In this document: positions 1 to 64,000 of the stretch, piece by piece
How positions within the stretch are numbered: position 1 is the first letter of the stretch
How the letters are laid out: the number at the start of each line of letters is the position of its first letter
DNA from: a virus
Taxonomy: Duplodnaviria > Heunggongvirae > Uroviricota > Caudoviricetes
IMG/VR virus record: IMGVR_UViG_2778261352_000001
Span: 1 to 64,000 of that record
DNA length: 64,000 nt
Reading direction: 5' to 3' (one strand)
Translations under genes and position numbers: made by a program
Notes under the pieces: model-generated
What the model was told of the DNA's origin: nothing
The model's database searches: none
The model's input: the letters and a program-made list of their open reading frames with translations, nothing else

Positions 1-8881: not shown

Positions 8882-9321
8882 TTGGCTGGGGTGTATGCGT
8901 TCTTGCGTTAGCCTTAGCCGATCGCTATTTGCTAAAACGCAAGGACATCACGCATTTAGAACTTGGTGATGTGGAAATTAAACCGGGTTTCATCCGGGTG
9001 CCGTTCAAATACCGGTCTAAATTCCCGTTTTTGCGCGGCGCAACGGTCAGATATTGGATCCGCGATGTTCAGAAGCCGACGACAGTGATTGAAGGCGAAC
9101 AACGTTGTTTGACGTCGGCTGAACAGGGCGAAAACAGTGAATGGTTGTACATACCCACTGAATATATGGGTAAAGGAGAGCGACTGTGGCATTTCAACGT
9201 CATGGTTACGCATGGCGACTCGTTCATTAACCCGTTGTATCGGATTTTCCCTGTTACTCAGCAAATCCGCAGAAGTTACGTAATAAATCTCGCACAGGAT
9301 GTGTCAGATGACGAAAAATAA
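8878..9321 (+). CDS. lydB: LydB-like holin antagonist
   Basis: 147 aa, ATG overlapping upstream stop, AGGGAGG RBS; synteny. Confidence 0.45.
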   Translation: MIGWGVCVLALALADRYLLKRKDITHLELGDVEIKPGFIRVPFKYRSKFPFLRGATVRYWIRDVQKPTTVIEGEQRCLTSAEQGENSEWLYIPTEYMGKGERLWHFNVMVTHGDSFINPLYRIFPVTQQIRRSYVINLAQDVSDDEK

Positions 9322-9910
9322 GTATGCAACGGTCGATTTTGACCAGGTTAATGAAAAGGGGCTGAAATCCCTTATCGCGGCGATCAATAAAACCGGTGTT
9401 ACGGTAATTGAGGTTGACTCCAGCAACCGAGCAACAACGAAAGATGGCGTTAAAGTTAAAACCGCAAAGCTGGTTCTTAACGACGGACAAATTCTTGCCA
9501 TACAGGTAAACGATACTGGCGATATATCGTCTGTGAAACTGAATGGAAAATCTATTCCTAACGCTCAGTCGCCGGATATCAAGACGCTTGGTACCGTCAT
9601 GGGACAGGCGGCCCGCAAAAACTCCGCAAAATTCCAGAAATCACTGATCGCCAAAGCGAAGCGTGTTGCCAATCCGGTAGACAAGAAACCGGCAGTTAAA
9701 TCCAACTTTCAGCGCCTGCAAGAGGCAAAACAGCGGAATGCTCAGGTGGTTGCCGCTTATAAGTCCGCACAGAATTCGGTGTCTTTCAATCAACAGCAGA
9801 TCACTGATTTGCGGGCGAAGCTGGATAAGGAGACGGGCCGACTCAATAACGAAAAGGCACGGAATGGCGAACTCAAACGTCGTCTTAAGCAACTGAAAGC
9901 AGGAAATTAA
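9308..9910 (+). CDS. hdf: Hdf-like protein (shares coiled-coil region with DarA)
   Basis: KNSAKFQ-containing segment repeated in DarA (9912-11831). Confidence 0.5.
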   Translation: MTKNKYATVDFDQVNEKGLKSLIAAINKTGVTVIEVDSSNRATTKDGVKVKTAKLVLNDGQILAIQVNDTGDISSVKLNGKSIPNAQSPDIKTLGTVMGQAARKNSAKFQKSLIAKAKRVANPVDKKPAVKSNFQRLQEAKQRNAQVVAAYKSAQNSVSFNQQQITDLRAKLDKETGRLNNEKARNGELKRRLKQLKAGN

Positions 9911-9911
9911 C

Positions 9912-11831
9912 ATGGAACAGTTCAATATCAATAAAGGGGTGACGATCAAGCCTGGGCTTGACGTGCTTCCCCCGCCAGTGACTGATGATGAATATCGCGC
10001 ATTAATGGCCGGTGAGGACCGCTATCTGATGACGGAATCCAACACCATGGAGGAAATCGAGGCTACGTTCTTCTATGACACGCCGATCCACTGGTGTGCT
10101 ACGGATTTACTGGAGGCGATTAGTTCTACTCGTTTGCAGTTACACCGGACCATGCAGGCATTTGTCCGGGCATTGAACCAGAAGCTGAATGGCACCGGAA
10201 TCTCTGCGGGGAGTGATAAAACGGGGGATGTGGCCCAGAGCGGCGCGCGCGCGATCGGCGGTGCTGAAATTGGCCGGGCACGGAACGTTAACGGGCTGCC
10301 GGTCCTGCCAGCCATTATTCCGCTCAGTGATGGTCAGACTATCAGCATTCTGTTTCATAGCCCGACAGCGGAAAACCGGATCACCAATAGCGATACGCTG
10401 GTTGCTTTCCAGTTCTTACTGAATAAAAAAGACGTTACTCACACCGTTGCTCCGATGAGTGGACGTGATATGACGCTGGCGCAGGTCACCATGAAACTTG
10501 CCAACCTTGCAGAGAAAAACTCGGCAAAATTCCAGCGTGCGCAGAAGAAGAAAAAAGCCCTGGTTGATGAAATAACCCAACTACAGGCTGACAGTGACCA
10601 GAAAGAGGATGCCATGAGCGACCTCGCGGATCAGGTGGCAGCGGTAGAAGGGCAGAAGGTAGATCTGGAGCAGAAAATTAACGCGGTTGCTTCGGAAGCG
10701 GATTCTCTTTATCAAGAAAATGAGCGTTTGCAGGCGGAGATTGATCAGCTCAATCGCACTGGTGGGCGCGATACCATTGCTCCTGCGGGGATGACTGGTG
10801 GGCACTCTCGCGCGCTGACGGATCGCCTTGCCAGTATCAAAAATCGTATGCATATGGACGGGGAAGCGACGCTCAGTAATGGTGCATCAATGAAGCAATT
10901 CATTGGGGATGGCGAAGGGTATATCCAGTTAACCGATCCGGATGGCAGCGTATACATGATCAAGGCTAAATCCATACAGGGTGTGGACATGGCAGAAGCG
11001 ATCGGCAAGCTGTTTAAAGCCTATAAAGCGGGTAATGTATCGGAATATCTGGTCCAACCAGAAGAACATAAACCGGAAAACGTCGAACCTGAACCAGCGG
11101 AGGATACCGGTAGCTCTTCGCCTGAACCAGAAGTCTCTGTAGGTGCATATCGATATGCCCTGCAAATGCGTCCGGCGGCCCCTGGCGCAATACCTGAAGG
11201 TAACAAAGCAATTCTGCCGCGCCCTGATGAAGGTGACCCGTATTATGAATATGCACGCTACGGCATTGCTACTTACGATACCCCGCTTTCTGATCAGCAA
11301 ATGAGTGAGTACGACCTGAAGTTATTGCCTCGCGAGGATTCTTTCGACTTCCTGGCGAAGACACTTACTAATGGTCCGTTTGGCAAATATGCACAAAAAG
11401 CTCTGGAGCTGGCCACCAGCTCACCAGACGAGTTCCGCGTAATGCTGAAGACTCAGTTTCAAAAAACTTTCCCCAATATTGCGTTTCCGGGGGGCGCTGG
11501 CACCGAGAAAATGGTGCAGAGCATGATCAATGCATTGCAGGCCGAAGTCGGTGAGATTACTCAGCCAGAACCGGCCCCGGCACAGCCTGATGAAACGGTT
11601 AGCGAAGCAGATGCAGAGGCTAATAAAGCCATTGAATATCTCAATAACGTGATGGATATGCAAAGCACTGACATGGCGGAGATCCGTAACGCCCGGGGCA
11701 ATGTCCGGGAAGCGATTGCAGCCCTTCAGGCTGCCGGACGTTTTGAGGAAAACGAAGAGCTGGTTAATGGCGCTGCTCGCCACCTGGCTGATCTGCTGGT
11801 AGCAATCCAGAAAGCGGGGGTAGCGGCATGA
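9912..11831 (+). CDS. darA: DarA-like internal head (defence against restriction) protein
   Basis: 639 aa, size and operon position match P1 DarA (memory). Confidence 0.65.
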   Translation: MEQFNINKGVTIKPGLDVLPPPVTDDEYRALMAGEDRYLMTESNTMEEIEATFFYDTPIHWCATDLLEAISSTRLQLHRTMQAFVRALNQKLNGTGISAGSDKTGDVAQSGARAIGGAEIGRARNVNGLPVLPAIIPLSDGQTISILFHSPTAENRITNSDTLVAFQFLLNKKDVTHTVAPMSGRDMTLAQVTMKLANLAEKNSAKFQRAQKKKKALVDEITQLQADSDQKEDAMSDLADQVAAVEGQKVDLEQKINAVASEADSLYQENERLQAEIDQLNRTGGRDTIAPAGMTGGHSRALTDRLASIKNRMHMDGEATLSNGASMKQFIGDGEGYIQLTDPDGSVYMIKAKSIQGVDMAEAIGKLFKAYKAGNVSEYLVQPEEHKPENVEPEPAEDTGSSSPEPEVSVGAYRYALQMRPAAPGAIPEGNKAILPRPDEGDPYYEYARYGIATYDTPLSDQQMSEYDLKLLPREDSFDFLAKTLTNGPFGKYAQKALELATSSPDEFRVMLKTQFQKTFPNIAFPGGAGTEKMVQSMINALQAEVGEITQPEPAPAQPDETVSEADAEANKAIEYLNNVMDMQSTDMAEIRNARGNVREAIAALQAAGRFEENEELVNGAARHLADLLVAIQKAGVAA

Positions 11832-12193
11832 CACTATCAGCTATTGAGTTAATGGATCTCAGCGATAAGTTGGATGCTCTGATGTCCAAAGCGGCTACCG
11901 CGAGTGGCATGGAGTTGCTGGATATCAGCGATGAAATTGACCAGATCATGCAACAGATGGGGTACGGCGCGTCCGGCGGCAGTAGTGGCGAGGAAAAACA
12001 ACCTTCGGTACATGATGGTGTGCCAAAACTGGTTGCTGATTTCCTGGCTGATAAATTCGTCGATCAGAGCACAGATGCATTTATCGGTACCTTGCAGGAC
12101 TTGAGTCAATATGTTGGCACATACATCGACCTGGACCAGGTTAAACAGCACACGGCGGCATGGATAGCCGCCAACATTGAAGAGGCAGCATAA
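11828..12193 (+). CDS. ddrA: DdrA-like protein
   Basis: 121 aa, start overlaps darA stop. Confidence 0.5.
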   Translation: MTLSAIELMDLSDKLDALMSKAATASGMELLDISDEIDQIMQQMGYGASGGSSGEEKQPSVHDGVPKLVADFLADKFVDQSTDAFIGTLQDLSQYVGTYIDLDQVKQHTAAWIAANIEEAA

Positions 12194-12205
12194 GGCGTAA
12201 CAGGG

Positions 12206-15193
12206 ATGAGCTTAAGCGATCAGGTGGTAATGGCCACCAGCATAGAAACGCTGATCGAGCTGCTTAAGAACCTGCCCGATTATGGGCGGGTTTCGTATGT
12301 GGTGACAGCGAAGGGAGACGAGGTAAAAACAGCGTTTGATATCGTCGATGCCTCAGCTCTTTTGGTATCCAATACTCTGGATGGGAAAATTAATCCTGAC
12401 TATCCCCAGGAACTTCAGCCGCGCGACCGGACCCGCGCATCCAGCCTTCTTCAGGTTAACCAGATATCCAAAGATTTGCGGCCTGCTCAGCTTACTGATT
12501 CCGGTTTATCCAGCCATGGTGCGCCGATAATTGGTGAGGACAATGCCGTTGAGTCAGGTAATGGACGGACCATGGGGATCATCAAAGCCTATCAGGACGG
12601 CAATGCGGATCGGTATCGTGAGTACCTGATTGATCATGCGACCGAATTCGGCATACGACCTGAAAAGGTCGAATCAATGACGGCTCCGGTACTGGTGCGC
12701 CGCCGGTTAACTAAGGTTGACCGCGTTCAGTTTGCCAAGGACTCAAATATTTCTGATCTTCAGGAAATGGCAGCCAGTGAAAAGGCTTTTGTTGATGCCG
12801 ACAGCATAACACCGGCGATGATGGCGCTTTTTAACCCGTCAGAAAGCGGAGATCTGCTTAGCCGCAGTAATGACGCGTTTATTCGCGGATTCATGACGCA
12901 AGTTGGTGCTACACAGGCGGCTGGACTTGTAACTGAAGATGGGCGACCAACACGGCAACTTGTTGACCGGATACAAAACGCGATCTTTGCCAAGGCATAT
13001 AAGGATGCGCGCTTGGTAAGGATGGTTGCAGAAGAACCTGATCCGGATATGCGTAATGTTCTGACGGCGCTTAATGCGGCGGCCAATGATTTTGTCCAGA
13101 TGCAGGCTTTATCAGGAGAAGCGCACAAGCAGGCTGTGACAACCATCGTTGATGGCATTGAAACAGCTGATAGCCTCGATAAAAAGGCGCTGGCGGCATT
13201 GAAAGATGCGGTAGACCTGGTAAGGCAATCGAAGGAGTCAGGCCAACATATTACCGATGTTATTGCTCAGGGGGATATGTTCAGCGAAACAGCCCCGGAA
13301 GTGAAAGCTCTCGCGTTGTTCATCGTCGCGAATAACCGTAGCGCGAAGCGTATGGCCACCGCCTTTAAATTGATGGCTCAACGTATCAATGATGAGTTAC
13401 AGCACCAGGGCCAGGCGCTGGGGGATATGTTTGGCGGTGGTGATGTGTCGTTACAGGAGATCCTTCGCCAGGTGTCTCAGGAACTGGAAAACGAAGGCAT
13501 GCAAGGGATATCCGGCGGTCTTTTCGAGTCCGTTTCCGGCGGTAGTTACAACGGTGTTGCTCCATATACCAGTTTGCTATTACATCGGGCATCCGGCATC
13601 AAAGACATTATTCATCTGATCAGGCTGCTATCCCGCACCGATCCCCAGGATGAGCAGCTTGTACAAGTGCTTGCGCATTTTGTCCGAATGCCTGTTGCCG
13701 ACGTGAAAAAATGGTGCCGATTATTCGGTATCAGCAATTCGTTACTTCGCGGATTGTTAAATCACGCATCCTCCCTTGGGCGCGATGGCTTTGACGAGAT
13801 AGCGCAGGCGATAAAAAACGGAGATATGCCACCAGCTATTGACTGGTTTTCCATTCGCCCAACCAGGGTGAAAGCATTCCTTAGCGCGGCGCATTCGGCA
13901 TCACCATTGGCAGAAATGGTTCAGAGGCTGTCGCTCATATTCACAGACCATACCGCGTTGGGTGATCTGACTCTGGACGAGATGAAAGATGCCTCCATTC
14001 AGTGGGCCGATCAACAAAATGAGGTTAACTCAGACTTCTTGCCAGCATTCAGGAAGGCCGTTAGTAAAGCGGATGATGCCCGTGGGATTCTGAAGGCATT
14101 TAAGGCATTGCAAAGTCGTGTTAATAAACATGTCGGTGATATCGATGGGGTAACGGCGGAAGGCCGGGATATCCTTAAAGAGCACGGCATAACGCCAGAG
14201 TTTATTGATGAGATCAGGACTGATATGCAGCGTGAGGTCGTATCGTCCCTGCAAATCGTAGCCAGAGCGTTGGCGGATGCTAATCCGAAGAGTGCGGGCA
14301 TTGTTAACCGGGTTATTGGTGATATTGAAGCATCGGAGGGCATGGGGGCACTGAAACTCTTCCTTTCGCGAGCGTTTAATCCTAACGGCAATATTCTCCC
14401 TGGCATTATTGGTGAGGCTAAAAAGCATGTCAGTGAAGAAGAACTTGAGCAGCTTAACCAGCTACTCAATCGATTTTCATATATCCCGCAGAAACGCTGG
14501 CAAATGAATCAGCGTAGTATGGATTCGGTCTACGAGAAAGTGTTATCTGCCATGAACAGTGCGATCGCCAACTCATCCGTATCAGAAGAAAAAGCTCTTG
14601 AGTGGGCCGACTCTTTTATCACGGAAGAAGTGGAAGAAGCCCGCGCTGGACAGAATGGTGGAATAGACCTGCGCAAGGAACTTGCTGATATTTATCGCCT
14701 GACCGGCGGGAAAATATCAACCTTATCAAGGGTAATTCACCACAAGGGTAGGGCGTATGCAAATCTTAATGGTGTTGTTGCTGTCGATTTGCACGATGAA
14801 AATGCAAATGCACTGTGGCACGAGCTGGGTCATCATCTTGAGTACAGTAACCCGGGTTTGTTAGAGAAAGCCAGGTCATTCCTGAAGGCCAATGTTGAAG
14901 GGGATAAGCCATCTTTCGTTAATATCGGTGGGCGTGGCAAGCCTGAATGGTGCTTCAGATCTCGATTGAGTGATATTTATATGGCGAAGGTATACCCGCC
15001 TGTCTCAGTGAGTAATTCTGGTAAATTTCGACACAAATCTCCGACAATTTCCAAAACGTCAGCAACGGAAGTGTTCTCTATGGCTCTTCAGTTGTATCAT
15101 GACAAAGAGGCCGCTGCCGCATCACTGATGAATGGTGACGGATTGCTGGAACTGTTATTAGGTGTGGCAAAGGAGCTAAATAATGCAGATTAA
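12206..15193 (+). CDS. ddrB: DdrB-like large virion protein
   Basis: 995 aa, darA operon synteny. Confidence 0.55.
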   Translation: MSLSDQVVMATSIETLIELLKNLPDYGRVSYVVTAKGDEVKTAFDIVDASALLVSNTLDGKINPDYPQELQPRDRTRASSLLQVNQISKDLRPAQLTDSGLSSHGAPIIGEDNAVESGNGRTMGIIKAYQDGNADRYREYLIDHATEFGIRPEKVESMTAPVLVRRRLTKVDRVQFAKDSNISDLQEMAASEKAFVDADSITPAMMALFNPSESGDLLSRSNDAFIRGFMTQVGATQAAGLVTEDGRPTRQLVDRIQNAIFAKAYKDARLVRMVAEEPDPDMRNVLTALNAAANDFVQMQALSGEAHKQAVTTIVDGIETADSLDKKALAALKDAVDLVRQSKESGQHITDVIAQGDMFSETAPEVKALALFIVANNRSAKRMATAFKLMAQRINDELQHQGQALGDMFGGGDVSLQEILRQVSQELENEGMQGISGGLFESVSGGSYNGVAPYTSLLLHRASGIKDIIHLIRLLSRTDPQDEQLVQVLAHFVRMPVADVKKWCRLFGISNSLLRGLLNHASSLGRDGFDEIAQAIKNGDMPPAIDWFSIRPTRVKAFLSAAHSASPLAEMVQRLSLIFTDHTALGDLTLDEMKDASIQWADQQNEVNSDFLPAFRKAVSKADDARGILKAFKALQSRVNKHVGDIDGVTAEGRDILKEHGITPEFIDEIRTDMQREVVSSLQIVARALADANPKSAGIVNRVIGDIEASEGMGALKLFLSRAFNPNGNILPGIIGEAKKHVSEEELEQLNQLLNRFSYIPQKRWQMNQRSMDSVYEKVLSAMNSAIANSSVSEEKALEWADSFITEEVEEARAGQNGGIDLRKELADIYRLTGGKISTLSRVIHHKGRAYANLNGVVAVDLHDENANALWHELGHHLEYSNPGLLEKARSFLKANVEGDKPSFVNIGGRGKPEWCFRSRLSDIYMAKVYPPVSVSNSGKFRHKSPTISKTSATEVFSMALQLYHDKEAAAASLMNGDGLLELLLGVAKELNNAD

Positions 15194-15491
15194 AATCGCA
15201 GCGCCATTAGGCGGAGATGCCATTATCGAATTTGATGATAATGAAGAAGTTTCCGGGCGTTTAAGCATTATCTCCGGTGACATTACCGAGGACATGATCG
15301 CTGAAGCCATAGCTGGAGCAAATCCCAATAGCTATATGGGATTCGTTAACACCCTTGATGCTCCCGCAAGTGATGTTCTCCGAACGCTGCATCTTTACGC
15401 TGGCTGGTTTGTTGATTGGCCAGCAGTAGATGGTGGCGATGAGGACGACGACGATGATTTTGGTGATCATGTAGACCAGATCGTATATTGA
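15183..15491 (+). CDS. small acidic protein (last gene of dar operon)
   Basis: 102 aa, poly-Asp stretch GGDEDDDDDFGD. Confidence 0.45.
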   Translation: MQIKIAAPLGGDAIIEFDDNEEVSGRLSIISGDITEDMIAEAIAGANPNSYMGFVNTLDAPASDVLRTLHLYAGWFVDWPAVDGGDEDDDDDFGDHVDQIVY

Positions 15492-15493
15492 AG

Positions 15494-15519
15494 AAATCCC
15501 GCCAATCGGCGGGATTTTT
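15494..15519 (+). terminator. rho-independent terminator
   Basis: AAATCCCGCC-AATC-GGCGGGATTT stem-loop followed by T-run, between convergent genes. Confidence 0.55.
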
Positions 15520-15522
15520 ACC

Positions 15523-16617
15523 TCACGAGAAGCTCTTTTCTGATGTCAGCCAACAGTGCTCGTGCAAATCTCTTGGTGGTTTTTCGACAAATGCCTCTTC
15601 AGCCACATCCTGCCAGGGGATTTGTTTAGCCCATTCAGTTATAGCGTTATGGTTTGCCGAGAATAACGGTATTGTATAGGCCTTCAGCCAGTCTAATGTG
15701 CTGGAGTTGTGTTTTTGAGCGTGATGTTTCGCATGGTGTTTGGCGATCACGATCGTAGGCACTACCCATTTACTACCGTCAGTCATTGTGAAGTGCATAT
15801 TACGGGGAACAGATGACTTTTCCATCAACTCCCGAATCCCGGGGAATTTCCCCAAGATCAATCGACGATATTCATCGCTATTGCGCCCACCAAACTCTTT
15901 GGCTTTGAATTCAAGATATGCTTCAGAAACGAGAGGTGAATCCTCTGTGCTGAGAGTTATCGCCGTGAAAATACCAGCAGGATTGTTCTCACTATGGGCC
16001 AACCGGTGATGCGAATCATAAAAATACCCTTTCTCTCGTTCCGATGGTTTCGACAGCAACAGCAGGCGCGAATCATAACCGGTCAAATTGCCTGTTATCA
16101 CAGCATGAGCGCGGTCGCTGATTTCTGCCGCGTTAATAACGATGAAAAGATCGTGCGGTCCAGTAAAACCAGCCAGAGACTCTTCGTTATTCAGACAATA
16201 GGTTATATAGACGCATCCCCATGTTTCACTGATATGCACCAACCCTTTGTCAGGGTGTATTCTGAAATAATTGCCAAGAAAAGGGTGTTTTTGGGTAACT
16301 CGCTCCCAATAACGGAACATATAGTCAATTATTGTTTTTCGACTATCGTTAATCGCAGGAGAAACAACCACTGTACGGGAACACGAATACAGTATTGTTT
16401 GCAGGATGCTAATCACTGCCACAATAGAGGTTTCCCCAATACCATGTGGTGTGGTGGCAGTGACTTTGGCTCCGGTGTTCTTTATCGCGTTAATAATTTT
16501 TGCTTGATGAGGTGTTAACTCAATATCAAGCAACTCTTTTGCTGCCAGTTCCCAATTGTATTTATACCGTTCTATCAGTGCTAACCAGGCAGATTCATTC
16601 TGTATACGATTAATCAC
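15523..16617 (-). CDS. PacB-like degenerate terminase ATPase-domain paralogue (Walker A/B residues substituted)
   Basis: aligns by eye with PacB 1-280 (LAGFTGPHDLFIVINAAEISDRAHAVITGNLTG vs [33 protein letters not shown]); Walker A GKS->GET, Walker B DE->NA; no nuclease domain. Confidence 0.6.
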   Translation of the reverse strand: MINRIQNESAWLALIERYKYNWELAAKELLDIELTPHQAKIINAIKNTGAKVTATTPHGIGETSIVAVISILQTILYSCSRTVVVSPAINDSRKTIIDYMFRYWERVTQKHPFLGNYFRIHPDKGLVHISETWGCVYITYCLNNEESLAGFTGPHDLFIVINAAEISDRAHAVITGNLTGYDSRLLLLSKPSEREKGYFYDSHHRLAHSENNPAGIFTAITLSTEDSPLVSEAYLEFKAKEFGGRNSDEYRRLILGKFPGIRELMEKSSVPRNMHFTMTDGSKWVVPTIVIAKHHAKHHAQKHNSSTLDWLKAYTIPLFSANHNAITEWAKQIPWQDVAEEAFVEKPPRDLHEHCWLTSEKSFS

Positions 16618-17398
16618 TTTCCACCTCTTCCGTGGTGTTTTCTTGCAGTTCTGTTAATGCAGCACGACATAGGTTCCGGGCATTGGCTATAGCCACACTT
16701 TTGACTTCATCCGTCATCGTGCAGGTAATGTACTGATCGAGTTCTTCAGCGCGGATGATGCTTTTGCCAATCAGAAACTGTATTTGCCATAGCAGATCGG
16801 CATCCATAATCAGAATTTCTGCCGGGCCTTCAGGGCCAGCCGGGAAGGAAACATAAGACTGTTTGCCCAGGCCGACAACTCGACAACTTGCTTCAAGAAT
16901 TGCGCGCTTGAGGTCTGTCTTTATAACGGAAACAGGTTGATTTTCACCAGTGATTACGCCGTTGACATGGAAAGGCATGTAGCTTGAAATACGCTCCACT
17001 TTCCACACGCCAGCAAGCGATCCTTCATGCAGCACAATGGGGGTAACCGCGAGTTTCATCTCACCATATAACTGCTGGCAGATAGCTGGATTGCTGAATA
17101 CATCTAAAGGCTCACATTCAAACAGCGGCGCAATCTGCATGAGGTCCATCATGGTCATCCCTGGGGTACGAGCAGTAATGAATTTGCGCATACCAGTATC
17201 CATTGCGATCCAGATTGCTACACCATGCTTTTTGCTCACTTCTTCAGTAAAGCCAAGGTGGCACATGATGGTTTTTTCGATAGCCAGATCAGAGATAGAA
17301 ACCTTTTCGCCTGGCACTCCATCATTATTGATGGTCACTTCGACACTCTGGCCATTACGTAGGCGGTATTGAATGGTTTTAGTATTTTGTGCTGTCAT
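16610..17398 (-). CDS. hypothetical protein, operon partner of PacB-like paralogue
   Basis: 262 aa, ATG start, 8-nt overlap with downstream gene. Confidence 0.5.
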   Translation of the reverse strand: MTAQNTKTIQYRLRNGQSVEVTINNDGVPGEKVSISDLAIEKTIMCHLGFTEEVSKKHGVAIWIAMDTGMRKFITARTPGMTMMDLMQIAPLFECEPLDVFSNPAICQQLYGEMKLAVTPIVLHEGSLAGVWKVERISSYMPFHVNGVITGENQPVSVIKTDLKRAILEASCRVVGLGKQSYVSFPAGPEGPAEILIMDADLLWQIQFLIGKSIIRAEELDQYITCTMTDEVKSVAIANARNLCRAALTELQENTTEEVESD

Positions 17399-17595
17399 AG
17401 TCTTTTCTCTGCTTAAAAACTGATGTATTGCGCCTTCAGGTTGGTTAGGAATGTTTTCCCACCAGCGAAAGCAATATCTCGGGGTGTTCTATTCGTTAAA
17501 AGCGCGTGCCATTGCCAACTTTGGCGTTTGTTTGCGAGTTCGTGCTTTTGTCGGCGTCTGGACCACCGCTTTTCTTTCAGTCGTTTTTTACACAT

Positions 17596-18084
17596 TCAAA
17601 ACGGAATATCGTCGTCAAAGTCCATTGGAGGTTCGTTATTGGCGTTGCTCTGAGGTTTACCGCCACCACTATATTGCTGGTGGTTTTGAGGTTGGTTTGA
17701 TTGCCCCCAGCCATTTGAGGACTGTGAATCGTCACGGCGAGCGCCGATCATTTGCATGGTGCCGCCCTGGCTGACGATAATTTCCGTCGTGTAACGTTCT
17801 ACACCGGCGTCATCTGTCCACTTACGGGTTTTAAGTTTCCCTTCGATGTAGACCTGAGAACCTTTTCGTAAATACTCACTCGCAATTTCAGCAAGTTTTC
17901 CGAACAAAACGACTTTATGCCATTCTGTTTGCTCTTTCTGTTGGCCCGTTTGCTTGTCGCGCCATGATTCATTCGTTGCGATGCTGAGTCTTCCGACCGC
18001 GCCGCCATTTGGTATATACCTGATCTCCGGGTCTTGCCCCAGGGTACCAATCAGGATGACTTTGTTTACACCGCGTTGTGCCAC
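17596..18084 (-). CDS. ssb: single-stranded DNA-binding protein
   Basis: [23 protein letters not shown]...Gly/Gln-rich linker...DFDDDIPF acidic tail, unmistakable SSB. Confidence 0.9.
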
Positions 18085-18103
18085 TTATCTTACCTAATAA
18101 AAT

Positions 18104-18120
18104 AAATTAATTAGAGCAAT
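18104..18120 (-). promoter_or_regulatory. C1 repressor operator
   Basis: reverse complement ATTGCTCTAATTAATTT, 20 bp upstream of ssb start. Confidence 0.6.
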
Positions 18121-18146
18121 AATGTATATCTTTGAAACGTAGCTAA

Positions 18147-18166
18147 CAAGTGATTTGCATTATCCT
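18147..18166 (+). promoter_or_regulatory. putative late promoter (CAAGTGATT-N5-TATCCT)
   Basis: late-promoter 9-mer with one mismatch upstream of lyz. Confidence 0.35.
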
Positions 18167-18253
18167 GTGCCTTCTAAAGGGATCGAGTCAGTCGGTATTG
18201 GCTGTAAATGGGTGTTTGTCCTGGAGCGTAAAAAATTCGCTTATGAGGTCTTT

Positions 18254-18811
18254 ATGAAGGGAAAAACAGCCGCAGGAGGCGGTGCAATTTGCGCTATCGC
18301 GATGATGATTACCATCGTGATGGATAATGGCAATGTGCGAACCAACCAGGCGGGGCTTGAGCTTATCGGAAACGCTGAAGGTTGCCGACGTGATCCATAC
18401 AAGTGCCCGGCGGGTGTATGGACCGACGGGATCGGTAATACACACGGGGTAACGCCTGGCGTGCGAAAAACCGACCAGCAAATCGCCGCTGATTGGGAAA
18501 AGAATATCCTGATCGCTGAACGCTGTATTAACCAGCACTTCCGGGGCAAAGACATGCCCGATAATGCCTTCAGCGCAATGACAAGCGCGGCATTCAATAT
18601 GGGATGCAATAGTTTACGGACCTACTACAGCAAAGCGCGAGGCATGCGAGTCGAAACGTCCATCCACAAGTGGGCGCAGAAAGGGGAATGGGTGAATATG
18701 TGTAACCATCTCCCTGATTTTGTGAACAGTAACGGCGTCCCCCTGCCCGGGTTAAAGATTCGCCGTGAAGAAGAACGCCAGCTTTGCCTGACGGGGCTTG
18801 TCAATGAATAA
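18254..18811 (+). CDS. lyz: SAR-type endolysin (lysozyme)
   Basis: MKGKTAAGGGAICAIAMMITIV signal-anchor-release N-terminus, then lysozyme core; matches P1 Lyz from memory; ATG 18254. Confidence 0.85.
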   Translation: MKGKTAAGGGAICAIAMMITIVMDNGNVRTNQAGLELIGNAEGCRRDPYKCPAGVWTDGIGNTHGVTPGVRKTDQQIAADWEKNILIAERCINQHFRGKDMPDNAFSAMTSAAFNMGCNSLRTYYSKARGMRVETSIHKWAQKGEWVNMCNHLPDFVNSNGVPLPGLKIRREEERQLCLTGLVNE

Positions 18812-19058
18812 ACTCCGGCAGCTCCGCCGACTTTCGACAATGAAGTTATCGCTGGCGGCGATAGTTTTTGACTCGATTTTCATGGCGGTATATGTGCTCA
18901 ATGAGACGTGGCCACTGGAACCGCTATTATATGCCGGGCTTCGGCTGTGCCTGACATTTTTGAGCATGGCTGCAAGATTGATGCAGCAGAAAGAAACCGC
19001 TTCAGATTGCCCACGTCGCGCGGTGCGCAAATATATGGCACGCAGACGAAGGCGATAA
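18798..19058 (+). CDS. hypothetical small membrane protein with poly-Arg tail
   Basis: 86-aa ORF overlapping lyz stop; two hydrophobic segments. Confidence 0.3.
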   Translation: MSMNKLRQLRRLSTMKLSLAAIVFDSIFMAVYVLNETWPLEPLLYAGLRLCLTFLSMAARLMQQKETASDCPRRAVRKYMARRRRR

Positions 19059-19071
19059 TAGTTAACGATAA

Positions 19072-19098
19072 CCCCGGCAGCCGCCGGGGTTATTTTTG
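19072..19098 (+). terminator. rho-independent terminator
   Basis: CCCCGGC-AGCC-GCCGGGG stem-loop followed by TTATTTTT. Confidence 0.6.
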
Positions 19099-19102
19099 GT
19101 GG

Positions 19103-21833
<2,731 letters not shown>

Positions 21834-21866
21834 TTAATTAGAATAATTCGCATCGTGTTTGAACGG

Positions 21867-21886
21867 AATTTAACACTAGTCACTTG
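21867..21886 (-). promoter_or_regulatory. putative late promoter for prt (CAAGTGACT-N5-TAAATT)
   Basis: exact 9-mer on minus strand, 5-nt spacer, -10-like hexamer, 43 nt upstream of prt start. Confidence 0.5.
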
Positions 21887-21899
21887 TTAAGGATTACCA

Positions 21900-24800
21900 A
21901 TGAACAAGCTATCTATGGGGGTGTTTCGCTGTTCAAGTGTCAGCGAAATATTGAAATATATTAGGGCAATAACATCTCACCGAGCGCCGATTAGATACGG
22001 CGTGGAAAAGGTGGAAGGCAAAAGCTATGACCGACTGCGCCGGGAGGCGAATCAGAAGGCGATAGATTTGCTTAATTCACTGGTGGACGGCGCGACACTG
22101 ACAGATGAACAGCGCCAGATCCTGGCTGGGTACACCGGTGAAGGCGGCATTGGCGGGTCCGTCTCCGAATATTACACACCAAAGCCTATCGCTGAAGGCG
22201 TCTGGGAGATCATGAAGCTCTATGGCGCGGACGTAGGTAACACTCTGGAACCATCGGCGGGCACCGGCGTTTTTAATGAGACAAAACCGGTTGGTACGGT
22301 GATGACCGCGACTGAGATCAGCAGTGTTTCCGGTCGTATAAACCAGCTGTTACATCCGGAAGACAGCGTACAGATTTCCCCGTTCGAACAGCTGGCTATA
22401 AGCACACCTAACGATTCATTCGACCATGTTGTGGGTAACGTTCCGTTCGGCGGTCGTGATAACACACGCAACATCGATAAGCCTTACGCAGAAGAAACGG
22501 ATATGGGGTCTTACTTCATGCTCCGCATGCTGGACAAGATAAAGCCAGGCGGATTCATGTGTGTGATTGTGCCGCCGTCCATTGTTTCAGGTTCAAACAT
22601 GAAGCGGTTGCGCCTGCGCCTATCCCGTAAAGCTGAATTTCTTGGTGCCCACCGCTTGCCTACCGGTACTTTTGACGCAAACGGGACCAGTACGGTCGTT
22701 GACGTGGTGCTGATGCGCAAACATCCGGCGGAGATGGCTGAGAAAATCCCCCTGGTGGATGAAGGCACTCTTGAATCGGCAAATGTGCTTTGGCCAACGT
22801 TTATTTCTGGCAAGTGGTTTGAAAAGGACGGCCGCCGGTTTGTTCATGGCACCCAGGAGAAGGGATTCCAGGGGCGTATTGAGGTTCGTGCCGACGGGCA
22901 GATTGATAACCAGGCTCTTAAAGCGAAGCTGATTCATCGTTTCGAAAGTCGTATCGACTGGTCTTTGCTCGATATGGCTGAACCGTCACCGACAGCAGAC
23001 GTTGTTGGTGAAGGGGAAATGCGCCTGATTAATGGCGTATGGCAAAAATATGCTGGTGGTCGCTGGATTGAAGCTGATGCCGGGAAGGAACTTAAGATCG
23101 ATGCTGCCAGTTATGGCGCGGATAGCTGGGAGGCTCTTCAGCGTAACCTGACTACAACAGAAGGCCGTCTCGGCATGACATTTACCCAGATGGCAAATGT
23201 CCGCGATAAGTACACCACATCAATCAGCGACGATATGGTGCAGCTGGTGGACTGGATTAACAGCCAGCCTGAAAAATACCGTGAACGCTTGTATCGCGGG
23301 GCGATGATTGGCCGGATGTTAATTGAATATCAGGATATGAAGGCCGCCGGGCATAGTGCTGAACAAATCGAACAGCAGCGCCTTTCCCTGGTATCCCGTT
23401 TGCAGGCAGAGATTGACCGTTTTGGTAACCCCGGTCGCGGTCCGATAGCGAAATTATCGGGGAGCGGTGCGCGCGCCTGGTTTGCTTTCCGTGGTGCAAT
23501 TAAGCTGGATGGCACTATTTCTGACGAGCTGACAGGAAAGCTGGTTACGCATGATTCCAGCGCCAGTTATGACTCCACCAGCTATCAGGACACCCTGCGT
23601 TATCTCTACAGTGATCTCACTCGCGATCCAATCCAGCTCGATGATTTCCGCCTTGCGTTTACCGGCGAACTGCCAGCCAGTGATGACGAGTTGCTTAATT
23701 TATTGGCTAGCACCCCTGGCATTGCGGTTTCACCGTATGGCGGGATTGTTCCGTTTGCCCGCGCCACCAGCGGCGACATTAACGAGATAGTGGCTCCAAA
23801 ACAGGAATTCCTCGCCACGCTCCCCGACGGTCCAGTAAAGAACAACGTCCTTAATCAGCTGGCAGCGATCGAAGAGAAGCGCATCAAGACGCCAGCAGAG
23901 AATATCCGGTTTAAGCTCAATAGCCGTTGGTTTGACCGTTCCGTCATCCTGGAGTTTTTGCAGGAAAACGGCTATCCGGATCTGCGCTATGTGCAGTCAG
24001 TGCAGCTGGAAGGCGACGAAATGGTTTCTGACACCTATCACGGTGGTGATGGTCTGTTCGTCGGACACCGATACGGTGTCGTCCAGCGCAAGGATAAAGA
24101 AACAGGCGAGATCCGCTACGAGTGGGACCGTAAATCAGGTGAAAACGCGACCGGGTTCCCGGCACAGCTGGAAAAGTATCTCAATGGTGCGCGTATCGGT
24201 GGCAAAGATAGCGCGACGGCGAACGGCTACCGCGAGCAGATGGCACTGCTTGAGGACCAGTTCAATAAGTGGATAAAGACACACGATCGCTACGATGAGC
24301 TGGTTGCCAAATACAACGATGTTTTCAATAGCAATATTCCGTATGAACACTCTGGCGATCCGCTTGGGTTGAAGGGATTAAGCGGTAAGCGCCAGCCATT
24401 TGATTACCAGAATAGCGAGGTGCGACGACTGTCTGAAGATGGGCGCGGCATCCTGGGCTTCGGCACCGGGCTGGGTAAAACGACGACCGCGCTGGCGCTT
24501 GAGGCGTTCAACTATGAGAACGGTCGCTCCACCCGTACTGCGTATGTAGTGCCTAAATCAGTGCTGGAAAACTGGTATTACGAAGCAAAAGAGTTCCTGA
24601 GTGAAGAGGCATTCAGTAACTACCTGTTCGTCGGTCTTGATGTGCTGATGGATGGCGATCAGATTCGCCAGGTGCCGGTACTCGATGAGAACGGTAAACC
24701 TGTCCTTGGTACTGATGGCACTCCAGTGATGCGTGATGCTCTTAAACTGGCAGATGAAGCCACTATCACGGCGCGAATGAACTCGATCCCGCACTCAAAT

Positions 24801-27800
24801 TACCGTGCAGTCGTGTTTACCAAAGAACAATACGCCCGCATTCCGCTACGTGATGACACCGTGGATGAGCATGCACAGGATATGCTTTATGACTTCGTTG
24901 CCGCCGGGCGCGTAGCCAGCGCAATGGATTCCGATTCCCATCGCAAAGAGGCGGCGCGTCGCCGGGTATTGTCGGAGTATTCAGATACCGGTACCGAAAA
25001 AGCAGAGAAGTATCCGTACTTTGAAGATATGGGCTTCGACAGCGTGATCGCCGACGAAGGCCACAACTACCGCAATAGCTATAAAAATGGTCGCGAAGCG
25101 TCACAGCTGGCCTATCTGCCCACCAGCGCGGTAGCGCAATCGGCGCGAGATATGGCAATCAAAAACGCGTACCTGATGAAAAAGAATGGCGGGCGCGGAC
25201 CGGTTCTCCTGACTGCAACACCAGTCGTTAACACCCCGATCGATGCATACAACATGCTCTCTCATGTTCTGCCGAAGGAATACTGGCAGAAGATGGGGAT
25301 CTACGGTCCTGATGACTTCGTTAAATTCTTCGGCAAGACCAGGCTGGAAACGGTACAGAAAATCAGCGGTGAAGTTGAAGAAAAAATGGCGCTGGTGGGC
25401 TTTGAAAACCTTGATGCGCTGCGCGGTATATTCCATCGCTGGGTAACGCTTAAAACGGCGGAAGACGTTAAGGATACCGTGGAGATCCCGGAGCTGGACG
25501 AACACCAGCAGGATGCACCACTTACTGAAGAACAACTGGCGGCGTATGAAGAATTGCGTCAGCAGGCGGAAGCGGCAGCCAAAGCCAACAATGGCGTAAC
25601 GTCCTCGGTCAATGAAGACGGTGTGATTGAGCACGAGAAAGCCCGTCCGATCTTCTCAATAATCAGGGATATGGACCGCGTATGTACTGACATGGACCTG
25701 TACTATCGCCGGATCACCTATCGTTTCCTGCCGGAGTACGCCGATGCGGTGCAGCAGCTGGCGGACAGTTTGCCTAAACAAGCCACCAGCGAAGACGACG
25801 ACAGTGATGATTCTATCACGCAGCAATCGCAATACTCCCTGATAGATAAGGGCGAGTTTATTCAGTTGCAGGTTCCGGAAGCGTTCGAGCAGGAAGTGAA
25901 TAAGCGCCTGGCCAGGTTTGGCATTGACGAACAGACCGTTACTCACCCCGTTACGCCCAAATACGCGAAGCTGATCGCCACGCTGAAGGAGTTTTTTCCG
26001 GAAGGTAAGCAAATCATCTTCACCGATGAAAAAACGCAGCACCAGAAGCTCAAGCGCATTATCTGCAATGCTCTTAACCTTGAACCTTCAAAGGTGGGGA
26101 TCCTGAATGCTCAGACGGTTGCCGAGGCAGGTAAAACCGGTAAGAAACTGAAAGCGGTTAAACCGCCGAAAGAGTTACCGGATGAACCAACAGATGCACA
26201 GATAGCGAAATACAACGAGCAAATGGCTCTGTATGACGCCTATATCGCGCAGCAAAATGAAATGTCGCTGGGCGGGCTGGAAAAGATTGCTGCCGACTTC
26301 CAGGAGGGCCGGACTCCGATCATCATCTGCAACAAAAAGGCAGAGGTGGGTATCAACCTGCATCGAGGAACGACTGACATCCATCATCTGACGTTGCCAT
26401 GGACACCAGCCAGTATCGCACAGCGTAACGGTCGCGGTGCCCGAGTTGGCTCCAACCGTGCAAGCGTTCGCGTTCACTACTACTGCGGCAAGGGTTCTTT
26501 CGATGAATATCGACTGAAGACGCTGAAGCGTAAAGCAGGCTGGATCTCCGATATCCTCCGTTCAGATAAGTCAGAAATGGAGAACGCCGACGCCAATGAT
26601 ATGATCGAAATGCAGATGTATACCGCGAAGGATGACGGCGAACGTCTGGCAATGATGCAGGTTCAAATGGATAAGGCGAAAGCCGCGCAACGCGCTCGCC
26701 AGAAAGAACAGGCTACTATCGACATTCAGAACTACATCAAGGCGCAGCACGCAGCTGGTGAGGATGTGGAGGTACTTACCGCTGAATTAGAGCGAAGCAA
26801 AGCGGAACTTGAAAAGACCACCGCCGAGGTAGCTAAATTCAAACAGGCGGTAATGGCCAAAGCAGCTGATAACGCAGACTGGAAAGCCCGCTGGGGTAGC
26901 GTCCATCACACAGACCGTACGTTGTTAGCACAGTATCGCGCGTCGTTGAAAAGCGCCATTCAGCGCAAGGCTAATATCTCTCAAGCCATCTCCCGCTATG
27001 AGAAATTATTGAACCGTACTCAGAAGGCCGCGACGGATATCAAACGCCTGCGCCCGCTGGTGGAGGATGCAATAAATAAAGGCATTCTGGATGTTGATCC
27101 TGACCTGGTTAACCATGCGAGTGAGTTCCTTGTTATCGGCGATCGCTCATGGCGTGTAGGCCAATACTACGATTGTGCCGGTGATATCGTTCGCATTAAG
27201 TCGCTGGACTTCGACAGCCAGCGCGCAGACGTGGAGATCATCTTTACCTTAAAAGGCACCAAATCGGGTAACTGGGATGTGAAGACGCTGGATAAACAGG
27301 TTGATGTAACTCCCGATGAAGATGCTGTTATACAGAAAATCAGTGGTGGCGTCTCCATCGCCGGGATTAACGACATCATTTCCTGTGACGATTTCTACCG
27401 TTTCCAGCAGCGCGGCATGATCAAAATCACTGACTCGTACGGCATCCAGACTACAGAGTCAGGCTACAGCATTGATTTTGTTGGTACCTATACTGATCCA
27501 CTGAAGCATGCGGTTTATCCGGATCGCCGTGACGGAGCGCTGAAGTCGTCAATTGCAAAATGGGTGCTTGGTATGATGTCGGAAGGGAATAACCGCCAGG
27601 TCCGTTTGGCAGAAGCATTCCTGGTTGAACTGTTTGGTTCCAATTATGGCGATGTAATCGCGTCATACGGAGATACGCTATCCCCTGAAGCAATTCAGGA
27701 GAACATAGCGGATGCGATCGCAAAAATGCCGGAGAAAACAAGCCAGGGGGCTACTCGTAACGGGGATTCAGAACTTGAAGTCACCAATGCCATTTTCGGT

Positions 27801-28667
27801 ACCAATGAGTTCCGGGCGTCAGATTATGAGATCACCACAGCACAGTTTGGCACCATTGGCATTTACAGTAATAAAGACGAGATCAAGCAGGCAATGGACG
27901 CAGCAAGTGCGCGCATTGCAGCAGAACGGAAAGCCAATCTGAATCATGCAGTTGCCGCGCTGACTCAATCGTGGGTAACAGCAATCAGGGAGGCCGCCAC
28001 CACAGGAAAAATCACACCGGCAATTGCGGATGTCGTAAACGACGGCTCTAAATTTATGGATGCCTATAAAATGGATGCGGTGCAGTTGCCATCAGCCTAT
28101 GGCCAACTCAGCTATCGCATGACCTACAACCTGGTATCAATGTTTTCCGACCTTGCCATCCTTGGGCTGGTGGACCTTAACGAGGTTACGCCGGAATTGC
28201 TCAGCATGCGCAAGAACCATGTGGAGATATTGCACAGAATTAACACGGTACTTTCCGGGCGCACCGATGAAGAGAAACAGGCAGACGCTGATCGGATAAA
28301 CCTGGCCCTTGGCAACATCACGGAGGAAGAAATTGCCGCCAGAAACGAGAAACAAGAAGAGTTATCATCAATACAGGGTGATGCCACCAGCATAGCTCAG
28401 TCTCTTGGTCTGAATTATCGCGTATCCACCGCCGACCTGAAGATGATGTACGCACCAAAATTCGCCGCTGGCGAGGTATTTGGGCTTCAGGAGGCGTCCG
28501 GCATGAAAGGCATTCTTTTCCGTGCGAAAGACGCAATCAAGGCGAAATTCGGCGCTCGCTGGCTGCCAGCGAAGGCAAAGAACAGCGATTTCCCGGGTAA
28601 CTGGTGGATTATCGAGACAAAACACAACGTGGCGGACGTTCTGACCGTCATCCAACAATACGCATAA
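21900..28667 (+). CDS. darB: DarB-like methyltransferase-helicase (defence against restriction)
   Basis: 2255 aa; N-terminal MTase-like motif (NVPFGG), helicase motif II (VIADEGHNYRN); size matches P1 DarB. Confidence 0.85.
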   Translation: MNKLSMGVFRCSSVSEILKYIRAITSHRAPIRYGVEKVEGKSYDRLRREANQKAIDLLNSLVDGATLTDEQRQILAGYTGEGGIGGSVSEYYTPKPIAEGVWEIMKLYGADVGNTLEPSAGTGVFNETKPVGTVMTATEISSVSGRINQLLHPEDSVQISPFEQLAISTPNDSFDHVVGNVPFGGRDNTRNIDKPYAEETDMGSYFMLRMLDKIKPGGFMCVIVPPSIVSGSNMKRLRLRLSRKAEFLGAHRLPTGTFDANGTSTVVDVVLMRKHPAEMAEKIPLVDEGTLESANVLWPTFISGKWFEKDGRRFVHGTQEKGFQGRIEVRADGQIDNQALKAKLIHRFESRIDWSLLDMAEPSPTADVVGEGEMRLINGVWQKYAGGRWIEADAGKELKIDAASYGADSWEALQRNLTTTEGRLGMTFTQMANVRDKYTTSISDDMVQLVDWINSQPEKYRERLYRGAMIGRMLIEYQDMKAAGHSAEQIEQQRLSLVSRLQAEIDRFGNPGRGPIAKLSGSGARAWFAFRGAIKLDGTISDELTGKLVTHDSSASYDSTSYQDTLRYLYSDLTRDPIQLDDFRLAFTGELPASDDELLNLLASTPGIAVSPYGGIVPFARATSGDINEIVAPKQEFLATLPDGPVKNNVLNQLAAIEEKRIKTPAENIRFKLNSRWFDRSVILEFLQENGYPDLRYVQSVQLEGDEMVSDTYHGGDGLFVGHRYGVVQRKDKETGEIRYEWDRKSGENATGFPAQLEKYLNGARIGGKDSATANGYREQMALLEDQFNKWIKTHDRYDELVAKYNDVFNSNIPYEHSGDPLGLKGLSGKRQPFDYQNSEVRRLSEDGRGILGFGTGLGKTTTALALEAFNYENGRSTRTAYVVPKSVLENWYYEAKEFLSEEAFSNYLFVGLDVLMDGDQIRQVPVLDENGKPVLGTDGTPVMRDALKLADEATITARMNSIPHSNYRAVVFTKEQYARIPLRDDTVDEHAQDMLYDFVAAGRVASAMDSDSHRKEAARRRVLSEYSDTGTEKAEKYPYFEDMGFDSVIADEGHNYRNSYKNGREASQLAYLPTSAVAQSARDMAIKNAYLMKKNGGRGPVLLTATPVVNTPIDAYNMLSHVLPKEYWQKMGIYGPDDFVKFFGKTRLETVQKISGEVEEKMALVGFENLDALRGIFHRWVTLKTAEDVKDTVEIPELDEHQQDAPLTEEQLAAYEELRQQAEAAAKANNGVTSSVNEDGVIEHEKARPIFSIIRDMDRVCTDMDLYYRRITYRFLPEYADAVQQLADSLPKQATSEDDDSDDSITQQSQYSLIDKGEFIQLQVPEAFEQEVNKRLARFGIDEQTVTHPVTPKYAKLIATLKEFFPEGKQIIFTDEKTQHQKLKRIICNALNLEPSKVGILNAQTVAEAGKTGKKLKAVKPPKELPDEPTDAQIAKYNEQMALYDAYIAQQNEMSLGGLEKIAADFQEGRTPIIICNKKAEVGINLHRGTTDIHHLTLPWTPASIAQRNGRGARVGSNRASVRVHYYCGKGSFDEYRLKTLKRKAGWISDILRSDKSEMENADANDMIEMQMYTAKDDGERLAMMQVQMDKAKAAQRARQKEQATIDIQNYIKAQHAAGEDVEVLTAELERSKAELEKTTAEVAKFKQAVMAKAADNADWKARWGSVHHTDRTLLAQYRASLKSAIQRKANISQAISRYEKLLNRTQKAATDIKRLRPLVEDAINKGILDVDPDLVNHASEFLVIGDRSWRVGQYYDCAGDIVRIKSLDFDSQRADVEIIFTLKGTKSGNWDVKTLDKQVDVTPDEDAVIQKISGGVSIAGINDIISCDDFYRFQQRGMIKITDSYGIQTTESGYSIDFVGTYTDPLKHAVYPDRRDGALKSSIAKWVLGMMSEGNNRQVRLAEAFLVELFGSNYGDVIASYGDTLSPEAIQENIADAIAKMPEKTSQGATRNGDSELEVTNAIFGTNEFRASDYEITTAQFGTIGIYSNKDEIKQAMDAASARIAAERKANLNHAVAALTQSWVTAIREAATTGKITPAIADVVNDGSKFMDAYKMDAVQLPSAYGQLSYRMTYNLVSMFSDLAILGLVDLNEVTPELLSMRKNHVEILHRINTVLSGRTDEEKQADADRINLALGNITEEEIAARNEKQEELSSIQGDATSIAQSLGLNYRVSTADLKMMYAPKFAAGEVFGLQEASGMKGILFRAKDAIKAKFGARWLPAKAKNSDFPGNWWIIETKHNVADVLTVIQQYA

Positions 28668-28700
28668 CAGGAGCGCCCGGTTCGCCGGGCGTCGCATAAT

Positions 28701-29141
28701 ATGGCCACACTATCTGATACAATAAAACCGAATAAAACATATCTTGAGGCGGTACTGCGTACGGCGTTGTTAGGAAAGACAGAAGACGAATACGTTGATT
28801 TCTTCCTGTCAGGGCTACGCGGGCGATTACTGAAAAATCCCCGCCTGTACCGCAGCTATGGTCCATACTGGCCGGAAATTAAAAAATTATTACTGGAGCG
28901 CGGTTATGGTAATTTCGGTCGTCTCGTTGACCGTGACGTTCGCAAAATTTACCGTTATGACCGCCCGGCGCTAACACTCATAGCCGCGACGCTCTACAGC
29001 CAGGAGCGTTTTGATAATGGTCAGATATACTCAGCCTGGCACTTACTGCCAGTGCCTGAAGAAGTTGACGACCAGGACTATGAGTTTGAGTCTTACGATT
29101 TGGAAGTTGAAGCCTTGGCACAGGCTGGAGAGAAAACTTGA
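28701..29141 (+). CDS. ulx: Ulx-like protein
   Basis: 146 aa downstream of darB; synteny only. Confidence 0.4.
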   Translation: MATLSDTIKPNKTYLEAVLRTALLGKTEDEYVDFFLSGLRGRLLKNPRLYRSYGPYWPEIKKLLLERGYGNFGRLVDRDVRKIYRYDRPALTLIAATLYSQERFDNGQIYSAWHLLPVPEEVDDQDYEFESYDLEVEALAQAGEKT

Positions 29142-29386
29142 AAAAGCGATACTACACAGTAAAGCATGGGACGCTACGAGCATTACAAGAGTTTGCTGAC
29201 AAGCATAACGTTGAGGTGCGCAGGGAAGGGGGAAGTAAAGCTCTGCGCATGTACCGTCCGGACGGGAAATGGCGTACGGTCGTCGATTTCAAAACTAACA
29301 GTGTTCCCCAGGGTGTCCGCGATCGGGCATTCGAAGAATGGGAGCAGATCATCATAGATAACGCATTGCTTCTCAATGCTGATTGA
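29138..29386 (+). CDS. lxc: Lxc-like small protein
   Basis: 82 aa, TTG start overlapping upstream stop; synteny only. Confidence 0.4.
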   Translation: MKKRYYTVKHGTLRALQEFADKHNVEVRREGGSKALRMYRPDGKWRTVVDFKTNSVPQGVRDRAFEEWEQIIIDNALLLNAD

Positions 29387-29395
29387 GTTTTGTTG

Positions 29396-29420
29396 GCCCG
29401 GTTTGCACCGGGCGTTTCAC
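29396..29420 (+). terminator. possible terminator hairpin after lxc
   Basis: GCCCGG-TTTGCA-CCGGGC followed by GTTT; weak T-run. Confidence 0.35.
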
Positions 29421-29468
29421 AAACAATCAACTGGTTTGTAATTCCTGCGGCGAGATGGATTATTTATA

Positions 29469-30077
29469 TTATTGTGGTGCCGATGATGCGATAGCCTGCA
29501 TGATGTTATCAATATCGTTATCGTTCAGCATGAATATAGGTACACCATTAGAGTTTGCATTTTTTTCAGTGCTCATCAAACAAAGCCCCTCATACATGCC
29601 GCGCGTTTTTTTGAAATTGGCGACTGATGGAGTGGTGTAATTTCCTTTAAAGTGCATTCCGGCTGATTCATAAAAAGGAACCAAATCAGACTGGCAAATC
29701 AAAGCAACCTCATTTGGAAATGCAAGTATTTCTGCCAGTATATTACTTCCAAGTCCATTACCACGATATTGCTCATATACATATATTTTGTGACAGTACA
29801 ACGGAAAATTACCCGATGGATGTCCGAAGATTAAGGCGTATCCGAACAAGTTTTCTTCATTAGTAAAGCCCATAATGCGCAAATGACCGGCTCGGTAACA
29901 CTCTTCAAATACGTTAATTATGTAGTTTCTCGCTGCTTTCAGCTCCTCTTCTGTCGCAAACATCATCAACCCCATAAGCGATGGAGTATAGGCCAGATCC
30001 TGAAGAATCCCATTAGCTTCATTTTCGAAAATAAGCGGTAAGCGCGGTTCAATTTCATTTGCCGAGGTATTAGACAT
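29469..30077 (-). CDS. GNAT-family N-acetyltransferase
   Basis: 202 aa; acetyl-CoA-binding motif A YRGNGLGSNIL; AT-rich gene and flanks. Confidence 0.6.
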   Translation of the reverse strand: MSNTSANEIEPRLPLIFENEANGILQDLAYTPSLMGLMMFATEEELKAARNYIINVFEECYRAGHLRIMGFTNEENLFGYALIFGHPSGNFPLYCHKIYVYEQYRGNGLGSNILAEILAFPNEVALICQSDLVPFYESAGMHFKGNYTTPSVANFKKTRGMYEGLCLMSTEKNANSNGVPIFMLNDNDIDNIMQAIASSAPQ

Positions 30078-30083
30078 AGTATG

Positions 30084-30111
30084 ATGAGTCCTTTGTTTTC
30101 AAAGGACTCAT
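30084..30111 (-). promoter_or_regulatory. perfect 12-bp-stem hairpin sequestering the RBS of the GNAT gene
   Basis: ATGAGTCCTTTG-TTTT-CAAAGGACTCAT ends 6 nt before the ATG. Confidence 0.4.
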
Positions 30112-30275
30112 GTTATCAGTGATAATCGTTTGTTGTAATACTGTTGATAAAATAATTTTCTATTATGTAAGCAAGCTCATTTTTATGACGGGTAATGCAA
30201 AAAAATAGAATCAAAAAACTAAAAAAATAATAATTCATAGGGTTTTACACCATCAAAAGTCCCCGCCATAAATTA

Positions 30276-30917
30276 TTAGAAATAATTACGCGTGCCTGTT
30301 AATACCCCTTTCGGCACTTTTTTTTGTTCTAGTGTCTGGGTGCCCAGAATTATGTTAATCAGAGGGCTTAGTAACGATGGTTCCTGGCGTGCCTCAACTT
30401 CTCCAGCCATTGCCCTGATGTAGTCGGCGCTGGCAACGTTGTTGTATTCCGTCGCAAAGCAACATAGTAACGTCAGAACATGCTCTGTCGTTATTTCGCT
30501 CCAGTTGATGTTGAAAAATTCATCGCCTTTTTTATCGTGTTCGGAATCGAAGATGCTTTGGTGGAGGATGTATTTGCCGGATTCCTTGCGCGGTAACTTG
30601 ATTGCTTTCTGGCGTTCCAGCTCCTTATAAATCTGCATTGCCTCAATTAGTACCGGCCTGCCGTTCATGAAGGGATCGCGCAACCTTACACGCTGGCCAA
30701 CTCGACCAGTAATAAAGCTGTTTTCCTCTTCCACCAGCACGATAAAACCCTTTTCCTCTTTTTCTCGCAATTCGCGCAGCAGCTGGAGTTCCATATCGCG
30801 GCGGCGTTCAGGGTAGCTGGTCCGCTCAGCCATTATCAGCTCGTTATTGATCCATGCAGCAGTCATTGACGCCGGTTTGCCGACGCTCATCGAAACAACG
30901 CATATTTTCTTATCCAT
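30276..30917 (-). CDS. mat: particle maturation (Mat)-like protein
   Basis: synteny between ref and the res/mod position; ATG 30917 with AGGGG RBS (track extends to GTG 30986). Confidence 0.45.
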   Translation of the reverse strand: MDKKICVVSMSVGKPASMTAAWINNELIMAERTSYPERRRDMELQLLRELREKEEKGFIVLVEEENSFITGRVGQRVRLRDPFMNGRPVLIEAMQIYKELERQKAIKLPRKESGKYILHQSIFDSEHDKKGDEFFNINWSEITTEHVLTLLCCFATEYNNVASADYIRAMAGEVEARQEPSLLSPLINIILGTQTLEQKKVPKGVLTGTRNYF

Positions 30918-31046
30918 AGCGCCCCTACAAAAAAGAAAAGCCACCAGCGGCGGCTTAGCAATACAACTGAAGGTAGCGCCCGGCACTCAGACTGTGCCGT
31001 CCATGGAATATTTGAAAAGGGATCCATCCGTACCGGGCGTGTGATG

Positions 31047-31066
31047 ATTCTGACTGAAGTCACTTG
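31047..31066 (-). promoter_or_regulatory. putative late promoter for mat (CAAGTGACT-N5-CAGAAT)
   Basis: exact 9-mer on minus strand with 5-nt spacer and -10-like hexamer. Confidence 0.5.
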
Positions 31067-31105
31067 TCAGTTGTCAATCATTTATCATTAAAAATAATAT
31101 ATTTA

Positions 31106-31666
31106 TTAGTGCATGATGTTTGCCATCTCATAGGCGTCAGCCAGTAACTCCATCTCTGACTTGTTCAGCAGGGTGAATTCTTTCTTGCCTCCAACCACAC
31201 CATCGGCATGAACAGGGACCAGCCAGGGGTATTTTGCTCTTACTTCAGCCGGTGCTGCATGCTGGTGGTGCCATCTACAAAGTGGCAATTGCTTTTTATG
31301 ACAACCCGGCGCGGTACGACCGGCGATATGGTGCAGAGACACCTCATTAGATATTACTCCATGCATATAGCAGGCAATGCAGGGGAGAGCGCCAAGAGCA
31401 TTGGCGATGCGCCGTTCCTCCGCCGTTGGTGTTCTCCCCTTCAAGCCACGAGATTTTATTTTTACCGCGCTTTTCCGCGTTTTGCTGGCTGGTGGGCGCT
31501 CTTTCTGTTTAGCGATACGGCGGTCGATAGTATCCCGCATTTTCTGATATTGAGATTCTCGCCAGACCGGATCAGCCAACTTTTCCCGTTGCCGAGCGAT
31601 CGCTCGTTCTCTGGCTGCCTTCTGCCACTTGCGGCACTGTTCAATTTTTTGTTCGATTGTTTTCAT
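31106..31666 (-). CDS. ref: recombination enhancement function Ref (HNH endonuclease)
   Basis: 186 aa; HNH-like Cys/His cluster CIACYMHG...HHIAG...CHKKQLPLCRWHHQ; adjacent to cre. Confidence 0.8.
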   Translation of the reverse strand: MKTIEQKIEQCRKWQKAARERAIARQREKLADPVWRESQYQKMRDTIDRRIAKQKERPPASKTRKSAVKIKSRGLKGRTPTAEERRIANALGALPCIACYMHGVISNEVSLHHIAGRTAPGCHKKQLPLCRWHHQHAAPAEVRAKYPWLVPVHADGVVGGKKEFTLLNKSEMELLADAYEMANIMH

Positions 31667-31672
31667 ATGGTC

Positions 31673-31700
31673 AAAAAAAAGGCGGCCTAATGGCCGCCTA
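31673..31700 (-). terminator. intrinsic terminator/attenuator in ref leader
   Basis: minus-strand GGCGGCC-ATTA-GGCCGCC followed by TTTTTTTT, ending 6 nt before ref ATG. Confidence 0.55.
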
Positions 31701-31764
31701 TGATGTCAAGGAGTTAAGTAATGGCACGTCTTCGTAGTTGACAAAAACTGCGGCTCAATTATAG

Positions 31765-31781
31765 CAATAAATTAGAGCAAT
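31765..31781 (-). promoter_or_regulatory. C1 repressor operator (ref)
   Basis: reverse complement ATTGCTCTAATTTATTG. Confidence 0.6.
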
Positions 31782-31913
31782 TGTAGACATTTCATTTATC
31801 GATAATCACATTTTTTCTCTTCAGTGCCTGTGTGCTATACTCCTTCTTGATTGATTGGATGCGGAATACAAACCCGCTCTTTTGTGCAGCCTGGCTCCTT
31901 GCCAGGCTTTTTT

Positions 31914-32225
31914 TTATTTCATCATGGAAGCTGTTAACGCTTTGGACCTTGCTGAACTGATTGAAAGGGCATTGTTTACCTTACCCAGGAGTTCGCCAAA
32001 TTCCCCCATCACTCTAGTAAGCCCGCGCCGCGCTTCCTCCTCCGTTGCATTCATCACAAAATGTTCAGCACTCCGCATGCTTTTAACGGGGAACGCAACA
32101 GATATCGAGTCGATATCAGGCATCCTATCGCTCAACTTTACGGTGACAATGACAGATGGTGACTGAATTTGAGAGCTTACAGACAGCACCACATATTTTC
32201 CGTCTATTTTGAATTCCTTCCGCAT
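31914..32225 (-). CDS. cra: Cra-like protein
   Basis: 103-aa ORF between cre and ref, ATG start; synteny. Confidence 0.4.
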   Translation of the reverse strand: MRKEFKIDGKYVVLSVSSQIQSPSVIVTVKLSDRMPDIDSISVAFPVKSMRSAEHFVMNATEEEARRGLTRVMGEFGELLGKVNNALSISSARSKALTASMMK

Positions 32226-32241
32226 GTGTCACCATAAATAT

Positions 32242-32258
32242 CAAATAATTAGAGCAAT
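32242..32258 (-). promoter_or_regulatory. C1 repressor operator
   Basis: reverse complement ATTGCTCTAATTATTTG, 17 nt upstream of cra start. Confidence 0.55.
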
Positions 32259-32275
32259 CAAGCGCAAATGAACGG

Positions 32276-33307
32276 CTAATCGCCATCTTCCAGCAGGCGC
32301 ACCATTGCCCCCGTTTCACTATCCAGATTACGGATATAGTTCATGACAATATTTACGTTGGTCCAGCCACCAGCTTGCATGATCTCCGGTATTGAAACTC
32401 CGGCGCGGGCCATATCTCGCGCGGCTCCGACACGGGCACTGTGTCCAGACCAAGCCAGGTACCTCTGGCCAGAGTCATCCTTAGCCCCGTAAATCAATCG
32501 GTGAGTTGCTTCAAAAATCCCTTCCAGGGCGCGAGTTGATAGCTGGCTGGTGGATGATGGCGAGGCAACACCATTTTTTCTGACCCGGCAAAACAAGTAG
32601 TTATTCGGATCATCAGCCACACCAGAGACAGAAATCCATCGCTCGACCAGTTTAGTTACCCCCAGGCTAAGCGCCTTCTCTACACCTGCGGTGCTAACCA
32701 GCGTTTTCGTTCTGCCAATATGGATTAACATTCTCCCACCGTCAGTACGTGAGATATCTTTAACCCTGATCCTGGCAATTTCGGCTATACGTAACAGGGT
32801 GTTATAAGCAATCCCCAGAAATGCCAGATTACGTATATCCTGGCAGCGATCGCTATTTTCCATGAGTGAACGAACCTGGTCGAAATCAGTGCGTTCGAAC
32901 GCTAGTGCCTGTTTTGCACGTTCACCGGCATCAACGTTTTCTTTTCGGATCCGCCGCATGACCAGTGAAACAGCATTGCTGTCACTTGGTCGTGGCAGCC
33001 CGGACCGACGATGAAGCATGTTTAGCTGGCCCAAATGTTGCTGGATAGTTTTTACTGCCAGACCGCGCGCCTGAAGATATAGAAGATAATCGCGAACATC
33101 TTCAGGTTCTGCGGGAAACCATTTCCGGTTATTCAACTTGCACCATGCCGCCCATGACCGGCAAACGGACAGAAGCATTTTCCAGGTATGCTCAGAAAAC
33201 GCCTGGCGATCCCTGAACATGTCCATCAGGTTCTTGCGAACCTCATCACTCGTTGCATCGACCGGTAATGCAGGCAAATTTTGGTGTACGGTCAGTAAAT
33301 TGGACAT
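32276..33307 (-). CDS. cre: Cre tyrosine recombinase
   Basis: 343 aa, MSNLLTVHQNLPALPVDATSDEVRKNLMDMFRDRQAFSEHTWKMLLSVCRSWAAWCKLNNRKWFPAEPEDVRDYLLYLQARGLAVKT... matches Cre. Confidence 0.97.
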   Translation of the reverse strand: MSNLLTVHQNLPALPVDATSDEVRKNLMDMFRDRQAFSEHTWKMLLSVCRSWAAWCKLNNRKWFPAEPEDVRDYLLYLQARGLAVKTIQQHLGQLNMLHRRSGLPRPSDSNAVSLVMRRIRKENVDAGERAKQALAFERTDFDQVRSLMENSDRCQDIRNLAFLGIAYNTLLRIAEIARIRVKDISRTDGGRMLIHIGRTKTLVSTAGVEKALSLGVTKLVERWISVSGVADDPNNYLFCRVRKNGVASPSSTSQLSTRALEGIFEATHRLIYGAKDDSGQRYLAWSGHSARVGAARDMARAGVSIPEIMQAGGWTNVNIVMNYIRNLDSETGAMVRLLEDGD

Positions 33308-33725
33308 TTAACACTCAGATAATGGTTTTAAGTAAAGTGTACAGGATCGGCTCTGCCTTTACCTGTTTATGATTCTCGTCATAGAAACGCCAGCGACCGC
33401 GCGTGCGTTCTATTTTCTCTTCACCGCGCGATAATGACAGTTGACAACTATCACGATCAAACCCTTTTGCCCGCCAGTAACCACGGTTTTTCTCAAGCTC
33501 AAGATGAGTGGACACTTTAGCAGCTGAATATCCCATTTTTCACCTCTGATTGATTGGTGGTGCTAAGTGCGCTACGCGAAATCTGGAGCACTAACACTGC
33601 CAACATTTCGCAGATTTTACGTAGCGCAACCTTGATCAAATGATCAAGTGATCACTATTTGACCTGATAAGGTATTGAACTGTATGGATTTACAGGTAAA
33701 TTGATCATGTTCAATAACCCTTAAG

Positions 33726-33759
33726 ATAACTTCGTATAATGTATGCTATACGAAGTTAT
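33726..33759 (+). other. loxP: loxP recombination site
   Basis: exact ATAACTTCGTATA-ATGTATGC-TATACGAAGTTAT. Confidence 0.97.
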
Positions 33760-33802
33760 TAGGTCCGAAGAGGAGTTTACGTCCAGCTGCGCATAAAAAT
33801 CA

Positions 33803-33819
33803 AGAATTATTAGAGCAAT
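33803..33819 (-). promoter_or_regulatory. C1 repressor operator (Op99-like)
   Basis: reverse complement ATTGCTCTAATAATTCT upstream of coi/c1. Confidence 0.55.
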
Positions 33820-33885
33820 AAATTTTGAGAGAAAAATCCCACTCCACCAGCCAAAAACTGGATTGTTTTTCATAGTTGTTTGACA

Positions 33886-33902
33886 ATTGCTCTAATAAAT
33901 TA
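33886..33902 (+). promoter_or_regulatory. C1 repressor operator overlapping c1/coi promoter
   Basis: ATTGCTCTAATAAATTA immediately after TTGACA -35 hexamer (33880-33885). Confidence 0.65.
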
Positions 33903-34140
33903 TAGTTTTGCCGCCGTTTCGTAATACGACTTTGGATTCACTATTTAATGTGTCTTCAGCGTTGTAGAGCGGCTCAGAAGGAAATGAGCAAACAGGGAAA
34001 CCTTATACAACGGCATTACAGCTATGCATTGCTCATCTTACACACAGCGCAATGTTGTTAGATTACCCCAGCATGGATCATGGGTGAAACAGTAGGTCAG
34101 AGCTTCAGGCTCTGTGTTGTCAATACAGTGAGGCATAATT

Positions 34141-34350
34141 ATGGCTTTCATTCCACCAACCATCGACGACGTTAGACATTGCTCTAACGCTTTATCTGTA
34201 GACCCCGCCGAAACCGACGCTGCCCGCGCCATTGCTGAACACTACTCAAAGATATCCAATCAGGAGTACCGCATCACCCAAGACGACCTGGATGATCTCA
34301 CTGACACAATCGAATATCTCATGGCCACTAACCAGCCAGACTCACAATAA
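34141..34350 (+). CDS. coi: C1 inactivator Coi
   Basis: 69 aa immediately upstream of c1, as in P1. Confidence 0.85.
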   Translation: MAFIPPTIDDVRHCSNALSVDPAETDAARAIAEHYSKISNQEYRITQDDLDDLTDTIEYLMATNQPDSQ

Positions 34351-34460
34351 ATGCACTAATAAATCTATTATTTTCGTTGGATCCTTCTATAATGGTGGCC
34401 AACAACTCCCAGTGTAATCCGCTGTGAGTTGTTGGCCATGTCAATTCTGGAGGAGGATCA

Positions 34461-35312
34461 ATGATAAATTATGTCTACGGCGAACAACTGTACCAGGAGT
34501 TCGTCAGCTTCAGGGATCTCTTTCTAAAAAAAGCTGTTGCACGCGCCCAACACGTTGATGCCGCCAGCGACGGTCGTCCTGTACGCCCGGTTGTCGTTCT
34601 GCCGTTTAAAGAAACGGACAGCATTCAGGCTGAAATTGATAAATGGACTTTAATGGCGCGGGAACTGGAACAGTACCCAGACCTCAATATCCCAAAGACT
34701 ATTTTATATCCAGTGCCTAACATCCTTCGCGGTGTGCGTAAGGTTACGACTTATCAGACAGAAGCTGTGAACAGCGTCAACATGACCGCTGGCCGCATTA
34801 TTCATCTGATTGATAAGGACATTCGCATCCAAAAAAGCGCGGGGATCAATGAGCACAGTGCGAAATACATAGAGAACCTGGAAGCAACAAAAGAGCTAAT
34901 GAAGCAGTACCCGGAGGATGAAAAATTCCGTATGCGCGTACACGGCTTTAGCGAAACAATGCTGCGCGTCCATTACATTTCCAGTAGCCCTAACTACAAT
35001 GATGGTAAATCAGTTAGTTACCATGTGCCGCTATGTGGTGTGTTTATCTGCGATGAAACTCTCCGTGATGGAATCATCATCAACGGTGAATTCGAGAAAG
35101 CAAAATTTAGCCTTTATGACTCTATAGAACCGATCATCTGCGACCGCTGGCCGCAGGCAAAAATATATCGCCTGGCAGATATTGAAAATGTAAAAAAACA
35201 AATTGCCATCACTCGCGAAGAGAAAAAGGTCAAATCAGCCGCATCAGTTACGCGCAGCCGTAAAACTAAGAAGGGGCAGCCAGTAAACGACAACCCCGAA
35301 AGCGCGCAATAG
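34461..35312 (+). CDS. c1: C1 repressor of lysis
   Basis: 283 aa, MINYVYGEQLYQEFVSFRDLFLKK...; cognate 17-bp operators throughout window. Confidence 0.95.
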   Translation: MINYVYGEQLYQEFVSFRDLFLKKAVARAQHVDAASDGRPVRPVVVLPFKETDSIQAEIDKWTLMARELEQYPDLNIPKTILYPVPNILRGVRKVTTYQTEAVNSVNMTAGRIIHLIDKDIRIQKSAGINEHSAKYIENLEATKELMKQYPEDEKFRMRVHGFSETMLRVHYISSSPNYNDGKSVSYHVPLCGVFICDETLRDGIIINGEFEKAKFSLYDSIEPIICDRWPQAKIYRLADIENVKKQIAITREEKKVKSAASVTRSRKTKKGQPVNDNPESAQ

Positions 35313-35336
35313 TTTCTATCCGGCATGGTCAATGAG

Positions 35337-36821
35337 TTATTCATTAAGCCATGCCAGAGCTTCATCAACCTGCGCTTCGTCTTCGACGCTAAGCACTTCA
35401 TCCTGGGGAACATAATCCGCCAGCATAGCGAAACAATATGTATCCCAATGGTCTGGTGAGTGCAGGTTGAGTTTTTTCTTCATATCCTCCTTACTCATCA
35501 CCTTCCATTGACCTGCGGAGTTAATCCCTACAGGGATTTTCGACGCTTCCTCAATAGTTTCATTACCCTTATCCAGTCTCATACGACCAGATTTTACGGC
35601 CTCTGCGGCTTGAACGTTGGCATAAGCACGTTTATCAAAGTACAGGCTCTTATCTTCACGGCTATGCATCTTTTTACCCCAGCGTATACGCTGTACGGTA
35701 ATACCATAATACTCGTACATCAGATCCGCCGTTGCTTTACCCAGGCCATCGCCGTCTATCGCTATGGTGATATTTGGGAATCGCTCAGGATTACATTCTG
35801 CGAAAATTTTGGCGGCAAGCTGCGTTTCTGTAACGTCTGTGTATTTCAGCATTCGATAGTTGATTACACGGCGTTTATTTCGCTGGCCGGACACCATCAT
35901 GATATTGATAACGGACTTATCCCGTCCCGTACCACCAGCAACGTCCACACATGCAAGCCAGCCCCATCCTTTGGCAATCTTGACTTTCCGCCGCGTTGCA
36001 CGTTCAACCTCATCACGTCCAAGAAGGAAGCCATCCTGTGATTTAGGAAATAGGCCGCGTACCTTAATCATGTACATAGGGTTATCACGCCCGCCGTACT
36101 CCGCCAGCTTCATTTTGATAAATGCTGGCGTTACCAGCGGTGATTCCTCACTGTTAAGCGTGATCGCCGTATAAACGCCATCAGGGTTACCAGGACGCTT
36201 GGCCAGTTTATGGTGAGTATCGTAGAAATACCCGCTTGGGCGTGTAGGCTGTGACAGCAATAAGATGCGGTTATCCAGTCCGGTAAGAGCACCGGTGATG
36301 ATACCGAAAGCTCTATCACTGACACCGGAGGCTTCATCGATAATATACAGAAGATGATCTGCGTGTTCACCTGCGAGAGCTTCTTCACTTCCCAGACGAA
36401 AGCCCTTCGGTACTACAGTCCATACACCTTTACCAGTAACTTCATAAAAAGCGGTTTCTGTCAGAACAAAATAATCAGCAAGCCATGGAAAACGGCTGGT
36501 GGCCGTAGCCCAGTTTATCTTGATGTACTTGAATATACCGGTCATTACCTGCTGAATTTTGTTCGCAACGATAATGGCACGGGCACCGGGATACATGATT
36601 ATGAACAACATGATCATGATAGAAGTCATGTCTGATTTCCCGGTACCGTGACCAGACGAAACAGATGTCTTGCTACCCTGTTCCTGCACAGACTCAATAA
36701 TCAGATCCTGCTGCCAGGTAGGTGTTTTGCCGAACAAAACATCAGCGGCAGCAATCCAGTCATAACGATATAGCGCCACCAGCTCGCGCCAACGTGGATC
36801 CGTTACGCAACTTCTGGCCAT
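35337..36821 (-). CDS. pacB: terminase large subunit PacB
   Basis: 494 aa, Walker A GHGTGKS, Walker [10 protein letters not shown]-terminal nuclease region. Confidence 0.9.
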
Positions 36822-38014
36822 TAATCATCATCCCCGTATAGCTTGCGGGTAACTTCTTCGTCTTCCTCCTCGTCTTCGTCCAGGTCTTGTTCCAGCCATG
36901 GGTCGTTTGATACACCTTCAGTATCAACATCTCCATAACCGCCTGTATCAACGATATCGGCGATTTCTTCCCTACGTTGCTCAATCCACAATGCAGCATC
37001 GGCGCGGCGGTTGGCGGCCCGTTCTCGCGCAACTTTGTCCAGATCTTCAAGAGAAGGGCCACCGACGGCAGTTTGCCTTTCCTCATCATCGGCATTTGTC
37101 TTAGGAGCACGCAGATCGGCTTTGATTTGCTCCAGCATCAGGGGCGGCACTTTCCCTCCATGCGCCTCGATGAATTCAGCCGCTTCCAGCACTGACCAGT
37201 TATTTTCACGCTTTCGTTCGTATGCCAGCTTAACAATGCCAGCTTGCCCCATAGATAAAGCGTGCTTTTCCGCCTCCCGGCTTTCTTTTCGATAGTTATT
37301 GCGGATGCTGTAAATGGTGTTGATCAGGCTGCTTATCTGCGCGGAACAGCTGTTTAGCATGCTCGCGATACGGTATTCAGGCGGAGTACCTTCATCATCG
37401 TCTTTTTGCTGATCGCGCATTTCCTGCACCAAGCGAATACACGTATCCCGGGCGTTCTCCAGCATAAGGAGATGAGAAAGAGACTTTTCCAGAAGAGTGG
37501 TTTCCAGAACATCAGCTCCGGAACGACGCAACATAGCGCGCGCGGCCTTCCGCGCTTCAACGTTATCTATCAGGTAATCGCCCGCTTCGAATTCAAAGCG
37601 TTCACCATCATCATCCAGGGTGTCGCGTTCCAGGCGATCACGTAAGGTCCGGTGGGCGCGGGTGATCACGTCATGATCATCTGAACGATCATTTATGCGC
37701 TTATTTTGGCGCTTCGCATTCCCGACTGCGGCACTGACAACGGCATTAACCCTTTGTTTTTCCGCTATTTCAGCCGCAATGTGATCACATGTATGTTGAT
37801 CATTAGAGTGATCAATGATCATGCTTTTTAGTGGCTTCCTGACTGGCTTATTTGGCTTGCGGCTGTCCGCTGTCCTGGTGTCTTCTTTGAAGGCACGGAG
37901 ATAACGACGTGCAGTATTAGGGTTAAGATTAAACTCGGCGGCATACTGTGCGATGGTGTAACCACCATCTCGCGCCAGGCGAGCAAAATTCTTCTTGTGA
38001 TCGTCCCAGGTCAC
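36821..38014 (-). CDS. pacA: terminase small/pac-recognition subunit PacA
   Basis: 397 aa, GTG start with AAGGAAG RBS, contains pac site. Confidence 0.9.
37636..37821. other. pac: pac packaging site (clustered TGATCA hexamers with Dam sites)
   Basis: two clusters of TGATCA/GATC (37636-37691 and 37782-37821) inside the 5' part of pacA. Confidence 0.65.
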
Positions 38015-38099
38015 TTATGCTTCCTTTCGTAAAAACTCTTTTTGACGCGAGGGTAACGAAAGTCACATGTCAAAAGGCCCGGAACGGGCAAGCAATCAA

Positions 38100-38552
38100 T
38101 CAGATACGTGCGGATGTGGCATTACCGTAATGACGGTGCTGACGGGCCACCTTATTGAAAAGTTGACGCGCCATTACCCAAGGCTGGTGCTCCCGGCGTT
38201 CCTTTTCGTCCTGCGTCATATAGAGTTCGTTCTGGAGTTTTTCATCAAACCGGCGCGGTGCGCGGCTGCGGCGAAAGAATTCAGGGTTCAGAGAGTGGAT
38301 CTGAAATCTACGTGGGCGTGTACTATCGTCAATCAAAACAGACGAATACTTAGACACAGCGATAGCCTTTAAGCGCAGATAAACGTCGCGCTTATCGACA
38401 TCCAGATGCGGGTATTCCTTTTCAAGGATTGCTGCGAGTTCTTTCGCTGATAGAAGAGATTTAGTGCGGATCATGTAATCCGCAATCTCATACGATGTTA
38501 TTCGTGAGTGATTTATTTCCATGAAGTGGCGTCCCTGCCAGTTAAGTAACAT
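38100..38552 (-). CDS. lpa: late promoter activator Lpa-like
   Basis: 150 aa upstream of pacA, preceded by C1 operator; synteny. Confidence 0.55.
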   Translation of the reverse strand: MLLNWQGRHFMEINHSRITSYEIADYMIRTKSLLSAKELAAILEKEYPHLDVDKRDVYLRLKAIAVSKYSSVLIDDSTRPRRFQIHSLNPEFFRRSRAPRRFDEKLQNELYMTQDEKERREHQPWVMARQLFNKVARQHRHYGNATSARI

Positions 38553-38622
38553 CCTGTCACCTACTGATTAGCCCATGTCAACTAATCAACGTGGAATATA
38601 ATACCCTCGATTAAAGAAATAG

Positions 38623-38639
38623 CAACACATTAGAGCAAT
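38623..38639 (-). promoter_or_regulatory. C1 repressor operator (lpa)
   Basis: reverse complement ATTGCTCTAATGTGTTG. Confidence 0.5.
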
Positions 38640-38640
38640 T

Positions 38641-39684
38641 TTATCTAACGCTCGACGAATGACTTGTGATAGCGCCGACTCCAAGCGCGTAATCAAAGAA
38701 CAATCGTTGATGCATCGCCAGCCTGCCGTGCGTTTTCTCCCAATTATCGCGGTCACGCTCAATATCACGCTGGCATGACTGGCACAGAGGAATTGCGTAA
38801 ATGTCATGCGCGCATAATCGACTATGACGAACGATATAAGGCGTAATGTGAGCGCCAGCTCCCGCAGCTCCACACCCACAGCATGGACGGGAAGCAACAA
38901 AGTCCATGTACTCAGGTAATTTTAGCGATTGCAGTTTTGGTATTTTGAAATGCGCCATGCCAGGGTCGGAGTCAACATCCACAGGGCATACTTTTGCTCG
39001 CATCGGCGCGGCGCGTTCTTCCATCATCTGAACATATGCTGTAGCGCGATCGTCATACGGGCGAATATCCGCCTCTTTCAGAGGCCCGCTATCCTGCGTT
39101 GCAGTCTTAATCTTATTTATTGATATACGGCAGACTTCTTCCGGCATCAGGTGCATCATGTCGCGCATGAAAGCCCACCAGCACAGTTCCTGAATACTTA
39201 AATCATGGCCATCTGAAAGCCCCATTTCCTGACGGGCGACATCCAGTATCCAGTTAACGCGATTATTATGCAGCGTTTCTTTCAGCTCATTAAAACCACG
39301 CATCCGGTAATGGTTATCGTGATGCCAGCACAACAACACCGCGCTATTGTCTCGTTCTGCGTGGACAATATGGTTGTCACACCAGCTACGATCTGCGGCC
39401 TGGCATTGTCCCTCTTTCCTGCGCAACCACGCCACCAGCGCGTCAATTCCACCAATACGGCGAAACAGTTCATCGCTGTTAAAAAACGGCTGCAACGCCT
39501 CATTTGTTGCCATGGTTTGCTCGGTAACAACGAGGCCGTCTTCCATGTGCTCGATTAACTCACGCGGCACCGGCTCCATAATAAATTTACGGCCAGCCTC
39601 CACCAGCTTTCTGACCTCCTGATCCACTTTGAACGTGGCGAGGCCAAGCTCTTTCTGTACAAAGGGAGTAATTACGGCTTTCAC
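38641..39684 (-). CDS. PdcB-like protein
   Basis: 347 aa downstream of doc; Cys-rich C-terminus; synteny. Confidence 0.45.
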
Positions 39685-39711
39685 ATCACACCTTTCATCA
39701 CTGATTGGGCT

Positions 39712-39891
39712 TTATCTGCTGCCCGGCATTCTCTGTTTAAGCACAACCATTTCCTGACGGCATAACACAGCAATAGCGGTCCTGGCACCAATTTGCTTAC
39801 CAACCAGGTATTGCTTTACCTTGCGGCGACTCACGCCATCAAGAAGCATCTTTAACGCTTCACGGGACAATTTGTTGTATTTACGTGCCAT
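39712..39891 (-). CDS. PdcA-like small basic protein
   Basis: 59 aa from ATG 39891 (track ORF begins further upstream and would overlap doc). Confidence 0.35.
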   Translation of the reverse strand: MARKYNKLSREALKMLLDGVSRRKVKQYLVGKQIGARTAIAVLCRQEMVVLKQRMPGSR

Positions 39892-39895
39892 TAAT

Positions 39896-40276
39896 CTACT
39901 CCGCGGAACCATACAATCTACGTAACGTGTCGGCGACAGAAGATACAGATATCTCTCCGGTCGCAGCCCCTACGGTAAGGTCTGCCAGTTCAGGTGAATC
40001 AAATACCTGCACCCCGTTACGGCGTAGAAATAACAGCGCACTGTTTAGCGCGGTACGCTTATTGGCATCATTGAATATATGCCCTCTCGCTGTAGCCACC
40101 AGGTAGGTGGCGGAGACTTCGAAAAGGTCGGTGATCTCTTCGTAGGCAACTCTGGCCTGAACTCTCCCGATAATGGCCTCTGCCCTACCCGGATCTGACA
40201 TTCCCGGCAGGCCGCCGTAGCGGTTTATATTCGCATCATGAAGCGCAATAAGTTCTTCCGGTGATATATGCCTCAT
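39896..40276 (-). CDS. doc: Doc toxin (Fic-fold kinase)
   Basis: 126 aa, [43 protein letters not shown]... matches Doc. Confidence 0.95.
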
Positions 40277-40497
40277 TATCGGTTAACCAGTTCCTTGTTG
40301 GTGGAGTCCAGGGTGTCAAACAGGGATGCAAATTCAGCATCCAGCGCCGCTTTTTTGTAGGCTTCGAAAGTAGCCTTGCTGACAATTACTGCTGGCTCAC
40401 GGCCTCTGCGGGTGATTTCAACCTCTTCCCCGGCTTCAACATTGTTGAGCACTTCAGAAAGGTTGCCGCGCGCGGTACGGAAGTTAATGGATTGCAT
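40276..40497 (-). CDS. phd: Phd antitoxin
   Basis: 73 aa, [73 protein letters not shown]. Confidence 0.9.
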
Positions 40498-40569
40498 AAA
40501 CACCTCGTGTACTCGTTATGTGTACACAATTATAAACCTCACAGGCATAAAGCACCAGCTCTTTGCAGC

Positions 40570-40959
40570 TTAAATAACCGGACAATCATCAAACTCCCCA
40601 CTTCGGGCATCATTGATGACATGAGTGATCACACCAAAAACAGCATTACTGCCCGTGCATCCATCGTCATCTACTGGTAATGCCTCTTTCTTCCCGGTGC
40701 TTAAATCCTCCAGGTGCTGGCGCGGATACTTTCGGTATCTCTTTATGCGATATTCACCCTCCATAGCGCACACAAGCAGAGAACCATCAACCGGAGTAAG
40801 CGAGGAATCAACCACCAGCAAAGCACCCTGCAATATTCCCTCACGGTGATGGCTATCAGCTGCCCGCATGAAGTAGGTTGCTGATGGATGCCTGATTAGT
40901 TGCTGATCAAGAGAAATTCGGCTTTCAACATAATCCGCCGCAGGAGAAGGGAAGCCCAT
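40570..40959 (-). CDS. humD: HumD (UmuD homologue, LexA-like S24 peptidase)
   Basis: 129 aa; UmuD-like C-terminal domain; LexA box upstream. Confidence 0.8.
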   Translation of the reverse strand: MGFPSPAADYVESRISLDQQLIRHPSATYFMRAADSHHREGILQGALLVVDSSLTPVDGSLLVCAMEGEYRIKRYRKYPRQHLEDLSTGKKEALPVDDDGCTGSNAVFGVITHVINDARSGEFDDCPVI

Positions 40960-40980
40960 AGCGTTTTCACCTCAACAATA

Positions 40981-40996
40981 CTGTTCATTTATACAG
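40981..40996. promoter_or_regulatory. LexA (SOS) box
   Basis: taCTGTTCATTTATACAGta matches CTG-N10-CAG, 22 bp upstream of humD ATG. Confidence 0.6.
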
Positions 40997-41133
40997 TATA
41001 CATTAAAGAGACACCTTTGGTGCAAACGCGTTACGTACATCAACCACCGCTGATGATTTTGTGCTCTTTGCTACTATTCATCACCAACGGATCAGCGTAA
41101 CCTCGTTGCCAATCAGTTAATAAGGAATTAGCT

Positions 41134-41718
41134 ATGCCTAATCGCATTCCTCTCGATCCTGTATTGCCCAAAAATTTTGACTGCACTCCTAACGAGAAAC
41201 GCTCTAAAACTCAGCTGGACGCCTGGTGGGACCATCCCTATGGGGTTACAGAACATGACGGGAAAATTGTTGTTTATTGTCTGAATGGTGGCGCGTGGGA
41301 CCGTCCATCCGTGCTTGGTTTGGCAAATAACTATGATGAAGCCTGTGAACTTGCCGAAAGACAGCAGGCTAGATGGGTGAAAACACGTTCTGAACCGACA
41401 TTCATGTTTTCAAAAGAACCGCCATTTATACTGGCGAGGATGCCGCAGCGACCGGATCATCAACAAGAAATTGTTGCTGAATTTTCCTCAAGGGATGAGA
41501 TGAATCTCTTCTCATTAAAGCAGGAAGAAAGGGATCGCGTCGAAGTGTCTCCAACTCTCGACCACAACCAGATGAACCTGGCCCAACTCGCCTGGTACAG
41601 CAAAGAATTAGAGATGTCTATTGCCCGGCTTGAAAACGAAAAAGCCGCTATCCAAGCCCAGCACGAAGTAGTTCTGAACCGGATTAGAGAAATGCAAAAC
41701 GATAACAGGGGATTTTGA
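41134..41718 (+). CDS. hypothetical protein
   Basis: 194 aa, ATG start, divergent from humD. Confidence 0.45.
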   Translation: MPNRIPLDPVLPKNFDCTPNEKRSKTQLDAWWDHPYGVTEHDGKIVVYCLNGGAWDRPSVLGLANNYDEACELAERQQARWVKTRSEPTFMFSKEPPFILARMPQRPDHQQEIVAEFSSRDEMNLFSLKQEERDRVEVSPTLDHNQMNLAQLAWYSKELEMSIARLENEKAAIQAQHEVVLNRIREMQNDNRGF

Positions 41719-42081
41719 ATGGCTAAAATCGAGTACCATCGCGATCGCGGTAATTACCTGGAAATATACGATCATGAATCTCTTAACGATATCAACGATG
41801 CGTTATATGAATACTGTGAAAAAATGAGCATCACAGATACACCTGATGCATTTGTCGAGCTACCGGTATATCTCCGCGACATCTATGCAATACGGACGCC
41901 GCCCGTATCGGTAATTCACATTGGCTATGTCCGCCTGTCCATCGAAGAAGATGAAGATCGTTATATCGTGCGCCACTATACATTGGACAGAAAAGAGCTT
42001 CCCAATGAATGGAACATGAGTAATTTCTACAACGGTGAATATGGCTTAAAACCCGCTAAGAATGGCGCGGGCATTGCGTAA
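41719..42081 (+). CDS. hypothetical protein
   Basis: 120 aa, ATG one nt after upstream stop. Confidence 0.45.
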   Translation: MAKIEYHRDRGNYLEIYDHESLNDINDALYEYCEKMSITDTPDAFVELPVYLRDIYAIRTPPVSVIHIGYVRLSIEEDEDRYIVRHYTLDRKELPNEWNMSNFYNGEYGLKPAKNGAGIA

Positions 42082-42092
42082 TAGCCTAACAA

Positions 42093-42332
42093 CTATTCTG
42101 TTTTCTGATATGCCGGATCGCTCCCTTTTGGCAACTGGAGGCTTAACTGCCTGTAGTGCCGTAGCCGTTCCATGAAATAGGCGCGCAGGTTTTCCGGTTG
42201 CTCACGGGCCACCTGCTCTGCAATCACCGGTATATTCAGTCGTTCTTTGTAAGCAACGCCGCTGGCGGCAAGGTCTACGTTCACCTTGTCTCGCTCTTCC
42301 TGGCTTTTAGCTGCAATATTGCAGTTGCTCAT
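42093..42332 (-). CDS. hot: Hot (homologue of DNA polymerase III theta subunit HolE)
   Basis: [43 protein letters not shown] closely resembles E. coli HolE. Confidence 0.8.
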
Positions 42333-42334
42333 GT

Positions 42335-42601
42335 TTAAAGCTCACATTTCCAGATGGTATTCTGAACACCCGAACCGGGAGCGAGATGGGGATTAGCGTT
42401 CGCGCTATGCTGATATACGGCTTTAGACTTCCCATATTGCTGACAGGCTTTATCTGCGGTTTTTTGCAAGCTATCAAGGCCATACCAACCATCTGACTGT
42501 ATGCTTACCTTTTCACCGTCGTTGTATTGCACCATTGCACACCCAGATATAGCCAGTATCGCGCCGACAATAACGCTTTTCCATAAAACTCTATACAACA
42601 T
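42335..42601 (-). CDS. lipoprotein (Plp-like)
   Basis: signal peptide with lipobox LAISGC; ATG 42601. Confidence 0.55.
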
Positions 42602-42646
42602 AGACAAAAATCCCCTCTGTGAATTGAGGGGATTTTAGCATGGTGA

Positions 42647-42934
42647 TCAGAGATCAGCTTTATGCAGAATTTTATCCACCAGCGATGTGATTTTTTCTGC
42701 CAGGTCATCATTACTTACCCAATCCTGGCGGGCAGCCAGAACGGGCGACAAAGTTAATATTAACTCTCGCCGTAATGATGCGTTCCGTGGTGCTAGTGGT
42801 GGTTTAAGCCCCTCGCTCCCTTGTATTTCTGGGGTATGCGGCTGATAGCCATTAATCATCCTTTTTTTCTCCATTTTCGGTGGGCGCGGACGCGGGAGAA
42901 TCATGATTCCTTTCTCTTCCTGCATACTGGGCAT
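42647..42934 (-). CDS. hypothetical protein
   Basis: 95-aa ORF, ATG start. Confidence 0.35.
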   Translation of the reverse strand: MPSMQEEKGIMILPRPRPPKMEKKRMINGYQPHTPEIQGSEGLKPPLAPRNASLRRELILTLSPVLAARQDWVSNDDLAEKITSLVDKILHKADL

Positions 42935-43209
42935 GTGTTCTCTGTGAAATATGGGAAACTATTATCCAGCTCATCTACCCACTGTTTATGGTCGAAGCAG
43001 AAAAATATCTCCCACGGCATTCCATATTCTTCCATCCATAGGCGGATCTGCATTTCTATTGGAATCGGCGGTATTGCAGACACCATATCAACAGGATAAC
43101 AGTTCAGACGACGTTCCAGTTCTTCTACTCTCTTCTGGAGATGAAATATCCGATCCAGATGCACACGCCGCTCCCGTGCCATTTTAAAATAAAGCTCGCC
43201 GGTCATCAT
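42901..43209 (-). CDS. hypothetical coiled-coil/Cys-motif protein (paralogue A)
   Basis: C-terminal WEIFFCFDHKQWVDELDNSFPYFTENTCPVCR shared with next gene. Confidence 0.45.
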   Translation of the reverse strand: MMTGELYFKMARERRVHLDRIFHLQKRVEELERRLNCYPVDMVSAIPPIPIEMQIRLWMEEYGMPWEIFFCFDHKQWVDELDNSFPYFTENTCPVCRKRKES

Positions 43210-43493
43210 TAACTCCTACATTCAGGGCAAGAGTTCCCTTCCGCAAAATAGGGGAAACTGCTATCAAGCTCATCACACCATCTGCGATGGTCGTAGCACC
43301 AAAACGCCTCCCACGGTGCACGGAAATACTTCATCCACCAGGACACTCGATCAGGTATATCTGCTGGTGGCAGCTCTTCTGGCAATAATTTGCCTGATAA
43401 TTCCCTTTCCGCCCGCGCCAGCATTCCTTTTAGACTCGCATTCTCTTTTTCAAGAATCTCTATGCGCGCCTGTAACTCAGCTTTCGTTGGCAT
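43209..43493 (-). CDS. hypothetical coiled-coil/Cys-motif protein (paralogue B)
   Basis: leucine-zipper-like N-terminus; C-terminal WEAFWCYDHRRWCDELDSSFPYFAEGNSCPECRS. Confidence 0.45.
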   Translation of the reverse strand: MPTKAELQARIEILEKENASLKGMLARAERELSGKLLPEELPPADIPDRVSWWMKYFRAPWEAFWCYDHRRWCDELDSSFPYFAEGNSCPECRS

Positions 43494-44157
43494 GGTCCGC
43501 CTCATGCTTTTCAGCCACCAGCGGCAATAAAGCCCTGGCCATCTTATGAACCAATAGTGCATCAATAATGCCAAGCGTATGCCCCGGCTTAATGTTTAAT
43601 GCCGCCTCAAGGTGACACCTTTCCAAGCCACTTTTCTCGGCTTGTTTATGATGATCTGGCGTAATAACGTCGCCCAAAACTCGGCTAATTCTTTCTCGTA
43701 ATTGCTGGGTGCCAGCACACTTGATCGCTGTATCGTGGAGACGGTTAACCAGTTCGCGATAAACATGCGGCTTAATGCGGATACGTTCACCGGTGACGCC
43801 CTTTCCTGGCGCTGGCACCGAACTATCCGGAATATCCGGATAGTTGCCAGCCTCGTAAGCTACCCGCAGCCAGTGCATGAATGTTTCAGTGGACACACAA
43901 CCACAGTCCACATCGATTTTTCCGCGTTGCTGTTCCAGCCACTGCTCAAAATTCAATCTACACGTATTACTTTCATGTTGCTCTTTTTGTCTCAAGGCCA
44001 GTACCTGTTGGGCCAGTTCCAGAACGATACCGGGTGACGCTAACCTCTCAAATTCCAATAAATAGTTTGTGTCAGGATGACAAGTAGCCTCGCCTGCAAA
44101 AAATACCAATTGCTGTAAGTATGCTGTCGTTAGAGTAGTCATTTCTTTTTGCGCCAT
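43477..44157 (-). CDS. hypothetical protein
   Basis: 226 aa, ATG start. Confidence 0.45.
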   Translation of the reverse strand: MAQKEMTTLTTAYLQQLVFFAGEATCHPDTNYLLEFERLASPGIVLELAQQVLALRQKEQHESNTCRLNFEQWLEQQRGKIDVDCGCVSTETFMHWLRVAYEAGNYPDIPDSSVPAPGKGVTGERIRIKPHVYRELVNRLHDTAIKCAGTQQLRERISRVLGDVITPDHHKQAEKSGLERCHLEAALNIKPGHTLGIIDALLVHKMARALLPLVAEKHEADHANES

Positions 44158-44513
44158 TTCTTTTCACATTCCTTAGTCCATTTTTCAATGTTCATTTTGG
44201 CAATATCAGTCATTCCGTCACCCAAGAAATACTTTTTCCGGTATGTCTTGCACTTAAACCACACTACAACAGCCACCAGCCAGAAAATAAAAGGCCATAC
44301 AGCAATACCAACGACAGCCGCGATAAAGCCCAATATCCATAAATGAAGCTCTCCAACTTCTGTTTCCGGCAATATTCTTAAAGAATTAAACAGCAGGCTG
44401 AACGAATGGTCGTATGCATTGGCAGTATAAGACATGCAATCCATATAATTAAAGTCATAGCCTGCGGCTGCCGCCCATAATGGGCGGTCAAGAAAATGTT
44501 TTAGTGTCATCAT
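44139..44513 (-). CDS. hypothetical membrane protein
   Basis: 124 aa, long hydrophobic stretch LWILGFIAAVVGIAVWPFIFWLVAVVVWF, Lys-rich tail; low GC. Confidence 0.45.
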   Translation of the reverse strand: MMTLKHFLDRPLWAAAAGYDFNYMDCMSYTANAYDHSFSLLFNSLRILPETEVGELHLWILGFIAAVVGIAVWPFIFWLVAVVVWFKCKTYRKKYFLGDGMTDIAKMNIEKWTKECEKKWRKKK

Positions 44514-44519
44514 ATAAAT

Positions 44520-44813
44520 TTAAGGTTCAGACCAGTTATCTTCAATAGCAATGCTTAATCTTTGTAGCCATTCTGCTAATTTCAGCATTGCTTCTCTTTC
44601 GCTTAAACCACGAGGAAAATCATCAAGCGAAATTGTTGGCTTGAAGCCCCCGTAATTATCCATTTCAACAGTCAGATTTTGCTCCAGCACGGTATTCCTT
44701 ACGCGGCTATTGTGCCGAAGCAAATATACTGAACGTGATTTATTGGTTTTATGGTCAAACTGATATTCGGTAAGTATCATCTGGCTTTTGCCATGACTAT
44801 TACCTCTCCACAT
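44520..44813 (-). CDS. hypothetical protein (low-GC module)
   Basis: 97 aa from ATG 44813 with GTGAGG RBS. Confidence 0.4.
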   Translation of the reverse strand: MWRGNSHGKSQMILTEYQFDHKTNKSRSVYLLRHNSRVRNTVLEQNLTVEMDNYGGFKPTISLDDFPRGLSEREAMLKLAEWLQRLSIAIEDNWSEP

Positions 44814-44820
44814 ACTTACC

Positions 44821-44943
44821 TCACTTAATAAAACAACTCCATACGTAGTTGATGATTTTTTCCCACGTAATATAAATCTGCACTCCGGCAGTAAAACCAA
44901 AGCCAACAATTGCTGAAAAAATCAAAACATTTACTTTTGACAT
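44821..44943 (-). CDS. possible 40-aa hydrophobic peptide
   Basis: ATG 44943, MSKVNVLIFSAIVGFGFTAGVQIYITWEKIINYVWSCFIK, stop 7 nt before next ATG; below ORF-track size cutoff. Confidence 0.3.
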   Translation of the reverse strand: MSKVNVLIFSAIVGFGFTAGVQIYITWEKIINYVWSCFIK

Positions 44944-44991
44944 TATAAATTTTCTCTCGGTGTCGTAGGTGATAGCACCATAATTGATAAT

Positions 44992-45225
44992 TTAGTGAGT
45001 TAGCAGCTCCATTTTTTGGATGATTTCCGCATGAGCATCATCGTTATCAACACTTAACTCGTTTAATGCCTCTCGCACCACATCAACTTCTTCTGGTTGG
45101 AAGAAATCATCTCGGTAGTCACCAAATAGAACCGAAACAAGCCTGCCACCAGCAACATCAAGATTGGCGCTAACAGGTGGCTCTTTACCATCCTCAAATT
45201 CGACTACAAAAGTTATTTTTCCCAT
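44992..45225 (-). CDS. hypothetical acidic protein
   Basis: 77 aa from ATG 45225. Confidence 0.4.
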   Translation of the reverse strand: MGKITFVVEFEDGKEPPVSANLDVAGGRLVSVLFGDYRDDFFQPEEVDVVREALNELSVDNDDAHAEIIQKMELLTH

Positions 45226-45307
45226 CGTTACCACCAGCGACAAATTGAATACAAACCCAGTGCTGCCGCCATCACAATTCCTACCGTGGTGAATGCTTCA
45301 GGCCAGC

Positions 45308-46579
45308 TCATTGATTCACCTCCTGCGGCGGTTCTGGTAGCGGCATCCAGTGTGACGGTTTCCACGACGCACCAGGAATTATCCACCCATCATTAGCGTC
45401 AGGATGCCCCGGGATGTAAGTAGCCCATTTCATTCGCCAGTCACCTTTCCTGTCAAACTCCACGGCAACAAGAACGGCTGTTTTGGTATTCGGCATTCGC
45501 TCACTACAGCTTATCCAACCATCCGGAGTTACCGGAGAGTTGCCAGCTAGTCTACGCAAAACAGCCTTAACAGCCTCAATACGGTCATCATCGCAACTTT
45601 CCAGCGTATCTATGCGATCGAGCATGATGATGGCGTTATCAATATCAGGATTGCCGGTCCACTCATTACCGCGATTGGATTCGGCAGCCTGGTTGCCAGA
45701 TGCTGGTTGATTGTCGGCATGGCTATAGCTAACAGCACGGCAGGCATCCTCAACGCCTTTAACTGCATCTGCGCAGTAGTTATAGCGATTGCATTCCACT
45801 AATTTCCGTTTGAGTTTTTCAATTGCCTGCGCGACATCAGCCTGTATTACCGGAACTGGCGGAACGGCTGTTTGCTCTCGAACGTCATTAGTCGCTATCG
45901 GTTCTGCTGCCAACTGACTGGCATATTTGTTAATGGTAACGATAAGCTCTTGCTCAGCCTCATCCAGACAATCATCGATACCTCGCCTGTCACCGTCAAA
46001 ATCATCGAAATCGGCACGAATCTTGGCAACCTTCAGGATTGCGGACAACACCTCACTAGGAATTACCGGATAGTTGGTTGACGTTTCCGCGATTTCCCGA
46101 AAATTATTGGTTGACGAATTCTTGTTTTCCCGAAAGTTTCCGGACTGAAGCATGGCGTCGCTCCGCTCTATACCATCCAGCGCGATTCGCAGTGCCTGAA
46201 TTGTGGTAGAGCTATCGTTTGGGGCTATTCCATATCGCTCGAATACAGCTAAATGGTTGCGCATAATCTCAGGCGTAAGCTCTTTGTAAGCATAAGCAAG
46301 AGGCTCTGATGCATTATCCGGCACAACCGACGCAGGCGCGGCAGCATAAACAGGAATAACGTCCGCTTGCTCTTTATTGCTTTCATCCGTTAAAGCCCAG
46401 AATAATTTCCCGGCCGGATGTTTGAAAATATAAGCAACTGGTTCTGCTTCCAGTGATGCCAGCGCAATTTTGTATACTTCCAGATCCATTTGTGCAGTTA
46501 CTAAATCAGGATAACGATCCATAACCGTTATATTGCGCTTAATCATCTCTATTAATTGTTCTTTAGTAAAAGTGGTCAT
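45308..46579 (-). CDS. hypothetical protein with DUF551-like C-terminus
   Basis: 423 aa; C-terminal DGWISCSERMPN...SHWMPLPEPP; N-terminus shared with 47012-47398. Confidence 0.5.
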   Translation of the reverse strand: MTTFTKEQLIEMIKRNITVMDRYPDLVTAQMDLEVYKIALASLEAEPVAYIFKHPAGKLFWALTDESNKEQADVIPVYAAAPASVVPDNASEPLAYAYKELTPEIMRNHLAVFERYGIAPNDSSTTIQALRIALDGIERSDAMLQSGNFRENKNSSTNNFREIAETSTNYPVIPSEVLSAILKVAKIRADFDDFDGDRRGIDDCLDEAEQELIVTINKYASQLAAEPIATNDVREQTAVPPVPVIQADVAQAIEKLKRKLVECNRYNYCADAVKGVEDACRAVSYSHADNQPASGNQAAESNRGNEWTGNPDIDNAIIMLDRIDTLESCDDDRIEAVKAVLRRLAGNSPVTPDGWISCSERMPNTKTAVLVAVEFDRKGDWRMKWATYIPGHPDANDGWIIPGASWKPSHWMPLPEPPQEVNQ

Positions 46580-46589
46580 TCGTTATGCC

Positions 46590-46787
46590 TCAATACACAA
46601 AATCTGTTTTAAATTCATGGTTACATTCTGGACAGCATGTTTCGTAACCTTTTATTTCTTCACATGCCTGTTTTGCTCCAGAAAATTCCCAGAAATCTGG
46701 ATCACAAAGCAGATCGAAATTGTGACCGCATTTTGGACATTCGGTATCAAGTGACAGATTCCAGTAAGCAGTGGTGTTTTTATCCAT
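46590..46787 (-). CDS. small zinc-ribbon protein
   Basis: 65 aa, CPKC...CCPEC; ATG with AAGGAG RBS. Confidence 0.45.
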   Translation of the reverse strand: MDKNTTAYWNLSLDTECPKCGHNFDLLCDPDFWEFSGAKQACEEIKGYETCCPECNHEFKTDFVY

Positions 46788-46788
46788 A

Positions 46789-47052
46789 TCAGTCTCCTTT
46801 ACCCGCTGCTTTCTCCTGCTCTTTAGCAAGCCGCTCCGCTTCTCTGAAATCCCAATCCACTCGATGTGCTATATCAATTGCAGAACGCACGGTCCGTTCA
46901 ATTAGCGTGTCCAGATTATCAATTGTCATTGCCATATCTGGATTGCGAGATAAAATCTCCGCCCTCTGAATCTGCCAGTTGTTGCAGGTTTCAAGTAATG
47001 AGTTAGCCATATCACTTTCCTTTCCCATGAAGCATAGCCGCGCGGCAGGCAT
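46789..47052 (-). CDS. hypothetical protein
   Basis: 87 aa, ATG start. Confidence 0.4.
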   Translation of the reverse strand: MPAARLCFMGKESDMANSLLETCNNWQIQRAEILSRNPDMAMTIDNLDTLIERTVRSAIDIAHRVDWDFREAERLAKEQEKAAGKGD

Positions 47053-47398
47053 TCCAGCCTCTTACCTCTGCAATAGCGGCAACAGCATCAACCGCGTACA
47101 TGCTAAGAGGATTAGGCATTGGTTTTTCTTCCGGTACTACTGGAACGGGGGGAGCGGCGTAGACCTCAATAATTCCATTATCAATAGGCCACTCCCCATC
47201 CTTGATGTAGTCACTTGTGCCGTCAACTTGCTGTTCTGCAATGTGGAATGCACCTATTGGTTTTGCTTCCAGCGATGCCAGAGCAATTCGTGCCAGTTCT
47301 TCCGCTTCTTCTGCTGGCAGTACAACGTTGCTACCAGGTCCGTATGTTTCGCGCCACTGCTGGATTGTCAGCAGGCGTTCTTTGGTAATAGTGATCAT
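47012..47398 (-). CDS. hypothetical protein (shares N-terminal module with 45308-46579)
   Basis: 128 aa; IALASLEAKP motif. Confidence 0.45.
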   Translation of the reverse strand: MITITKERLLTIQQWRETYGPGSNVVLPAEEAEELARIALASLEAKPIGAFHIAEQQVDGTSDYIKDGEWPIDNGIIEVYAAPPVPVVPEEKPMPNPLSMYAVDAVAAIAEVRGWNACRAAMLHGKGK

Positions 47399-47533
47399 GC
47401 TGCGTTTCCTTCTTTCTTATTAACAATTACACCGTCATATATTTCATTAAGGTGCCCTCTCAACTCCATGCGCCTTAATGCAGATAACATGTAATCGCAT
47501 TCAACCTGCTTATTTCCAGTAAATGGCTTATCG

Positions 47534-47606
47534 TCAGGATTAACGGACTCGAACCGCTGACATCCTGCTTACAAGGCAGGCGCTCTACCAACTGAGCTAA
47601 ACCGGC
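47534..47606 (-). tRNA. tRNA-Thr-like (anticodon UGU)
   Basis: canonical D-arm, anticodon stem-loop CCUGC-CUUGUAA-GCAGG and T-arm GGTTCGAGTCC; acceptor stem pairs only 4 of 7 in manual fold. Confidence 0.5.
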
Positions 47607-47608
47607 AT

Positions 47609-47684
47609 TGGCGATGGTGGATGGATTTGAACCATCGACCCGTTGATTAACAGTCAACCGCTCTAACCACTGAGCTACACCATC
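47609..47684 (-). tRNA. tRNA-Asn (anticodon GUU)
   Basis: perfect cloverleaf by hand: acceptor GATGGTG/CACCATC, anticodon loop CUGUUAA, T-arm GATGG-TTCAAAT-CCATC, encoded CCA. Confidence 0.8.
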
Positions 47685-48149
47685 ACTTGCCGGGTACGTC
47701 TCCGGCGAGGGCTTCCACCTCCGTATGCTTTTCGGCGCACCGCGCCCTGACTGCAATTCGGTAACAGGGGATGCATAACCCTGGCTTCCAGCGTGATTAG
47801 CGCCTTCAGCATGACGGGATATACCCGTAAATTCGTGGAACTGTACCCAAAGTGCTGTTAAGCACCGCTGTTACGCTGAAAAGAAGACGCAACAGGAAAG
47901 GACGCTGACCAACAGATGGCCCCTTCTCGTTCATCTGGTTAATCACACCAGCGCCCTTACCTGTTGTGCCTCCCCGTTCCCTAATACACAGACGGGGACA
48001 CTCTGTGGTCGATTTTTTGACGGGGGACGACTCATACCCCGTGGCGTCTGGCTTCTTAGGCCGCTACCATCATCAGATCATCGTTTGCATTTACTTTAAT
48101 GGTCAGTTTCTAAACCGCCGCAAAGTCGCTAACCATGACGAAAACCCTG

Positions 48150-48176
48150 AAAAAAACGCCCACCCGAAGATGGGCA
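48150..48176 (-). terminator. rho-independent terminator
   Basis: minus-strand GCCCATC-TTCG-GGTGGGC followed by seven U. Confidence 0.55.
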
Positions 48177-48340
48177 AACTGGAAGCTCGTAACGCACTTC
48201 GGTGTTGCCACTTAGGCGCATGGTCAACCTGGCAACTCGGCGTCATGAGGGGGAAGGAGTCACTACCCCGCCATACTTGCCGCCGCGCCTGTCGCGGCTA
48301 ACAGCTAAATCGCTCTATAAATCACGATTCATTGAGGCGA
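48177..48340 (-). ncRNA. predicted C1-controlled small RNA (about 190 nt)
   Basis: ORF-free; promoter-like TTGCTC-N17-TAATAT overlapping C1 operator at 48353-48369; ends at terminator 48150-48176. Confidence 0.3.
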
Positions 48341-48352
48341 TATTACACTAAT

Positions 48353-48369
48353 AAATTTATTAGAGCAAT
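48353..48369 (-). promoter_or_regulatory. C1 repressor operator (perfect consensus)
   Basis: reverse complement ATTGCTCTAATAAATTT. Confidence 0.65.
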
Positions 48370-50624
48370 ATCGCCATAACGTCATGAGCAACACCACGAG
48401 TGTCTCCCTTACAAGACACAGAACGTCTGGCAAAGAGAGGTTCCACTCTGAAGCCTCTGTCCTGATAAAGTTCTCTGATGTTTGGCGCGCCACTGTTAGT
48501 AATGAGTACCTTTGCACCTCGGCGATGAGCATCCGTCAACAGAGACACCAGGCGTTTTTGCTCTTCAAACTTAAAGTCATGACCGGAATAGTTCGTGAAT
48601 CCCTCTGTATTTGGAAGCGGTTCATACGGCGGATCACAGAAGATGACATCTCCTTCTCCGGCAGCTTCAATCACCGCAGCAAAATCACCACATACAAACT
48701 CAGAACGCCCTTCCGCACCGAGGAAGGCTTCCATCTCCTGTAATGGGAAATACGGAGTTTTATACTTCCCATAACCGACATTGAACTCACCGGCCTGGTT
48801 GTAACGCGTCAATCCGTTAAAACAATGTCGGTTCAGGAACAAAAACGCCGCTGCGCGATGTAAATCATCATAGACTTGTTTGTTAAACGCATTCCGTACT
48901 GCCAGGTATCCTTCCTGTGTGTTGTAGTCCTGGAAAAACCGATGCGCCAGTGTGATAAGTGAATGCGCCTCGCGTTGCAGAGTCTTGTAAAAGTTAATCA
49001 GGTCAGCATTCACATCATTTAGCAGATTTTCCTGGTATCCGGCATTCGTGAAGACAGCTCCGCCACCGACAAAAGGTTCGATCAGGCGCTTCCCTTCTGG
49101 CAAATAGCGAAAGATTTGTTCCAGAACACCAAATTTTCCACCAGCCCATTTGAATATGGACCGTTCGAATTCTGCCGCTGGTTTAACTTTTCGCTCTTTT
49201 GTTTCACTTCCTTCTTTCTGCCGACATACGGCCTTAGTAATTCGATCGCCAATCCAGCGCATTACTGGTATTGCCATACTATTGCCGATCGCTTTGTAAC
49301 GCGGTCCGTCAGCTGCAAGCATCGCGGCCTCTTCTTCGCTTAAATCTGGATAGTGATTGTGCAGATATGCCAGTTCATCTGAATTAACTTTTTTACGCTT
49401 TTCCGTAGGGATCAACGTATGCCCATCAGGAAAACCTTGAAGTCTCTCACATTCGACAGGGGTAAGACGGCGGACAGCTACTTCTTCGTTTCTTACTTCA
49501 TAGCAAACAGCAGTTGGATTTTGAGCCATTAGAGATGGTGAAGTATTCTTAGTTGCTGCATGTTGTGTACCACTCATACGCTCAGGAAAAGCCAATGTAA
49601 CAAGATGCTCATGGCTTTCTTGCTCACGCGCCCGCAATGTACCATGCCCTTCTGACCAAAAACCTGCTCCAGTGCTGCTAAAAACGGCAAGGTCAGTGGC
49701 ATCTTTAAAGTCTCTTGCCTTTACTGTCGATGCGGTTTCATCGTCAATATATTCCCCAAATGCCGCCATCCTGAAACCGTTTACGGCTTTCGTCGATTTC
49801 ATATCGGGGGACATGCCAGCGTGTAGGCATGGATTTAGGCTTTCGCCACTGATTGCAGCGCCATTTGCAGTAATGGCGGAAGCGATTTCCTTCTTTTTTC
49901 GGCTCGGCGCAATATTCCGGCGCACGCCTTCGAACTCAAAAAGTACCGTTGCGGGATCGAGGTCTGTTCGAGCACTTGCGACAACAAACACGCGTCGGCG
50001 TCGTTGTGCCACTCCGAAGTATTGGGCATCAAGGATTCTCCAGGCCACCTTTCGCTGCGGTCCATAAATACAACCACACTGCGGCCACTTTGGAGCATGG
50101 CAACCGGTTTTGACATCCCACCGCCAGAACGTGTTACTTTTTCGTGATTCAGGTCGATCACCAGGTTCGAATGGCGCATCTTCTCCAGCCAATCCGGCAA
50201 GGAAACATCCGAACGCGTTGTCTGCTGATGACAGGACTCCTGGGACATTTTCCCAGACGATAACTGTCGGTTTGAGGAAGGACTCAGACCGTTTGTCGTC
50301 AATTGCATTTGCAAGCTCCACATACTTCAAAGTTAGCGCGCCGCGTTCATCATCAAGCCCACCACGTAAGCCCGCGATACTGAATGCCTGACAAGGCGTA
50401 CCCCCGACGAGCACATCAGGGGCTTCAATTTCTCCGGCCTGGACTTTTTGGGCGAGTTTTGTCATGTCGCCAAGGTTCGCGACATGGGGCCAGCGGTGCG
50501 CAAGAACGGCAGATGGAAAAGACTCGATTTCAGCAAACCACGCCGGACGCATACCCAACGGTTCCCAGGCAATACTCGCGGCTTCAATTCCACTGCAAAC
50601 AGATCCATAGCACAGCTCTTTCAC
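48360..50624 (-). CDS. dmt: Dmt bifunctional DNA methyltransferase (C5-cytosine + Dam-like N6-adenine)
   Basis: 754 aa; N-terminal PCQ motif ([12 protein letters not shown]), C-terminal WAGGK and DPPY (FCDPPYEPL). Confidence 0.85.
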
Positions 50625-51526
50625 TGCTTAGCCTCTCCACCAAGGGCATTTACCAGAGCATCAACCAGGCACGAAATTTCACTGGTCAACAGGAAGAAAT
50701 CTGCGTCCAGTCGCTGCGCAACATCTTCACTATCAATATCAGAGTTCTGCTCAAGCAATTCATCCGCAAATTTGACGCTGGTAAGGCTGAAGTTATGGTC
50801 CAGTGTAAATTTAATGCGGTTCTGCCAGTCGAGTGCCAACTTAGTGACGAGCTTGCCAGCTTCCAGGTGTGTGGAAATTTCATCGCTTCCCAAATCCTGC
50901 TTTTTCACTCGGGCAATACCGCCATCCTCAAGCACTGCCTTAAGTTCTGCCGCATCCCCCATTTGAAATCCCTGTGGAGCACTACCATCACGTACCCAGT
51001 CGGTCAGCGTTAATTCAATGGGATTTTCAACACTCAGGGGAACAACAGGAAGAGAACCCAGAGACTTACGCATAAGCGCGAGCATATCCTCAGCCTGCCG
51101 CGCGCTGGCATTGATATAGATACGTTTAGTTGAACCGTCGTAGATCGCCTGGATAACAGAAAACTTTGAAAAAGCCCGTGGCAGAAGAGAATGCAGAACT
51201 TCGTCTTTCAGGGAGTCCTTCTCTGTTTTCTTCAGTTTACGCGCTTGTTCTTGCTCAAGTTTTTCAATTTTTTCTTGAATAGCTCGCTGGATAACCGGCG
51301 GGGGAAGAATTTTTGTTTCGCGCTTTGCTTCAACAAGGATAAAACCATTTCCATGCATAGCGATAACTTCGGAATTATCACCAAATGGCGATACAAAACC
51401 GAACTTGGCCATATCCTGACTACCGCATGGCGTGAAAAGGATCATTTTCTTTTTATCTTCTAAGTCGGTCAGATCCGCCTCACGAGAAAGTTTATAAATA
51501 GTAATGTTTTTCCAGTGCTTAAACAT
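50621..51526 (-). CDS. hrdC: HrdC, RdgC-like recombination-associated protein
   Basis: [15 protein letters not shown]...[48 protein letters not shown]... closely resembles E. coli RdgC; ATG 51526. Confidence 0.85.
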
Positions 51527-51866
51527 GTTGTAACCCTTGAATATCAACCACAGAAAGCTCGTCTTTGTAGAAAAAGGCCAGGTTGTGGCACCCCCTCGTT
51601 TGAGCGTATGAGCTGGGACCAATTTCGTTCTTCCAGACAAATGGCTTCAAATCCGTACGGCGAAGCATAAAAACGCGATTTGTTCCGCTCTGATTCCCAA
51701 TGAGGCAAAAGCCTTCTTTCACCTTGATAGCCTGCAAGTTGTCGAGTTCACCGCTGGTTACACGGCTATCGAACTCCTTGCGGCTTATTAGCTCCATCTG
51801 CATCTGACGACTCCAAACAAATGCCCATTGAAGGGCGATGGCTGAATGGTACCGAAAACACGACAT
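51519..51866 (-). CDS. hypothetical protein upstream of hrdC (Uhr-like)
   Basis: ORF overlapping hrdC start by 8 nt; ATG 51866. Confidence 0.35.
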
Positions 51867-51874
51867 AAAAAACA

Positions 51875-51891
51875 ATATTTATTAGAGCAAT
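51875..51891 (-). promoter_or_regulatory. C1 repressor operator (uhr-hrdC-dmt operon)
   Basis: reverse complement ATTGCTCTAATAAATAT. Confidence 0.6.
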
Positions 51892-51972
51892 TTTATAATA
51901 AGTAAACGCCATGTAGACCACAAACAACCTAAGTTAAAATAACGAAAATCAGAGCAAATCATTGGTGATAAC

Positions 51973-52257
51973 GTGGCAAGTATTGCAACAAAAGACAGCA
52001 TTTGTTCGGGGCACGGAGGATTCCCATCCAGGCCTCCTGTAGAGAGTGAACCACTACTTAAAGTCAACGGAGTAGAAGTGTTAGTTGATGGTAAGCAATA
52101 TGCACAGCATACCGATGGAAACAGTACGCACGGTGGGCAAGCTATATCAACCAGGGCATGGTTTACCGTCAATGGTAAAGGGGTCGTATGCGTTGGTGAC
52201 CCTGTTTCATGCGGCTCTACCGTAGCATCAGGAGACGGCCTAGTTCAGGTAAGTTAG
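51973..52257 (+). CDS. PAAR-like spike-tip protein
   Basis: 94 aa; Gly/His/Cys pattern CSGHGG...VCVGDPVSCGSTVASG reminiscent of PAAR domain. Confidence 0.4.
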   Translation: MASIATKDSICSGHGGFPSRPPVESEPLLKVNGVEVLVDGKQYAQHTDGNSTHGGQAISTRAWFTVNGKGVVCVGDPVSCGSTVASGDGLVQVS

Positions 52258-52265
52258 GAGATATC

Positions 52266-53054
52266 ATGCTGGAAAAAGACTACCAGTTATCCGCATATAA
52301 AAAATTGGCCGCCGCCGGTGGGATGAAAACACCTGGTGCCATAACATCGGCACGAAACAGTGCTAACACGGCAAAACAGCTTGCAGAAGAATTGACCGGA
52401 TTAATTTTGGATACAATTGTCTATCCCGACACTATTACCAGCTATGTTTCAACGATCAGAACAACCATAACCGGCTTAACGAACATTGGAGAACTGGCAA
52501 CTAAGCACGCGGACCTGTTGGCTGGTTATGCAGATCTGTCAATGCTGCTTCAACTCGATATTGGTTGGGATGTTTACTGCCGTGCTAATGAGCGAGAAGT
52601 ATCAGAACTGCCGATCTCTATTGCCATTGGTGATGTGAATATTACTAAATCGCTTGAGGACGCTGTTAACGCGCTTAATACATCAAGTTTAGTCGCTGCT
52701 ATGGGGGAGATTAACCAGACCCTTAACACTGGCTCAGGAAGCTCGTCAGACTCTGGTTCAGGCGGCGGAACTGCCACTCCCCCACCAGCATTAACAGAAG
52801 AACAAATTGAATCTCTGAAAGTAGCAACTGAACAGTTTGGGGTTGTTTTCAACCACACAACAGCGCCCACAACTGCGTTACAACAGCAGTATGAACGAGC
52901 GAATGAAAGCGCCAACGTAGCCATAACTGCTTATAACCATGCTATCGGTACCGCGCTTGCTGAAGCATCAGCAAACAAGGCCAGCACAGCCAGCGCAGTC
53001 GCCGCTTTGGTTCCTGATTCTGTTCTTGATGAATTAAACAAAGCGGCACAGTAA
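52266..53054 (+). CDS. hypothetical protein
   Basis: ATG 52266 after AGGAG RBS; Ser/Gly-rich linker. Confidence 0.45.
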   Translation: MLEKDYQLSAYKKLAAAGGMKTPGAITSARNSANTAKQLAEELTGLILDTIVYPDTITSYVSTIRTTITGLTNIGELATKHADLLAGYADLSMLLQLDIGWDVYCRANEREVSELPISIAIGDVNITKSLEDAVNALNTSSLVAAMGEINQTLNTGSGSSSDSGSGGGTATPPPALTEEQIESLKVATEQFGVVFNHTTAPTTALQQQYERANESANVAITAYNHAIGTALAEASANKASTASAVAALVPDSVLDELNKAAQ

Positions 53055-53093
53055 CAAAGGACTTCATTGATAATTTTTCTTCAGGAGGAAGAC

Positions 53094-53516
53094 ATGTCAT
53101 TCTTTTCTACGTTAAAAACAGCTTTGTCTTTGAAGGAGAAACTTGCTGCTACTGGTGTTCTTGTTCTGATTTGCGCACTTGTTGGTGCTGGGTTTGCATG
53201 GGAACGTCATCAGCTAAAGCAAGCCATGGAGAAAATTGGCAGTCTTGATCAGGCTGTTAAGGAACGTGATAAGTCAATAATGGATCTTAACCAGACCATT
53301 GAGACGATGAACAAAGCAGATCAACATTTTCACAGCCAGGAAGTGAAAAATGAATCAGAGCAAGCCAAGTATGCTGACAGGCAAATGGAACGAAAAGCTG
53401 AAGTTCAGAAACAACTGGTTGCGGCGGGTAATGTTCGCCAGCGTATTCCTGCTGACACTCAGCGGTTGCTCCGGGAGTCGATCAGCGAATTTAACGCCGA
53501 CGCCGACAAAGGTTAA
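53094..53516 (+). CDS. i-spanin-like protein (Rz-like: N-terminal TM, coiled-coil)
   Basis: ATG 53094 with AGGAGG RBS; TM segment then coiled coil. Confidence 0.45.
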   Translation: MSFFSTLKTALSLKEKLAATGVLVLICALVGAGFAWERHQLKQAMEKIGSLDQAVKERDKSIMDLNQTIETMNKADQHFHSQEVKNESEQAKYADRQMERKAEVQKQLVAAGNVRQRIPADTQRLLRESISEFNADADKG

Positions 53517-53682
53517 TCACCCTGCCCCAAAAAGTGCATTTATGTGCAGGATGCCAGAGTTTAGCAGTGAATATTTTGATGATCTGCCAGCGTATATCCT
53601 CGATACAGAAACGATGCTGAGGGGGATTAACAGGAAGAATCGCAACGTCAATGATTACAACCGTGCTATCAGCGGTAACTAA
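53431..53682 (+). CDS. o-spanin-like Pro-rich lipoprotein overlapping 3' end of previous gene in another frame
   Basis: MFASVFLLTLSGCSG lipobox, LTPTPTKVNHPAPK; Rz1-like overlapped architecture. Confidence 0.5.
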   Translation: MFASVFLLTLSGCSGSRSANLTPTPTKVNHPAPKSAFMCRMPEFSSEYFDDLPAYILDTETMLRGINRKNRNVNDYNRAISGN

Positions 53683-53693
53683 AAGGAAAAACT

Positions 53694-54053
53694 ATGTCCG
53701 ATATGGAAATTGAAAAAGAGATTCTGGCCAAAGGCAAAACAGCACCACGCCTGACTCCTGATCACATCGAGAGTGTGATTGCCGAAGAGCATTATTTCAC
53801 AGCTTTTGACGGCATTCGCGCTGCGCATGAAGGCGTTCGTGAGGTGCTGTCTGTTCATCCCTCTACGCGTAGCCTGACCATCTGTGTCTTGGTGCTGTAC
53901 AATGGATTCATTGTTACGGGGGAAAGCGCCTGTGCCAGCCCTGAAAATTTCGACGCGGAGATTGGCCGTAAGATAGCCCGTAAGAACGCCATTGAGAAAA
54001 TCTGGCCGCTGGAAGGTTATCTGCTGAAGCAAAAGCTCAGCGAGCAGATTTAA
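53694..54053 (+). CDS. hypothetical protein
   Basis: 119 aa, ATG with AAGGAAAA RBS. Confidence 0.45.
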   Translation: MSDMEIEKEILAKGKTAPRLTPDHIESVIAEEHYFTAFDGIRAAHEGVREVLSVHPSTRSLTICVLVLYNGFIVTGESACASPENFDAEIGRKIARKNAIEKIWPLEGYLLKQKLSEQI

Positions 54054-54123
54054 TCAACTATAGAAATCGTAATATCAACACTCATGACTTTACTTTGGCA
54101 GGAAGCCACTAAGGACAAACAAC

Positions 54124-54525
54124 ATGTTTGCGGTTAAACAAGAAATAAACAACGCTACTTCTCTGTTCGAAATTGAGAGTATTACCGTTGGATATCCTGG
54201 TTCAGATCAATTTAAACAGGCGTTCGAGATTGCTGAAGAACTGGGGATCAAAACGCCTGATGCGATTGAATATATCCCTGTTGCGTACGAAGATGAGGAG
54301 ATGACAAAGGCAATCGGGGAAGAGCAAACTTTGAGTACAGAGCGTAAGGATGTACAGCGGGATGACTGTATCGCCGTGATTTGCTCTGAGGTTGCTTCTG
54401 AAATGTTCCCTGACCTCCCTGCCATGGGAGGTGTTGGTTATCAATTCCTCTACAAAGGTGATACGTTACGTATCTATACAAGTAGTTTGTTGATCGAAGA
54501 AGTAGGTACGGAAAACGACAACTAA
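54124..54525 (+). CDS. hypothetical acidic protein upstream of oriR
   Basis: 133 aa, ATG start. Confidence 0.45.
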   Translation: MFAVKQEINNATSLFEIESITVGYPGSDQFKQAFEIAEELGIKTPDAIEYIPVAYEDEEMTKAIGEEQTLSTERKDVQRDDCIAVICSEVASEMFPDLPAMGGVGYQFLYKGDTLRIYTSSLLIEEVGTENDN

Positions 54526-54574
54526 TTCGCTTCAACCCTTCACAGAAATCGGTCCTCAGTGGCCGGTTTTTCAC

Positions 54575-54592
54575 TTATCCACATTATCCACT
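54575..54592 (+). promoter_or_regulatory. tandem DnaA boxes at plasmid origin, followed by a GATC cluster
   Basis: TTATCCACA and TTATCCACT; five GATC at 54598-54655. Confidence 0.55.
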
Positions 54593-54691
54593 GGATAGAT
54601 CCAATAATTAGGTCCATACAGATCCCAATTAGATCCATATAGATCCCTGATCGTTGCAGGCCGCGCCACGTCTGGCTTAGAAGTATATCGC

Positions 54692-54795
54692 GATGTGTGC
54701 TGGAGGGAAAACGATGTGTGCTGGCGGGATAAAAATGTGTGCTGACGGGTTGCTAATGTGTGCTGGCGGGATATAGGATGTGTGCTGACGGGAAA
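54692..54795 (+). repeat. five 19-bp RepA iterons (oriR/incC)
   Basis: GATGTGTGCTGGAGGGAAA and four variants at about 21-bp spacing. Confidence 0.85.
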
Positions 54796-54851
54796 GCCTG
54801 GGTAGTTATCATCACTTATAAAAACTATCCACATAATTCGGAAAAAGTATT

Positions 54852-55712
54852 ATGAATCAATCTTTTATCTCCGATATTCTTTACGCAGACATTGAAAGTA
54901 AGGCAAAAGAACTAACAGTTAATTCAAACAACACTGTGCAGCCTGTAGCGTTGATGCGCTTGGGGGTATTCGTGCCGAAGCCATCAAAGAGCAAAGGAGA
55001 AAGTAAAGAGATTGATGCCACCAAAGCGTTTTCCCAGCTGGAGATAGCTAAAGCAGAAGGTTACGATGACATTAAAATCACCGGTCCTCGACTCGATATG
55101 GATACTGATTTCAAAACGTGGATCGGTGTTATCTACGCGTTCAGCAAATACGGCTTGTCCTCAAACACCATCCAGTTATCGTTTCAGGAATTCGCTAAAG
55201 CCTGTGGTTTCCCCTCAAAACGTTTGGATGCGAAACTGCGTTTAACCATTCATGAATCACTTGGCCGCTTGCGTAACAAGGGTATCGCTTTTAAGCGTGG
55301 TAAAGATGCTAAAGGTGGCTACCAGACTGGTCTGTTGAAGGTCGGACGTTTCGATGCTGACCTCGATCTGATCGAGCTGGAAGCCGACTCGAAGCTGTGG
55401 GAGCTGTTCCAGCTTGATTATCGCGTCCTGTTGCAGCACCACGCCTTGCGTGCCCTTCCGAAGAAAGAAGCTGCACAAGCCATTTACACTTTTATCGAAA
55501 GCCTTCCGCAGAATCCGTTGCCGCTATCGTTCGCGCGAATCCGTGAGCGCCTGGCTTTGCAGTCAGCTGTTGGCGAGCAAAACCGTATCATTAAGAAAGC
55601 GATAGAACAGCTTAAAACAATCGGCTATCTCGACTGTTCAATTGAGAAGAAAGGCCGGGAAAGTTTTGTAATCGTCCATTCTCGCAATCCAAAGCTGAAA
55701 CTCCCCGAATAA
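54852..55712 (+). CDS. repA: plasmid replication initiator RepA
   Basis: 286 aa, flanked by iteron arrays. Confidence 0.95.
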   Translation: MNQSFISDILYADIESKAKELTVNSNNTVQPVALMRLGVFVPKPSKSKGESKEIDATKAFSQLEIAKAEGYDDIKITGPRLDMDTDFKTWIGVIYAFSKYGLSSNTIQLSFQEFAKACGFPSKRLDAKLRLTIHESLGRLRNKGIAFKRGKDAKGGYQTGLLKVGRFDADLDLIELEADSKLWELFQLDYRVLLQHHALRALPKKEAAQAIYTFIESLPQNPLPLSFARIRERLALQSAVGEQNRIIKKAIEQLKTIGYLDCSIEKKGRESFVIVHSRNPKLKLPE

Positions 55713-55997
55713 GTGTGTGCTGGAGGGCAGCTGCATTCAAAAAATGTGTGCTGCCGGGAAGGCTTGTCCAATTTCCCGTTTTTGATGTGCGCTGGAGGGG
55801 GACGCCCCGCAGTTTGCTCAGACTTTCCCTCCAGCACACATCTGTACATCCGTTTTTCCCTCCAGTGCACATGTAATTCTCTGTCTTTCCCTCCAGCACA
55901 CATATTTGATACCAGTGATCCCTCCACAGCACATAATTCAATGCGACTTCCCTCTATCGCACATCTTAAACTTTTATTCTCCCTCCAGCACACATCG
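55712..55997. repeat. nine RepA iterons in both orientations (incA copy-control locus)
   Basis: three forward TGTGTGCTGGAGGG-type then six inverted CCCTCCAGCACACAT-type repeats. Confidence 0.8.
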
Positions 55998-56269
55998 AAG
56001 CTGCCGGGCAAGCCGTTCTCACCAGTTGATAGAGAGTGAAGCCTGGCTGCCCGTTGAAGCAGGAAATCACCAAAATGATTCAGGCTACAACCTGAACGTA
56101 GAAGAAATCCGCGTCCTTTATGCGTGGAGGATGCCAAAGCATGTTGTGAGACACCTTGCAAAGGAGTAAGCATGCAGAGAATGCTATGTACAAGCATCTA
56201 CGCATACATTATTATTTTATGCAGCATTTCTAATTAAATTCAAAAATACAGCATAAAGGATGACTTTCG

Positions 56270-57466
56270 ATGAGTGATTCCAGCCAGCTTCACAAGGTTG
56301 CTCAAAGAGCAAACAGAATGCTCAATGTTCTGACTGAACAAGTACAGTTGCAAAAGGATGAGCTACACGCGAACGAGTTTTACCAGGTCTATGCGAAAGC
56401 GGCACTGGCAAAATTGCCTCTACTGACTCGAGCGAACGTTGACTATGCCGTGAGTGAAATGGAAGAAAAGGGTTATGTTTTCGATAAACGCCCTGCTGGC
56501 TCTTCAATGAAATATGCGATGTCAATTCAGAACATCATTGACATATATGAACATCGCGGAGTGCCAAAATACCGGGATCGCTACAGCGAAGCGTATGTGA
56601 TTTTCATCTCCAATCTTAAAGGCGGTGTGTCAAAAACTGTATCGACGGTTTCTCTGGCGCATGCAATGCGTGCTCACCCTCATCTTCTGATGGAAGATTT
56701 AAGGATTCTGGTTATTGACCTTGATCCGCAATCTTCAGCAACGATGTTTTTAAGCCATAAACACTCTATTGGTATCGTAAACGCAACATCTGCACAGGCT
56801 ATGTTGCAGAATGTAAGCCGTGAAGAGCTGTTAGAGGAGTTTATTGTTCCTTCTGTTGTACCTGGGGTTGACGTTATGCCTGCGTCGATTGACGATGCCT
56901 TTATTGCATCCGATTGGAGAGAGCTGTGCAATGAGCATCTACCGGGTCAGAACATCCATGCCGTCCTGAAAGAAAATGTGATTGATAAGCTGAAGAGCGA
57001 TTATGACTTTATCCTCGTTGATAGTGGTCCTCACCTTGACGCCTTCCTGAAAAATGCTTTGGCCTCGGCCAATATACTGTTTACACCTCTGCCGCCTGCA
57101 ACGGTTGATTTCCACTCATCGCTTAAATACGTTGCCCGCCTTCCTGAGTTGGTGAAACTCATTTCGGATGAAGGCTGCGAGTGCCAGCTTGCGACTAACA
57201 TTGGTTTTATGTCCAAGTTGAGTAACAAGGCAGACCATAAGTATTGCCATAGCCTGGCTAAAGAAGTGTTCGGTGGGGATATGCTTGATGTCGTCCTCCC
57301 TCGCCTTGACGGTTTTGAACGCTGCGGCGAGTCTTTTGACACTGTTATTTCAGCTAACCCGGCAACGTATGTTGGTAGTGCTGATGCATTGAAGAACGCG
57401 CGAATTGCCGCGGAAGATTTTGCTAAAGCAGTTTTTGACCGTATTGAATTTATCAGATCTAATTGA
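56270..57466 (+). CDS. parA: partition ATPase ParA
   Basis: 398 aa, deviant Walker A KGGVSKT. Confidence 0.95.
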   Translation: MSDSSQLHKVAQRANRMLNVLTEQVQLQKDELHANEFYQVYAKAALAKLPLLTRANVDYAVSEMEEKGYVFDKRPAGSSMKYAMSIQNIIDIYEHRGVPKYRDRYSEAYVIFISNLKGGVSKTVSTVSLAHAMRAHPHLLMEDLRILVIDLDPQSSATMFLSHKHSIGIVNATSAQAMLQNVSREELLEEFIVPSVVPGVDVMPASIDDAFIASDWRELCNEHLPGQNIHAVLKENVIDKLKSDYDFILVDSGPHLDAFLKNALASANILFTPLPPATVDFHSSLKYVARLPELVKLISDEGCECQLATNIGFMSKLSNKADHKYCHSLAKEVFGGDMLDVVLPRLDGFERCGESFDTVISANPATYVGSADALKNARIAAEDFAKAVFDRIEFIRSN

Positions 57467-57482
57467 GGAGTAAGAAACCCCC

Positions 57483-58484
57483 ATGTCAAAGAAAAACAGA
57501 CCAACAATTGGGCGAACCCTTAATCCTTCAATATTAAGCGGATTTGATAGTTCTTCAGCCTCTGGCGATCGAGTCGAGCAGGTATTCAAGTTATCTACTG
57601 GTCGCCAGGCCACATTTATCGAGGAGGTAATTCCTCCGAACCAGGTAGAAAGCGATACCTTTGTTGATCAGCATAACAACGGGCGTGACCAGGCATCTCT
57701 TACGCCAAAATCATTAAAAAGTATCCGAAGCACTATTAAGCATCAGCAATTTTACCCTGCAATAGGTGTTAGACGGGCTACAGGGAAAATTGAAATTTTG
57801 GATGGTTCCCGGCGTCGAGCTTCTGCCATCTTAGAGAACGTAGGGTTGCGGGTTTTAGTCACGGACCAGGAGATCAGCGTTCAGGAAGCGCAAAATTTAG
57901 CGAAAGACGTTCAGACAGCATTGCAGCACAGCATTCGAGAAATAGGTCTGCGTTTGATGCGAATGAAAAATGATGGGATGAGTCAGAAGGATATTGCAGC
58001 CAAGGAAGGGCTATCTCAGGCGAAGGTCACACGTGCTCTCCAGGCAGCGAGTGCTCCGGAAGAATTAGTCGCCCTTTTCCCTGTGCAGTCGGAATTAACC
58101 TTTTCGGACTACAAAACGCTTTGTGCTGTTGGCGACGAAATGGGGAACAAGAATTTAGAGTTTGATCAGCTTATTCAAAACATATCCCCGGAAATAAACG
58201 ACATCTTATCCATTGAAGAAATGGCCGAAGATGAAGTTAAAAATAAAATCCTGCGCTTGATAACAAAGGAAGCCTCACTACTCACGGATAAAGGTTCTAA
58301 AGATAAGTCCGTAGTTACTGAATTATGGAAATTTGAGGACAAGGATCGCTTTGCAAGGAAGCGCGTGAAAGGCCGTGCATTTTCTTATGAGTTTAATCGA
58401 CTCTCAAAAGAGTTACAGGAAGAACTCGACAGGATGATTGGGCATATCCTTAGAAAGAGCCTCGATAAAAAGCCGAAGCCTTAA
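57483..58484 (+). CDS. parB: partition protein ParB
   Basis: 333 aa downstream of parA, followed by parS. Confidence 0.95.
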   Translation: MSKKNRPTIGRTLNPSILSGFDSSSASGDRVEQVFKLSTGRQATFIEEVIPPNQVESDTFVDQHNNGRDQASLTPKSLKSIRSTIKHQQFYPAIGVRRATGKIEILDGSRRRASAILENVGLRVLVTDQEISVQEAQNLAKDVQTALQHSIREIGLRLMRMKNDGMSQKDIAAKEGLSQAKVTRALQAASAPEELVALFPVQSELTFSDYKTLCAVGDEMGNKNLEFDQLIQNISPEINDILSIEEMAEDEVKNKILRLITKEASLLTDKGSKDKSVVTELWKFEDKDRFARKRVKGRAFSYEFNRLSKELQEELDRMIGHILRKSLDKKPKP

Positions 58485-58488
58485 ACTT

Positions 58489-58571
58489 TCGCCATTCAAA
58501 TTTCACCATTAAATTACTGTTTTTAAAGTAAATACTTCTAAAATTTCAAGGTGAAATCGCCACGATTTCAC
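58489..58571. other. parS: parS centromere (ATTTCAC boxes A and TCGCCA boxes B around an AT-rich bend site)
   Basis: TCGCCATTCAAATTTCAC ... GTGAAATCGCCACGATTTCAC. Confidence 0.7.
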
Positions 58572-58638
58572 CTTGGATTTTACCTTCCTCCCCTCCTCCC
58601 GAAAAAAATAAAAAAATTGCTTGTCACGAGAAAGTCAA

Positions 58639-58658
58639 CAAGTGACTTTCAATAAAAT
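58639..58658 (+). promoter_or_regulatory. putative late promoter for head gene (CAAGTGACT-N5-TAAAAT)
   Basis: exact 9-mer, 5-nt spacer, -10-like hexamer upstream of 58689. Confidence 0.5.
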
Positions 58659-58688
58659 CTCTTCCGAAAAGGGATTCACACAAGTGCC

Positions 58689-60416
58689 TTGTGTTTAAGG
58701 AAGAGTAAATTGAGTAACTTACGCGAATACCAGAATCGTATTGCAGATATCGCAAAACGCTCTAAAGCTGTGCTTGGCTGGGCAAGCACTGCGCAGTTCG
58801 GTACTGATAACCAATTCATTAAAGATGATGCCGCGCGTGCCGCATCTATCCTTGAAGCTGCACGTAAAGACCCGGTTTTTGCGGGTATCTCTGATAATGC
58901 CACCGCTCAAATCGCTACAGCGTGGGCAAGTGCACTGGCTGACTACGCCGCAGCACATAAATCTATGCCGCGTCCGGAAATTCTGGCCTCCTGCCACCAG
59001 ACGCTGGAAAACTGCCTGATTGAGTCCACCCGCAATAGCATGGATGCCACTAATAAAGCGATGCTGGAATCCGTCGCAGCAGAGATGATGAGCGTTTCTG
59101 ACGGTGTTATGCGTCTGCCTTTATTCCTCGCGATGATCCTGCCTGTTCAGTTGGGGGCAGCTACCGCTGATGCGTGTACCTTCATTCCGGTTACGCGTGA
59201 CCAGTCCGACATCTATGAAGTCTTTAACGTGGCAGGTTCCTCTTTTGGTTCTTATGCTGCTGGTGATGTTCTGGACATGCAATCCGTCGGTGTGTACAGC
59301 CAGTTACGTCGCCGCTATGTGCTGGTGGCAAGCTCCGATGGCACCAGCAAAACCGCAACCTTCAAGATGGAAGACTTCGAAGGCCAGAATGTACCAATCC
59401 GAAAAGGTCGCACTAACATCTACGTTAACCGTATTAAGTCTGTTGTTGATAACGGTTCCGGCAGCCTACTTCACTCGTTTACTAATGCTGCTGGTGAGCA
59501 AATCACTGTTACCTGCTCTCTGAACTACAACATTGGTCAGATTGCCCTGTCGTTCTCCAAAGCGCCGGATAAAGGCACTGAGATCGCAATTGAGACGGAA
59601 ATCAATATTGAAGCCGCTCCTGAGCTGATCCCGCTGATCAACCACGAAATGAAGAAATACACCCTGTTCCCAAGTCAGTTCGTTATCGCGGCTGAGCACA
59701 CGGTACAGGCGGCGTATGAAGCACAGCGTGAATTTGGTCTGGACCTGGGTTCCCTACAGTTCCGCACCCTGAAGGAATACCTGTCTCATGAACAGGATAT
59801 GCTGCGTCTTCGCATCATGATCTGGCGCACTCTTGCGACCGACACCTTTGACATCGCTCTGCCGGTTAACCAGTCCTTTGATGTATGGGCAACCATCATT
59901 CGTGGCAAATTCCAGACTGTATATCGCGACATTATTGAGCGCGTTAAATCTTCTGGTGCGATGGGGATGTTTGCTGGTGCTGATGCAGCATCTTTCTTCA
60001 AACAGTTGCCGAAGGATTTCTTCCAGCCAGCCGAAGACTATATCCAGACTCCGTATGTTCACTACATCGGTACCCTGTTCGGTAACGTGAAAGTGTACGA
60101 AGTACCTGCTGGTATTTGTAAGAACTTAACGACAGAGAACATTCAGTTCAGCTCGATGGATGTGCTGTGCTACGTCCGTGATGAAAATCCGGGTAAAGCA
60201 GGCTTCGTGACTGGTGATGCTGTCCCGGCGATCCCGTTCCAGCATCCGACCACTCCGGCGCTGGTCAACCGTACCACACTGTGGGGTTCGGCTATCAACG
60301 ATATGCACCCACGCAACGGCGCTGATTACTTCACTCGTGTAACGCTGACAATGGCCAAAAAAGGCGGGCTTAACTTCATAAGCGGCGACACGATTGATGC
60401 CGGTGACTCTGAGTAA
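58689..60416 (+). CDS. major head protein (gene 23-like)
   Basis: 575-aa ORF after parS, late promoter upstream; start uncertain (TTG 58689 or TTG 58710). Confidence 0.55.
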   Translation: MCLRKSKLSNLREYQNRIADIAKRSKAVLGWASTAQFGTDNQFIKDDAARAASILEAARKDPVFAGISDNATAQIATAWASALADYAAAHKSMPRPEILASCHQTLENCLIESTRNSMDATNKAMLESVAAEMMSVSDGVMRLPLFLAMILPVQLGAATADACTFIPVTRDQSDIYEVFNVAGSSFGSYAAGDVLDMQSVGVYSQLRRRYVLVASSDGTSKTATFKMEDFEGQNVPIRKGRTNIYVNRIKSVVDNGSGSLLHSFTNAAGEQITVTCSLNYNIGQIALSFSKAPDKGTEIAIETEINIEAAPELIPLINHEMKKYTLFPSQFVIAAEHTVQAAYEAQREFGLDLGSLQFRTLKEYLSHEQDMLRLRIMIWRTLATDTFDIALPVNQSFDVWATIIRGKFQTVYRDIIERVKSSGAMGMFAGADAASFFKQLPKDFFQPAEDYIQTPYVHYIGTLFGNVKVYEVPAGICKNLTTENIQFSSMDVLCYVRDENPGKAGFVTGDAVPAIPFQHPTTPALVNRTTLWGSAINDMHPRNGADYFTRVTLTMAKKGGLNFISGDTIDAGDSE

Positions 60417-60476
60417 TCAGGGGAAGTTCTCCGTTTAACATAGCGCCCCCGTGCGGGGCGCATAACAGGGAAAGTT

Positions 60477-62066
60477 ATGTCTCAATATTCAATTCAACAG
60501 TCATTAGGTAATGCATCCGGCGTCGCGGTTAGCCCGATCAATGCCGATGCGACGTTATCTACCGGTGTTGCATTAAATAGCAGCTTGTGGGCTGGTATTG
60601 GCGTATTTGCGCGTGGCAAGCCGTTTACTGTTCTCGCTGTTACTGAGTCCAATTACGAAGATGTTCTCGGCGAACCGCTGAAACCGTCTTCCGGCTCACA
60701 GTTCGAACCAATTCGTCATGTGTACGAAGCTATTCAGCAAACGTCTGGTTATGTTGTTCGTGCTGTTCCGGATGATGCGAAATTCCCGATTATTATGTTC
60801 GATGAATCAGGCGAACCAGCTTACAGTGCGTTGCCATACGGTTCTGAAATTGAACTTGATAGCGGCGAAGCCTTTGCTATCTACGTTGATGATGGTGATC
60901 CGTGTATTTCACCTACCCGTGAGTTAACCATCGAAACGGCAACAGCGGACAGTGCGGGCAATGAACGCTTCCTCTTAAAACTGACCCAGACGACTTCGCT
61001 CGGTGTGGTAACGACCTTGGAGACACACACTGTGTCTTTGGCGGAAGAAGCGAAAGATGACATGGGCCGCTTGTGTTATCTGCCTACGGCTCTGGAAGCC
61101 CGTTCTAAATATCTGCGCGCGGTTGTTAATGAAGAGCTGATTTCGACAGCGAAAGTAACAAACAAAAAATCGTTGGCGTTCACCGGTGGTACCAACGGTG
61201 ATCAATCGAAAATCTCAACTGCTGCGTACCTGCGTGCGGTGAAAGTGCTGAACAATGCCCCGTACATGTACACCGCTGTTCTTGGCCTGGGCTGCTATGA
61301 CAATGCGGCGATCACTGCGTTAGGTAATATCTGTTCTGATCGCCTGATTGATGGCTTCTTTGATGTTAAACCGACATTGACGTACACGGAAGCGCTGTCT
61401 GCTGTTGAAGATACCGGTTTACTTGGTACCGATTATGTAAGCTGTTCTGTCTATCACTACCCGTTCTCCTGCAAAGACAAATGGACCCAATCCCGTGTGG
61501 TCTTTGGTCTGTCTGGCGTGGCGTACGCGGCGAAAGCTCGTGGCGTCAAGAAAAACTCTGATGTCGGCGGTTGGCATTACTCACCGGCTGGTGAAGAACG
61601 TGCCGTCATTGCTCGTGCGTCAATTCAACCGCTGTATCCGGAAGATACCCCGGACGAAGAAGCAATGGTCAAGGGCCGTCTCAATAAAGTATCTGTTGGC
61701 ACCTCTGGCCAGATGATCATCGACGATGCTTTAACTTGCTGCACGCAGGATAACTATCTGCACTTCCAGCACGTCCCATCCCTGATGAATGCAATCAGCC
61801 GTTTTTTTGTCCAGTTAGCCCGCCAGATGAAGCATAGCCCGGACGGTATTACTGCGGCTGGCCTGACTAAAGGGATGACCAAACTTTTAGATCGCTTTGT
61901 CGCCTCCGGCGCTCTGGTGGCTCCTCGTGATCCTGATGCTGACGGTACAGAACCGTATGTGCTGAAAGTTACGCAGGCGGAATTCGATAAATGGGAAGTA
62001 GTCTGGGCCTGCTGCCCGACTGGCGTAGCCCGTCGTATCCAGGGCGTACCGCTGCTTATTAAGTAA
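60477..62066 (+). CDS. tail sheath protein (gene 22-like)
   Basis: 529 aa, position next to head gene as in P1. Confidence 0.55.
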   Translation: MSQYSIQQSLGNASGVAVSPINADATLSTGVALNSSLWAGIGVFARGKPFTVLAVTESNYEDVLGEPLKPSSGSQFEPIRHVYEAIQQTSGYVVRAVPDDAKFPIIMFDESGEPAYSALPYGSEIELDSGEAFAIYVDDGDPCISPTRELTIETATADSAGNERFLLKLTQTTSLGVVTTLETHTVSLAEEAKDDMGRLCYLPTALEARSKYLRAVVNEELISTAKVTNKKSLAFTGGTNGDQSKISTAAYLRAVKVLNNAPYMYTAVLGLGCYDNAAITALGNICSDRLIDGFFDVKPTLTYTEALSAVEDTGLLGTDYVSCSVYHYPFSCKDKWTQSRVVFGLSGVAYAAKARGVKKNSDVGGWHYSPAGEERAVIARASIQPLYPEDTPDEEAMVKGRLNKVSVGTSGQMIIDDALTCCTQDNYLHFQHVPSLMNAISRFFVQLARQMKHSPDGITAAGLTKGMTKLLDRFVASGALVAPRDPDADGTEPYVLKVTQAEFDKWEVVWACCPTGVARRIQGVPLLIK

Positions 62067-62075
62067 GGGAATACA

Positions 62076-62891
62076 ATGAGCAAAAACTTTTTTCAATCCG
62101 GGGCATTTTTGGGGAATGGACTGTCCCGTTTCGCTTTGAACTCTGATCCTGTGCAGCTGATGGAGTCTGCCCGGGCAAGCGCCGAACCGCCAACAGATCC
62201 GGTTATTAATAATAATCCGGAACCGGCGGCACAGATTAACGAGAACGTTCCACCTGACCAGGCTCCTGGGCAAATCCTGGAAGGGAAAGAAGGTAAAGAA
62301 TGGACCGTTGAACAGGCGCACCAGATGATTCTGGAAGCTGCAAATCGAAGTGCTATGCAGAATGCGTTGAGTGATGCGGCCGACGCCGTTTTCGCCTGGG
62401 CTGATAGCGGTGATCTGACTTTCGACTCCCTTGATGGTTTCGTTCAGGCTATCGCTGGTATCTCTGATGACGACGACTCCGAAGTTACAGAAGAACAGGA
62501 CGATGCCTATAACGAAGCATGGGCAAATGTTGCTGACTTCCTCGCAGCATGCGGTGTAGATGATGACCTGATCGAAGCACTGGCTGACGATGAAGACGAC
62601 GACGCAGCTGCTGATGTTGGTGCCTCTATCGCTGGTTTAGATAGCGACGACCGTGACGAACTGGAAGCGGCGTTTGTTGTTGCTGGCACTTCTGATGAAA
62701 TGCTGACTGAAGCATTTAAGAAGGTTGTTCGTAACGGTGAGATCAAACTCATCCGTAAACGCCTGCGTAAAAAACGTCTGACTGCGGCTCAAAAATCGGC
62801 GCTGAAAAAAGCGCGTCGAAAAGCCCAGACCGGTGCGGCAAAACTTGCCCGCAAAAAGTCAATGAAACTGCGCCGTAAGCGCCTTGGCTAA
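62076..62891 (+). CDS. acidic virion protein with basic C-terminal tail (gene 21-like)
   Basis: 271 aa; Asp/Glu-rich centre, Lys/Arg-rich C-terminus. Confidence 0.45.
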   Translation: MSKNFFQSGAFLGNGLSRFALNSDPVQLMESARASAEPPTDPVINNNPEPAAQINENVPPDQAPGQILEGKEGKEWTVEQAHQMILEAANRSAMQNALSDAADAVFAWADSGDLTFDSLDGFVQAIAGISDDDDSEVTEEQDDAYNEAWANVADFLAACGVDDDLIEALADDEDDDAAADVGASIAGLDSDDRDELEAAFVVAGTSDEMLTEAFKKVVRNGEIKLIRKRLRKKRLTAAQKSALKKARRKAQTGAAKLARKKSMKLRRKRLG

Positions 62892-62926
62892 AGGAGGAGG
62901 CCGGAGAACTCCGGCCTTTAACTTGA

Positions 62927-63508
62927 ATGGCACCTATACCTTATGGGGTTTACAGCCAGGCTGATGGTGTATCGCCATTTCTGAAAGTTACTTTAACGAA
63001 CTCTCAGTACCAGGTTACCGGATATATCAGCCAGGGGGCAGCAATGAACATGGCCCAGAATTGGGAAGCGCCGTTTACCGGTATGTCCATGGGGTCTGTT
63101 GCTGGTGCCTTCAGTGGTTTTGCGCAGGTTGGTACTGAAACAACGTCGGTGGCCCGTTGGAACAGCTTAATGGTTTGGGAGGGGGGAACACCGCCGACGT
63201 TCACGCTGCCAGTAACTTTCATCGCTTTGTTTGACCCATTCACGGAGGTTTCAGGAGCTATCGCCGCATTGTCAGCGATGATTAGCCCGGAACTTAAAGA
63301 TGCCAGTATTGGTGGTCGAATCCCGGAGCGTGTGACGCTAAACATTGGTCGCCGGATCAACATCATTGATGTCGCTATCCAGGACATAAGTTTCGATCTC
63401 GATGCGCCCAGGGACAGCAATGGGCATTTCCTGAAAAACACCGTCAACCTCCAGTTGACCGGTTCTTCGATATATAACAGCTCCGATATTGTTCGGGCGT
63501 TCCAGTAA
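62927..63508 (+). CDS. hypothetical structural protein
   Basis: 193 aa, ATG after AAGGAGGAGG. Confidence 0.45.
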   Translation: MAPIPYGVYSQADGVSPFLKVTLTNSQYQVTGYISQGAAMNMAQNWEAPFTGMSMGSVAGAFSGFAQVGTETTSVARWNSLMVWEGGTPPTFTLPVTFIALFDPFTEVSGAIAALSAMISPELKDASIGGRIPERVTLNIGRRINIIDVAIQDISFDLDAPRDSNGHFLKNTVNLQLTGSSIYNSSDIVRAFQ

Positions 63509-63519
63509 AAGGATTTTAT

Positions 63520-64000
63520 ATGGGGCACAATAACACTAAGGGAAACCGTAAATTTATTAAGGGCCGCTATACTGCCAACGCGGCCAAAGGCGAACGACTG
63601 GTATCTTCTGAATTCCAGCTCACTTTTGCAGGCTATGAAGATATCAGTGTACTTGTTCGTACGTCGCAAATCCCTGAAATGACTCGCGAGGATGTGGAGG
63701 ACTATGGTCCGAATGGTGTGAAGTTCAACCAGCACGGACCAATTCGAAACTCTGGGGAAATCCAGGTCCAGTGCGTGGAGACTATCGAAGGCGATATTCT
63801 TCAGTTCATTAAGGATCGCATTGCGGCGAAGGACTATGTTGATATCACGATGGCTGCTACCCCTGAATCCAAATCTTCCGGGGTTAACGCTGTGACAAAA
63901 GCTGCTACAACAATTGAAATGTTGGACTGCAAAATCTACAGTGATGCAATCGACTTTAGTACCGAAGATGTGACTGCCGCTGTGCGCCCGTCACTTCGTA
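63520..64000 (+). CDS. hypothetical structural protein, 3' end beyond window
   Basis: ATG 63520 after AAAAGGA; ORF runs off the window. Confidence 0.4.
   Translation, partial: MGHNNTKGNRKFIKGRYTANAAKGERLVSSEFQLTFAGYEDISVLVRTSQIPEMTREDVEDYGPNGVKFNQHGPIRNSGEIQVQCVETIEGDILQFIKDRIAAKDYVDITMAATPESKSSGVNAVTKAATTIEMLDCKIYSDAIDFSTEDVTAAVRPSLR

Follow-up and report, generated by a model that had tools for sequence, protein, structure and literature searches.

Why would a P1-like phage-plasmid carry, beside an intact terminase, a second gene for a terminase ATPase domain from which the catalytic residues have gone? The terminase large subunit is commonly viewed as an essential, single-copy motor, and it ranks among the principal patterns that bacterial immune receptors recognise. 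We analysed a stretch of 64,000 nucleotides (positions 1 to 64,000 of the IMG/VR record IMGVR_UViG_2778261352_000001; hereafter the window), in which a sequence-only reading had singled out a two-gene operon and had described the product of one gene as a dead paralogue of the terminase subunit PacB. The ORF coordinates given there were correct: the paralogue, here called pacB', occupies 15523..16617 (minus strand; 364 aa, GTG start), and a 262-aa ORF, identified below as isaA, occupies 16610..17398 (minus strand).

A PacB-type ATPase domain without catalytic residues

The window encodes an intact large terminase subunit, PacB (35337..36821, minus strand; 494 aa; phrog_2, E 2e-40), in which both Walker motifs are preserved (A, GHGTGKS; B, IIDEAS), and its terminase partner PacA (36821..38014, minus strand; 397 aa; phrog_1711 'terminase', E 1e-203). 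The pacAB genes (35337-38014) lie about 19 kb from pacB', which does not adjoin pacA. As had been proposed from alignment by eye, PacB' matches the ATPase domain of the window's PacB (BLASTP, 36% identity over 266 aa, E 4e-57), and it does so over PacB residues 11-274 only, which correspond to residues 1-262 of PacB' (15832..16617, minus strand). Profile comparison agreed: PacB' matched phrog_5902 with an E value of 6e-186 and phrog_2, the terminase large subunit, with 2e-10, and an exhaustive HMMER search recovered terminase large subunits of 470-570 aa. Scans of Pfam, NCBIfam and PADLOC returned zero matches for PacB' and IsaA (PacB itself also lacks a Pfam match), and a PDB sequence search with PacB' and with profiles of its C-terminal tail and of IsaA gave nothing meaningful.

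The catalytic substitutions were exactly those named in the sequence-only reading. Walker A (residues 56-63, 16429..16452, minus strand) reads TPHGIGET in PacB' and SGHGTGKS in PacB, the Lys-Ser/Thr pair being absent from PHGIGET as compared with GHGTGKS. In Walker B (residues 157-163, 16129..16149, minus strand) LFIVINA stands where PacB has LYIIDEA, and YIIDEAS has become FIVINAA, so that the hhhhDE pattern is missing (FIVINA versus YIIDEA); the Thr of motif III is gone as well. The Walker A Lys was present in 36/36 live PacB-type relatives and in none of 11 members of the degenerate clade, in which its position holds E, H, R, T, M, I or C. The Walker B catalytic Glu followed the same pattern (36/36 against 0/11), with N, D, H or Q at its position and, in most clade members, a hydrophobic residue or Pro at that of the Asp. 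At 28 positions conserved to at least 85% in live PacB-type terminases, PacB' has kept 14, lost 11 and is mixed at 3; the kept positions are structural or belong to the Q motif, while the lost ones comprise Walker A and B, motif III and other catalytic-core positions. From these residues we infer that ATPase activity has been lost and that PacB' is a pseudo-enzyme, which would be unable to bind or hydrolyse ATP canonically.

The relatives of PacB' at 30-52% identity are all degenerate. In a neighbour-joining tree they cluster in a clade next to the true PacB-type terminases, with a support of 68/100 for its core; P0147, P0002, P0149-P0151, P0153, P0156, P0157, P0188 and P0199 are among the members. 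PacB' shows the features of this clade, which falls within phrog_5902: both Walker motifs are lost, the protein is short, and an intact PacB is co-resident. In 80 IMG/VR loci the split was strict, with proteins of 494-515 aa having both motifs and the 364-aa, ~366-aa and 444-aa types having neither (longest-ORF calls place the short types at 364-471 aa). Live and degenerate kinds occur on the same IMG/VR contigs, and every element with PacB' also has an intact pacAB.

In 24/24 copies Walker A reads PHGIGET and the Walker B region (F-I-[VA]-I-N-x-x-E) lacks Asp-Glu; all 24 pacB' ORFs are intact, and no close homologue has intact Walker motifs. The pN/pS ratio was 0.31 for pacB' overall, 0.21 for its tail and 0.26 for IsaA, and the most strongly constrained parts of PacB' are the N-terminal helix and the lid region. 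In complete E. coli genomes 101/101 copies are full-length, and orthologues at 49-53% identity retain the length, the tail and the partner. Because the motifs are identical in 24 copies, the ORFs are intact and pN/pS is 0.31, the sequencing artefact that the sequence-only reading had listed as a possible refutation can be dismissed, and so can a decaying gene. One deposited copy (vB_EcoM-813R1) deviates at the C-terminus. Judged by this comparison of sequences, the catalytic motifs of PacB' are truly and stably lost, and the degenerate clade is an old and diversified one. Several GenBank records nevertheless label pacB' "terminase large subunit", and PHROG 5902 mixes PacB' with PacB; terminase-based phage typing and packaging predictions may thus be misled.

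A conserved early-protein domain in place of the nuclease

PacB' ends about 100 aa beyond the ATPase domain, and the C-terminal RNase H-like nuclease domain is absent, as had been stated. That the tail is unrelated to PacB was likewise borne out, since hhalign gave a probability of 0.4% against the C-terminal half of PacB, and we rejected a nuclease-domain remnant. The description of the tail as simply His-rich, by contrast, did not hold. Residues ~272-364 (15526..15804, minus strand) constitute a widespread, conserved domain of ~95 aa, which belongs to a large family of free-standing early phage proteins of ~100 aa and occurs in that form in at least 981 phage/prophage clusters. It falls into the family of the C-terminal part of phrog_17928 (HMM E 4e-19), has the motif MPDGSxWxVP...IA..RA..YA...PLF...W...W.DV...GW..GEK over ~95 aa, and shows 8 invariant columns in an alignment of 118 sequences; the central RAxYYA of the family is HHAxHHA in the fused subfamily. 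No Pfam family and no match among solved folds was found for it. Fusions of this domain with the dead ATPase exist in either order, one in the window type and the other in P0168/L102. A scan of species-representative genome contigs found the tail-bearing type in only one genome. A 102-aa gene upstream of the 444-aa relative was tested as a further tail-domain gene and rejected.

A probable early operon in a variable region

The sequence-only reading had assigned the 262-aa protein to no recognisable family. This is true of Pfam, NCBIfam and PADLOC, yet the protein is the orthologue of P1 IsaA (phrog_2326, E 2e-148; family HMM, E 6e-131). The isaA gene has ~97% DNA identity to that of P1 and the same position after ssb, and the homology to P1 ends no more than a few bases from the start codon of pacB'. 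The statement that P1 carries IS1-associated genes here was right: in P1, as in the window, the slot lies between ssb and hxr and contains isaA, but P1 has IS1 and an unrelated isaB (isaA-IS1-isaB) where the window has pacB', and it lacks the 364-aa gene. Among P1-like plasmids this slot has been described as a variable region, RD-2 (PMC6906374), and isaA is dispensable in P1 (PMC10695390). IsaA also occurs without PacB', in P1 and in locus L006. Two further kinships were rejected: IsaA is unrelated to PacA (BLASTP E 40), which speaks against a duplicated pacAB operon, and the 201-aa IsaB of P1 is not a relative of PacB' (BLASTP E 0.78).

Co-transcription of the two genes had been proposed, and their tight coupling agrees with it: they overlap by 8 nt, and the GAGG Shine-Dalgarno sequence of pacB' lies inside the 3' end of isaA. 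A self-contained two-gene operon, however, is not what the surroundings suggest. Upstream on the same strand lies ssb (17596..18084, minus strand; phrog_44, E 1e-59), with the C1 operator known in P1 as Op21/Ossb in its promoter region (18104..18120, minus strand; taken from the P1 annotation, and matching the consensus with 1 mismatch). The operator and the promoters at ssb are identical in the window and P1, and a sequence scan of the minus strand from ssb to pacB' found no terminator-like site, late promoter or operator. Thus isaA and pacB' probably form the promoter-distal end of a longer transcription unit, ssb-isaA-pacB', in which ssb would come first and for which the C1-controlled promoter of ssb is the most likely start. 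We infer that isaA-pacB' is expressed early, ahead of the late terminase. Between the convergent hxr and pacB', a G+C-rich hairpin with a T-run (CCCGCC-AATC-GGCGGG, 15498..15519, no strand assigned), which was seen by eye only and was not picked up by a pattern scan for terminators, is a probable bidirectional terminator of the unit.

The gene is patchily distributed, pacB' being present, and intact, in 100 complete E. coli genomes as compared with 599 for pacB, or in ~17% of E. coli P1-like elements. Its partner is constant: IsaA is encoded directly upstream in 29/29 tail-bearing loci that retain upstream sequence. In many relatives a Tad2-like anti-Thoeris gene (PF11195, E 1.6e-22; PDB Tad2, E ~6e-20) stands directly upstream of IsaA, namely in 10/11 loci of the 52%-identity group, in L007 and in 6 loci of the close group, and the cassette [Tad2-like]-IsaA-PacB' is found at two different genome positions. 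No Tad2-like gene was found in the window itself, so that the association with Tad2 comes from the relatives only. Shorter degenerate relatives follow unrelated genes, for a Ref-like nuclease or a radical SAM protein. The Pfam, NCBIfam and PHROG searches with PacB' and IsaA brought up no known anti-defence family.

Possible roles of PacB'

The accessory hot spot, the early operon and the Tad2-like neighbour favour a role in conflict or counter-defence over one in housekeeping packaging, and since PacB' travels with known anti-immunity genes, it is more likely a protein mimic in phage-host conflict than a motor. Our preferred explanation, to which we give a probability of roughly 0.4, is that PacB' may be a non-catalytic mimic of the terminase ATPase in a conflict or counter-defence cassette, its partner and mechanism being conjectural. 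PacB' would be a folded PacB-type ATPase domain in which the nuclease domain has been swapped for the ~95-aa early-protein module. It would be made together with IsaA, by translational coupling, from the C1-repressed early ssb promoter and before the real, late terminase, and it would stand outside the core packaging machine, in an accessory cassette of the variable hot spots of P1-like phage-plasmids. Its PacB-like surfaces, in the N-terminal helix and the lid region, could be offered to the usual partner of a terminase ATPase while no work is done. That partner would most likely be a factor of the host or of a rival with which the phage is in conflict. It should be kept in mind that phage accessory regions are commonly tightly packed, and that neighbourhood there does not imply a joint function.

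Among immune proteins, a terminase sensor like Avs1-3 or Upx is a candidate for this partner; PacB' might occupy or blunt it. Such sensors directly target terminase ATPase domains, and the contacts of Avs2 and Avs3 involve terminase-bound ATP and the active site (PMC13601566). That IsaA-PacB' neutralises Avs1-3/Upx immunity in this way, as a non-activating terminase ATPase mimic made early, we regard as doubtful. Lacking an ATP site, PacB' might fail to be recognised by Avs2/Avs3, and a recognised PacB' could trigger immunity rather than block it. If the proposal were true, the sensors would already be occupied or out of action when the real terminase is made, and PacB' would be the protein-mimic counterpart of the nucleotide sponge Tad2 in the same cassette.

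Alternatively, PacB' could regulate its own terminase by binding PacA or by entering PacB rings as an inactive subunit, which would delay or tune pac cleavage and packaging until PacB accumulates. Its paralogy to the resident PacB, with N-terminal segment, Q motif and lid region retained, the intact pacAB in every PacB' element and the probable expression ahead of late terminase synthesis are all compatible with this. But PacB' is found in only ~17% of E. coli P1-like elements, P1 and P7 package without it, and its gene lies in a cargo hot spot, a long way from pacAB; its travelling companions are Tad2-like genes and IsaA rather than packaging genes, and being only 36% identical to the resident PacB it might not co-assemble. 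We consider this role unlikely.

A role in DNA replication or recombination, with the ATPase-fold scaffold and the tail re-used for non-packaging DNA metabolism, is suggested by the operon shared with ssb and by the company that the tail domain keeps elsewhere. Free-standing tail-domain genes directly follow DnaB/replication genes in lambdoid prophages and phage JK004; a 471-aa protein of Xanthomonas phages, encoded beside a recombinase, an exonuclease and SSB, has the domain at its end; and a gene for a Ref-like RecA-dependent nuclease directly precedes one short degenerate relative, another Ref-like gene being located nearby on the opposite strand in L102. Yet nin-type regions, where Lar, DUF551 and a dNTP pyrophosphohydrolase are among the neighbours, are themselves accessory or anti-defence hot spots. 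No DNA-binding or nuclease motif was recognised, the tail is without a structural match, and the gene is non-essential and patchy, all of which makes this role improbable.

Slightly less probable still is an exclusion or competition factor, a dead subunit that would poison the terminases of other P1-like phages, superinfecting or co-resident, or those of satellites with a PacAB-type enzyme. Dominant-negative logic suits the subunit of an oligomeric motor, the distribution is patchy and accessory among mutually competing phage-plasmids, and the pacB sequences of E. coli separate by identity into distinct bands (80-90% in 227 records, at least 95% in 362). Exclusion matters most in the lysogen, however, where pacB' is probably silent given its C1-repressed promoter; moreover, PacB' would have to spare its own PacB, and the Tad2-like neighbour points to host immunity, not to phage rivals. 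A decaying, functionless duplicate retained by hitch-hiking would account for the lost catalytic residues, the absence from many relatives and the aberrant vB_EcoM-813R1 copy, but it is very improbable in view of the pN/pS ratio, the intact and full-length copies, the distant orthologues that keep length, tail and partner, and the selective conservation of structural positions.

PacB' offers a test case for pseudo-enzyme mimicry in phage-host or phage-phage conflict and a first way into two large families that are uncharacterised, IsaA and the ~100-aa domain of nin regions. With PacB, the P1 terminase large subunit (phrog_2), PacB' shares a homologous N-terminal ASCE ATPase fold, including the N-terminal segment, the adenine-binding Q, the P-loop glycines, the EExLAG, GYFYDSHH and SPLV motifs and the YRxxxLGxFP end of the domain. 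Unlike PacB it lacks the Walker A Lys/Ser, the Walker B Asp-Glu, the motif III Thr and the nuclease domain, and it is encoded apart from pacA, in an early operon instead of the pacAB operon, as an accessory and not an essential protein. The islands of the anti-Thoeris sponge Tad2 and other anti-defence genes resemble the cassette in being early and accessory, with cargo swapped between hot spots. The cassette of the relatives opens with a bona fide Tad2-like gene, which the window copy lacks, and IsaA and PacB' resemble neither Tad2 nor any PADLOC, Pfam or NCBIfam family. Neither a dead terminase paralogue nor a terminase decoy turned up in literature searches; the one related case was T4 vs.8, a free-standing homologue of the T4 terminase ATPase domain that is described as activating EcAvs2 when co-expressed (PMC13601566). 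Like PacB', vs.8 repeats the ATPase domain without the nuclease in a phage that has a normal terminase; compared by description only, it keeps Walker A and B (PMC13601566), whereas PacB' has lost both and has in addition a C-terminal domain and an obligate upstream partner.

Locus and probable expression of pacB'

The window is P1-like (Punavirus) phage-plasmid DNA, in which positions 15100-18200 share 97-98% identity with several P1-like phages, and pacB' shares 99.9% with a gene on an E. coli plasmid. The local gene order is ddrB (12206-15193, +), hxr (15183-15491, +), pacB' (the 364-aa ORF, 15523-16617, -), isaA (the 262-aa ORF, 16610-17398, -), ssb (17596-18084, -) and, beyond ssb, lyz (+); pacB (494 aa) lies at 35337-36821 (-). 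An antisense 174-aa ORF inside pacB' (15994-16518, +) has no annotation support in related records and is probably spurious. The isaA gene of P1 (L001, 3605-4567) is annotated as 320 aa with a start 30 bp after ssb; the window ORF is held to 262 aa by an in-frame stop, and RefSeq calls in relatives are 260-264 aa.

The ssb promoter region with its C1 operator, Op21, is identical to that of P1. No minus-strand terminator-like site, further C1 operator or late-promoter motif separates ssb from the end of pacB'. A G+C-rich hairpin followed by a T-run (15498-15519) lies between the convergent hxr and pacB', and the pacB' GTG start overlaps the isaA stop, with GAGG seven bases upstream. Given the C1-controlled ssb promoter, the uninterrupted interval, the hairpin and this overlap, we read ssb-isaA-pacB' as one unit, which we infer would stay repressed in lysogens and be expressed early upon induction or infection. 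The 17-bp C1 operator consensus has ten matches in the window with at most three mismatches (18104, 21954, 31765, 32242, 33803, 33886, 34350, 48342, 48353 and 51875), where chance would give 0.35; this is the dispersed C1 regulon characteristic of P1.

Loss of catalytic motifs in an intact gene

The sequence-only reading had likened PacB' to the ATPase domain of PacB, and database comparison bears this out: the two align with 36% identity over 266 residues (E 4e-57), all within the N-terminal ATPase domain of PacB, and the PHROG terminase-large-subunit profile matches PacB' at E 2e-10 and PacB at E 2e-40. The claimed substitutions are exact, Walker A changing from SGHGTGKS in PacB to TPHGIGET in PacB', and Walker B from YIIDEAS to FIVINAA. 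PacB' cannot be a packaging motor. Across 80 IMG/VR loci the division has no exception: both motifs are present in every ORF of 494-515 aa and absent from the 364-aa, ~366-aa and 444-aa types (364-471 aa as longest-ORF calls). Several contigs carry a gene with intact motifs and a degenerate one, namely UViG_2913177423_000001 (L037, L084) and 3300013827_000026 (L082, L090); like the two genes of the window, they are true paralogues that reside in a single element. With pacB' in 100 E. coli genomes versus pacB in 599, about 17% of the P1-like elements of E. coli have it, and PacB' is dispensable for this phage family.

Among 5426 complete E. coli genomes, 100 carry full-length pacB', in 101 records of which 99 are plasmids. 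In all 24 extracted copies the ORF is intact, Walker A reads PHGIGET and the Walker B stretch lacks Asp-Glu, which rules out sequencing artefacts as the source of the substitutions. The pN/pS of pacB' is 0.31 over 18 distinct alleles (0.35 for the ATPase-like part, 0.21 for the tail), and that of isaA is 0.26. Distant orthologues with 49-53% identity (P0002, P0147 and the 368-aa L007 gene) keep the length, the tail and degenerate motifs (PHGIGRP / IIVDSA and P[TH]GIGHKS / IVMDAA). Intact copies, low pN/pS and likewise degenerate orthologues thus lead us to reject an artefact or a dying gene. One deposited copy (L003, phage vB_EcoM-813R1, 1947-3017) is annotated as 356 aa, and its tail gives a tblastn match in two pieces and a weaker tail-domain score, which points to a frameshift or a sequencing error close to its 3' end.

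Searched exhaustively with HMMER, 1.84 billion representatives yielded 804 matches. Among the best 150 of these, which were aligned, every normal-length terminase (about 470-570 aa, longer with inteins) has G-K-S/T and D-E, and both motifs are lost in shorter top-ranking proteins of 230-444 aa (P0147, P0149, P0150, P0151, P0153, P0156, P0157, P0183, P0188 and P0199). In a neighbour-joining tree all of the latter except P0183 cluster beside PacB-type terminases, with 68/100 bootstrap for the core degenerate clade; owing to P0183 the full motif-less set is not monophyletic. Judged by the 28 positions at least 85% conserved in PacB-type terminases with intact motifs, the degenerate clade keeps 14 (Q38, the P-loop glycines, E147, G151, P192, G197, F199, S227 and others) and has lost 11, namely S56, G57 and K62 of Walker A, D162, E163, S165 and G166 of Walker B, T193 of motif III, H153, Q91 and A86. 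Conservation is strongest in the N-terminal helix (aa 16-45) and lid region (aa 196-255) of the degenerate clade, and in the catalytic core of the intact one; constraint has shifted accordingly. This pattern of retention, loss and shifted constraint is the hallmark of a pseudo-enzyme that is maintained for a non-catalytic task.

Tail-less degenerate genes of 263-264 aa also occur (L008, 4027-5795; L010, 5336-6792), one directly after a radical SAM gene and another after a Ref-like RecA-dependent nuclease gene with a 4-nt overlap, the latter contig having an IsaA-like gene 3 kb upstream. Seven PacB-type terminases of 646-863 aa (P0172, P0180, P0197, P0236, P0239, P0249 and P0296) have a large insertion exactly within the Walker A loop (SGHGC...HNTGKS/T), a pattern resembling a P-loop intein.

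The tail domain and the isaA-pacB' cassette

The tail had been described as unrelated and His-rich. It instead belongs to a conserved domain family: the last ~95 residues match the C-terminal end of phrog_17928, and a profile search gave at least 981 clusters, nearly all free-standing ~100-aa proteins without a Pfam domain. The HHAxHHAxKH stretch is peculiar to the fused subfamily, with RAxYYAxE at the same place in the wider family. Homologues include a free-standing 98-aa protein of Cronobacter phage JK004, two genes downstream of a DnaB helicase gene, and the C-terminus of a 471-aa Xanthomonas-phage protein whose gene adjoins recombinase, exonuclease and SSB genes. In lambdoid prophages they lie in the variable region between replication genes and ninB/ninG/Q; in four from Enterobacter and relatives (L098-L101) the gene, at ~5001-5315, stands between DnaB/P-like replication genes and ninB, near DUF551, Ead/Ea22, dATP/dGTP pyrophosphohydrolase and Lar-like genes. 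P0168 (L102) has the reverse order, with the tail domain N-terminal to the degenerate ATPase domain; that the fusion exists both ways round argues for joint action of the two modules. The P0168 gene (L102, 5001-7384) is truncated by an opposite-strand Tn3-family transposase gene (548 aa).

IsaA is encoded directly upstream of, and overlapping, pacB' in 29 of 29 tail-bearing IMG/VR loci with upstream sequence, and likewise in L007. This cassette occupies two sites: in the window group it lies between ssb and hxr, and in the distant group it follows cre and a dUTPase gene. It thus moves as a unit. A Tad2-like gene (Pfam PF11195, E 1.6e-22; solved Tad2 / ModTad2 structures, E ~6e-20) directly precedes isaA in 10 of 11 loci of the 52%-identity group, in L007, and in six close relatives (L015, L017, L018, L020, L025 and L033). 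The window itself has no Tad2-like ORF; its ssb-isaA spacer (17399-17595) is 197 bp, the spot taken by that gene in plasmids L015 and L017. The Tad2-like proteins of P1-like plasmids (L015, 3583-4260; L017, 3577-4254; L007, 4332-4994) have 220-225 aa, with an uncharacterised N-terminal ~130 aa and a C-terminal domain that is a clear homologue of Tad2, an anti-Thoeris sponge, and also matches AcrIIA7-type PDB chains.

Possible function of PacB'

A fold and surface like those of PacB, a small extra domain and an obligate partner have stayed conserved, all within a presumably early accessory cassette whose first gene is often of a type with proven anti-defence function. Bacterial immune sensors bind the ATPase domain of terminases directly: 2800 Å² of it is buried by EcAvs2, which also touches terminase-bound ATP via a bridging ATP, and SeAvs3 reads active-site features (PMC13601566). 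Our leading, still tentative reading, at a probability of roughly 0.4, is that PacB' may be a non-catalytic mimic of the terminase ATPase domain with a role in conflict or counter-defence; the binding steps of such mimicry are proposed throughout. Regulation of the phage's own PacA/PacB, which are co-resident with PacB' in the window, is unlikely. An accessory role in DNA metabolism, to set beside the replication and recombination neighbours of the tail homologues, is more doubtful still and falls below mimicry, and exclusion of related phages is, by a shade, the less probable of these two. That so well-preserved a gene is a functionless relic is hardly credible.

Our searches of the accessible literature turned up no account of this protein family. 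Databases label PacB' "hypothetical protein" or, wrongly, "terminase large subunit" (GenBank MH422554 and MH445380, P1-like records), and PHROG 5902 ("unknown function") lumps it with PacB, which scores E 1e-149 against phrog_5902; both the grouping and the labels are annotation traps. PacB' with IsaA is not a new kind of system: PacB' is a pseudo-enzyme derivative of the large terminase, in which the extra domain and the partner are new. The closest described analogue that we found is T4 vs.8, a free-standing terminase-ATPase homologue that triggers EcAvs2 (PMC13601566); its Walker motifs are intact, whereas those of PacB' are lost.

Follow-up and report, generated by a model that had tools for sequence, protein, structure and literature searches.

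A perfect hairpin over the ribosome-binding site of a GNAT cargo gene in a P1-like phage-plasmid may insulate the gene from read-through transcription

The leader of a gene annotated as encoding a GNAT-family N-acetyltransferase carries a perfect 12-bp inverted repeat, which in our preferred reading (with a probability of roughly 0.45) serves as a fold-back insulator: the ribosome-binding site (RBS) would be locked on read-through RNA only, and GNAT would be translated from its own promoter. This reading was reached on a 64-kb stretch of DNA (hereafter the window, meaning the whole stretch analyzed) and starts from the stem itself, its stability, its position relative to a conserved motif and its restriction to one lineage. 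The arrangement of the hairpin would then have been selected rather than being incidental. The feature is most likely an ordinary, known type of control device (RBS fold-back depending on the origin of the transcript), or possibly a fresh palindrome, and not a conserved RNA switch. The coordinates of the features discussed below are collected in Table 1.

Table 1. Features of the GNAT cassette and its upstream region (positions in the window).
Feature	Position	Strand	Remarks
mat control region	31047..31115	minus	matches the annotated P1 counterpart: C1 operator Omat, sigma-70 promoter Pmat, late promoter LPmat
mat (maturation control)	30276..30986	minus	co-oriented with GNAT and upstream of it; gap to hairpin 165 nt
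AT-rich spacer	30112..30275	minus	from the mat stop to the promoter/hairpin; specific to the cassette lineage of the window
Promoter-like site TTGATG-18-TATTAT	30256..30227	minus	9/12 match; in the AT-rich spacer
-35-like hexamer TTACAA	30133..30138	minus	weak; 17 bp upstream of TAACAT; 3/6 against TTGACA; below the scan threshold
6-1-6 palindrome TTATCACTGATAA	30113..30125		overlaps TG and TAA of the extended -10
Candidate extended -10 promoter TGATAACAT	30110..30118	minus	TG 30118-30117; hexamer TAACAT 30115..30110
Perfect 12-bp inverted repeat, 4-nt loop	30084..30111	minus	RNA AUGAGUCCUUUG-AAAA-CAAAGGACUCAU; 100% complementarity in the repeat search
5' arm of hairpin	30111..30100	minus	
Loop of hairpin	30099..30096	minus	
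3' arm of hairpin	30095..30084	minus	
Shine-Dalgarno core AAGGA	30089..30093	minus	within the 3' arm; sole SD; 11 nt before the ATG
Spacer CATACT	30083..30078	minus	
GNAT start codon ATG	30077..30075	minus	
GNAT-family N-acetyltransferase, 202 aa	29469..30077	minus	sole gene of the cassette; annotated GNAT in records
GC-rich hairpin GCCCGG-TGCAAA-CCGGGC	29396..29413		between convergent GNAT and lxc; kept in L005

Judging from its sequence, the window is a P1-like phage-plasmid. The genes encoding Cre (33307..32276), a Cra/C8-like ORF, Ref, Mat and GNAT are located near the hairpin on the minus strand, and those encoding Lxc, Ulx and the 2255-aa DarB face the GNAT side on the plus strand. In DNA searches, the 1.1 kb around the hairpin showed 100% identity with the E. 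coli plasmid CP134893.1; in phage P1 and its relatives, the match was confined to the mat and lxc edges of this segment. The interval between mat and lxc is the variable region 'RD-1' of P1-like elements, which is a recorded hot-spot for cargo genes (PMC6906374, PMC10865808). It is occupied by res/mod in the P1 annotation, and the contents of the slot in other P1-like elements are res/mod, relA-P1, other ORFs, or nothing: in the 'empty-site' relative L005, mat directly adjoins the GC-rich hairpin and lxc. The GNAT gene is a one-gene cargo cassette of about 880 bp placed in this slot, and the GC-rich hairpin is likely to be both a terminator shared by GNAT and lxc and the right boundary of the cassette. 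Prophage morons are said to be autonomous cargo units of phage genomes, consisting of a promoter, a gene and a terminator. The GNAT cassette would be moron-like, since a single non-phage gene with its own conserved candidate promoter is inserted between mat and lxc; an RBS-locking palindrome across the start site is not, however, a general feature of morons, and it is missing from the sister cassettes. In one relative, ISApl1-mcr-1 was found to be inserted within the GNAT gene itself.

The GNAT protein matches the Pfam families PF13673 (Acetyltransf_10; 27.6 bits vs. a cut-off of 23.6) and PF00583 (Acetyltransf_1; 25.5 vs. 20.7), the uncharacterised phage protein family phrog_10454 over its full length, and the PDB entry 9s30, which is named GNAT (E = 2e-132; residues 31-232 of the entry match residues 1-202). 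The residues R105-G106-x-G108-x-G110 conserved in the homologues are consistent with the acetyl-CoA-binding motif Q/RxxGxG/A of GNAT enzymes. The start codon is backed by the N-terminal alignment of 18 homologues, by the RefSeq annotations and by PDB 9s30. The family is small (23 clusters, from Enterobacterales and Pseudomonas), and its members are always solitary genes in mobile contexts; the neighbours differ in every context examined, and no conserved small partner ORF was detected beside GNAT. Among the PDB profile matches at E<=0.01, which were named arylalkylamine, diamine and other generic acetyltransferases, none bore the name of a toxin, and PADLOC gave no match on GNAT. Since partner gene, toxin-like PDB relative and PADLOC match are all lacking, a GNAT-RHH type II toxin (of the TacT/AtaT/KacT type) or a known defence protein was rejected, and nothing therefore suggests a toxin demanding tight silencing. 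Literature searches turned up no paper on PDB 9s30 and none on the occurrence of this GNAT in P1-like elements.

On the minus strand, the leader reads ...TTATCACTGATAAC-ATGAGTCCTTTG-AAAA-CAAAGGACTCAT-CATACT-ATG. An earlier note on this DNA had described a perfect 12-bp hairpin occluding the RBS of the GNAT gene, which is confirmed here by the full complementarity of the arms and by the 17.7 kcal/mol required to open the SD..AUG region; the interval 30078-30114 given in that note comprises the hairpin and the spacer. The claim that AAGGA is the only Shine-Dalgarno (SD) sequence and lies in the 3' arm is also correct, and the distance of 6 nt to the ATG is that of the end of the stem, not that of the SD core (11 nt). 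The distance from SD to start ranges from 6 to 9 nt in nearly all the relatives examined, where the equivalent position is occupied by AAGGAG, AAGGA or AGGA; in the distant phage-borne homologue L017 it amounts to 11 nt. The palindrome reported just upstream is indeed present (TTATCACTGATAA at 30125..30113); palindromes of the 6-1-6 type are not uncommon in themselves. It includes the TG and the first three bases of the -10 hexamer, is imperfect in the 85% cassettes L002/L003 (TATCGCTGATA) and is missing from the non-P1 relatives (TTTCGCTGCTAA). The hairpin itself is far beyond chance: first-order Markov sequences built from the transition frequencies of the 64-kb window gave an expectation of 0.07 perfect hairpins (at least 12 bp, with a loop of 3-10 nt) per 64 kb, against the three present in the window, which are those of the GNAT leader, loxP and a palindrome at 58547.

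The folding energy of the 71-nt leader is -18.5 kcal/mol, as compared with -7.6 +/- 2.3 in shuffled sequences (z = -4.8, 0/200), and the centroid fold of the hairpin amounts to about -17 kcal/mol. On a long transcript, the cost of opening SD..AUG given above compares with 5.1 +/- 1.5 kcal/mol when the upstream part is shuffled (0/300). The predicted energy of the isolated stem goes from -18.7 kcal/mol at 30 C through -16.6 at 37 C to -15.0 at 42 C, and in the predicted fold the 12-bp stem is still present at 60 C and 11 bp of it at 70 C. On RNA carrying both arms, the SD is predicted to be locked in a very stable stem, and a cis blockade of translation would be physically sound. An RNA thermometer is ruled out by this predicted stability, since the stem is not expected to melt between 30 and 42 C. 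A Rho-independent terminator is ruled out because the flanking sequence, CAUACUAUG on the minus and GUUAUCAGU on the plus strand, offers no U-tract directly behind the stem, and because the terminator scan did not call it.

The earlier note missed the overlap between the hairpin and a likely promoter. Among homologues with protein identities down to about 63%, the leader is best conserved at the motif TGnTAAnAT (in the form TGnTAACAT or TGnTAATAT), which is located 25-34 nt before the start in all the enterobacterial homologues examined. In the window it is represented by TGATAACAT, the last two bases of which are the first two of the 5' arm of the hairpin and the hexamer of which ends 32 nt before the GNAT ATG. 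In the alignment of 12 leaders, TG.TAA.AT is invariant (the full invariant string being TC..TG.TAA.AT), and the flanks diverge or are replaced; the leader of L015 (about 63% amino acid identity) is otherwise unalignable, yet TGnTAAnAT is present. The chance of finding the 7-base motif within +/-3 nt of its expected place was estimated at about 4e-4. The sequence TGATAACAT shows the attributes of a sigma-70 extended -10 element: TG one base upstream, A at position 2 and T at position 6. In combination with a -35 hexamer matching at three positions out of six, TAACAT would make a modest promoter. A P1 late (Lpa-type) promoter was rejected, since no equivalent of the LPmat box AAGTGACTT-N4-CAGAAT precedes TAACAT. 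The window cassette and the 85% cassettes L002/L003 become homologous about 10 nt before TGnTAAnAT, which suggests that the promoter and the UTR travel with the gene. Taken together, these data point to TGnTAAnAT as the probable active promoter of GNAT.

The transcription start predicted from this motif (canonical, 7 nt after the hexamer) falls at ~30103, within the 5' arm, so that an mRNA from the gene's own promoter would be devoid of most of this arm and its RBS would be accessible; as positions 6-9 after the hexamer are all pyrimidines, this start site is uncertain. When the 5' end of the transcript was moved along the leader, the cost of opening SD..AUG was 17-18 kcal/mol as long as the 5' end lay at 30109 or further upstream, 13 kcal/mol at 30108-30107, 5.5 at 30104 and 3.1-3.5 from 30103 downstream, the short transcripts of the relatives requiring 3.4-7.5. 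In this model, the accessibility of the RBS depends steeply on the 5' end of the transcript, and the RBS on the transcript predicted to start at ~30103 is as open as in the relatives (3.5 kcal/mol). If the promoter is used, the occlusion described in the earlier note applies to read-through transcripts only.

As regards the origin of such transcripts, mat is their likely source, and read-through from this gene is plausible. In the mat control region, Pmat has TTGACA at 31077..31072, and LPmat has its -22 box AAGTGACTT at 31065..31057 and the -10 sequence CAGAAT at 31052..31047. The terminator scan detected no canonical intrinsic terminator between mat and GNAT. An AU-rich stem followed by U7 (30278..30221), which includes the mat stop codons, is no better than shuffled sequences (z = -0.02) and could at most cause partial termination of the mat transcripts; insofar as it terminates some of them, the need for insulation would be reduced. 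A 40-codon ORF (30238..30116) was rejected as a leader peptide or antitoxin: changes in the length of a T-run break it in the 96.8% clade (L001), and it is therefore spurious.

On these bases, the following mechanism can be proposed. The GNAT gene would have its own sigma-70 extended -10 promoter (TGATAACAT), followed by a short 5' UTR, and would share a downstream hairpin with lxc. In one sub-lineage, the segment that starts where the -10 hexamer ends and stops 6 nt short of the ATG has become a 12-bp (usually 11-bp) inverted repeat. The mRNA initiated at the gene's own promoter, starting at ~30103 within the 5' arm, would keep an accessible RBS. Transcripts coming from mat, under its C1-repressed and late lytic promoters, or from the AT-rich spacer would carry both arms and fold at once, and ribosomes could not be loaded on the GNAT start of the folded read-through RNA. 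The translation of GNAT would in this way be uncoupled from phage transcription, and its expression would be confined to its own promoter. A more specific version of the fold-back insulator, which we regard as doubtful, is that the palindrome is a recently evolved 'transcript-origin filter', GNAT being translated only from the lysogenic sigma-70 promoter and silent on late-lytic LPmat read-through, and that it arose de novo in the RD-1 slot, probably by one template switch.

The distribution of the stem was analyzed in homologues with upstream DNA, which came from P1-like plasmids at 96.8% and 85% identity, Serratia chromosomes, Klebsiella IncFII plasmids, Enterobacter, Providencia, Raoultella, Serratia marcescens, Pseudomonas, metagenomic/phage contigs and viral contigs. 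Homology of the leader extends across the enterobacterial members; the 12-bp stem is confined to the window's own clade, which is single, young and 96-100% identical. The stem is missing from the homologues with 85% nucleotide identity (L002/L003) and from those with <=75% protein identity. The 85% cassettes, located in the same P1 slot, read GCTGATAACATCAGCTTAAAAAACGAAGGAGTTTTTCT-ATG, in which the SD stands 7 nt before the start and the stem is missing. In these P1-borne cassettes in the same position, no significant occluding structure was detected (63-77 out of 300 shuffles reach their value). The stem therewith appears as a derived and recent feature of one cassette sub-lineage. Among 20 PLSDB plasmids carrying this leader, two match the window exactly and the other 18 have a single difference over 86 nt; in all six of the 18 variants that were read, the final base of the 3' arm is C instead of T, which gives an A.C mismatch and an 11-bp stem, and four viral contigs carry the same C and the same 11-bp stem. 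The perfect 12-bp form is a minority allele. The only polymorphism weakens the terminal pair and there is no covariation, which weakens the case for selection on the stem.

The occlusion of the RBS is not a property of the family. In the shuffle tests, it was significant in the window clade only, and the RBS of L006, L008 and L014 was more open than in about 98% of the shuffles. The fact that an open RBS is the norm in this family suggests that the gene is built to be translated. Perfect 7-nt anti-SD matches occur upstream of the -10 in L002/L003 (CUCCUUC:GAAGGAG) and in L015 (CUCCCUG:CAGGGAG). A convergent, family-wide occlusion of the SD was rejected, as the observed values were reached by 77/300 and 63/300 shuffles in L002/L003 and by 12/120 in L015. 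The consensus fold of the 12 homologous leaders (RNAalifold) amounts to -0.55 kcal/mol and consists of seven long-range pairs, none of which is the hairpin, with no meaningful covariation, and the cmscan search of positions 28500-31500 on both strands against Rfam 15 (E<=1) gave 0 matches. A half-site search for either arm elsewhere in the 64-kb window (<=2 mismatches) yielded eight matches vs. 5.4 expected, none of them with fewer than two mismatches. Since these matches are at chance level in the window, it contains no candidate trans-acting RNA or second operator, and an operator for a phage regulator or a target of a trans RNA was rejected. The translational control by an RNA switch, sRNA or protein put forward in the earlier note holds as far as the locking of the SD in cis is concerned, but not as regards a dedicated switch or an sRNA target, for which Rfam match, covariation, occlusion in the family and match in trans are all lacking.

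Riboswitches, RNA thermometers and terminators resemble the GNAT leader in having a hairpin that involves the SD. They differ from it in that the GNAT leader shows neither an aptamer-sized conserved structure nor an Rfam match, as regards riboswitches, and in that the stem is too stable to melt at physiological temperature and has no U-tract, as regards thermometers and terminators.

Another explanation, which we consider unlikely, is that the hairpin is a true silencer located in the 5' UTR. The main GNAT transcript would start upstream of the hairpin, for example at the promoter-like site 30256..30227, in which case the whole stem would lie in a genuine 5' UTR, and translation would be very low, either constitutively or until the stem is opened; the opening could be due to an sRNA or a protein binding the 5' arm, to a helicase, or to ribosomes translating a 13-codon uORF. 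The stable stem does bury the SD fully, and the promoter-like site lies within the lineage-specific AT-rich spacer, but this site is one of six matches in the scan, vs. 3.5 expected in AT-rich DNA. The uORF starts at the first AUG of the stem (30111), and its TAA stop overlaps codons 2-3 of GNAT; this geometry fits translational coupling, and the 11-bp allele preserves it. The uORF is, however, devoid of an SD and missing from the relatives, where ATC replaces ATG, on which grounds it was rejected as a coupling device; as it overlaps the -10 hexamer, it cannot be present in a transcript from the gene's own promoter. It also counts against a 5'-UTR silencer that no Rfam match and no structure conserved across the family were found, that no complement to either arm occurs beyond chance elsewhere in the window, that the stem (-15 kcal/mol at 42 C) is too stable for a thermosensor, and that this explanation assigns no role to the conserved extended -10. 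A precedent exists in IS200, where a stem-loop in the 5' UTR of tnpA sequesters the SD constitutively and strongly limits 30S binding, together with an antisense sRNA and Hfq (PMC4513863). In both cases a cis stem buries a good SD in a mobile-element setting, but the IS200 stem lies inside its own transcript, whereas the 5' arm is probably not part of the GNAT gene's own transcript, and the window yielded no antisense RNA.

Still less likely is the possibility that the palindrome is a mutational by-product, that is, a neutral or mildly expression-lowering hitch-hiker created by one-step template switching, or else that it acts at the DNA level as an operator or cruciform over positions -8..+20 of the promoter. 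A weak ancestral quasi-palindrome, CTTTG-A(n)-CGAAG, still exists in the Serratia relatives, and the changes that created the stem are clustered on both arms in comparison with the relatives, the 3' arm (AAGGACTC) being nearly ancestral. Changes clustered on both arms are typical of quasi-palindrome correction, which is an established mutational mechanism. The presence of the stem in a single young clade and the fact that the sole variant erodes it also fit a by-product. The consequence at the RNA level is nevertheless unavoidable for any transcript carrying both arms, so that the term by-product concerns selection and not effect. In favour of a DNA site, the palindrome lies directly over the promoter, and the other two perfect palindromes of at least 12 bp in the window, loxP and a parS-like site, are DNA sites; but no regulator is encoded in the cassette, the half-site has no second copy within the 64 kb examined, and repressor operators do not usually have a 28-bp 12-4-12 geometry. 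It is very improbable that the hairpin is a 3'-end element of the mat RNA (a terminator or a barrier to 3' exonucleases, like REP-type hairpins): although a strong stem does lie downstream of this co-oriented gene with no other canonical terminator in between, it has no U-tract on either strand and was not called by the terminator scan, it stands 165 nt past the mat stop inside the cargo DNA, and it is missing in other P1-like elements, where other sequences or the GC-rich hairpin directly follow mat.

The fold-back insulator has a close parallel in the insertion sequences IS10 and IS50, in which fold-back inhibition reportedly shields the transposase from external promoters. In these elements, a sequence complementary to the RBS is present upstream of the gene's own start; RNA reading through from outside folds back and is untranslatable, and the gene's own mRNA is open. 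The predicted geometry in the window is the same, and the sequestering sequence is a 12-bp stem containing AAGGA (0/300 shuffles). The GNAT cassette differs from IS10/IS50 in that its gene is a cargo acetyltransferase in a phage-plasmid and not a transposase, and in that its 5' arm overlaps the -10 hexamer itself and belongs to a short-range perfect hairpin.

The biology involved would hardly surprise a specialist, and the principle is known. The annotation of such leaders calls for caution, as calling a hairpin over an RBS a 'switch' presupposes knowledge of the transcription start. If the fold-back insulator is confirmed, the GNAT leader would be a compact natural case, outside insertion sequences, in which translation is made to depend on the origin of the transcript, and if the more specific transcript-origin filter is true, it would provide a natural and datable example of an acquired gene insulated from its new transcriptional neighbourhood. 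It would show how cargo genes inserted in the hot-spots of phage-plasmids become insulated from strong phage promoters, and would bear on the expression and the fitness cost of the cargo genes carried in this slot, including those linked to resistance.

The P1-type backbone of the window is confirmed by the presence of loxP adjoining cre, and a perfect 13-bp palindrome elsewhere in the window resembles the core (boxA/boxB) of parS, the centromere of P1. The GNAT protein of the window corresponds to the practically exact protein deposited as PDB 9s30 (E = 2e-132; tagged construct, 232 aa), for which no associated publication was found in a literature search.

Positions of the features identified around the GNAT cassette and in the P1 backbone
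Feature	Position	Strand	Sequence
GNAT gene	29469-30077	minus	
Promoter-like site	30098-30126	plus (opposite to GNAT)	TTCAAA-17-GATAAT
AT-rich spacer	30112-30275		
40-codon ORF	30238..30116		
AU-rich stem, then U7	30278-30221		
loxP	33726-33759		ATAACTTCGTATA-ATGTATGC-TATACGAAGTTAT
Perfect 13-bp palindrome	58547-58575		CAAGGTGAAATCG-CCA-CGATTTCACCTTG

The same GNAT gene, preceded by a leader with the same 11-bp hairpin, occurs in the relative pHYEC7-mcr1 (NZ_KX518745.1, locus 3100-5609), where it is split after approximately codon 95 by ISApl1 with mcr-1.1: the colistin-resistance module is therefore located within the GNAT cargo gene. The non-P1 relatives L006, L007, L008, L010, L011, L013, and L014 share a conserved block of about 100 nt, lying about 60-110 nt 5' of the GNAT start and including the mini-palindrome CCTGNCAGG followed by TAAATATTTG; P1-borne cassettes carry unrelated DNA in its place. 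In the most distant homologs, those of the Pseudomonas-type contigs L012 and L018 (about 46% amino acid identity), a co-oriented 168-aa ORF is located 85-88 nt upstream of the GNAT gene, and a DUF4942 gene is present close by. Since the TGnTAAnAT motif, a candidate extended -10 promoter element, is absent from L012 and L018, the GNAT gene in this branch may be operonic rather than autonomous.

The AT-rich spacer between mat and GNAT was found only together with the GNAT cassette (20 plasmids, identity 95-100%). Its T-runs vary in length, and these changes disrupt the 40-codon ORF in relatives. The AU-rich stem followed by U7, which involves both this spacer and the stop codons of mat immediately 5' of it, is a possible weak terminator. 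The promoter-like site draws on the loop region of the hairpin and on the palindrome upstream of it; if active, it would give rise to a transcript antisense to both the spacer and the 3' end of mat.

Follow-up and report, generated by a model that had tools for sequence, protein, structure and literature searches.

A conserved intrinsic terminator between a C1 operator and the ref gene of a P1-like phage-plasmid, a probable leaky attenuator and insulator

The rplL-rpoB attenuator of Escherichia coli is a constitutive internal attenuator that sets expression ratios, and the SreA and SreB RNAs of Listeria are riboswitch-derived small RNAs which result from premature termination in 5' leaders. 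Closest to the locus presented here is the ref gene of phage P1 itself, for which the title of a 1988 paper speaks of "attenuator-antiterminator control" (Windle, Laufer and Hays, J Bacteriol 170:4881; listed in PMC4713147 and PMC10695390). As far as this title goes, the terminator located before P1 ref, which is real and conserved, is already known since 1988 and, because it has been in the literature since that time, our finding adds no new kind of element. What is new concerns the compensatory changes that occur in a diverged lineage, the absence of the terminator from the D6-type ref genes and the preservation of the whole unit in plasmids devoid of ref. Both the activity and the mRNA of ref are under the control of C1, and H-NS binds to the motif CGATAAA upstream of the gene (PMC4713147). 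By rt-qPCR, the RNA of the ref coding region was found to be up 73-fold by 30 min after the inactivation of C1.100, the induction of the ref transcript being lower and later than that of ssb, dmt and kilA (PMC4713147). Ref is harmful to the host, reduces lysogenisation 40-fold and enhances the killing by ciprofloxacin (PMC4713147); because of this harm, the tightness of ref repression matters for the biology of P1 and for phage-antibiotic synergy. A map of transcript starts or ends for P1 was not found in the literature searched.

Judged from its sequence, the window, i.e., the whole stretch of 64,000 nucleotides that was analysed, is a P1-like phage-plasmid with cre, c8 and ref on the minus strand (Table 1). 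Its DNA is 94-96% identical to that of the phages P1, P7, RCS47, JL22 and SJ46, and identities of up to 99.4% are reached with the closest P1-like plasmids of E. coli. The Ref open reading frame matches the Pfam family PF16786 (E = 3e-51) and its product is matched over its full length (residues 1-186) by PDB 3PLW and is 98.9% identical to P1 Ref. Owing to these cre, c8 and Ref genes and to the DNA identity with the P1 types, the region under study corresponds to the ref regulatory region of a P1-type phage-plasmid: a C1 operator overlapping a promoter is located 5' of ref and 3' of cre and c8, and the downstream gene encodes Ref. The P1 ref attenuator (M23246, M27041, AF234172) represents the same locus, with an operator, a -10 element and a GGCGGCC-ATTA-GGCCGCC-T8 sequence that are identical or nearly so. 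Compared to P1, the window exhibits an A for T at 31699, by which the stem gains an A-U closing pair, a spacer to the ATG of 6 nt instead of 5 nt, and a -35 region of the predicted promoter P1ref that is shorter by one T. In the stretches of the P1 (AF234172) and P7 records that were examined, the operator is annotated, as are the P1 promoters, but the terminator is not.

Table 1. Coordinates of the features of the ref locus in the window and of related features in other elements.
Feature	Position	Strand	Basis or remark
cre	32276-33307	minus	ORF list
c8	31914-32225	minus	103-codon ORF, ORF list
H-NS site CGATAAA	31795..31801	minus	sequence; motif and H-NS binding from PMC4713147
Promoter P2ref	31758..31787	minus	promoter scan, 10/12 + TG; predicted sigma-70 promoter in the P1 record
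C1 operator ATTGCTCTAATTTATTG (P1 'Oref', formerly Op2a)	31765..31781	minus	consensus search, 3 mismatches; P1 homology
Leader of ~52 nt, inferred start to hairpin	31700..31751	minus	start from -10 position only
Near-invariant leader core GTCAACTACGAAGAC	31728..31742	minus	pi = 0.010 versus 0.09 and 0.04 in the flanks, among P1-type relatives
Predicted P1ref homologue: GTGCCA (31727..31722), 16 nt, CATCAT (31705..31700)	31700..31727	minus	mapped from AF234172 2017-2022, 2039-2044
CU-rich anti-Shine-Dalgarno-like motif ACTCCTT	31708..31714	minus	sequence
Terminator hairpin AGGCGGCC-ATTA-GGCCGCCT	31680..31699	minus	8 pairs, 7 G-C, 4-nt loop
Uninterrupted T8 (U8)	31673..31680	minus	first T also closes the stem
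Spacer GACCAT, 6 nt, no Shine-Dalgarno	31667..31672	minus	sequence
ref, RecA-dependent HNH nuclease Ref, 186 aa	31106-31666, ATG at 31666	minus	ORF list
CU-rich motif in relatives	JK004 (L210) 1151-1160; Salmonella plasmid (L212) 851-858		
Upstream inverted repeat TGTGTTAGAAAATCAATTTTGAATATCTAACA of D6-type ref	L211 960-1062; also L213, L214		
P1-like plasmids/prophages without ref	L002 1490-1790, L003 1490-1790; L097, L116, L145, L159, L168, L177, L197, L206		

With a tolerance of up to 3 mismatches, the C1 consensus yields 10 sites in the 64-kb window against 0.35 expected, and the operator preceding ref is the homologue of the protein_bind feature 1962-1978 (Oref) annotated in AF234172. Its first base is located 82 nt 5' of the hairpin, in agreement with the distance of about 80 bp proposed in the first-pass annotation. 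The operator overlaps both the spacer and the TG of the promoter P2ref, which is built up from a -35-like hexamer TCTACA (31787..31782), a spacer of 18 nt and an extended -10 element TGcTATAAT (31766..31758), whose hexamer TATAAT (31763..31758) shows no variation at all (pi = 0) among 67 unique relatives. From the position of this -10 element only, we infer that transcripts would start at about 31751/31749. Another operator-like sequence, ATTGCTCTAATTATTTG, was picked up by the C1 consensus search between the cre stop and the c8 ATG (32242-32258, minus strand); P1 possesses at this place ATTGCTATAATTATTTG, which resembles an extended -10 element more than an operator, and an operator is not annotated between cre and c8 in the P1 record.

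Downstream of the promoter, the minus strand successively reads CATCAT, AGGCGGCC, ATTA, GGCCGCCT, TTTTTTT, GACCAT and the ATG of ref. The corresponding RNA, AGGCGGCC-AUUA-GGCCGCCU, forms a perfect stem made of seven G/C pairs and an A-U closing pair, the pairing probabilities of which approach 1.0 upon folding of the leader, and the 29-nt terminator fold displays an energy of -17.1 kcal/mol (z = -4.2). The hairpin GGCGGCC-AUUA-GGCCGCC followed by eight U, as first read from the letters of the sequence, is thus borne out, and the site upstream of ref is also called by the terminator scan. Taking into account its G+C-rich stem, which falls within the usual 5-14 pairs and has a short loop, the U8 tract that directly follows, typical lengths being about 7-9 nt, and the preservation of the structure in evolution (see below), the element has the features of a near-ideal and presumably strong intrinsic terminator. 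When the criteria are a perfect stem with a minimum of 7 pairs, of which 5 or more are G/C, and 7 or more T out of 8, only 3 sites occur in both strands of the 64-kb window (128 kb) and none in 40 first-order Markov simulations. One of the other two sites is located near c8 on the plus strand and is described further on; the remaining one consists of CCCCGGC-AGCC-GCCGGGG followed by TTATTTTT (19072-19089, plus strand). A second copy of the hairpin, as a possible recombination source of the rearrangement seen in the elements without ref, does not exist in the window.

The conservation of the element was analysed in 80 IMG/VR loci and 3 genome loci recruited by Ref similarity, together with annotated records. 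The stem is kept in all of the 82 scorable loci: the 5' arm GGCGGCC is found in 82/82 parsed loci and the 3' arm GGCCGCC in 77/82, the 5 others having C replaced by T at one or two positions, where G-U pairs are retained. The loop occurs under four forms in the 82-locus set and under two more elsewhere, the length of the T-run varies from 6 to 10 nt, and the spacer before ref consists of GCCAT, GACCAT or ACCTT. Calculated from 67 unique ref-anchored sequences, the pi values are low in the 5' arm (0.000), the 3' arm (0.025) and the T-run (0.011), and higher in the loop (0.078), the spacer (0.077), the ref gene (0.045) and c8 (0.098). An invariant stem associated to a variable loop and spacer is the pattern that would be expected of a structure under selection. 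Salmonella phage SJ1 (L005, OQ595196.1) was excluded from the comparisons; cre, c8, a truncated ref, mat and other CDSs follow each other end to end in this record, without intergenic DNA, an arrangement which looks like an assembly or deposition artefact.

A more distant lineage carries the same design. The Ref protein of Cronobacter phage JK004 shares 65% amino acid identity with that of the window, and the Ref protein of a Salmonella Wandsworth plasmid is ~75% identical to JK004 Ref. The genes preceding this region in both elements show no relationship to c8 (E = 12), and the order is ATTGCTCTAATAATTAT, TATAAT, a leader of ~52 nt, GACGGTC-TTCG-GACCGTC, T8 and the ref start codon. Compared to the P1 hairpin, that of the JK004 lineage differs by two compensatory pair changes, from G-C to A-U and from C-G to U-A. 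Among nine distinct hairpin variants with 6 different loops, 63/63 cells are paired, as against 14-71% in slid controls. Outside the hairpin, the P1 and JK004 leaders are barely alignable (36/51 matches versus 31.5 +/- 1.9 in shuffles). The D6-type ref genes (D6 and plasmids of Shigella and E. coli) lack the leader terminator; instead of a C1 operator and a terminator, they possess a long inverted repeat, TGTGTTAGAAAATCAATTTTGAATATCTAACA, which presumably serves another immunity system as its operator, and a normal Shine-Dalgarno sequence with a pairing energy of -3.8 to -5.8 kcal/mol. Because the JK004 lineage shares it and the D6 types do without it, the association of an operator, a terminator and a missing Shine-Dalgarno sequence represents a conserved design of the C1-controlled ref genes, not of ref genes in general. 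These comparisons also bear on the idea that the hairpin is a chance inverted repeat devoid of function. A simple scan of the 2.5-kb neighbourhood would not oppose it, with 4 terminator-like sites versus 2.5 expected, a difference that is not significant, but the rarity of such sites under strict criteria (3 sites in 64 kb versus 0 in 40 simulations), the invariant stem with its varying loop and the compensatory changes of the diverged JK004 lineage leave this idea with a practically negligible probability.

The leader that separates the promoter from the hairpin was searched for the devices usually associated to conditional terminators. No leader open reading frame is conserved among the relatives: the frame GTG...TAG of 9 codons present in the window is not kept, the corresponding P1 stretch continues without a stop into ref but in a different register, and the frame is broken by indels together with a U-run of 6-10 nt, so that a leader peptide was rejected. 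The variation of the U-run between 6 and 10 nt by itself designates the region as non-coding. An alternative antiterminator fold was found neither in constrained folds nor in the RNAalifold alignment fold. When the 3' arm is blocked, the 5' arm forms no more than two weak pairs and is otherwise unpaired, and the RNAalifold structure of the relatives keeps only the terminator and a 3-bp GUC/GAC mini-helix. A 4-bp GCCA/UGGC pairing that can be seen by eye in P1 is broken in the window. The window leader folds into a 5' stem-loop whose pairs, except for the 3-bp GUC/GAC mini-helix, are not kept in register in the other alleles. The near-invariant core GTCAACTACGAAGAC, which forms this GUC/GAC mini-hairpin with a 9-nt loop in the P1 types, does not recur as such in JK004. 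On the opposite strand, the complement of the core contains a TTGACA hexamer (31738-31743); as a promoter it was discarded and probably results from chance, since its spacing to a -10-like hexamer differs between lineages. The Rfam covariance models identified no family in the leader, the sub-threshold small RNA look-alikes arising from the terminator hairpin with 21 bits at best versus a threshold of 50.

A CU-rich motif also occurs a few nt 5' of the hairpin in three lineages, as ACUCCUU in the P1 types, CACCUCCCU in JK004 and UCCUCCCU in the Salmonella plasmid. In read-through transcripts, the ACUCCUU of the window can pair with an invariant AAGGAGU (31846..31840).

Since no alternative fold, no leader peptide and no Rfam family was found, the ref leader is apparently not an RNA switch and, for the lack of a leader peptide, an antiterminator fold and an Rfam family, a constitutive leaky attenuator becomes the likeliest explanation. 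We consider it rather probable that the element is the leader terminator ('attenuator') of ref, which functions as a constitutive damper and insulator with a leaky read-through. In the lysogen, C1 would shut the promoter P2ref while the terminator would stop the transcription reading in from cre and c8 and, by blocking this read-through, would keep the toxic RecA-dependent nuclease off. After the inactivation of C1, most of the P2ref transcripts would end at the U-tract as a ~78-nt RNA, and a minority would read through. That some read-through from a C1-controlled promoter takes place is shown by the 73-fold rise of ref RNA following C1 inactivation (PMC4713147). The resulting ref mRNAs would be poorly translated, because they have no Shine-Dalgarno sequence and contain a stable hairpin ending 14 nt before the ATG. 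The terminator ends 6 nt before the ATG, as originally noticed, and the reported lack of a Shine-Dalgarno sequence in between was verified: the 20 nt located 5' of the ref ATG pair with the 3' end of 16S rRNA at +0.7 kcal/mol, versus a median of -4.5 kcal/mol for the 44 long open reading frames of the window. The U-tract may be the only landing site for the ribosome (S1). In this scheme, the termination efficiency at the ref terminator is a property that we infer from its sequence.

The first-pass annotation also held that transcripts from the operator-linked promoter have to cross the terminator for reaching ref, which the anatomy of the locus supports with the predicted P1ref as a caveat, and it envisaged attenuation, antitermination or a short C1-controlled RNA, which are also the candidate readings here, the first two being the proposal made for P1 in the title of the 1988 paper. 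It did not recognise the feature as a published one. Some observations nevertheless speak against a leaky attenuator. A 73-fold induction is large for a gene located behind a terminator of this strength, the 1988 paper, by its title, argues for an antiterminator and hence for a regulated read-through, the P1-like plasmids without ref keep the whole unit, and the GenBank record of P1 predicts a promoter that bypasses the hairpin.

The first two of these objections belong to the main rival of the leaky attenuator, i.e., a regulated antitermination in which a P1-encoded or P1-induced factor would allow the lytic read-through of a near-complete terminator. Besides the naming of an antiterminator in the title of Windle, Laufer and Hays and a terminator whose strength seems to exceed what a simple leak would allow, the ref mRNA reaches 73-fold although its peak comes after that of the other C1-controlled genes (PMC4713147), and the near-invariant 15-nt core with its small GUC/GAC hairpin could serve as a protein-binding site. 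However, no antiterminator was found described for P1 and none is annotated in the AF234172 stretch examined, no boxA/boxB-like or put-like element was recognised by Rfam in the leader, and the later peak of ref could as well reflect gene dosage resulting from replication. In addition, the P1 and JK004 leaders are barely conserved outside the hairpin, as shown by the 36/51 matches mentioned above, which renders a shared recognition site for antitermination doubtful. Regulated antitermination is thus regarded as an unlikely, though serious, explanation.

Another way around the terminator is offered by P1ref, a promoter annotated as predicted in AF234172. If ref were mainly expressed from P1ref, the hairpin would end only the transcripts coming from cre-c8 and from P2ref; the predicted P1ref start falls within the 5' arm of the hairpin and, for this reason, P1ref transcripts could not form the terminator. 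The statement that C1 occludes 'one of the ref promoters' (PMC4713147), the good conservation of GCCA and of the ATCAT hexamer bases in the P1-type relatives, and the persistence of the terminator with c8 in plasmids deprived of ref are in line with this possibility. On the contrary, the P1ref of the window, with 8/12 consensus matches, is not called by the promoter scan, its -35 hexamer varies among alleles (TTGCCA, GTGCCA, TGGCCA, GAGCCA), and both JK004 and the Salmonella plasmid have no P1ref equivalent in spite of keeping the terminator. An operator located ~60 bp upstream of P1ref would not explain the control of ref by C1 either. A dominant role of this bypass promoter therefore appears improbable, and the leaky attenuator, whose transcripts would start at P2ref, remains the preferred reading.

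Some P1-like elements, for example the plasmid pMTY1886_NA2 (AP026456.1), possess no ref at this place, although everything from c8 through the operator, promoter and leader to the hairpin is still present. They account for 9 of the 53 leader-bearing IMG/VR loci, to which two plasmids must be added, and six or more leader alleles are represented among them. The search of IMG/VR with exact 15-mers, which is biased towards the core and yields many chance matches, was used only for finding these loci and not for the conservation statistics. Their hairpin loop consists of GAAA, GCAA or ATTA and is followed by T6; the homology to P1 ends exactly after this T6, and the T-run is directly adjoined by an icd-like/KilAC antirepressor operon in convergent orientation. 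In some of them the operator is altered (ATTGTTATAATTAATTG) and the -10 element reads CATAAT. The short transcription unit is therefore common to three arrangements, namely c8 + unit + ref, unit + ref, and c8 + unit. Because plasmids without ref keep the entire unit, the operator-leader-terminator association may have a role independent of ref. Their retention of the unit also fits with a module boundary at the terminator, the hairpin being kept as the end of the c8 unit.

These elements speak for a stand-alone small RNA, i.e., a C1-repressed gene for a ~78-nt RNA with its own function in trans, ref being merely located downstream. The unit stays intact without ref in these loci and plasmids, JK004 carries ref and the unit without c8, so that the unit itself represents the constant part, and the transcript would resemble a small RNA by the stem-loop at its 5' end, the unpaired CU-rich motif beside the terminator and the long, unbroken U-tail. 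From the attributes of the trans-acting Hfq-type small RNAs, a promoter of its own and a long-U-tail terminator were recognised, and a seed and identifiable targets were not. No target in the 64-kb window beats the shuffled controls, the best duplex energy of the leader being -27.6 versus shuffled minima of -30.4 +/- 1.9, and neither the invariant core nor the CU-rich motif has an extended complementary stretch in the window. Moreover, the leader is almost unconserved between the P1 and JK004 lineages and belongs to no Rfam family, the hairpin would in any case stay in the elements without ref because it terminates the c8 unit, and their promoter may be a remnant of recent date. A small RNA with a function of its own is accordingly held for very improbable. 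If it were true, the ~78-nt RNA might act via its CU-rich anti-Shine-Dalgarno-like stretch, the retention of the unit in the absence of ref and the JK004 unit without c8 would be explained, and the expression of ref would be a by-product of leakage through the terminator of the RNA gene.

Apart from the ref leader, a few elements were observed on the opposite strand in the vicinity of c8 and ref. Just past the c8 stop, the plus strand contains a very strong intrinsic terminator, AGCCTGGC-TCCTT-GCCAGGCT + T8 (31888-31916), which is one of the only 3 strict terminator sites of the window and is located where no plus strand gene is annotated. The surrounding block 31808-31965 has a pi value of 0.014, versus 0.098 for c8 and 0.045 for ref (67-75 relatives). 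An extended -10 element TGcTATACT (31833-31841, plus strand) would give rise to an RNA of ~68 nt, with a predicted structure in which an unpaired CU-rich 5' end is followed by a small hairpin and then by the terminator (z = -3.1), and sub-threshold look-alikes of Rfam small RNAs were obtained at 31833-31916 on this strand (SorX, E = 0.019). The stretch 31833-31916 (plus strand) is thus a candidate for an unannotated small RNA. Just past the ref stop, a promoter-like sequence TTGTCA-16-AATAAT (10/12, 31071-31098, plus strand), known from its consensus match only, adjoins the Omat operator and overlaps the -35 element of Pmat on the other strand. It is antisense to ref, and a transcript starting there would reach the plus strand terminator at 31888-31916.

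As a leaky attenuator and insulator, the terminator would represent a third layer in the control of ref, after C1/Lxc and H-NS. The comparative data make the choice between a passive leak and a factor-dependent read-through testable, and provide natural variants for this purpose.

Like the leader-peptide attenuators of trp, his and pyrBI, the ref leader contains a terminator shortly before the first structural gene, but it differs from them by the lack of a conserved open reading frame, a frame that differs between alleles and the absence of any antiterminator/anti-antiterminator pairing. Similarly, the N/nut and Q/qut systems of lambda and the put sites of HK022 deal with phage lytic genes located behind terminators, and a mechanism of this type could explain the delayed induction of ref; unlike these systems, no nut- or put-like element was detected by Rfam in the ref leader, and an N- or Q-like protein was not found described for P1. 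The resemblance to SreA and SreB resides in a short terminated RNA with a long U-tail that, as predicted, could act in trans, whereas the ref leader possesses neither a ligand-sensing domain nor a detected target and its RNA is a predicted one. The rplL-rpoB attenuator differs from the ref terminator, which immediately precedes the start codon of a single toxic gene as part of its 5' leader and depends on a repressor-controlled promoter. In both cases, however, an intrinsic terminator without alternative fold is inserted between a promoter and a gene, and a fixed partial read-through would result in a low expression of the distal gene.

Follow-up and report, generated by a model that had tools for sequence, protein, structure and literature searches.

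The LexA box at humD and the optional lxr–upf93.6 gene pair of a P1-like phage-plasmid

The humD–hot region and its P1 and P7 counterparts

The window, by which is meant the whole stretch of 64,000 nucleotides that was analysed (positions 1 to 64,000 of the IMG/VR virus record IMGVR_UViG_2778261352_000001), belongs to a P1-like phage-plasmid in which the humD–lxr accessory corner has the P7 configuration. Its closest phages in a megablast comparison are P7, SJ46 and P1, at 96-98% identity. Between humD and hot lie a LexA operator and, oriented away from humD, two open reading frames (ORF1 and ORF2), which are lxr in its P7 allele, Upf94.2, and the orthologue of upf93.6, respectively (Table 1). 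The divergent intergenic region between humD and lxr measures 174 bp, with the first ATG of the pair lying 135 nt beyond the 20-mer of the operator. On the other side, hot forms the right boundary of the cassette and is convergent on ORF2, from which it is separated by an 11-bp gap. An earlier reading of this DNA, made without database searches and hereafter called the sequence-only reading, had described two co-oriented genes of 194 and 120 aa between humD and hot, starting some 140 bp from the box, and had put a single gene at this place in P1. These descriptions hold, the P1 gene being lxr.

Table 1. Genes and regulatory features from humD to hot, numbered from the first letter of the window
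Feature	Position	Strand	Basis
humD, pre-truncated UmuD'-type translesion polymerase V accessory subunit, 129 aa	40570-40959	-	NCBIfam, Pfam, P1/P7 identity
Likely humD ribosome-binding site GAGGTG	40968-40973	-	8 nt before ATG; read from the sequence
LexA operator (SOS box) TACTGTTCATTTATACAGTA	40979-40998	.	Consensus match, P1/P7 annotation, conservation
Candidate humD promoter	40995-41025	-	-35 TTGCAC (41025-41020), 19-nt spacer, -10 TATACT (41000-40995)
Candidate own promoter of lxr	41050-41077	+	-35 CTGATG, 16-nt spacer, extended -10 TGcTACTAT (hexamer 41072-41077)
lxr, P7 allele (Upf94.2), 194 aa	41134-41718	+	P1 Lxr identity, phrog_6164, AlphaFold2 model
upf93.6 orthologue, 120 aa	41719-42081	+	P7 identity, phrog_5797, position after lxr
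hot, DNA polymerase III theta homologue	42093-42332	-	Pfam DNA_pol3_theta (E=1.4e-33)

The correspondence with P7 (GenBank AF503408) extends to the order of humD, LexA site, upf94.2 and upf93.6 and to the sequence of the box, both of which are identical here, and P7 is collinear with positions 38001-42063 at 97.9% identity. The two differ at the far end of the pair. In P7, upf93.6 is followed by an IS903, and the annotation of that stretch has no hot, whereas here a hot allele comes directly next and ORF2 departs from P7 in its last 18 nt. In P1 (AF234172 / NC_005856) the order is hot–lxr–humD, the LexA box is identical and Lxr is 96% identical (181/189 residues); the humD region is ~98% identical in nucleotide sequence to humD of both P1 and P7. 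P1 is collinear with positions 38001-41668 at 98% identity, after which positions 41669-42101 of the window, and with them upf93.6, are missing and 65 bp stand in their place, followed by a hot gene with only 87.7% nucleotide identity. The P1 Lxr protein is 190 aa long and ends in ...REVQNG. The synteny of lxr between humD and hot is found in P1, P7 and the complete IncY plasmid pRHB34-C14_2, in the last of which the order humD–lxr–ORF2–hot is identical to that of the window, at 97% identity.

Among the plasmids of PLSDB, the segment consisting of humD and the box is matched in 657, lxr in 213 and ORF2 in 135; the cassette with lxr is therefore an optional one, and its two-gene (P7-type) state is commoner among plasmids than the single-gene state of P1. 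In this regard, variability of P1-like elements between pap and lxr has been published (PMC6906374; PMC9603915). The P1 and P7 records have contained the box, humD, lxr and upf93.6 for some twenty years, and the arrangement is ordinary and widespread. It carries little weight as a discovery, since the same arrangement occurs in more than 100 sequenced plasmids. The sequence-only reading had named a match of the two frames with characterised P1 genes as an outcome that would refute it, and the identities found count against it in this sense: ORF1 is the orthologue of P1 Lxr, and ORF2 is Upf93.6 of P7, absent from P1. Both are, however, annotated and not functionally characterised.

The LexA box and the gene that it probably serves

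The operator, TACTGTTCATTTATACAGTA, has three mismatches to the 20-nt consensus TACTGTATATATATACAGTA (17/20 match), and neither the CTGT-N8-ACAG arms nor the TA flanks are altered. No other site in the 64 kb of the window has three or fewer mismatches to this consensus, and none was found in 100 shuffles, while the looser core CTGT-N8-ACAG occurs three times in the window against 0.57 expected. The near-consensus SOS box that the sequence-only reading had placed 22 bp upstream of humD is real, and the distance is right within a base or two, the humD ATG being 19 nt from the 20-mer and 21 nt from the CTG core. An identical 20-mer is annotated as a LexA protein_bind feature at the same place in both reference records, in that of P1 as 'regulatory region of lxr and humD' and in that of P7 as 'regulation of humD expression'. 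Indeed, the box is conserved in P1, P7, RCS47, pRHB34-C14_2 and all P1-type viral loci from which the upstream region was recovered, with variation confined to the central spacer.

HumD matches the NCBIfam model NF051876, 'HumD family', over residues 1-129 of 129 (219.3 bits, cutoff 120). The Pfam Peptidase_S24 match begins at residue 1, the cleavable N-terminal tail being absent, and HumD has been described as a pre-activated UmuD' (PMC7092418), a note that the P1 record carries too. The setting resembles that of the LexA-repressed Pol V operons umuDC, mucAB and impCAB, where, as would be the case here, a UmuD-type gene carried by a mobile element has an SOS box lying over its promoter. Unlike these operons, humD comes without a cognate umuC, and its product is truncated to the UmuD' form from the outset. 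In impCAB, moreover, a small accessory gene adjoins the Pol V genes (PMC7092418); lxr differs from it in being divergent from humD and outside the operon, and a Pfam scan that included the DinI family gave no homology of Lxr to ImpC or DinI.

A standard promoter scan of the humD–lxr intergenic region returned no consensus-grade promoter. The two candidates in Table 1 come from a rough sigma-70 PWM that uses literature values for the hexamer frequencies, with one best candidate taken per strand. Each is in the top 0.04% of window positions, a rank that alone is not significant; hits at that score are expected by chance about 0.8 times per 200 bp, and both promoters are leads only. The box overlaps the best humD -10 candidate, TATACT. 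The candidate lxr promoter, on the other hand, is ~75 bp from the box, and its extended -10 TGcTACTAT is identical in two more P1-type loci, L135 and L136.

The question of whose operator the box is can be addressed from relatives in which the neighbouring genes are absent or differently arranged. RCS47 is without lxr and ORF2, such that humD is next to hot, and the box is kept as TACTGTTTATTCATACAGTA; homology with the window runs ~40 bp past the box, to ~41037, and then breaks, so the candidate humD promoter is covered in this lxr-less element. In the P1-type viral loci with a recovered upstream region, the box lies ~20 nt from the humD ATG, whatever stands to the right. The same spacing is seen in rearranged relatives, in which the box keeps its place ~20 nt in front of a small minus-strand gene, either humD-like or of phrog_2100, and away from lxr. 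For example, the humD-like gene of locus L137 is downstream of, and convergent to, lxr, and the box is on that gene's own far (upstream) side. The humD-like gene of L141 is likewise convergent, 1.2 kb downstream of lxr–ORF2, and the box on its upstream side has 2 mismatches. In L139 and L140 it is a phrog_2100 gene, downstream of the pair, that has the box in front of it, and in L026 a gene of the phrog_2100 family is divergent to lxr, with a 1-mismatch box 21 nt from the ATG of the phrog_2100 gene and inside a promoter-like TTGACA-17-CATACT site. The more distant Lxr genes are without it. In L003, L008, L019, L020, L024 and L027 no box was found in the ~450 nt that precede lxr, nor any gamma- or alpha-type LexA motif within 400 nt upstream of Lxr-family genes from other bacteria (56 of 56 genes), and the long-form lxr homologues of L024/L027 and of L137-L139 have a conserved ~75-nt leader without a box. 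Because the box is kept where lxr is missing, follows humD or phrog_2100 on rearrangement and is absent from the wider Lxr family, its sequence context points with high confidence to its being the operator of humD.

The principal alternative is bidirectional SOS control, in which one LexA dimer at the box would repress both humD and a leftward-overlapping lxr promoter, such that Lxr and Upf93.6 would be SOS-induced. The wording of the P1 record, which places the site in the regulatory region of lxr as well as of humD, is in keeping with this, as is the compactness of a divergent region of only 174 bp in which the standard scan gave no consensus-grade promoter. Moreover, the unrelated L026, the intergenic region of which aligns with that of the window without any homology outside the box, also shows an almost perfect box between its lxr–ORF2 pair and the divergent gene. 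In other words, a strong box in a divergent region shared with lxr is present in two lineages (P1/P7 and L026). Of the long-form lxr loci of enterobacteria, L024, L026, L137 and L139-L141 each have a LexA-like box, with 1-5 mismatches, no more than ~2.2 kb from lxr, and L027 and L138 have none. Set against bidirectional control is the distance of 135 nt from the box to the lxr ATG, together with a PWM score of only 3.6 for the best plus-strand promoter overlapping the box, compared with 7.3 for the distal one. It is also difficult to reconcile with the persistence of the box in RCS47, with the way in which the box accompanies humD or phrog_2100 when the gene order changes, and with a wider Lxr family that is without LexA boxes. 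Bidirectional control is thus a tentative possibility that we do not favour, and direct LexA control of lxr–upf93.6, as judged from the sequences compared, is possible but somewhat improbable.

These comparisons bear on two further statements of the sequence-only reading, that the P1 gene is LexA-regulated and that the pair may be SOS-induced. As to the former, the gene's name, 'LexA-regulated function', is based on proximity only, and the comparative evidence leans against LexA control of lxr. The latter is weakened by the retention of the box without lxr, by its association with humD and phrog_2100, by the 56 upstream regions without a motif and by the position of the lxr promoter candidate.

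lxr, upf93.6 and the Lxr family

The homology and structure searches that the sequence-only reading had recommended give both proteins an identity, as Lxr/Upf94.2 and Upf93.6, and a protein family, and they give no convincing fold match for the Lxr model. ORF1 matches phrog_6164 over residues 1-194 of 194 (E=7.7e-134) and ORF2, which is 93% identical to Upf93.6 of P7, matches phrog_5797 over residues 1-117 (E=3.1e-76), both families being listed with function unknown. The remark that neither protein has recognisable motifs is borne out, in that nothing significant was found for either in Pfam, NCBIfam or PADLOC (in PADLOC, no match at E<=1), and profile searches of PDB sequences gave no relatives of Lxr or ORF2. 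In the literature, a CRISPRi screen of P1 places Lxr among the genes that are non-essential for lytic growth (PMC10695390), a search gave no paper characterising Lxr, Upf94.2 or Upf93.6, and a P1 RNA-seq paper leaves lxr and humD unmentioned.

Each gene has a plausible ribosome-binding site in front of it: AAGGA, at 7 nt from the ATG of lxr, and GGGGA, at 6 nt from that of ORF2. The lxr stop codon (TGA, 41716-41718) abuts the ATG of ORF2, giving TGAATG, and because of this ORF2 is probably co-transcribed and translationally coupled with lxr. The AlphaFold2 model of Lxr, based on alignment A1, is a confident one (pLDDT 87.8). It combines a conserved N-terminal peptide in extended form with two beta3-alpha units and, in the P1 lineage, a long helix. 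Residues 1 to ~130 make up a conserved alpha/beta domain, and the helix, of ~44 residues (149-192), is probably a coiled coil. For ORF2 the structure model is of low quality (pLDDT 61), and neither fold nor sequence searches were informative.

The ORF2 family is narrow, with 16 clusters, all of them enterobacterial. A homologue of ORF2 follows a homologue of lxr in the diverged loci L026, L027 and L139-L141, and is missing after lxr in P1, L024 and L025. In a Salmonella ccdAB plasmid, the ORF2 homologue is preceded by unrelated genes of 81 and 320 aa, of which the 320-aa gene was tested as a divergent Lxr and found to be unrelated. In the distant lxr–ORF2 pairs, Lxr ends in ...REVQNG, like that of P1, and because of this the pair is probably ancestral, with ORF2 having been lost in P1, while the ...EMQNDNRGF ending and the abutting TGAATG would be derivatives of the P7 type. 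Upf93.6 is therefore best described as a narrowly distributed, optional partner of Lxr.

The Lxr family itself is much larger. A word-indexed search gave homologues in 104 clusters, and an exhaustive profile search gave 478 cluster representatives at E<=1e-3, with 258 at E<=1e-10. The full length of ~190 aa is confined to enterobacterial phage-plasmid members, most members being stand-alone proteins of ~133 aa from alpha-, beta- and gamma-proteobacteria. Across these classes, residues 1 to ~125 show 50-60% identity (alignment A1), with C49, L50, N51, G52, G53, D56, R57, A70, A74, Q78, R85 and P107 invariant and CLNGGxWDR and PQRPD as recurring motifs. Some members have an N-terminal extension of ~55 aa or extra unannotated regions; in ten of the longer ones (nine multi-domain proteins of 300-408 aa and one N-extended protein of 238 aa) no Pfam family passed its gathering threshold. 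A 133-aa gene in L026 was tested as an Lxr paralogue and is unrelated. Many proteobacterial conjugative plasmids, integrative elements and phage-plasmids carry the domain.

Possible roles of Lxr

The overall account that we prefer, with moderate confidence, is one of a humD operator, a separately transcribed lxr–upf93.6 unit and an Lxr protein that is accessory to host DNA-damage or replication functions. In a lysogen, LexA at the box would occlude the humD promoter, the box overlapping the likely -10 and the presumed transcription start. Upon DNA damage, self-cleavage of LexA would then allow humD to be transcribed, and HumD, as a ready-made UmuD' that does not need RecA-mediated processing, could at once join and activate the host UmuC. 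The lxr–upf93.6 genes, which abut each other and come and go as a unit without regard to humD and the box, would most likely be transcribed from their own candidate promoter, in which case LexA control is not required. With low confidence, the conserved domain of Lxr would bind a conserved component of host DNA repair or replication, and, again with low confidence, the coiled coil would oligomerise Lxr of the P1 lineage.

With respect to the protein, Lxr is probably a non-essential accessory factor that binds a host DNA-damage or replication component, as judged from gene neighbourhood only. A thematic parallel may be drawn with its neighbours, HumD mimicking UmuD' and Hot mimicking theta. Beyond the P1-like elements, umuDC genes are found near an Lxr-family gene in two independent elements: in a sphingomonad element, a umuD–umuC operon is convergent on the Lxr-family gene across a 31-bp gap, and in an enterobacterial Ter-plasmid, umuDC is 4 kb away. 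The company of Lxr (humD, hot, umuDC) amounts to a loose theme of DNA damage and replication, which is suggestive only, because genes of the umuDC type are frequent on conjugative plasmids and the P1-like cases have a common origin. Indeed, the recurring proximity of humD and lxr in P1-like elements is in part the shared ancestry of one variable region. A more specific reading, which we consider unlikely as it stands, is that the Lxr N-terminal domain, with its CLNGGxWDR and PQRPD motifs, constitutes a widely mobile family with a modulating effect on translesion synthesis or on the response of the host to DNA damage, with Upf93.6 as a lineage-specific partner. The targets could be RecA filaments, UmuC/UmuD' or the replisome. 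If true, this would explain the siting of Lxr genes near humD and hot in P1, near umuDC in the sphingomonad and enterobacterial plasmids, and in regions of conjugative transfer and establishment.

The last of these settings is also the ground for regarding Lxr, with or without Upf93.6, as an anti-defence or establishment factor that shields incoming DNA from host immunity in the manner of ArdA, ArdC and PsiB. Of 56 species-level loci, 20, in alpha-proteobacterial conjugative elements, have the Lxr gene just downstream of traG, the gene for the TraG/VirD4 coupling protein (median distance ~0.7 kb over the 20 loci), and its neighbours include genes for SNase, methyltransferase, WGR, DUF4326 and DUF736 proteins, with ArdC within 3 kb. 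In this respect, the short-form Lxr genes resemble the establishment genes of plasmid leading regions (ArdC, PsiB, SSB; Samuel et al. 2024, PMC11541004), being likewise situated beside traG, ArdC, nuclease and methyltransferase genes. In Klebsiella phage-plasmids (~110 kb), the Lxr gene adjoins a HEPN/Toprim gene within a replication/recombination module, and lxr of the P1-like elements is itself in the variable accessory region cited above. Yet Lxr has no homology to the leading-region proteins ArdC, PsiB and SSB and, more broadly, no similarity of sequence or fold to any known anti-defence protein, and an identity of 50-60% across bacterial classes would be unusual for a protein locked in an arms race with defence systems that vary. 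An anti-defence role, which the sequence-only reading had also entertained, is accordingly rather improbable in our estimation.

There is a similarly slender chance that Lxr is a sequence- or structure-specific DNA-binding regulator, dimerised by its coiled coil. NCBI records carry the label 'DNA-binding protein', although no model behind this label was found in Pfam or NCBIfam. That the two frames are chance open reading frames or decaying pseudogenes, for which the lack of domain matches and the pLDDT of 61 for ORF2 might speak, can be dismissed with near certainty, given the plasmid copies in the hundreds, the good ribosome-binding sites, the full-length PHROG matches and the intact homologues at 53-68% amino acid identity, against which synonymous sites are saturated, non-synonymous divergence is 0.2-0.3 and dN/dS, where measurable, is 0.09-0.39. 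ORF1 and ORF2 are real genes under purifying selection.

Of the components described here, it is the N-terminal domain of Lxr, as a well-conserved family without a domain annotation, that makes a reasonable target for studying how phages and plasmids manipulate the DNA repair of their hosts.

LexA-type sites and the humD promoter

Besides the LexA box at humD, the window holds a second site of the CTGT-N8-ACAG type, AACTGTATGGATTTACAGGT, some 30 bp from loxP. Its counterpart is P1's other annotated LexA site, which overlaps the promoter P2coi; this element has thus conserved the two LexA sites of P1. The P1 record, in turn, predicts a humD promoter within lxr, ca 470 nt upstream of humD. Since RCS47-type elements retain humD and its box but are missing that sequence, this prediction is doubtful.

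Positions of the features discussed, by source sequence
Feature	Position	Strand
Second LexA-type site	window 33678-33697	
P1 counterpart of this site	P1 record 46-65	
loxP	window 33727-33760	
humD promoter predicted in P1 record	L002 3438-3464 (~window 41437-41463)	
hot	window 42093-42332	-
Genes right of hot	window 42335-44500	
Tandem paralogue 1	window 42901-43209	-
Tandem paralogue 2	window 43209-43574	-
phrog_2100 gene with own LexA box	L026 4018-4312	
phrog_2100 gene with own LexA box	L139 ~6362-6615	
phrog_2100 gene with own LexA box	L140 ~6344-6597	
Lxr-family gene region, sphingomonad element	e.g. L057 1064-3583	
Lxr-family gene region, Klebsiella phage-plasmids	L008-L012 6001-7763	

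The hot allele and the genes to its right

The window's hot is only 87.7% identical to that of P1, as against ca 98% in the flanks, and where P1 carries upfO/N/M and pmgV to the right of hot, the window holds other genes, among them one whose 90-aa product has a lipoprotein-like signal (ISGC). The divergent hot and the non-P1 genes together (window 42093-44500) fit the published variable region RD-5. Two of the small genes are tandem paralogues, with products 52% identical across their C-terminal 54 aa; their common Cys-rich motif, PWE.F.C.DH..W.DELD.SFPYF...CP.CR, is possibly zinc-binding. At another compared locus, L141, homologues occur in the interval from ORF2 to a humD-like gene.

The Lxr family and its neighbours

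Upstream of long-form lxr homologues, in contexts that otherwise differ, there is a conserved leader of ca 75 nt (..tctcacgttatcagaNagccttttcagggtattctgtga..; loci L024/L027, L137, L138 and L139), from which a LexA box is absent at these loci, and which may be a promoter or regulatory element. In many family members the N-terminus is extended by ca 55 aa (motif KREAK..HS.ALE....GF.SWH.L), and some include regions of 150-230 aa at the C- or N-terminal end that lack annotation (members listed for either: P0123, P0127, P0129, P0133 and P0154); no Pfam family scored above threshold in the extended members.

On a sphingomonad element (L054/L055/L057/L058) a 128-aa gene and the Lxr-family gene are followed, after a gap of only 31 bp, by a convergent umuD-umuC operon, and on an enterobacterial Ter-plasmid (L029-L031) 4 kb separates umuDC from the Lxr-family gene. 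In Klebsiella phage-plasmids of ca 110 kb, a HEPN/Toprim gene adjoins the short Lxr-family gene, within a module encoding RecA, a gp32-like SSB, a 5'-3' exonuclease and a Pol III alpha subunit.

The uncharacterised family phrog_2100 (ca 83 aa) has a LexA box ca 15-20 nt upstream of its ATG at three loci, with one mismatch in L026, four in L139 and three in L140. In L026 a perfect palindrome of 36 bp encloses the box, which also overlaps a promoter-like site, TTGACA-17-CATACT. It looks as if phrog_2100 is an unstudied SOS gene of phage-plasmids and a recurrent neighbour of lxr.

Follow-up and report, generated by a model that had tools for sequence, protein, structure and literature searches.

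The interval of about 680 bases between dmt and the tRNA genes is the leader region of the ban operon, under C1 repression, in a P1-type phage, and it is built from two mosaic modules. Module A (48369 to about 48180) comprises the operator pair Op72ab and the promoter P1ban, followed by a structured leader that is a copy of the one found upstream of dicF in lambdoid prophages. Module B (48178..47533) starts with a terminator hairpin and encodes a putative RNA of about 180 nt whose origin, judged from its reading frame and covariation, is the coding piece of a two-piece tmRNA. The 5' domain of this tmRNA-like element is complementary to the tmRNA of the host (SsrA). We infer that the element may be directed at host tmRNA, where it would block or replace the tag template, and we regard this proposal as evenly balanced between right and wrong. 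The features are listed in Table 1, with coordinates of the window, that is, the whole 64,000-nucleotide stretch that was analysed.

Table 1. Features of the ban operon leader and the adjoining tRNA genes in the window.
Feature	Coordinates	Strand	Remarks
C1 operator Op72a (Obana)	48353..48369	-	0 mismatches to ATTGCTCTAATAAATTT; annotated in P1 and P7 records
C1 operator Op72b	48342..48358	+	15/17 matches; site annotated in P1 and P7 records
Promoter P1ban	48340..48368	-	-35 TTGCTC 48368..48363, -10 TAATAT 48345..48340; direct sequence reading
dicF-leader-like module, three hairpins	48200..48303	-	~81% identity to DNA just 5' of mature DicF (Qin, other prophages)
P1-specific small-RNA 3' module	48150..48199	-	25-nt single-stranded stretch GAAGUGCGUUACGAGCUUCCAGUUU, then intrinsic terminator
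tmRNA-like element, conserved	48147..47971	-	tag frame coding signature and covarying structure
5' domain/antisense arm (~48 nt)	48100..48147	-	complementary to E. coli SsrA nt 56-106
Resume signal GUAAAU	48094..48089	-	U at -5, A at -4
Tag frame GCA..GCC, ANDDLMMVAA (10 codons)	48088..48059	-	coding signature
Tag stop UAA	48058..48056	-	within hairpin loop
Helix-5-like hairpin, stop codon in loop	48042..48069	-	96% of cells paired, 2 pairs with compensatory changes
Pseudoknot A	48008..48041	-	stem 1 99% paired, 3 covarying pairs; stem 2 3 covarying pairs
Pseudoknot B	47971..48007	-	stem 1 CACAGA 48007..48002/UCUGUG 47992..47987; stem 2 UCCCCG 47998..47993/CGGGGA 47976..47971
Long hairpin GCACAACAGGUAAGGG...CCUUUCCUGUUGCG	47888..47969	-	-37.9 kcal/mol; recurs beside the element in many phages
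Structured leader remainder before tRNA-Asn	47685..47887	-	found only in P1-like elements (these searches)
tRNA-Asn(GUU)	47609-47684	-	same transcription unit as the leader
tRNA-Thr(UGU)	47533-47605	-	same transcription unit as the leader

An earlier note on this DNA had described a perfect-consensus C1 operator overlapping a leftward promoter-like TTGCTC-N17-TAATAT, and both were present as described. Op72a shares bases with the dmt stop codon (48360-48362), and Op72b overlaps Op72a by 6 bp, which makes this a bivalent operator. Ten C1-type sites with at most three mismatches were found in the window, compared to 0.35 expected from shuffled sequences. The two P1ban hexamers, separated by a 17-nt spacer, occupied the same position as the -35 and -10 annotated for P1ban in phage P1, with transcription expected to start at about 48333. 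This promoter was missed by a generic sigma-70 scan because its -35 has only 3/6 matches to TTGACA. The strong terminator that had been placed about 190 nt downstream was likewise found. Its stem (48176..48157; 8 pairs, UUCG loop) and the confirmed run of seven U (48156..48150) lie about 184 nt downstream of the expected start and directly upstream of the tmRNA-like element. We take the promoter to be the ban operon promoter, as established for P1, and a good part of the transcription would therefore have to pass the terminator.

The control region of the P1 ban operon (GenBank AF234172; annotation of Lobocka et al. 2004: Op72ab/Obanab, P1ban/P2ban, and a 'dicF-like region') contains the same operator pair and promoter hexamers. 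Furthermore, P1 has the same order of dmt stop, operator, leader, tRNA-Asn, and tRNA-Thr. Op72ab, P1ban, and the dicF-like region are already annotated in P1 and hence known; the P1 annotation makes no mention of a tmRNA-like feature. The identity was 96% to P1 and 98.6% to P7, and the window diverges from both phages left of tRNA-Thr.

The interval had been judged to hold no plausible protein, and this was borne out. The 111-aa plus-strand ORF (47966-48301) had no PHROG match and is broken by frameshifts or stops in P1 and P7, and the PHROG search with a 49-aa ORF gave no match either. The roughly 390 bp before tRNA-Asn, described previously as GC-rich with many potential stems, were indeed highly structured, and 47685-48150 had a G+C content of 53% compared to 48% for the whole window. 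At gathering scores, Rfam returned the two tRNAs over the whole window and nothing else. The covariance-model search that the earlier note had suggested yielded the tRNAs and weak tmRNA-family matches in the region, and neither DicF nor any other credible family at E<=10. These sub-threshold matches, to the permuted, alpha, and beta tmRNA models, were recurrent in the window and in many homologs of the element.

The reading frame of the element has the properties of a tmRNA tag. U(-5) and A(-4) before the GCA resume codon were invariant in 36/36 sequences; the frame-setting equivalents in E. coli tmRNA are U85 and A86 (PMC2481249). All distinct tag frames (25/25) comprised exactly 10 codons and a stop, for which TAA, TAG, and TGA were all used, and the tag of the window, ANDDLMMVAA, ends in hydrophobic residues plus Ala-Ala as a tmRNA tag should. 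Entropy within the tag frame peaked at the third codon position (0.96 vs. 0.60 and 0.43), and the Ala codons of the tag varied at their third positions. Synonymous codon differences numbered 416 in the tag frame, whereas the two other frames had 23 and 123, as expected for a tag under coding selection. The tag peptide of the Serratia phage 3M element is identical to that of a genuine permuted tmRNA, and the two coding sequences show 5 synonymous differences.

The structure downstream of the frame is also conserved. The helix-5-like hairpin is formed by an outer helix (UGGU 48069..48066/GCCA 48045..48042) and an inner one (GGC 48062..48060/GCC 48052..48050). Pseudoknot A, whose P1-type register was read by hand, combines stem 1 (CGGGG 48041..48037/CCCCG 48025..48021) with stem 2 (GUCG 48031..48028/CGAC 48011..48008). 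Across the hairpin and the two pseudoknots, 92.2% of cells were paired compared to 38-45% in slid controls. There were 93 doubly changed cells compared to 24±5 in shuffles, and 12 pairs showed compensatory changes. Long-range pairing of the conserved UUUGCGG with a CCGCAA/U partner was considered and rejected, since the partner was seen in three loci and was absent from most.

These properties match the coding piece of the two-piece (permuted) tmRNAs of alpha- and beta-proteobacteria and their phages (RF01849, RF01850, RF04321). The shared features are the resume context AUAAAU-GCAAACGA, tags of the ANDxxxLMAA/LAVA type including the one identical peptide, and a stop codon in a hairpin with pseudoknots downstream. 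Unlike the permuted tmRNAs, the element lacks an acceptor piece, the 5' GGGG acceptor strand, and a conserved D-loop UUCGAC, and its 5' domain is complementary to the one-piece tmRNA of the host. The long hairpin that follows the element may be a processing site. A YrlA identity was rejected for the long hairpins, on which the Y RNA model (RF02553) had no match; the sole weak YrlA match overlapped the tRNAs.

The region of SsrA matched by the arm includes the 3' half of PK1, the linker, the resume codon, and codons 1-6. In the window, RNAduplex predicted 38 bp between arm and SsrA at -46.3 kcal/mol, compared to -19.7±3.9 kcal/mol for shuffles, none of which was as good (0/500). The arm includes an invariant seed, GUUUUCG (48145..48139), and in 34/36 elements this seed against nt 96-106 was the longest complementary run to SsrA. 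Full-length RNAduplex was discarded because it gave meaningless whole-molecule duplexes, and run-length and local-window analyses were used. The distinct 5' domains (26/26) paired with SsrA 55-110 at a mean of -40.7 kcal/mol, with 0/100 shuffles as good for each domain. The control means were -15.9 for shuffles, -16.6 for the resume regions of unrelated tmRNAs, and -18.7 for the reversed target.

Two different arm designs both retained the complementarity to SsrA, and the pairing predicted for the Type II arms was far less strong, at -23 to -27 kcal/mol. Since all arms go back to one or two ancestors, the complementarity represents few independent events. The arm had no match to the resume region of the element itself, where the sequence has changed at precisely those positions through which the element would otherwise pair with itself. 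In the isolated MFE model, the P1 arm was partly self-paired, with a mean unpaired probability of 0.3. The host tmRNA variant predicted from the arm of an Aeromonas phage (ACAGACGCAAACGACGAAAAC) had 0 matches in the viral contigs searched. We also considered GUUUUCGUC as a mere tmRNA D-loop (UUCGAC), which is less likely because the A is not conserved and the upstream U and A that extend the SsrA complementarity are conserved. The EHEC prophage RNAs AgvB and AsxR, reportedly anti-sRNAs, resemble the element in that a phage RNA base-pairs with a host non-coding RNA, as proposed here. However, the target proposed for the element is tmRNA instead of an Hfq-dependent sRNA, and the element additionally carries a translatable template.

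No tRNA-like domain was found by ARAGORN in the window or in any homolog locus scanned, while in the control loci the program called permuted tmRNAs in 20/33, plus 2 standard ones. The T-arm pattern scan of the 64 kb window detected no T-arms beyond those of the two tRNAs, and the Rfam model for the tRNA-like domain had no match in the window or in the HK633 genome. The complete HK633 genome contained no tRNA and no tmRNA. Some homolog loci have T-arm-containing hairpins nearby, and a lost or cryptic acceptor partner is therefore conceivable in those lineages. RNAs of this kind will always escape those tmRNA finders that depend on a tRNA-like domain. Literature searches for a phage tmRNA-like or anti-tmRNA RNA that lacks the tRNA-like domain found nothing, and an RNA that copies the message part of tmRNA and carries an arm against host tmRNA appears to be undescribed.

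Ribosome rescue by tmRNA-SmpB is universal in bacteria, and several phages are known to depend on it. Upon derepression or infection, read-through and processing would free the tmRNA-like RNA, and the freed RNA would anneal to host tmRNA across the resume codon and the first codons. The predicted duplex between the arm and SsrA would also unfold stem 2 of PK1. The most likely outcome would be that the phage resume codon and tag are set beside the host tRNA-like domain and PK1. The tag added to rescued proteins would in that case be the one specified by the phage, which would amount to a template swap on a tmRNA assembled in trans. Failing the swap, the host template would merely be blocked or destroyed.

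Generalized to P1 and the other phages that infect Enterobacterales and related hosts, the proposal would be that a tmRNA without a tRNA-like domain docks on host tmRNA through about 40-50 nt of pairing, hides the host resume codon, and offers the phage resume signal and tag. The resulting hybrid tmRNA, formed in trans, would reprogram the C-terminal tag and thus the proteolytic fate of the tagged proteins. We advance this general form tentatively, as a somewhat unlikely scheme. To our knowledge, no mechanism is known by which a ribosome resumes on a template that is joined to tmRNA by an intermolecular duplex alone. If the proposal is true, trans-translation would for the first time be seen to have a natural RNA antagonist or hijacker, and tmRNA function would prove capable of being split and then re-assembled across genomes. 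The proposal would also explain hundreds of mostly unannotated intergenic regions beside phage tRNA genes.

The element could instead be solely an antisense inhibitor or sponge of tmRNA, which masks the resume codon or makes an RNase III substrate, so that tagging is turned off during lytic growth. The tag frame would then be untranslated, and it and the pseudoknots would persist for stability or for binding of S1, SmpB, or RNase R. This explanation agrees with the antisense arm being the functional feature with the highest conservation and the best support, and with the lack of a tRNA-like domain for ribosome entry. There is also a mirror-image precedent in the fragment of mycobacteriophage DS6A (tmRNA Website; PMC4131195), another phage-borne partial tmRNA with a proposed interference with host trans-translation. 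DS6A has the tRNA-like domain alone, whereas the element has the message/pseudoknot part alone plus an antisense arm. A fragment of the DS6A kind, consisting only of the tRNA-like domain, was reported to inhibit tmRNA (PMC4131195). However, simple inhibition leaves unexplained the codon-level signature, that is, the 10-codon frames, the interchanging stops, the variable Ala third positions, and the synonymous excess, and it leaves unexplained the invariant resume context. We consider it unlikely.

The second alternative concerns the upstream module. Its leader is 81% identical over 98 nt to the dicF 5' leader, and a dicF-type leader was present in 4418/5426 E. coli genomes. The loop GGUUGACCAUGCGCCUAAG is highly conserved, and the consensus fold showed few compensatory changes. 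This leader forms the 5' two-thirds of the terminator-bounded small RNA, and the P1-specific 3' module stands where DicF sits after the common leader. The same layout, a common leader followed by other variable 3' modules that end in a terminator, was found for dicF and several variants. Compared to DicF of the dicB operon of prophage Qin (RF00039), the window is alike in the structured leader of about 100 nt directly 5' of the small RNA, in the location of the small RNA within a repressor-controlled operon, and in the intrinsic terminator at its end with read-through to downstream genes. The mature part of the small RNA is unlike DicF and unrelated in sequence. The transcripts that stop at the terminator would be about 184 nt long and DicF-family-like, except that their 3' 50 nt differ from DicF.

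The earlier note had suggested an immunity-controlled regulatory RNA or a tRNA-operon leader. The C1 control, the non-coding nature, the role as leader of the tRNA genes, and a possible terminator-bounded RNA of about 184 nt all stood, whereas the dicF-type leader and the tmRNA-derived element had been missed. An alternative along these lines would be that the functional product is the C1-controlled small RNA, either at its full length of about 184 nt or processed to the 3' 50 nt, acting as a DicF-type riboregulator in trans, with the downstream part serving as tRNA leader only. The promoter, operator, and terminator are real, and the architecture is that of dicF and several of its variants. 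However, the Rfam DicF model (RF00039) had no match in 46500-49500 at E<=10, while the positive control, K-12 dicF, scored 76.7 bits. The single-stranded stretch of P1 had no obvious likeness to the DicF seed, and targets of this strand within the phage window were limited to chance-level 9-10-mers. Furthermore, D6-type phages as well as Erwinia and Rosenbergiella prophages have the terminator hairpin together with the downstream module, and this alternative takes no account of the conserved tmRNA-like element. A riboregulator as the sole product seems quite improbable. This small RNA and a host-tmRNA-directed element are compatible and not mutually exclusive.

The last alternative is that the element is a decaying part of a once complete phage two-piece tmRNA, complementary to SsrA by accident and now of use only in giving the tRNA and ban transcript a structured spacer or a scaffold for processing. 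In its favor, the tmRNA-like elements are very often linked to tRNA genes, some loci have the neighboring T-arm-containing hairpins, and the resume context recurs in genuine permuted tmRNAs of viral contigs. However, very different phage families have conserved the element, with its frames, stops, and covarying pseudoknots kept. The arm was 20-30 kcal/mol better than shuffles and unrelated tmRNA targets in every variant, and the element's own resume region diverged exactly where self-complementarity would arise. We regard this alternative as highly doubtful.

The mosaic joint lies at about 48178, and D6-type plasmids were homologous to the window only leftward of this joint. Homologs of the tmRNA-like element were found in P1-like, lambdoid, T1-like, Vi01-like, and G7C-like phages, mostly in unannotated DNA. 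The hosts of phages with the element include Vibrio, Aeromonas, Serratia, Klebsiella, Erwinia, and Rosenbergiella, and in a T1-like phage the RNA is served by a separate promoter. The GTDB scan with the pattern GTTTTCG-N25-55-TAAATGCAAACGA gave 42 matches, about 30 of which were by chance within genes, and the genuine matches were all on contigs of Enterobacterales.

The window was found to be a P1/P7-type phage-plasmid, and the queried stretch was 98.6% identical to P7 and 96% identical to P1. Throughout the interval between dmt (end at 48360) and the tRNAs, transcription runs leftward on the minus strand, and tRNA-Asn followed by tRNA-Thr begins about 680 nt past the dmt end. The perfect-consensus C1 operator and overlapping promoter-like hexamers described in the earlier note were found as stated, as was its strong terminator with a UUCG loop and seven U. 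Its 111-aa plus-strand ORF was indeed no plausible protein, with no PHROG match and a reading frame broken in both P1 and P7. The P1 record marks a bivalent operator, Obanab (former Op72ab), with promoters P1ban and P2ban on the same bases, and a 102-nt "dicF-like region" whose 3' limit is the terminator. The P7 record carries the same operators, described as controlling the tRNAs and ban. The flagged feature is the head of the ban operon, whose Op72, Pban, and dicF-like RNA were known before. We take it as established for P1 that the terminator is not fully efficient, because ban lies several kilobases downstream of it.

Features of the dmt-tRNA interval of the window, and T-arm-like hairpins at loci carrying homologs or related sequences
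Feature	Position	Strand	Remark
C1 operator	48353-48369	-	perfect consensus match; consensus scan
Second C1 operator	48342-48358	+	15/17, overlaps the perfect site; consensus scan
Promoter TTGCTC-N17-TAATAT	48368..48340	-	
Terminator	48176..48150	-	8 pairs, UUCG loop, seven U
tRNA-Asn	47684..47609	-	
tRNA-Thr	47605..47533	-	
T-arm-like hairpin, L050	about 140 to 20 nt upstream of the element		
T-arm-like hairpin, L064	+165 to +270		
T-arm-like hairpin, L032	+340 to +430		
T-arm-like hairpin, L009	about 1038		
T-arm-like hairpin, L008	433-581		

Across the window, 10 operator-like sites were observed against 0.35 expected. The eight outside the table, with 1-3 mismatches, lie at 18104, 21954, 31765, 32242, 33803, 33886, 34350, and 51875; the cluster at 31765-34366 is presumably the immunity region. 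Left of tRNA-Thr (47400-47543, leftward to about 45300), the window departs from P1/P7, which carry plp, upl, and tciABC there, and instead matches Stx-converting and other lambdoid phage DNA at 100% identity, with four minus-strand ORFs (45308-46579, 46590-46829, 46789-47052, and 47012-47398). The tRNA-Thr 3' end is a mosaic joint.

The leader of the dicF-like RNA (48297..48200, minus strand) matched, at about 81% identity, a site that 4418 of 5426 complete E. coli genomes carry, in as many as 9 copies each. Its K-12 counterpart lies between ydfC and dicB and stops 25 nt short of mature DicF. The Rfam DicF model gave no match in the window at E<=10 (K-12 control, 76.7 bits). In IMG/VR prophages, the same leader was followed by canonical DicF, by at least five variant 3' stem-loops, or by the P1-type module, GAAGUGCGUUACGAGCUUCCAGUUU plus terminator. 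The pattern points to a family of "leader plus exchangeable small RNA" cassettes in which DicF is merely the commonest member. The P1 RNA is a DicF-family-like construct, outside RF00039, with the common leader and a swapped small-RNA cargo. The leader folds into three hairpins, one with a highly conserved loop, and shows few compensatory changes because the sequence set is not very diverse. No targets of the P1 small-RNA single strand were found inside the phage. Non-canonical stem-loop/terminator modules after the leader were seen in the prophage contigs L237, L183, L193, L197, and L202.

Downstream of the small RNA, the remaining 390 bp, described in the earlier note as non-coding with many potential stems, holds what seems to be a widespread and hitherto undescribed class of phage RNA: derived from tmRNA, it lacks a tRNA-like domain and has an anti-tmRNA arm (the element, minus strand, about 48147..47971). 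A literature search found no paper on such an element. In a distant BLAST search of phage genomes with the leader as query, 48146..47970 matched intergenic DNA, for the most part without annotation, in phages of widely differing kinds, including Vi01-like and Serratia Ackermannviridae, the G7C-like ECBP1, T1-like phages (Drexlerviridae and relatives), the lambdoid HK633, and Aeromonas and Vibrio phages. A scan of IMG/VR for the resume context returned 26 further loci of the element type, none called as tmRNA by ARAGORN, and 33 loci with alpha/beta-type tags, among which ARAGORN called 20 permuted and 2 standard tmRNAs. True copies in a GTDB scan of one genome per species were confined to Enterobacterales contigs. 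P1-type DNA that keeps this terminator, arm, and tag was also seen in L158 (JAFAFU010000017.1, a 5.9-kb contig of a "Bacillota bacterium" MAG), most likely by mis-binning or contamination. Sub-threshold Rfam matches to the permuted, alpha, and beta tmRNA models recurred across many homologs as well as the window. The enteric-phage element probably descends from viral permuted tmRNAs. In IMG/VR, complete genes for permuted two-piece tmRNAs occur in many viral contigs (within L020-L127); their resume context is AUAAAU-GCAAACGA, and their tags include ANDNAFLMAA and ANDERFLMAA.

The element is a template of the tmRNA type, with both a coding signature and a covarying structure. Homologs share the frame GCA AAC GAx ... 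GCN GCN stop, starting at the resume codon (GCA) and spanning 10 codons plus stop (TAA, TAG, or TGA) in 25 of 25 distinct sequences; most of these have stops in the other two frames. The tags are ANDDLMMVAA (window and P1), ANDDLMMAAA (P7), ANEEMYLAVA (HK633), ANDNTFLAVA (Vi01), and ANDDVVLMAA (ECBP1), compared to ANDENYALAA in E. coli tmRNA (SsrA). Entropy by codon position was 0.60, 0.43, and 0.96, and synonymous codon differences numbered 416 in the tag frame versus 23 and 123 in the others. In Serratia phage 3M, the encoded peptide was identical to that of a genuine permuted tmRNA despite five synonymous differences. The resume codon was invariably preceded by U(-5) and A(-4), the counterparts of U85 and A86, which do most to set the frame in E. 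coli tmRNA (PMC2481249). A hairpin loop contains the stop codon, with two H-type pseudoknots downstream. In the 36-sequence alignment, 92.2% of cells in these structures were paired, versus 38-45% with partners slid; 12 pairs were altered on both sides, and doubly changed cells numbered 93 versus 24±5 in shuffles (0/500). Within P1-like elements, the tag variants were V8A in P7, D4N in L250, and a synonymous GAT to GAC in L158. Lambdoid elements with nearly identical arms carry very different tags (ANEEMYLAVA, ANDDVVLMAA, and ANDDLMLMAA). Cassette-like exchange of tags among elements is suggested.

The element has no tRNA-like domain. ARAGORN called no tmRNA, either in the window or at the homolog loci scanned, and the only T-arms in the 64-kb window were those of the two tRNAs. 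Sequence 5' of the conserved GUUUUCG was unconserved and without a GGGG acceptor strand. In the complete HK633 genome, where the element lies between Q/PR' and the holin gene, ARAGORN found neither tRNA nor tmRNA, and Rfam gave no match of either kind at E<=1. The tmRNA database papers included phage tmRNAs only with a tRNA-like domain and rejected candidates without CCA-end positions.

Pairing of the 5' domain (the arm, 48147..48100) was assessed against the actual E. coli ssrA sequence. The longest Watson-Crick run was the invariant GUUUUCG seed, (UA)GUUUUCGU(C), in 34 of 36 elements; its partner is SsrA nt 96-106, GACGAAAACUA, which are tag codons 3-6. The whole arm is complementary to nt 56-106, covering the 3' half of the first pseudoknot (PK1), the A-rich linker, UAGUC, the resume codon, and codons 1-6. 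The computed duplex of the window arm had 38 bp and -46.3 kcal/mol, compared to -19.7±3.9 kcal/mol for shuffled arms (best -33.8; 0/500 as good). The mean for 26 distinct arms was -40.7 kcal/mol, versus -15.9 for shuffled arms, -16.6 for the resume regions of five genuine permuted tmRNAs, and -18.7 for the reversed target; for every arm, 0/100 shuffles were as good. The best windows along SsrA started at nt 56-76. Two designs, Type I (GCGACU + UUGCGG + N-UUUUUA) and Type II (contiguous GCGnyUrUUUUU, weak in pairing energy), address the same region in different registers. The complementarity to SsrA is strong and conserved; the arms are of common descent. The arm was partly self-paired when folded in isolation and showed no complementarity to the resume region of its own element (-8.5 to -17 kcal/mol), whose positions -3..-1 and codons 3-5 differ from the host exactly where identity would cause fold-back. 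In the E. coli prophage L004, at 2400-2520 between Q and the holin gene, an upstream long hairpin has a 3' strand, UAUCGUUGUG, that could instead pair perfectly (10 bp) with CACAACGAUA, directly 5' of the seed, a possible structural switch for seed exposure.

These features suggest that the element RNA would anneal to host tmRNA, with the phage strand leaving the duplex beside host PK1. A 13-29-nt A/U-rich linker would then precede the phage U-5 A-4 GCA (host linker, 11 nt), so the phage template would occupy the usual place of the host template. Replacement of the host's tag template by the phage's explains all features jointly; we regard it as a tentative and rather doubtful proposal, and we know of no mechanism by which translation would resume on a template attached in trans. 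The broader reading, in which the tmRNA derivative is directed at host tmRNA and either blocks its template or takes its place, seems evenly balanced between right and wrong. An element that only obstructed the host template would account for the arm but leave the coding signature unexplained. An evolutionary remnant would account for neither.

D6-type plasmids were homologous to the window only from about 48178 leftward, and Erwinia and Rosenbergiella prophages have a terminator-like hairpin and U run immediately before GUUUUCG. Both place the terminator hairpin within the tmRNA-like module and the mosaic joint just 5' of it. T1-like phages have, by eye, a sigma-70-like promoter immediately upstream of the element. 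Long hairpins, CACAACAGGUAAGAGC...GCUCUUUCCGUUGUG, lie beside the element in many phages (47969..47888 in the window) and may be processing sites; they were rejected as YrlA, with no Rfam YrlA match. Some enclose a canonical T-arm, e.g., GAGGGUUCGAAUCCCUAC, giving a tRNA-like three-way junction with a long closing stem, and Vi01 has a 150-nt tRNA-like RNA upstream with a 7-bp acceptor-like stem; ARAGORN and Rfam YrlA made no call on either. The final 200 nt before tRNA-Asn (47887..47685) are structured and, in these searches, were found only in P1-like elements. In ECBP1 (L005), an odd tRNA-like gene lies on each side of the element (510-581 and 873-951). One was called tRNA-Ala(CGC) by ARAGORN, with a weak Rfam tRNA-Sec match, and the other is a 79-nt "tRNA-Cys(ACA)", a pseudo-tRNA in the record.

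Follow-up and report, generated by a model that had tools for sequence, protein, structure and literature searches.

The DNA analysed here, a stretch of 64,000 nucleotides (hereafter the window), contains on the plus strand at positions 53094-53682 a gene for a putative transmembrane protein that is overlapped at its 3' end, in another frame, by a gene for a putative lipoprotein. The question raised by this locus is whether the two genes encode a two-component spanin, in a position beside a plasmid replication module and away from the other lysis genes. Both open reading frames are present where the original prediction had placed them, and the region shows 98% nucleotide identity to ppfA/mlp of phage P1. 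The source of the window is, judged by its sequence, a P1-like phage-plasmid. We predict, with a probability of roughly 0.88, that ppfA and mlp are a two-component spanin pair, orthologous to ppfA (i-spanin) and mlp (o-spanin) of P1; the predicted role of the pair in P1 and its relatives is to disrupt the outer membrane as infection ends. As far as can be read from the nucleotides, the pair has every property by which an overlapped two-component spanin is recognised.

The pair is genuine and well conserved, yet it had been catalogued and annotated before, so that the finding is a correct and ordinary one. SpaninDB (Kongari et al. 2018, PMC6139136) lists P1 ppfA (gp064) and mlp (gp063) as an i-/o-spanin pair of class 'ovl', the homologous P1 genes carry the label 'Rz-like spanin' in RefSeq, and both were named as the spanin genes of P1 in PMC9025707, which attributes their identification to Summer et al. 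2007. A late-2025 preprint on P1vir contains no experimental update regarding ppfA/mlp. As a discovery the result is therefore minor, a textbook case of annotation in a model phage, and its practical use is that of an annotation check. P1-like phage-plasmids often carry resistance genes in Enterobacteriaceae, and the lysis genes of P1 are unusually scattered. The correct coordinates and start of mlp matter for this group of elements because gene callers miss or truncate the o-spanin gene.

ppfA, mlp and their predicted products

The ppfA gene (53094..53516, +; ATG 53094 to TAA 53516) encodes a protein of 140 aa and is preceded by a Shine-Dalgarno sequence, AGGAGG (53083..53088, +), that was read from the sequence 5 nt ahead of the ATG and is identical to the one recorded for gp064 of P1 in SpaninDB. 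The product differs from P1 PpfA at 2 of the 140 residues (98.6-99.3% identity). Its layout comprises a short cytoplasmic N-terminus, a transmembrane helix and a helical periplasmic domain of 104 aa in two segments. The original prediction of a transmembrane protein is borne out by a single strongly hydrophobic stretch at residues 17-36, in which the best 19-residue Kyte-Doolittle window, starting at residue 17, scores 2.35; the corresponding helix (residues ~17-36, LAATGVLVLICALVGAGFAW) is encoded at 53142..53201 (+). Among 19 homologues the hydrophobicity of this region is kept while its sequence varies. We infer an N-in/C-out orientation, which would make PpfA a type-II inner-membrane protein. 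The only cysteine of PpfA sits in the transmembrane helix, and the periplasmic part has none.

The same protein had also been described as a coiled-coil. An AF2 model of PpfA (mean pLDDT 67.7) contains helices at residues 13-110 and 120-137, and the hydrophobic residues recur with a periodicity of ~3.6 residues and are enriched at a/d positions (0.57 vs 0.32 overall). This predicted helicity and the periodicity agree with a coiled-coil, and are the two observations from which we would propose that PpfA oligomerises in this way. A tblastn search with PpfA against the phage collection returned, apart from P1-like phages, just Cronobacter phage JK004 (59%), and no annotated distant relative.

The mlp gene lies in the +1 frame relative to ppfA and encodes a precursor of 110 aa (53350..53682, +), which differs from P1 Mlp at 2 of the 110 residues. 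Three start codons have to be considered. The one originally chosen, ATG 53431, is present in the window but occurs only in the P1 lineage, lacks a clear Shine-Dalgarno sequence and would give a signal peptide of 12 residues without charge. ATG 53350 is the best-supported start: it is the start used by RefSeq and SpaninDB, and 6 nt ahead of it, within the codons for Q-E-V of ppfA, stands the Shine-Dalgarno sequence AGGAAG (53338..53343, +), which is conserved in all relatives (as AGGAGG in the ~60% diverged ones) and is the one marked in SpaninDB. The third codon, TTG 53419, corresponds in the alignment to an ATG that all distant relatives have, and it may serve as an alternative start. With ATG 53350 as the start the dual-coding overlap (53350..53516, +; ppfA in frame 0, mlp in frame +1) measures 167 nt and therefore not 86 nt, the value for ATG 53431; for TTG 53419 it would be 98 nt. 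The gene runs 166 nt past the ppfA stop. The mature lipoprotein is identical under all three starts.

The lipobox that had been noticed in this frame is indeed a match to the consensus ([LVI][ASTVI][GAS]C, searched as a regular expression). It reads L-S-G-C (53458..53469, +), is preceded by an n-region rich in K/R and a hydrophobic core of 10 residues, and ends in the predicted lipid-attachment site, Cys40 (codon 53467-53469). This cysteine is invariant among the relatives, in which the lipobox also occurs as LSAC, LNGC and LNAC, and for the near-identical gp063 of P1 SpaninDB gives a LipoP cleavage at residue 39. The residue at +2 is Ser and not Asp, so that no inner-membrane retention residue is present and sorting to the outer membrane is predicted. 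A lipoprotein-like N-terminus was found in only 2 of the 386 open segments of at least 60 aa across the window. A second lipoprotein-like open reading frame (42335-42607, -) was considered as a rival o-spanin gene and rejected, as no transmembrane or helical partner accompanies it and its surroundings are an accessory region.

The mature o-spanin would consist of 71 aa (53467..53679, +), with prolines (TPTP, HPAP) in its N-terminal part. Its earlier description as Pro-rich holds only moderately: there are 6 prolines among the 71 residues, 4 of these within the first 22. Residue 66 of the precursor (codon 53545..53547, +) is the pair's only periplasmic cysteine and might form an intermolecular disulfide; the motif around it, AFMCRMPE, is invariant across all relatives, and the SpaninDB counts for P1 are likewise one periplasmic cysteine in the o-spanin and none in the i-spanin.

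Position, transcription and alternative readings

The pair had been said to lie far from lyz and the holin genes, which is the case. With P1 proteins as tblastn queries we located lyz (SAR endolysin; 18254-18811, +; 97% identity), lydD (18804-19058, +; 100%) and lydE (18908-19123, +; 92%), together spanning 18254-19123, and the holin gene lydA (8552-8881, +) and the antiholin gene lydB (8878-9321, +), which with a lydC-like gene (~8232-8450, +; 67% identical to P1 LydC) span ~8232-9321. Both groups are upstream of ppfA/mlp, lyz at a distance of 34 kb and lydA at ~44 kb, and the pair itself adjoins the plasmid replication/partition module, with repA at 54852. Directly upstream of ppfA, and in the same orientation, are upfC (PAAR / T4 gp5.4-like; 51973-52257, +) and upfB (52209-53054, +), as annotated in RefSeq for the homologous part of P1, and these probably belong to the same late transcription unit. 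Open reading frames of 116-117 aa are also found on the opposite strand near ppfA/mlp. An Rfam scan gave no match in or near the two genes.

RNA-seq data of P1vir (Table S1, PMC8201110) show that between 10 and 30 min ppfA rises from 5.57 to 11.25 log units and mlp from 4.15 to 10.53. These kinetics resemble those of lyz, lydA and head gene 23 and differ from those of the early genes nearby, uhr, hrdC and dmt (which go from ~8.6-9.4 to ~11-12), and of the plasmid-maintenance genes parA, parB and repA, which are high already at 10 min; the induction profile is shared by the five genes from upfC to upfA. In P1vir the pair is expressed late, alongside the other lysis genes.

Lpa-type late promoters were searched for with the motifs found at -22 and -10 in LPlyz and LPdar. 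The search recovered the two known promoters, LPdar (from 8505, +) and LPlyz (from 18148, +), and a likely one at 58640, and it found no such motif on the plus strand ahead of upfC or ppfA. For ppfA the promoters predicted in RefSeq are all of the sigma-70 type, and the one named P1ppfA has a weak sequence (ttgatg / cacagt) in the window. A scan for sigma-70 promoters and terminators gave nothing over the shuffle expectation, with no convincing sigma-70 promoter upstream of ppfA and no terminator between ppfA and mlp.

The P1-type pair might not be a dedicated lysis spanin, or not the only one, and could have another or an additional envelope role, or P1 might possess a redundant way across the outer membrane. 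This can be entertained because the pair is unlinked from its lysis partners, sits by the replicon in a unit headed by a PAAR spike-tip-like gene, is expressed late with no recognisable Lpa promoter and leaves plaques intact when knocked down. The last point comes from CRISPRi in P1vir, where the plating efficiencies were 1.3/1.2 for ppfA and 0.24/0.19 for mlp and both genes were scored as non-essential; in the same study lambda Rz gave 5e-4/0.15. The lack of a plaque defect is weak evidence, because spanins are dispensable in shaken laboratory cultures (PMC9025707), and we consider this departure from the spanin reading unlikely. In a smaller variant of it, Mlp could be translated from either of two conserved starts, namely ATG 53350 with its Shine-Dalgarno sequence and a start in alignment column 25 (TTG 53419 here, ATG in relatives); if so, a long and a short signal peptide would tune the amount of lipoprotein that reaches the outer membrane.

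Another alternative is that Mlp is an envelope lipoprotein expressed from the prophage, with PpfA as an associated membrane protein, that neither acts in lysis and that the spanin-like layout is a mere resemblance. Possible roles would be surface exclusion, receptor masking or serum resistance, as for lambda Bor, T5 Llp and Cor. The adjacent replication/partition module with no lysis gene nearby, the knock-down without a plaque phenotype and the upstream region, with no late promoter motif and with only sigma-70 promoters for ppfA in RefSeq, would all fit such a role. The late-gene kinetics, unlike those of parA/parB/repA, do not, and the dispensability of spanins for lysis in shaken cultures takes away from the argument based on plaques. 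Moreover, both proteins match the PHROG families of P2 LysB/LysC, and according to SpaninDB spanins are defined by just this layout, in which a type-II membrane protein is conserved together with a lipoprotein overlapping it in the +1 frame. We therefore regard a role unconnected to lysis as very unlikely.

The genes could also be intact relics that no longer function in this particular element, if the source had arisen by deletion from a P1-like phage and perhaps never brought about lysis. Some ~20.6 kb of P1 (MH422554) is absent from the window, as is part of the sit/pmgB/tub block; the absent segment comprises ban, the baseplate genes 5/6/24/7/25/26 and pmgL-V, so that the source looks as if it were without baseplate and helicase genes, and the junction of the missing segment is spanned by no PLSDB plasmid. 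The window, however, covers only 64 kb of its element, other parts of which could carry the missing genes. Both ppfA and mlp are free of frameshifts and stops, each at two residues from its P1 counterpart. We hold this to be highly improbable, and it is in any case a statement on the host element and not on what ppfA and mlp are.

Conservation of the two overlapping frames

The overlapped arrangement of ppfA and mlp is kept in four lineages. In the overlap the conservation of the three codon positions is 0.85-0.87, 0.80-0.84 and 0.57-0.64, and in the part of ppfA outside the overlap it is lower at all three (0.62-0.66, 0.68-0.74 and 0.46-0.47). Downstream of the ppfA stop, substitutions are concentrated at the third codon position of mlp (Fisher p = 0.002, 1e-6 and 2e-6). 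The +1 frame is open for 110-122 codons in lineages with a PpfA of only ~60% identity, and both the lipobox cysteine and the second cysteine are invariant in these. The mature Mlp is 77-79% identical to its distant relatives, compared with 48-54% for the N-terminal part of PpfA. These observations show that the pair is more than chance.

On related contigs mlp had been missed by the gene callers, or only a piece of 46-52 aa corresponding to the 3' third had been called, and in one record a fragment of 46 aa is labelled Rz1. The authors of SpaninDB (Kongari 2018, PMC6139136) noted that overlapped o-spanin genes are systematically missed by gene callers. That the +1 frame is open by chance and ppfA the sole genuine gene, for which the incomplete calls and the many long open reading frames in non-coding frames of the window (e.g. 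those of 116-117 aa on the opposite strand) might speak, is refuted by the conservation data, namely an open frame, Shine-Dalgarno sequence and ATG retained at ~60% PpfA identity, a mature Mlp better conserved than PpfA and third-position substitutions with p down to 1e-6.

Predicted action and known spanin systems

For the preferred reading, that of a spanin pair, a mechanism can be proposed by analogy with lambda Rz/Rz1. Mlp would be lipidated on Cys40, cut by signal peptidase II and sorted by the Lol system to the inner leaflet of the outer membrane, where it probably would form a homodimer via its single conserved periplasmic cysteine. The C-terminal parts of PpfA and Mlp would bind to each other across the periplasm, through the peptidoglycan mesh, and the complexes would build up harmlessly during late gene expression. 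Once the LydA holin and the SAR endolysin Lyz had destroyed the cell wall, the complexes would be free to move and change conformation and would fuse the inner and outer membranes, by which the last barrier to virion release would be removed. The +1 overlap couples ppfA and mlp physically and puts a joint constraint on their evolution. Unlike in most phages the pair stands outside a lysis cassette, in a late-expressed unit (upfC, upfB, ppfA, mlp and the next gene) beside the replicon.

The pair corresponds to that of P1 in its Shine-Dalgarno sequences, starts, lipobox, overlap and flanking upfC/upfB. A difference is found downstream: in P1 mlp is followed by upfA, whereas in the window a gene for a 119-aa PF13876 (gp49/gp66-family) protein and an open reading frame of 133 aa precede oriR/repA.

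The original label 'Rz/Rz1-type' is appropriate for the architecture and the predicted function, and not for sequence homology to the lambda proteins. Lambda Rz/Rz1 shares the predicted topology and mechanism, pairing a type-II inner-membrane protein that has a helical periplasmic domain with an outer-membrane lipoprotein whose gene is in the +1 frame. However, Rz1 is wholly embedded in Rz whereas mlp extends past ppfA, and mature Rz1 has 40 aa as compared to 71 aa for mature Mlp. A Pfam scan (E up to 1; including PF03245 Phage_lysis and PF06085 Rz1) gave no Rz/Rz1 match for PpfA or Mlp. The same scan returned sub-threshold coiled-coil noise and a weak LPAM_1 match. With hhalign no homology was detectable (1.6% probability for Rz, 5.9% for Rz1), and lambda Rz and Rz1 fall in PHROGs 13 and 3198, neither of which is matched by PpfA or Mlp.

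The closest relative of the pair appears to be LysB/LysC of P2 and not Rz/Rz1, although the similarity is remote. PpfA matches phrog_89 ('Rz-like spanin'; E 2.5e-25, residues 21-139) and Mlp matches phrog_30284 (6e-77) and phrog_456, the family of P2 LysC (1e-5), scores that can be inflated by helical, charged sequences. P2 LysB belongs to phrog_89 (5.8e-61) and LysC to phrog_456 (1.7e-31), and LysC reciprocally matches phrog_30284, so that P2 and the window have the i-spanin family phrog_89 and the o-spanin families phrog_456/phrog_30284 in common, the families for both proteins being named 'Rz-like spanin'. The NCBIfam models for LysB (TIGR03495) and LysC (NF038368) are the best NCBIfam matches of PpfA and Mlp, respectively, though both scores are below the cut-off (18.4 bits vs 92.75, and 14.9 bits vs 27). 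In hhalign PpfA and P2 LysB gave a non-significant probability of 1.4%, obtained, like that for lambda Rz, with a shallow PpfA alignment (Neff 1.6), and Mlp and P2 LysC gave a probability of 83% (E 8.4e-6, 62 columns) for an alignment that takes in the lipobox cysteine, the PTP motif and the second cysteine. The gene layout is also almost the same: LysB has 141 aa and PpfA 140 aa, both lipoprotein genes are in the +1 frame, and the overlap is 146 nt in P2 and 167 nt in the window. The two systems differ in that P2 LysB has periplasmic cysteines and PpfA has none, and in that lysB/lysC of P2 belong to a lysis cassette, directly behind the holin gene Y, the endolysin gene K and lysA, while the P1-type pair has no such linkage.

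The ppfA/mlp pair and the element that carries it

The window is colinear with a P1 genome in reverse orientation, and the region discussed here shares 98% nucleotide identity with P1 and its relatives (P7, SJ46, RCS47, JL22 and others). An overlapped spanin pair had originally been predicted at 53094-53682; both ORFs were found there, just upstream of repA (54852-55712, encoding the P1 plasmid replication initiator, 286 aa), and they are the counterparts of P1 ppfA (P1_gp064) and mlp (P1_gp063). This pair is already known and ordinary. SpaninDB, the curated spanin set of Kongari et al. (2018; PMC6139136), has a full P1 row of class 'ovl', with gp064 as i-spanin (140 aa, SD AGGAGG, periplasmic Cys 0) and gp063 as o-spanin (110 aa, SD AGGA, lipobox TLSG|C, mature 71 aa, periplasmic Cys 1). 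Bednarek et al. (2022; PMC9025707) also give ppfA and mlp as the P1 spanin genes, identified by Summer et al. from predicted features, with the i- and o-spanin labels swapped. In RefSeq mlp carries the name 'Rz-like spanin', and in several GenBank records the pair is called Rz and Rz1. What interest remains lies only in the predicted spanin function and in how late expression is driven in a lysis system whose genes are scattered.

The element differs from P1 at several places. A segment of ~20.6 kb (MH422554 63.1-83.7 kb), carrying ban, dbn, the baseplate genes 5/6/24/7/25/26 and pmgL-pmgV, is absent, and positions 44820-47537 hold ~2.7 kb of accessory ORFs instead, among them one of 423 aa (45308-46579, - strand; plasmid matches to the stretch are annotated DUF551). 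The right breakpoint is the 3' end of a tRNA-Thr gene (47533-47605, -), adjoined by a tRNA-Asn gene (47609-47684, -), and no PLSDB plasmid had both sides of the junction contiguous, all top matches being split at ~47.54 kb. At a second discontinuity (~1168-1171; window 535-1171 matches MH422554 40364-41000 and 1168-2526 matches 34561-35919) ~4.4 kb is missing, comprising most of sit, pmgB and tub. The tail-fibre/C-segment region (2527-7907) gave no megablast match to MH422554. A defective P1-like plasmid is one possible reading of the element, a rearranged assembly another. As a defective derivative it may carry intact spanin genes without using them, a reading that would leave the identity of these genes unchanged.

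Gene neighbourhood and timing of expression

The pair is preceded by the co-oriented genes upfC (51973-52257, annotated PAAR/T4 gp5.4-like) and upfB (52209-53054). It is followed, in place of P1 upfA, by a co-oriented gene of the PF13876 family (N4 gp49/Sf6 gp66; 53694-54053, 119 aa), a co-oriented ORF of 133 aa (54124-54525), and the plasmid origin and repA. The stretch 53687-56167 was matched in the phage collection only by vB_EcoM-813R1 (ON470617.2), and the same PF13876 gene also lies 3' of mlp in the Cronobacter/Salmonella relatives (contigs L003 and L004); the interval from the spanin pair to oriR thus looks like a place where genes are swapped.

As had been noted originally, the pair lies far from lyz and the holin genes: lyz, lydD and lydE (18254-19123) are 34 kb upstream, and a diverged lydC with lydA and lydB (~8232-9321) 44 kb upstream, both groups behind recognisable P1 late promoter motifs (window 18148 and 8505, respectively). 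Judged from protein identities, the lysis region at the lydC-like holin gene (8232-8450) is locally mosaic, its product being 67% identical to P1 LydC and the neighbouring LydA and LydB 100% and 98.6% identical to those of P1. Upstream of upfC or ppfA, neither a P1 late promoter motif (Lpa-type -22/-10) nor a convincing sigma-70 promoter was found, and no terminator-like structure was found between ppfA and mlp. The uhr-upfC intergenic region (51804-51972) contains a C1 operator, the equivalent of Op68 (~51876-51892). A perfect + strand TATAAT follows at ~51895-51900, but it has no good -35.

In published RNA-seq of P1vir infection, upfC, upfB, ppfA, mlp and upfA behaved as late genes, with values of 4.1-5.6 at 10 min and 10.5-11.2 at 30 min (PMC8201110, Table S1). 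Over the same interval the late genes lyz, lydA and head gene 23 went from 6.05 to 11.35, from 5.21 to 11.77 and from 5.44 to 12.07, respectively, a similar course. A different course was seen for the early genes transcribed divergently, uhr, hrdC and dmt (8.6-9.4 to 11.1-12.0), and for parA (9.46 to 11.46; PMC8201110). The timing of ppfA and mlp in P1 fits a lysis function. That Mlp is instead a lipoprotein with a non-lysis role, in exclusion or surface modification, is disfavoured by these late kinetics, by the conserved pairing of ppfA with mlp and by the link to the P2 LysB/LysC families. In a genome-wide CRISPRi screen ppfA and mlp were non-essential for plaques (plating 1.3/1.2 and 0.24/0.19, with 0.05/0.0035 for lyz and 0.023/0.026 for lydB), which is weak evidence against spanin function because in laboratory cultures that are shaken spanins are not needed (PMC9025707).

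The two proteins and the reading frame of mlp

The ppfA gene (ATG 53094 to TAA 53516, +; 423 nt, 140 aa) has a canonical Shine-Dalgarno sequence, AGGAGG, ending 5 nt upstream of its ATG. The sole strongly hydrophobic stretch of PpfA (residues 17-36, Kyte-Doolittle 2.35) contains its only Cys, and the protein has a single Pro. The AlphaFold2 model (input of 19 homologues, mean pLDDT 67.7) has one continuous helix at residues 13-110 and, after an interruption at 111-119, another at 120-137. In the periplasmic helix a hydrophobic periodicity of ~3.6 residues is dominant, and 57% of the a/d positions in the best heptad register are hydrophobic, compared with 32% overall. Hydrophobicity, model and heptads support the transmembrane/coiled-coil label of the original prediction as far as a membrane segment and a helical, coiled-coil-like character are concerned; PpfA may form an oligomeric coiled coil.

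The second gene, in another frame than ppfA and with a predicted lipobox, is likewise present (mlp; ATG 53350 to TAA 53682, +; +1 frame relative to ppfA, 333 nt, with the best-supported start). Its lipobox L-S-G-C fits the consensus [LVI][ASTVI][GAS]C that Kongari et al. give (PMC6139136). The residue at +2, next to the Cys, is Ser and not the Asp that signals inner-membrane retention. Of the 6 Pro among the 71 residues of mature Mlp, 4 lie in the first 22, and the description 'Pro-rich' suits that part and not the remainder. The periplasmic Cys66 lies in a motif, AFMCRMPE, that is invariant among relatives.

The open frame by itself is not evidence for mlp, because the window is rich in long open segments (386 of at least 60 aa, and opposite-strand ORFs of 116-117 aa near the pair). 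However, a lipoprotein-like N-terminus (lipobox, hydrophobic core, upstream K/R and start codon) occurs in only two of the 386, one of them mlp. The other (42335-42607, -; 90 aa, clean signal, mature start CAMVQ) lies in an accessory region only partly common to RCS47, near hot; as a second spanin it was ruled out, having no membrane or helical partner gene. In four diverged contigs (Cronobacter, Salmonella and Klebsiella aerogenes), in which PpfA is only 59-63% identical, the +1 frame is always open for 110-122 codons and the lipobox Cys always in the same column, with the variants LSAC, LNGC and LNAC; Kongari et al. (PMC6139136) count LNGC among the deviant o-spanin lipoboxes. Mature Mlp is 77-79% identical between lineages, compared with 48-54% for residues 1-85 of PpfA. 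At positions 1/2/3 of the ppfA codons, identities are 0.62-0.66/0.68-0.74/0.46-0.47 in the ppfA-only part and rise at every position in the overlap (0.85-0.87/0.80-0.84/0.57-0.64). Beyond the ppfA stop the variable position is the third of the mlp frame, where 20-28 of 55 sites differ, compared with 15-16 of 108 at positions 1+2 (Fisher p = 0.002, 1e-6 and 2e-6). The switch of reading frame is thus directly apparent in the aligned codon-position identities, and these conservation data exclude a chance open frame. Lipoprotein rule, conserved frame and codon positions together show mlp to be a real gene. Automated gene calls in the relatives (L003-L006) and MH422554.1 omit the o-spanin or give a 3' fragment of 46-52 aa without signal peptide; the 46-aa fragment of MH422554 (2143-2283 of locus L002) is named 'outer membrane lipoprotein Rz1' in GenBank.

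The start originally proposed, ATG 53431, is present but poorly supported: its signal peptide would have 12 residues and no positive charge, a clear Shine-Dalgarno sequence is lacking, and the Met is missing in distant relatives. ATG 53350 has AGGAAG upstream at a spacing of 6 nt and opens a signal peptide with a K/R-rich n-region; all relatives keep the Shine-Dalgarno sequence (as AGGAGG) and an ATG at most one codon from this position, and the RefSeq P1 mlp and SpaninDB starts are equivalent. The SpaninDB curators (Kongari et al. 2018) called the 39-residue signal 'too long', yet recorded a LipoP cleavage at residue 39. ATG 53350 is most likely the o-spanin start, giving a ppfA/mlp overlap of 167 nt instead of 86. 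TTG 53419 (53419-53421, mlp frame), which lacks a Shine-Dalgarno sequence, aligns exactly with ATG in all three distant lineages and would give a canonical lipoprotein signal of 17 residues, (M)RRVMFASVFLLTLSG|C; translation could also begin here, at a second start that is conserved. Mature Mlp is identical from any of the candidate starts.

Proposed mechanism and relation to known spanins

The predicted topology signals of both proteins, the conserved periplasmic Cys of Mlp and the dual-coding overlap can be read from the sequence itself, and late transcription is shown for P1; the other steps follow the spanin model of lambda, for which PMC6139136 and PMC9025707 give summaries. After lipidation and sorting Mlp would reach the outer membrane, PpfA and Mlp would bind each other by their C-terminal regions across the periplasm, and the complexes, restrained by intact peptidoglycan, would fuse inner and outer membranes once the holin LydA and the SAR endolysin Lyz have acted. 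Because PpfA lacks a periplasmic Cys, a covalent dimer, if there is one, has to form through Mlp Cys66.

The observation of an overlapped predicted spanin pair was thus confirmed and its interpretation supported, with the start moved to ATG 53350 and the family corrected: 'Rz/Rz1-type' holds for architecture and presumed mechanism, whereas the sequence family is probably LysB/LysC-like. The Pfam models for lambda Rz and Rz1 did not match PpfA or Mlp, and profile comparison with the lambda proteins was not significant. PpfA matches phrog_89 ('Rz-like spanin', E 2.5e-25) over nearly its full length; for Mlp the matches are phrog_30284, its own family (6e-77), and phrog_456 (1e-5). When the P2 and lambda spanins were scanned against the same PHROG library, P2 LysB fell in phrog_89 (5.8e-61) and P2 LysC in phrog_456 (1.7e-31), with a further match to phrog_30284 (5.4e-4), whereas lambda Rz and Rz1 fell in phrog_13 and phrog_3198, neither of which is matched by PpfA or Mlp. 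The best NCBIfam matches, TIGR03495 (phage_LysB) and NF038368 (P2_Rz1/LysC), are both sub-threshold and agree in direction. The Mlp profile matches P2 LysC with 83% probability (E 8.4e-6, 62 columns), in an alignment that takes in the lipobox Cys, a PTP motif and the second Cys. The layout is also nearly that of P2, with genes of 423 and 333 nt, the second in the +1 frame, and a 167-nt overlap, compared with lysB of 426 nt, lysC of 291 nt, also in the +1 frame, and an overlap of 146 nt. Because the PHROG, NCBIfam and profile matches and the shared layout point the same way, the closest known system is the overlapped LysB/LysC pair of P2, to which ppfA/mlp is probably remotely homologous.
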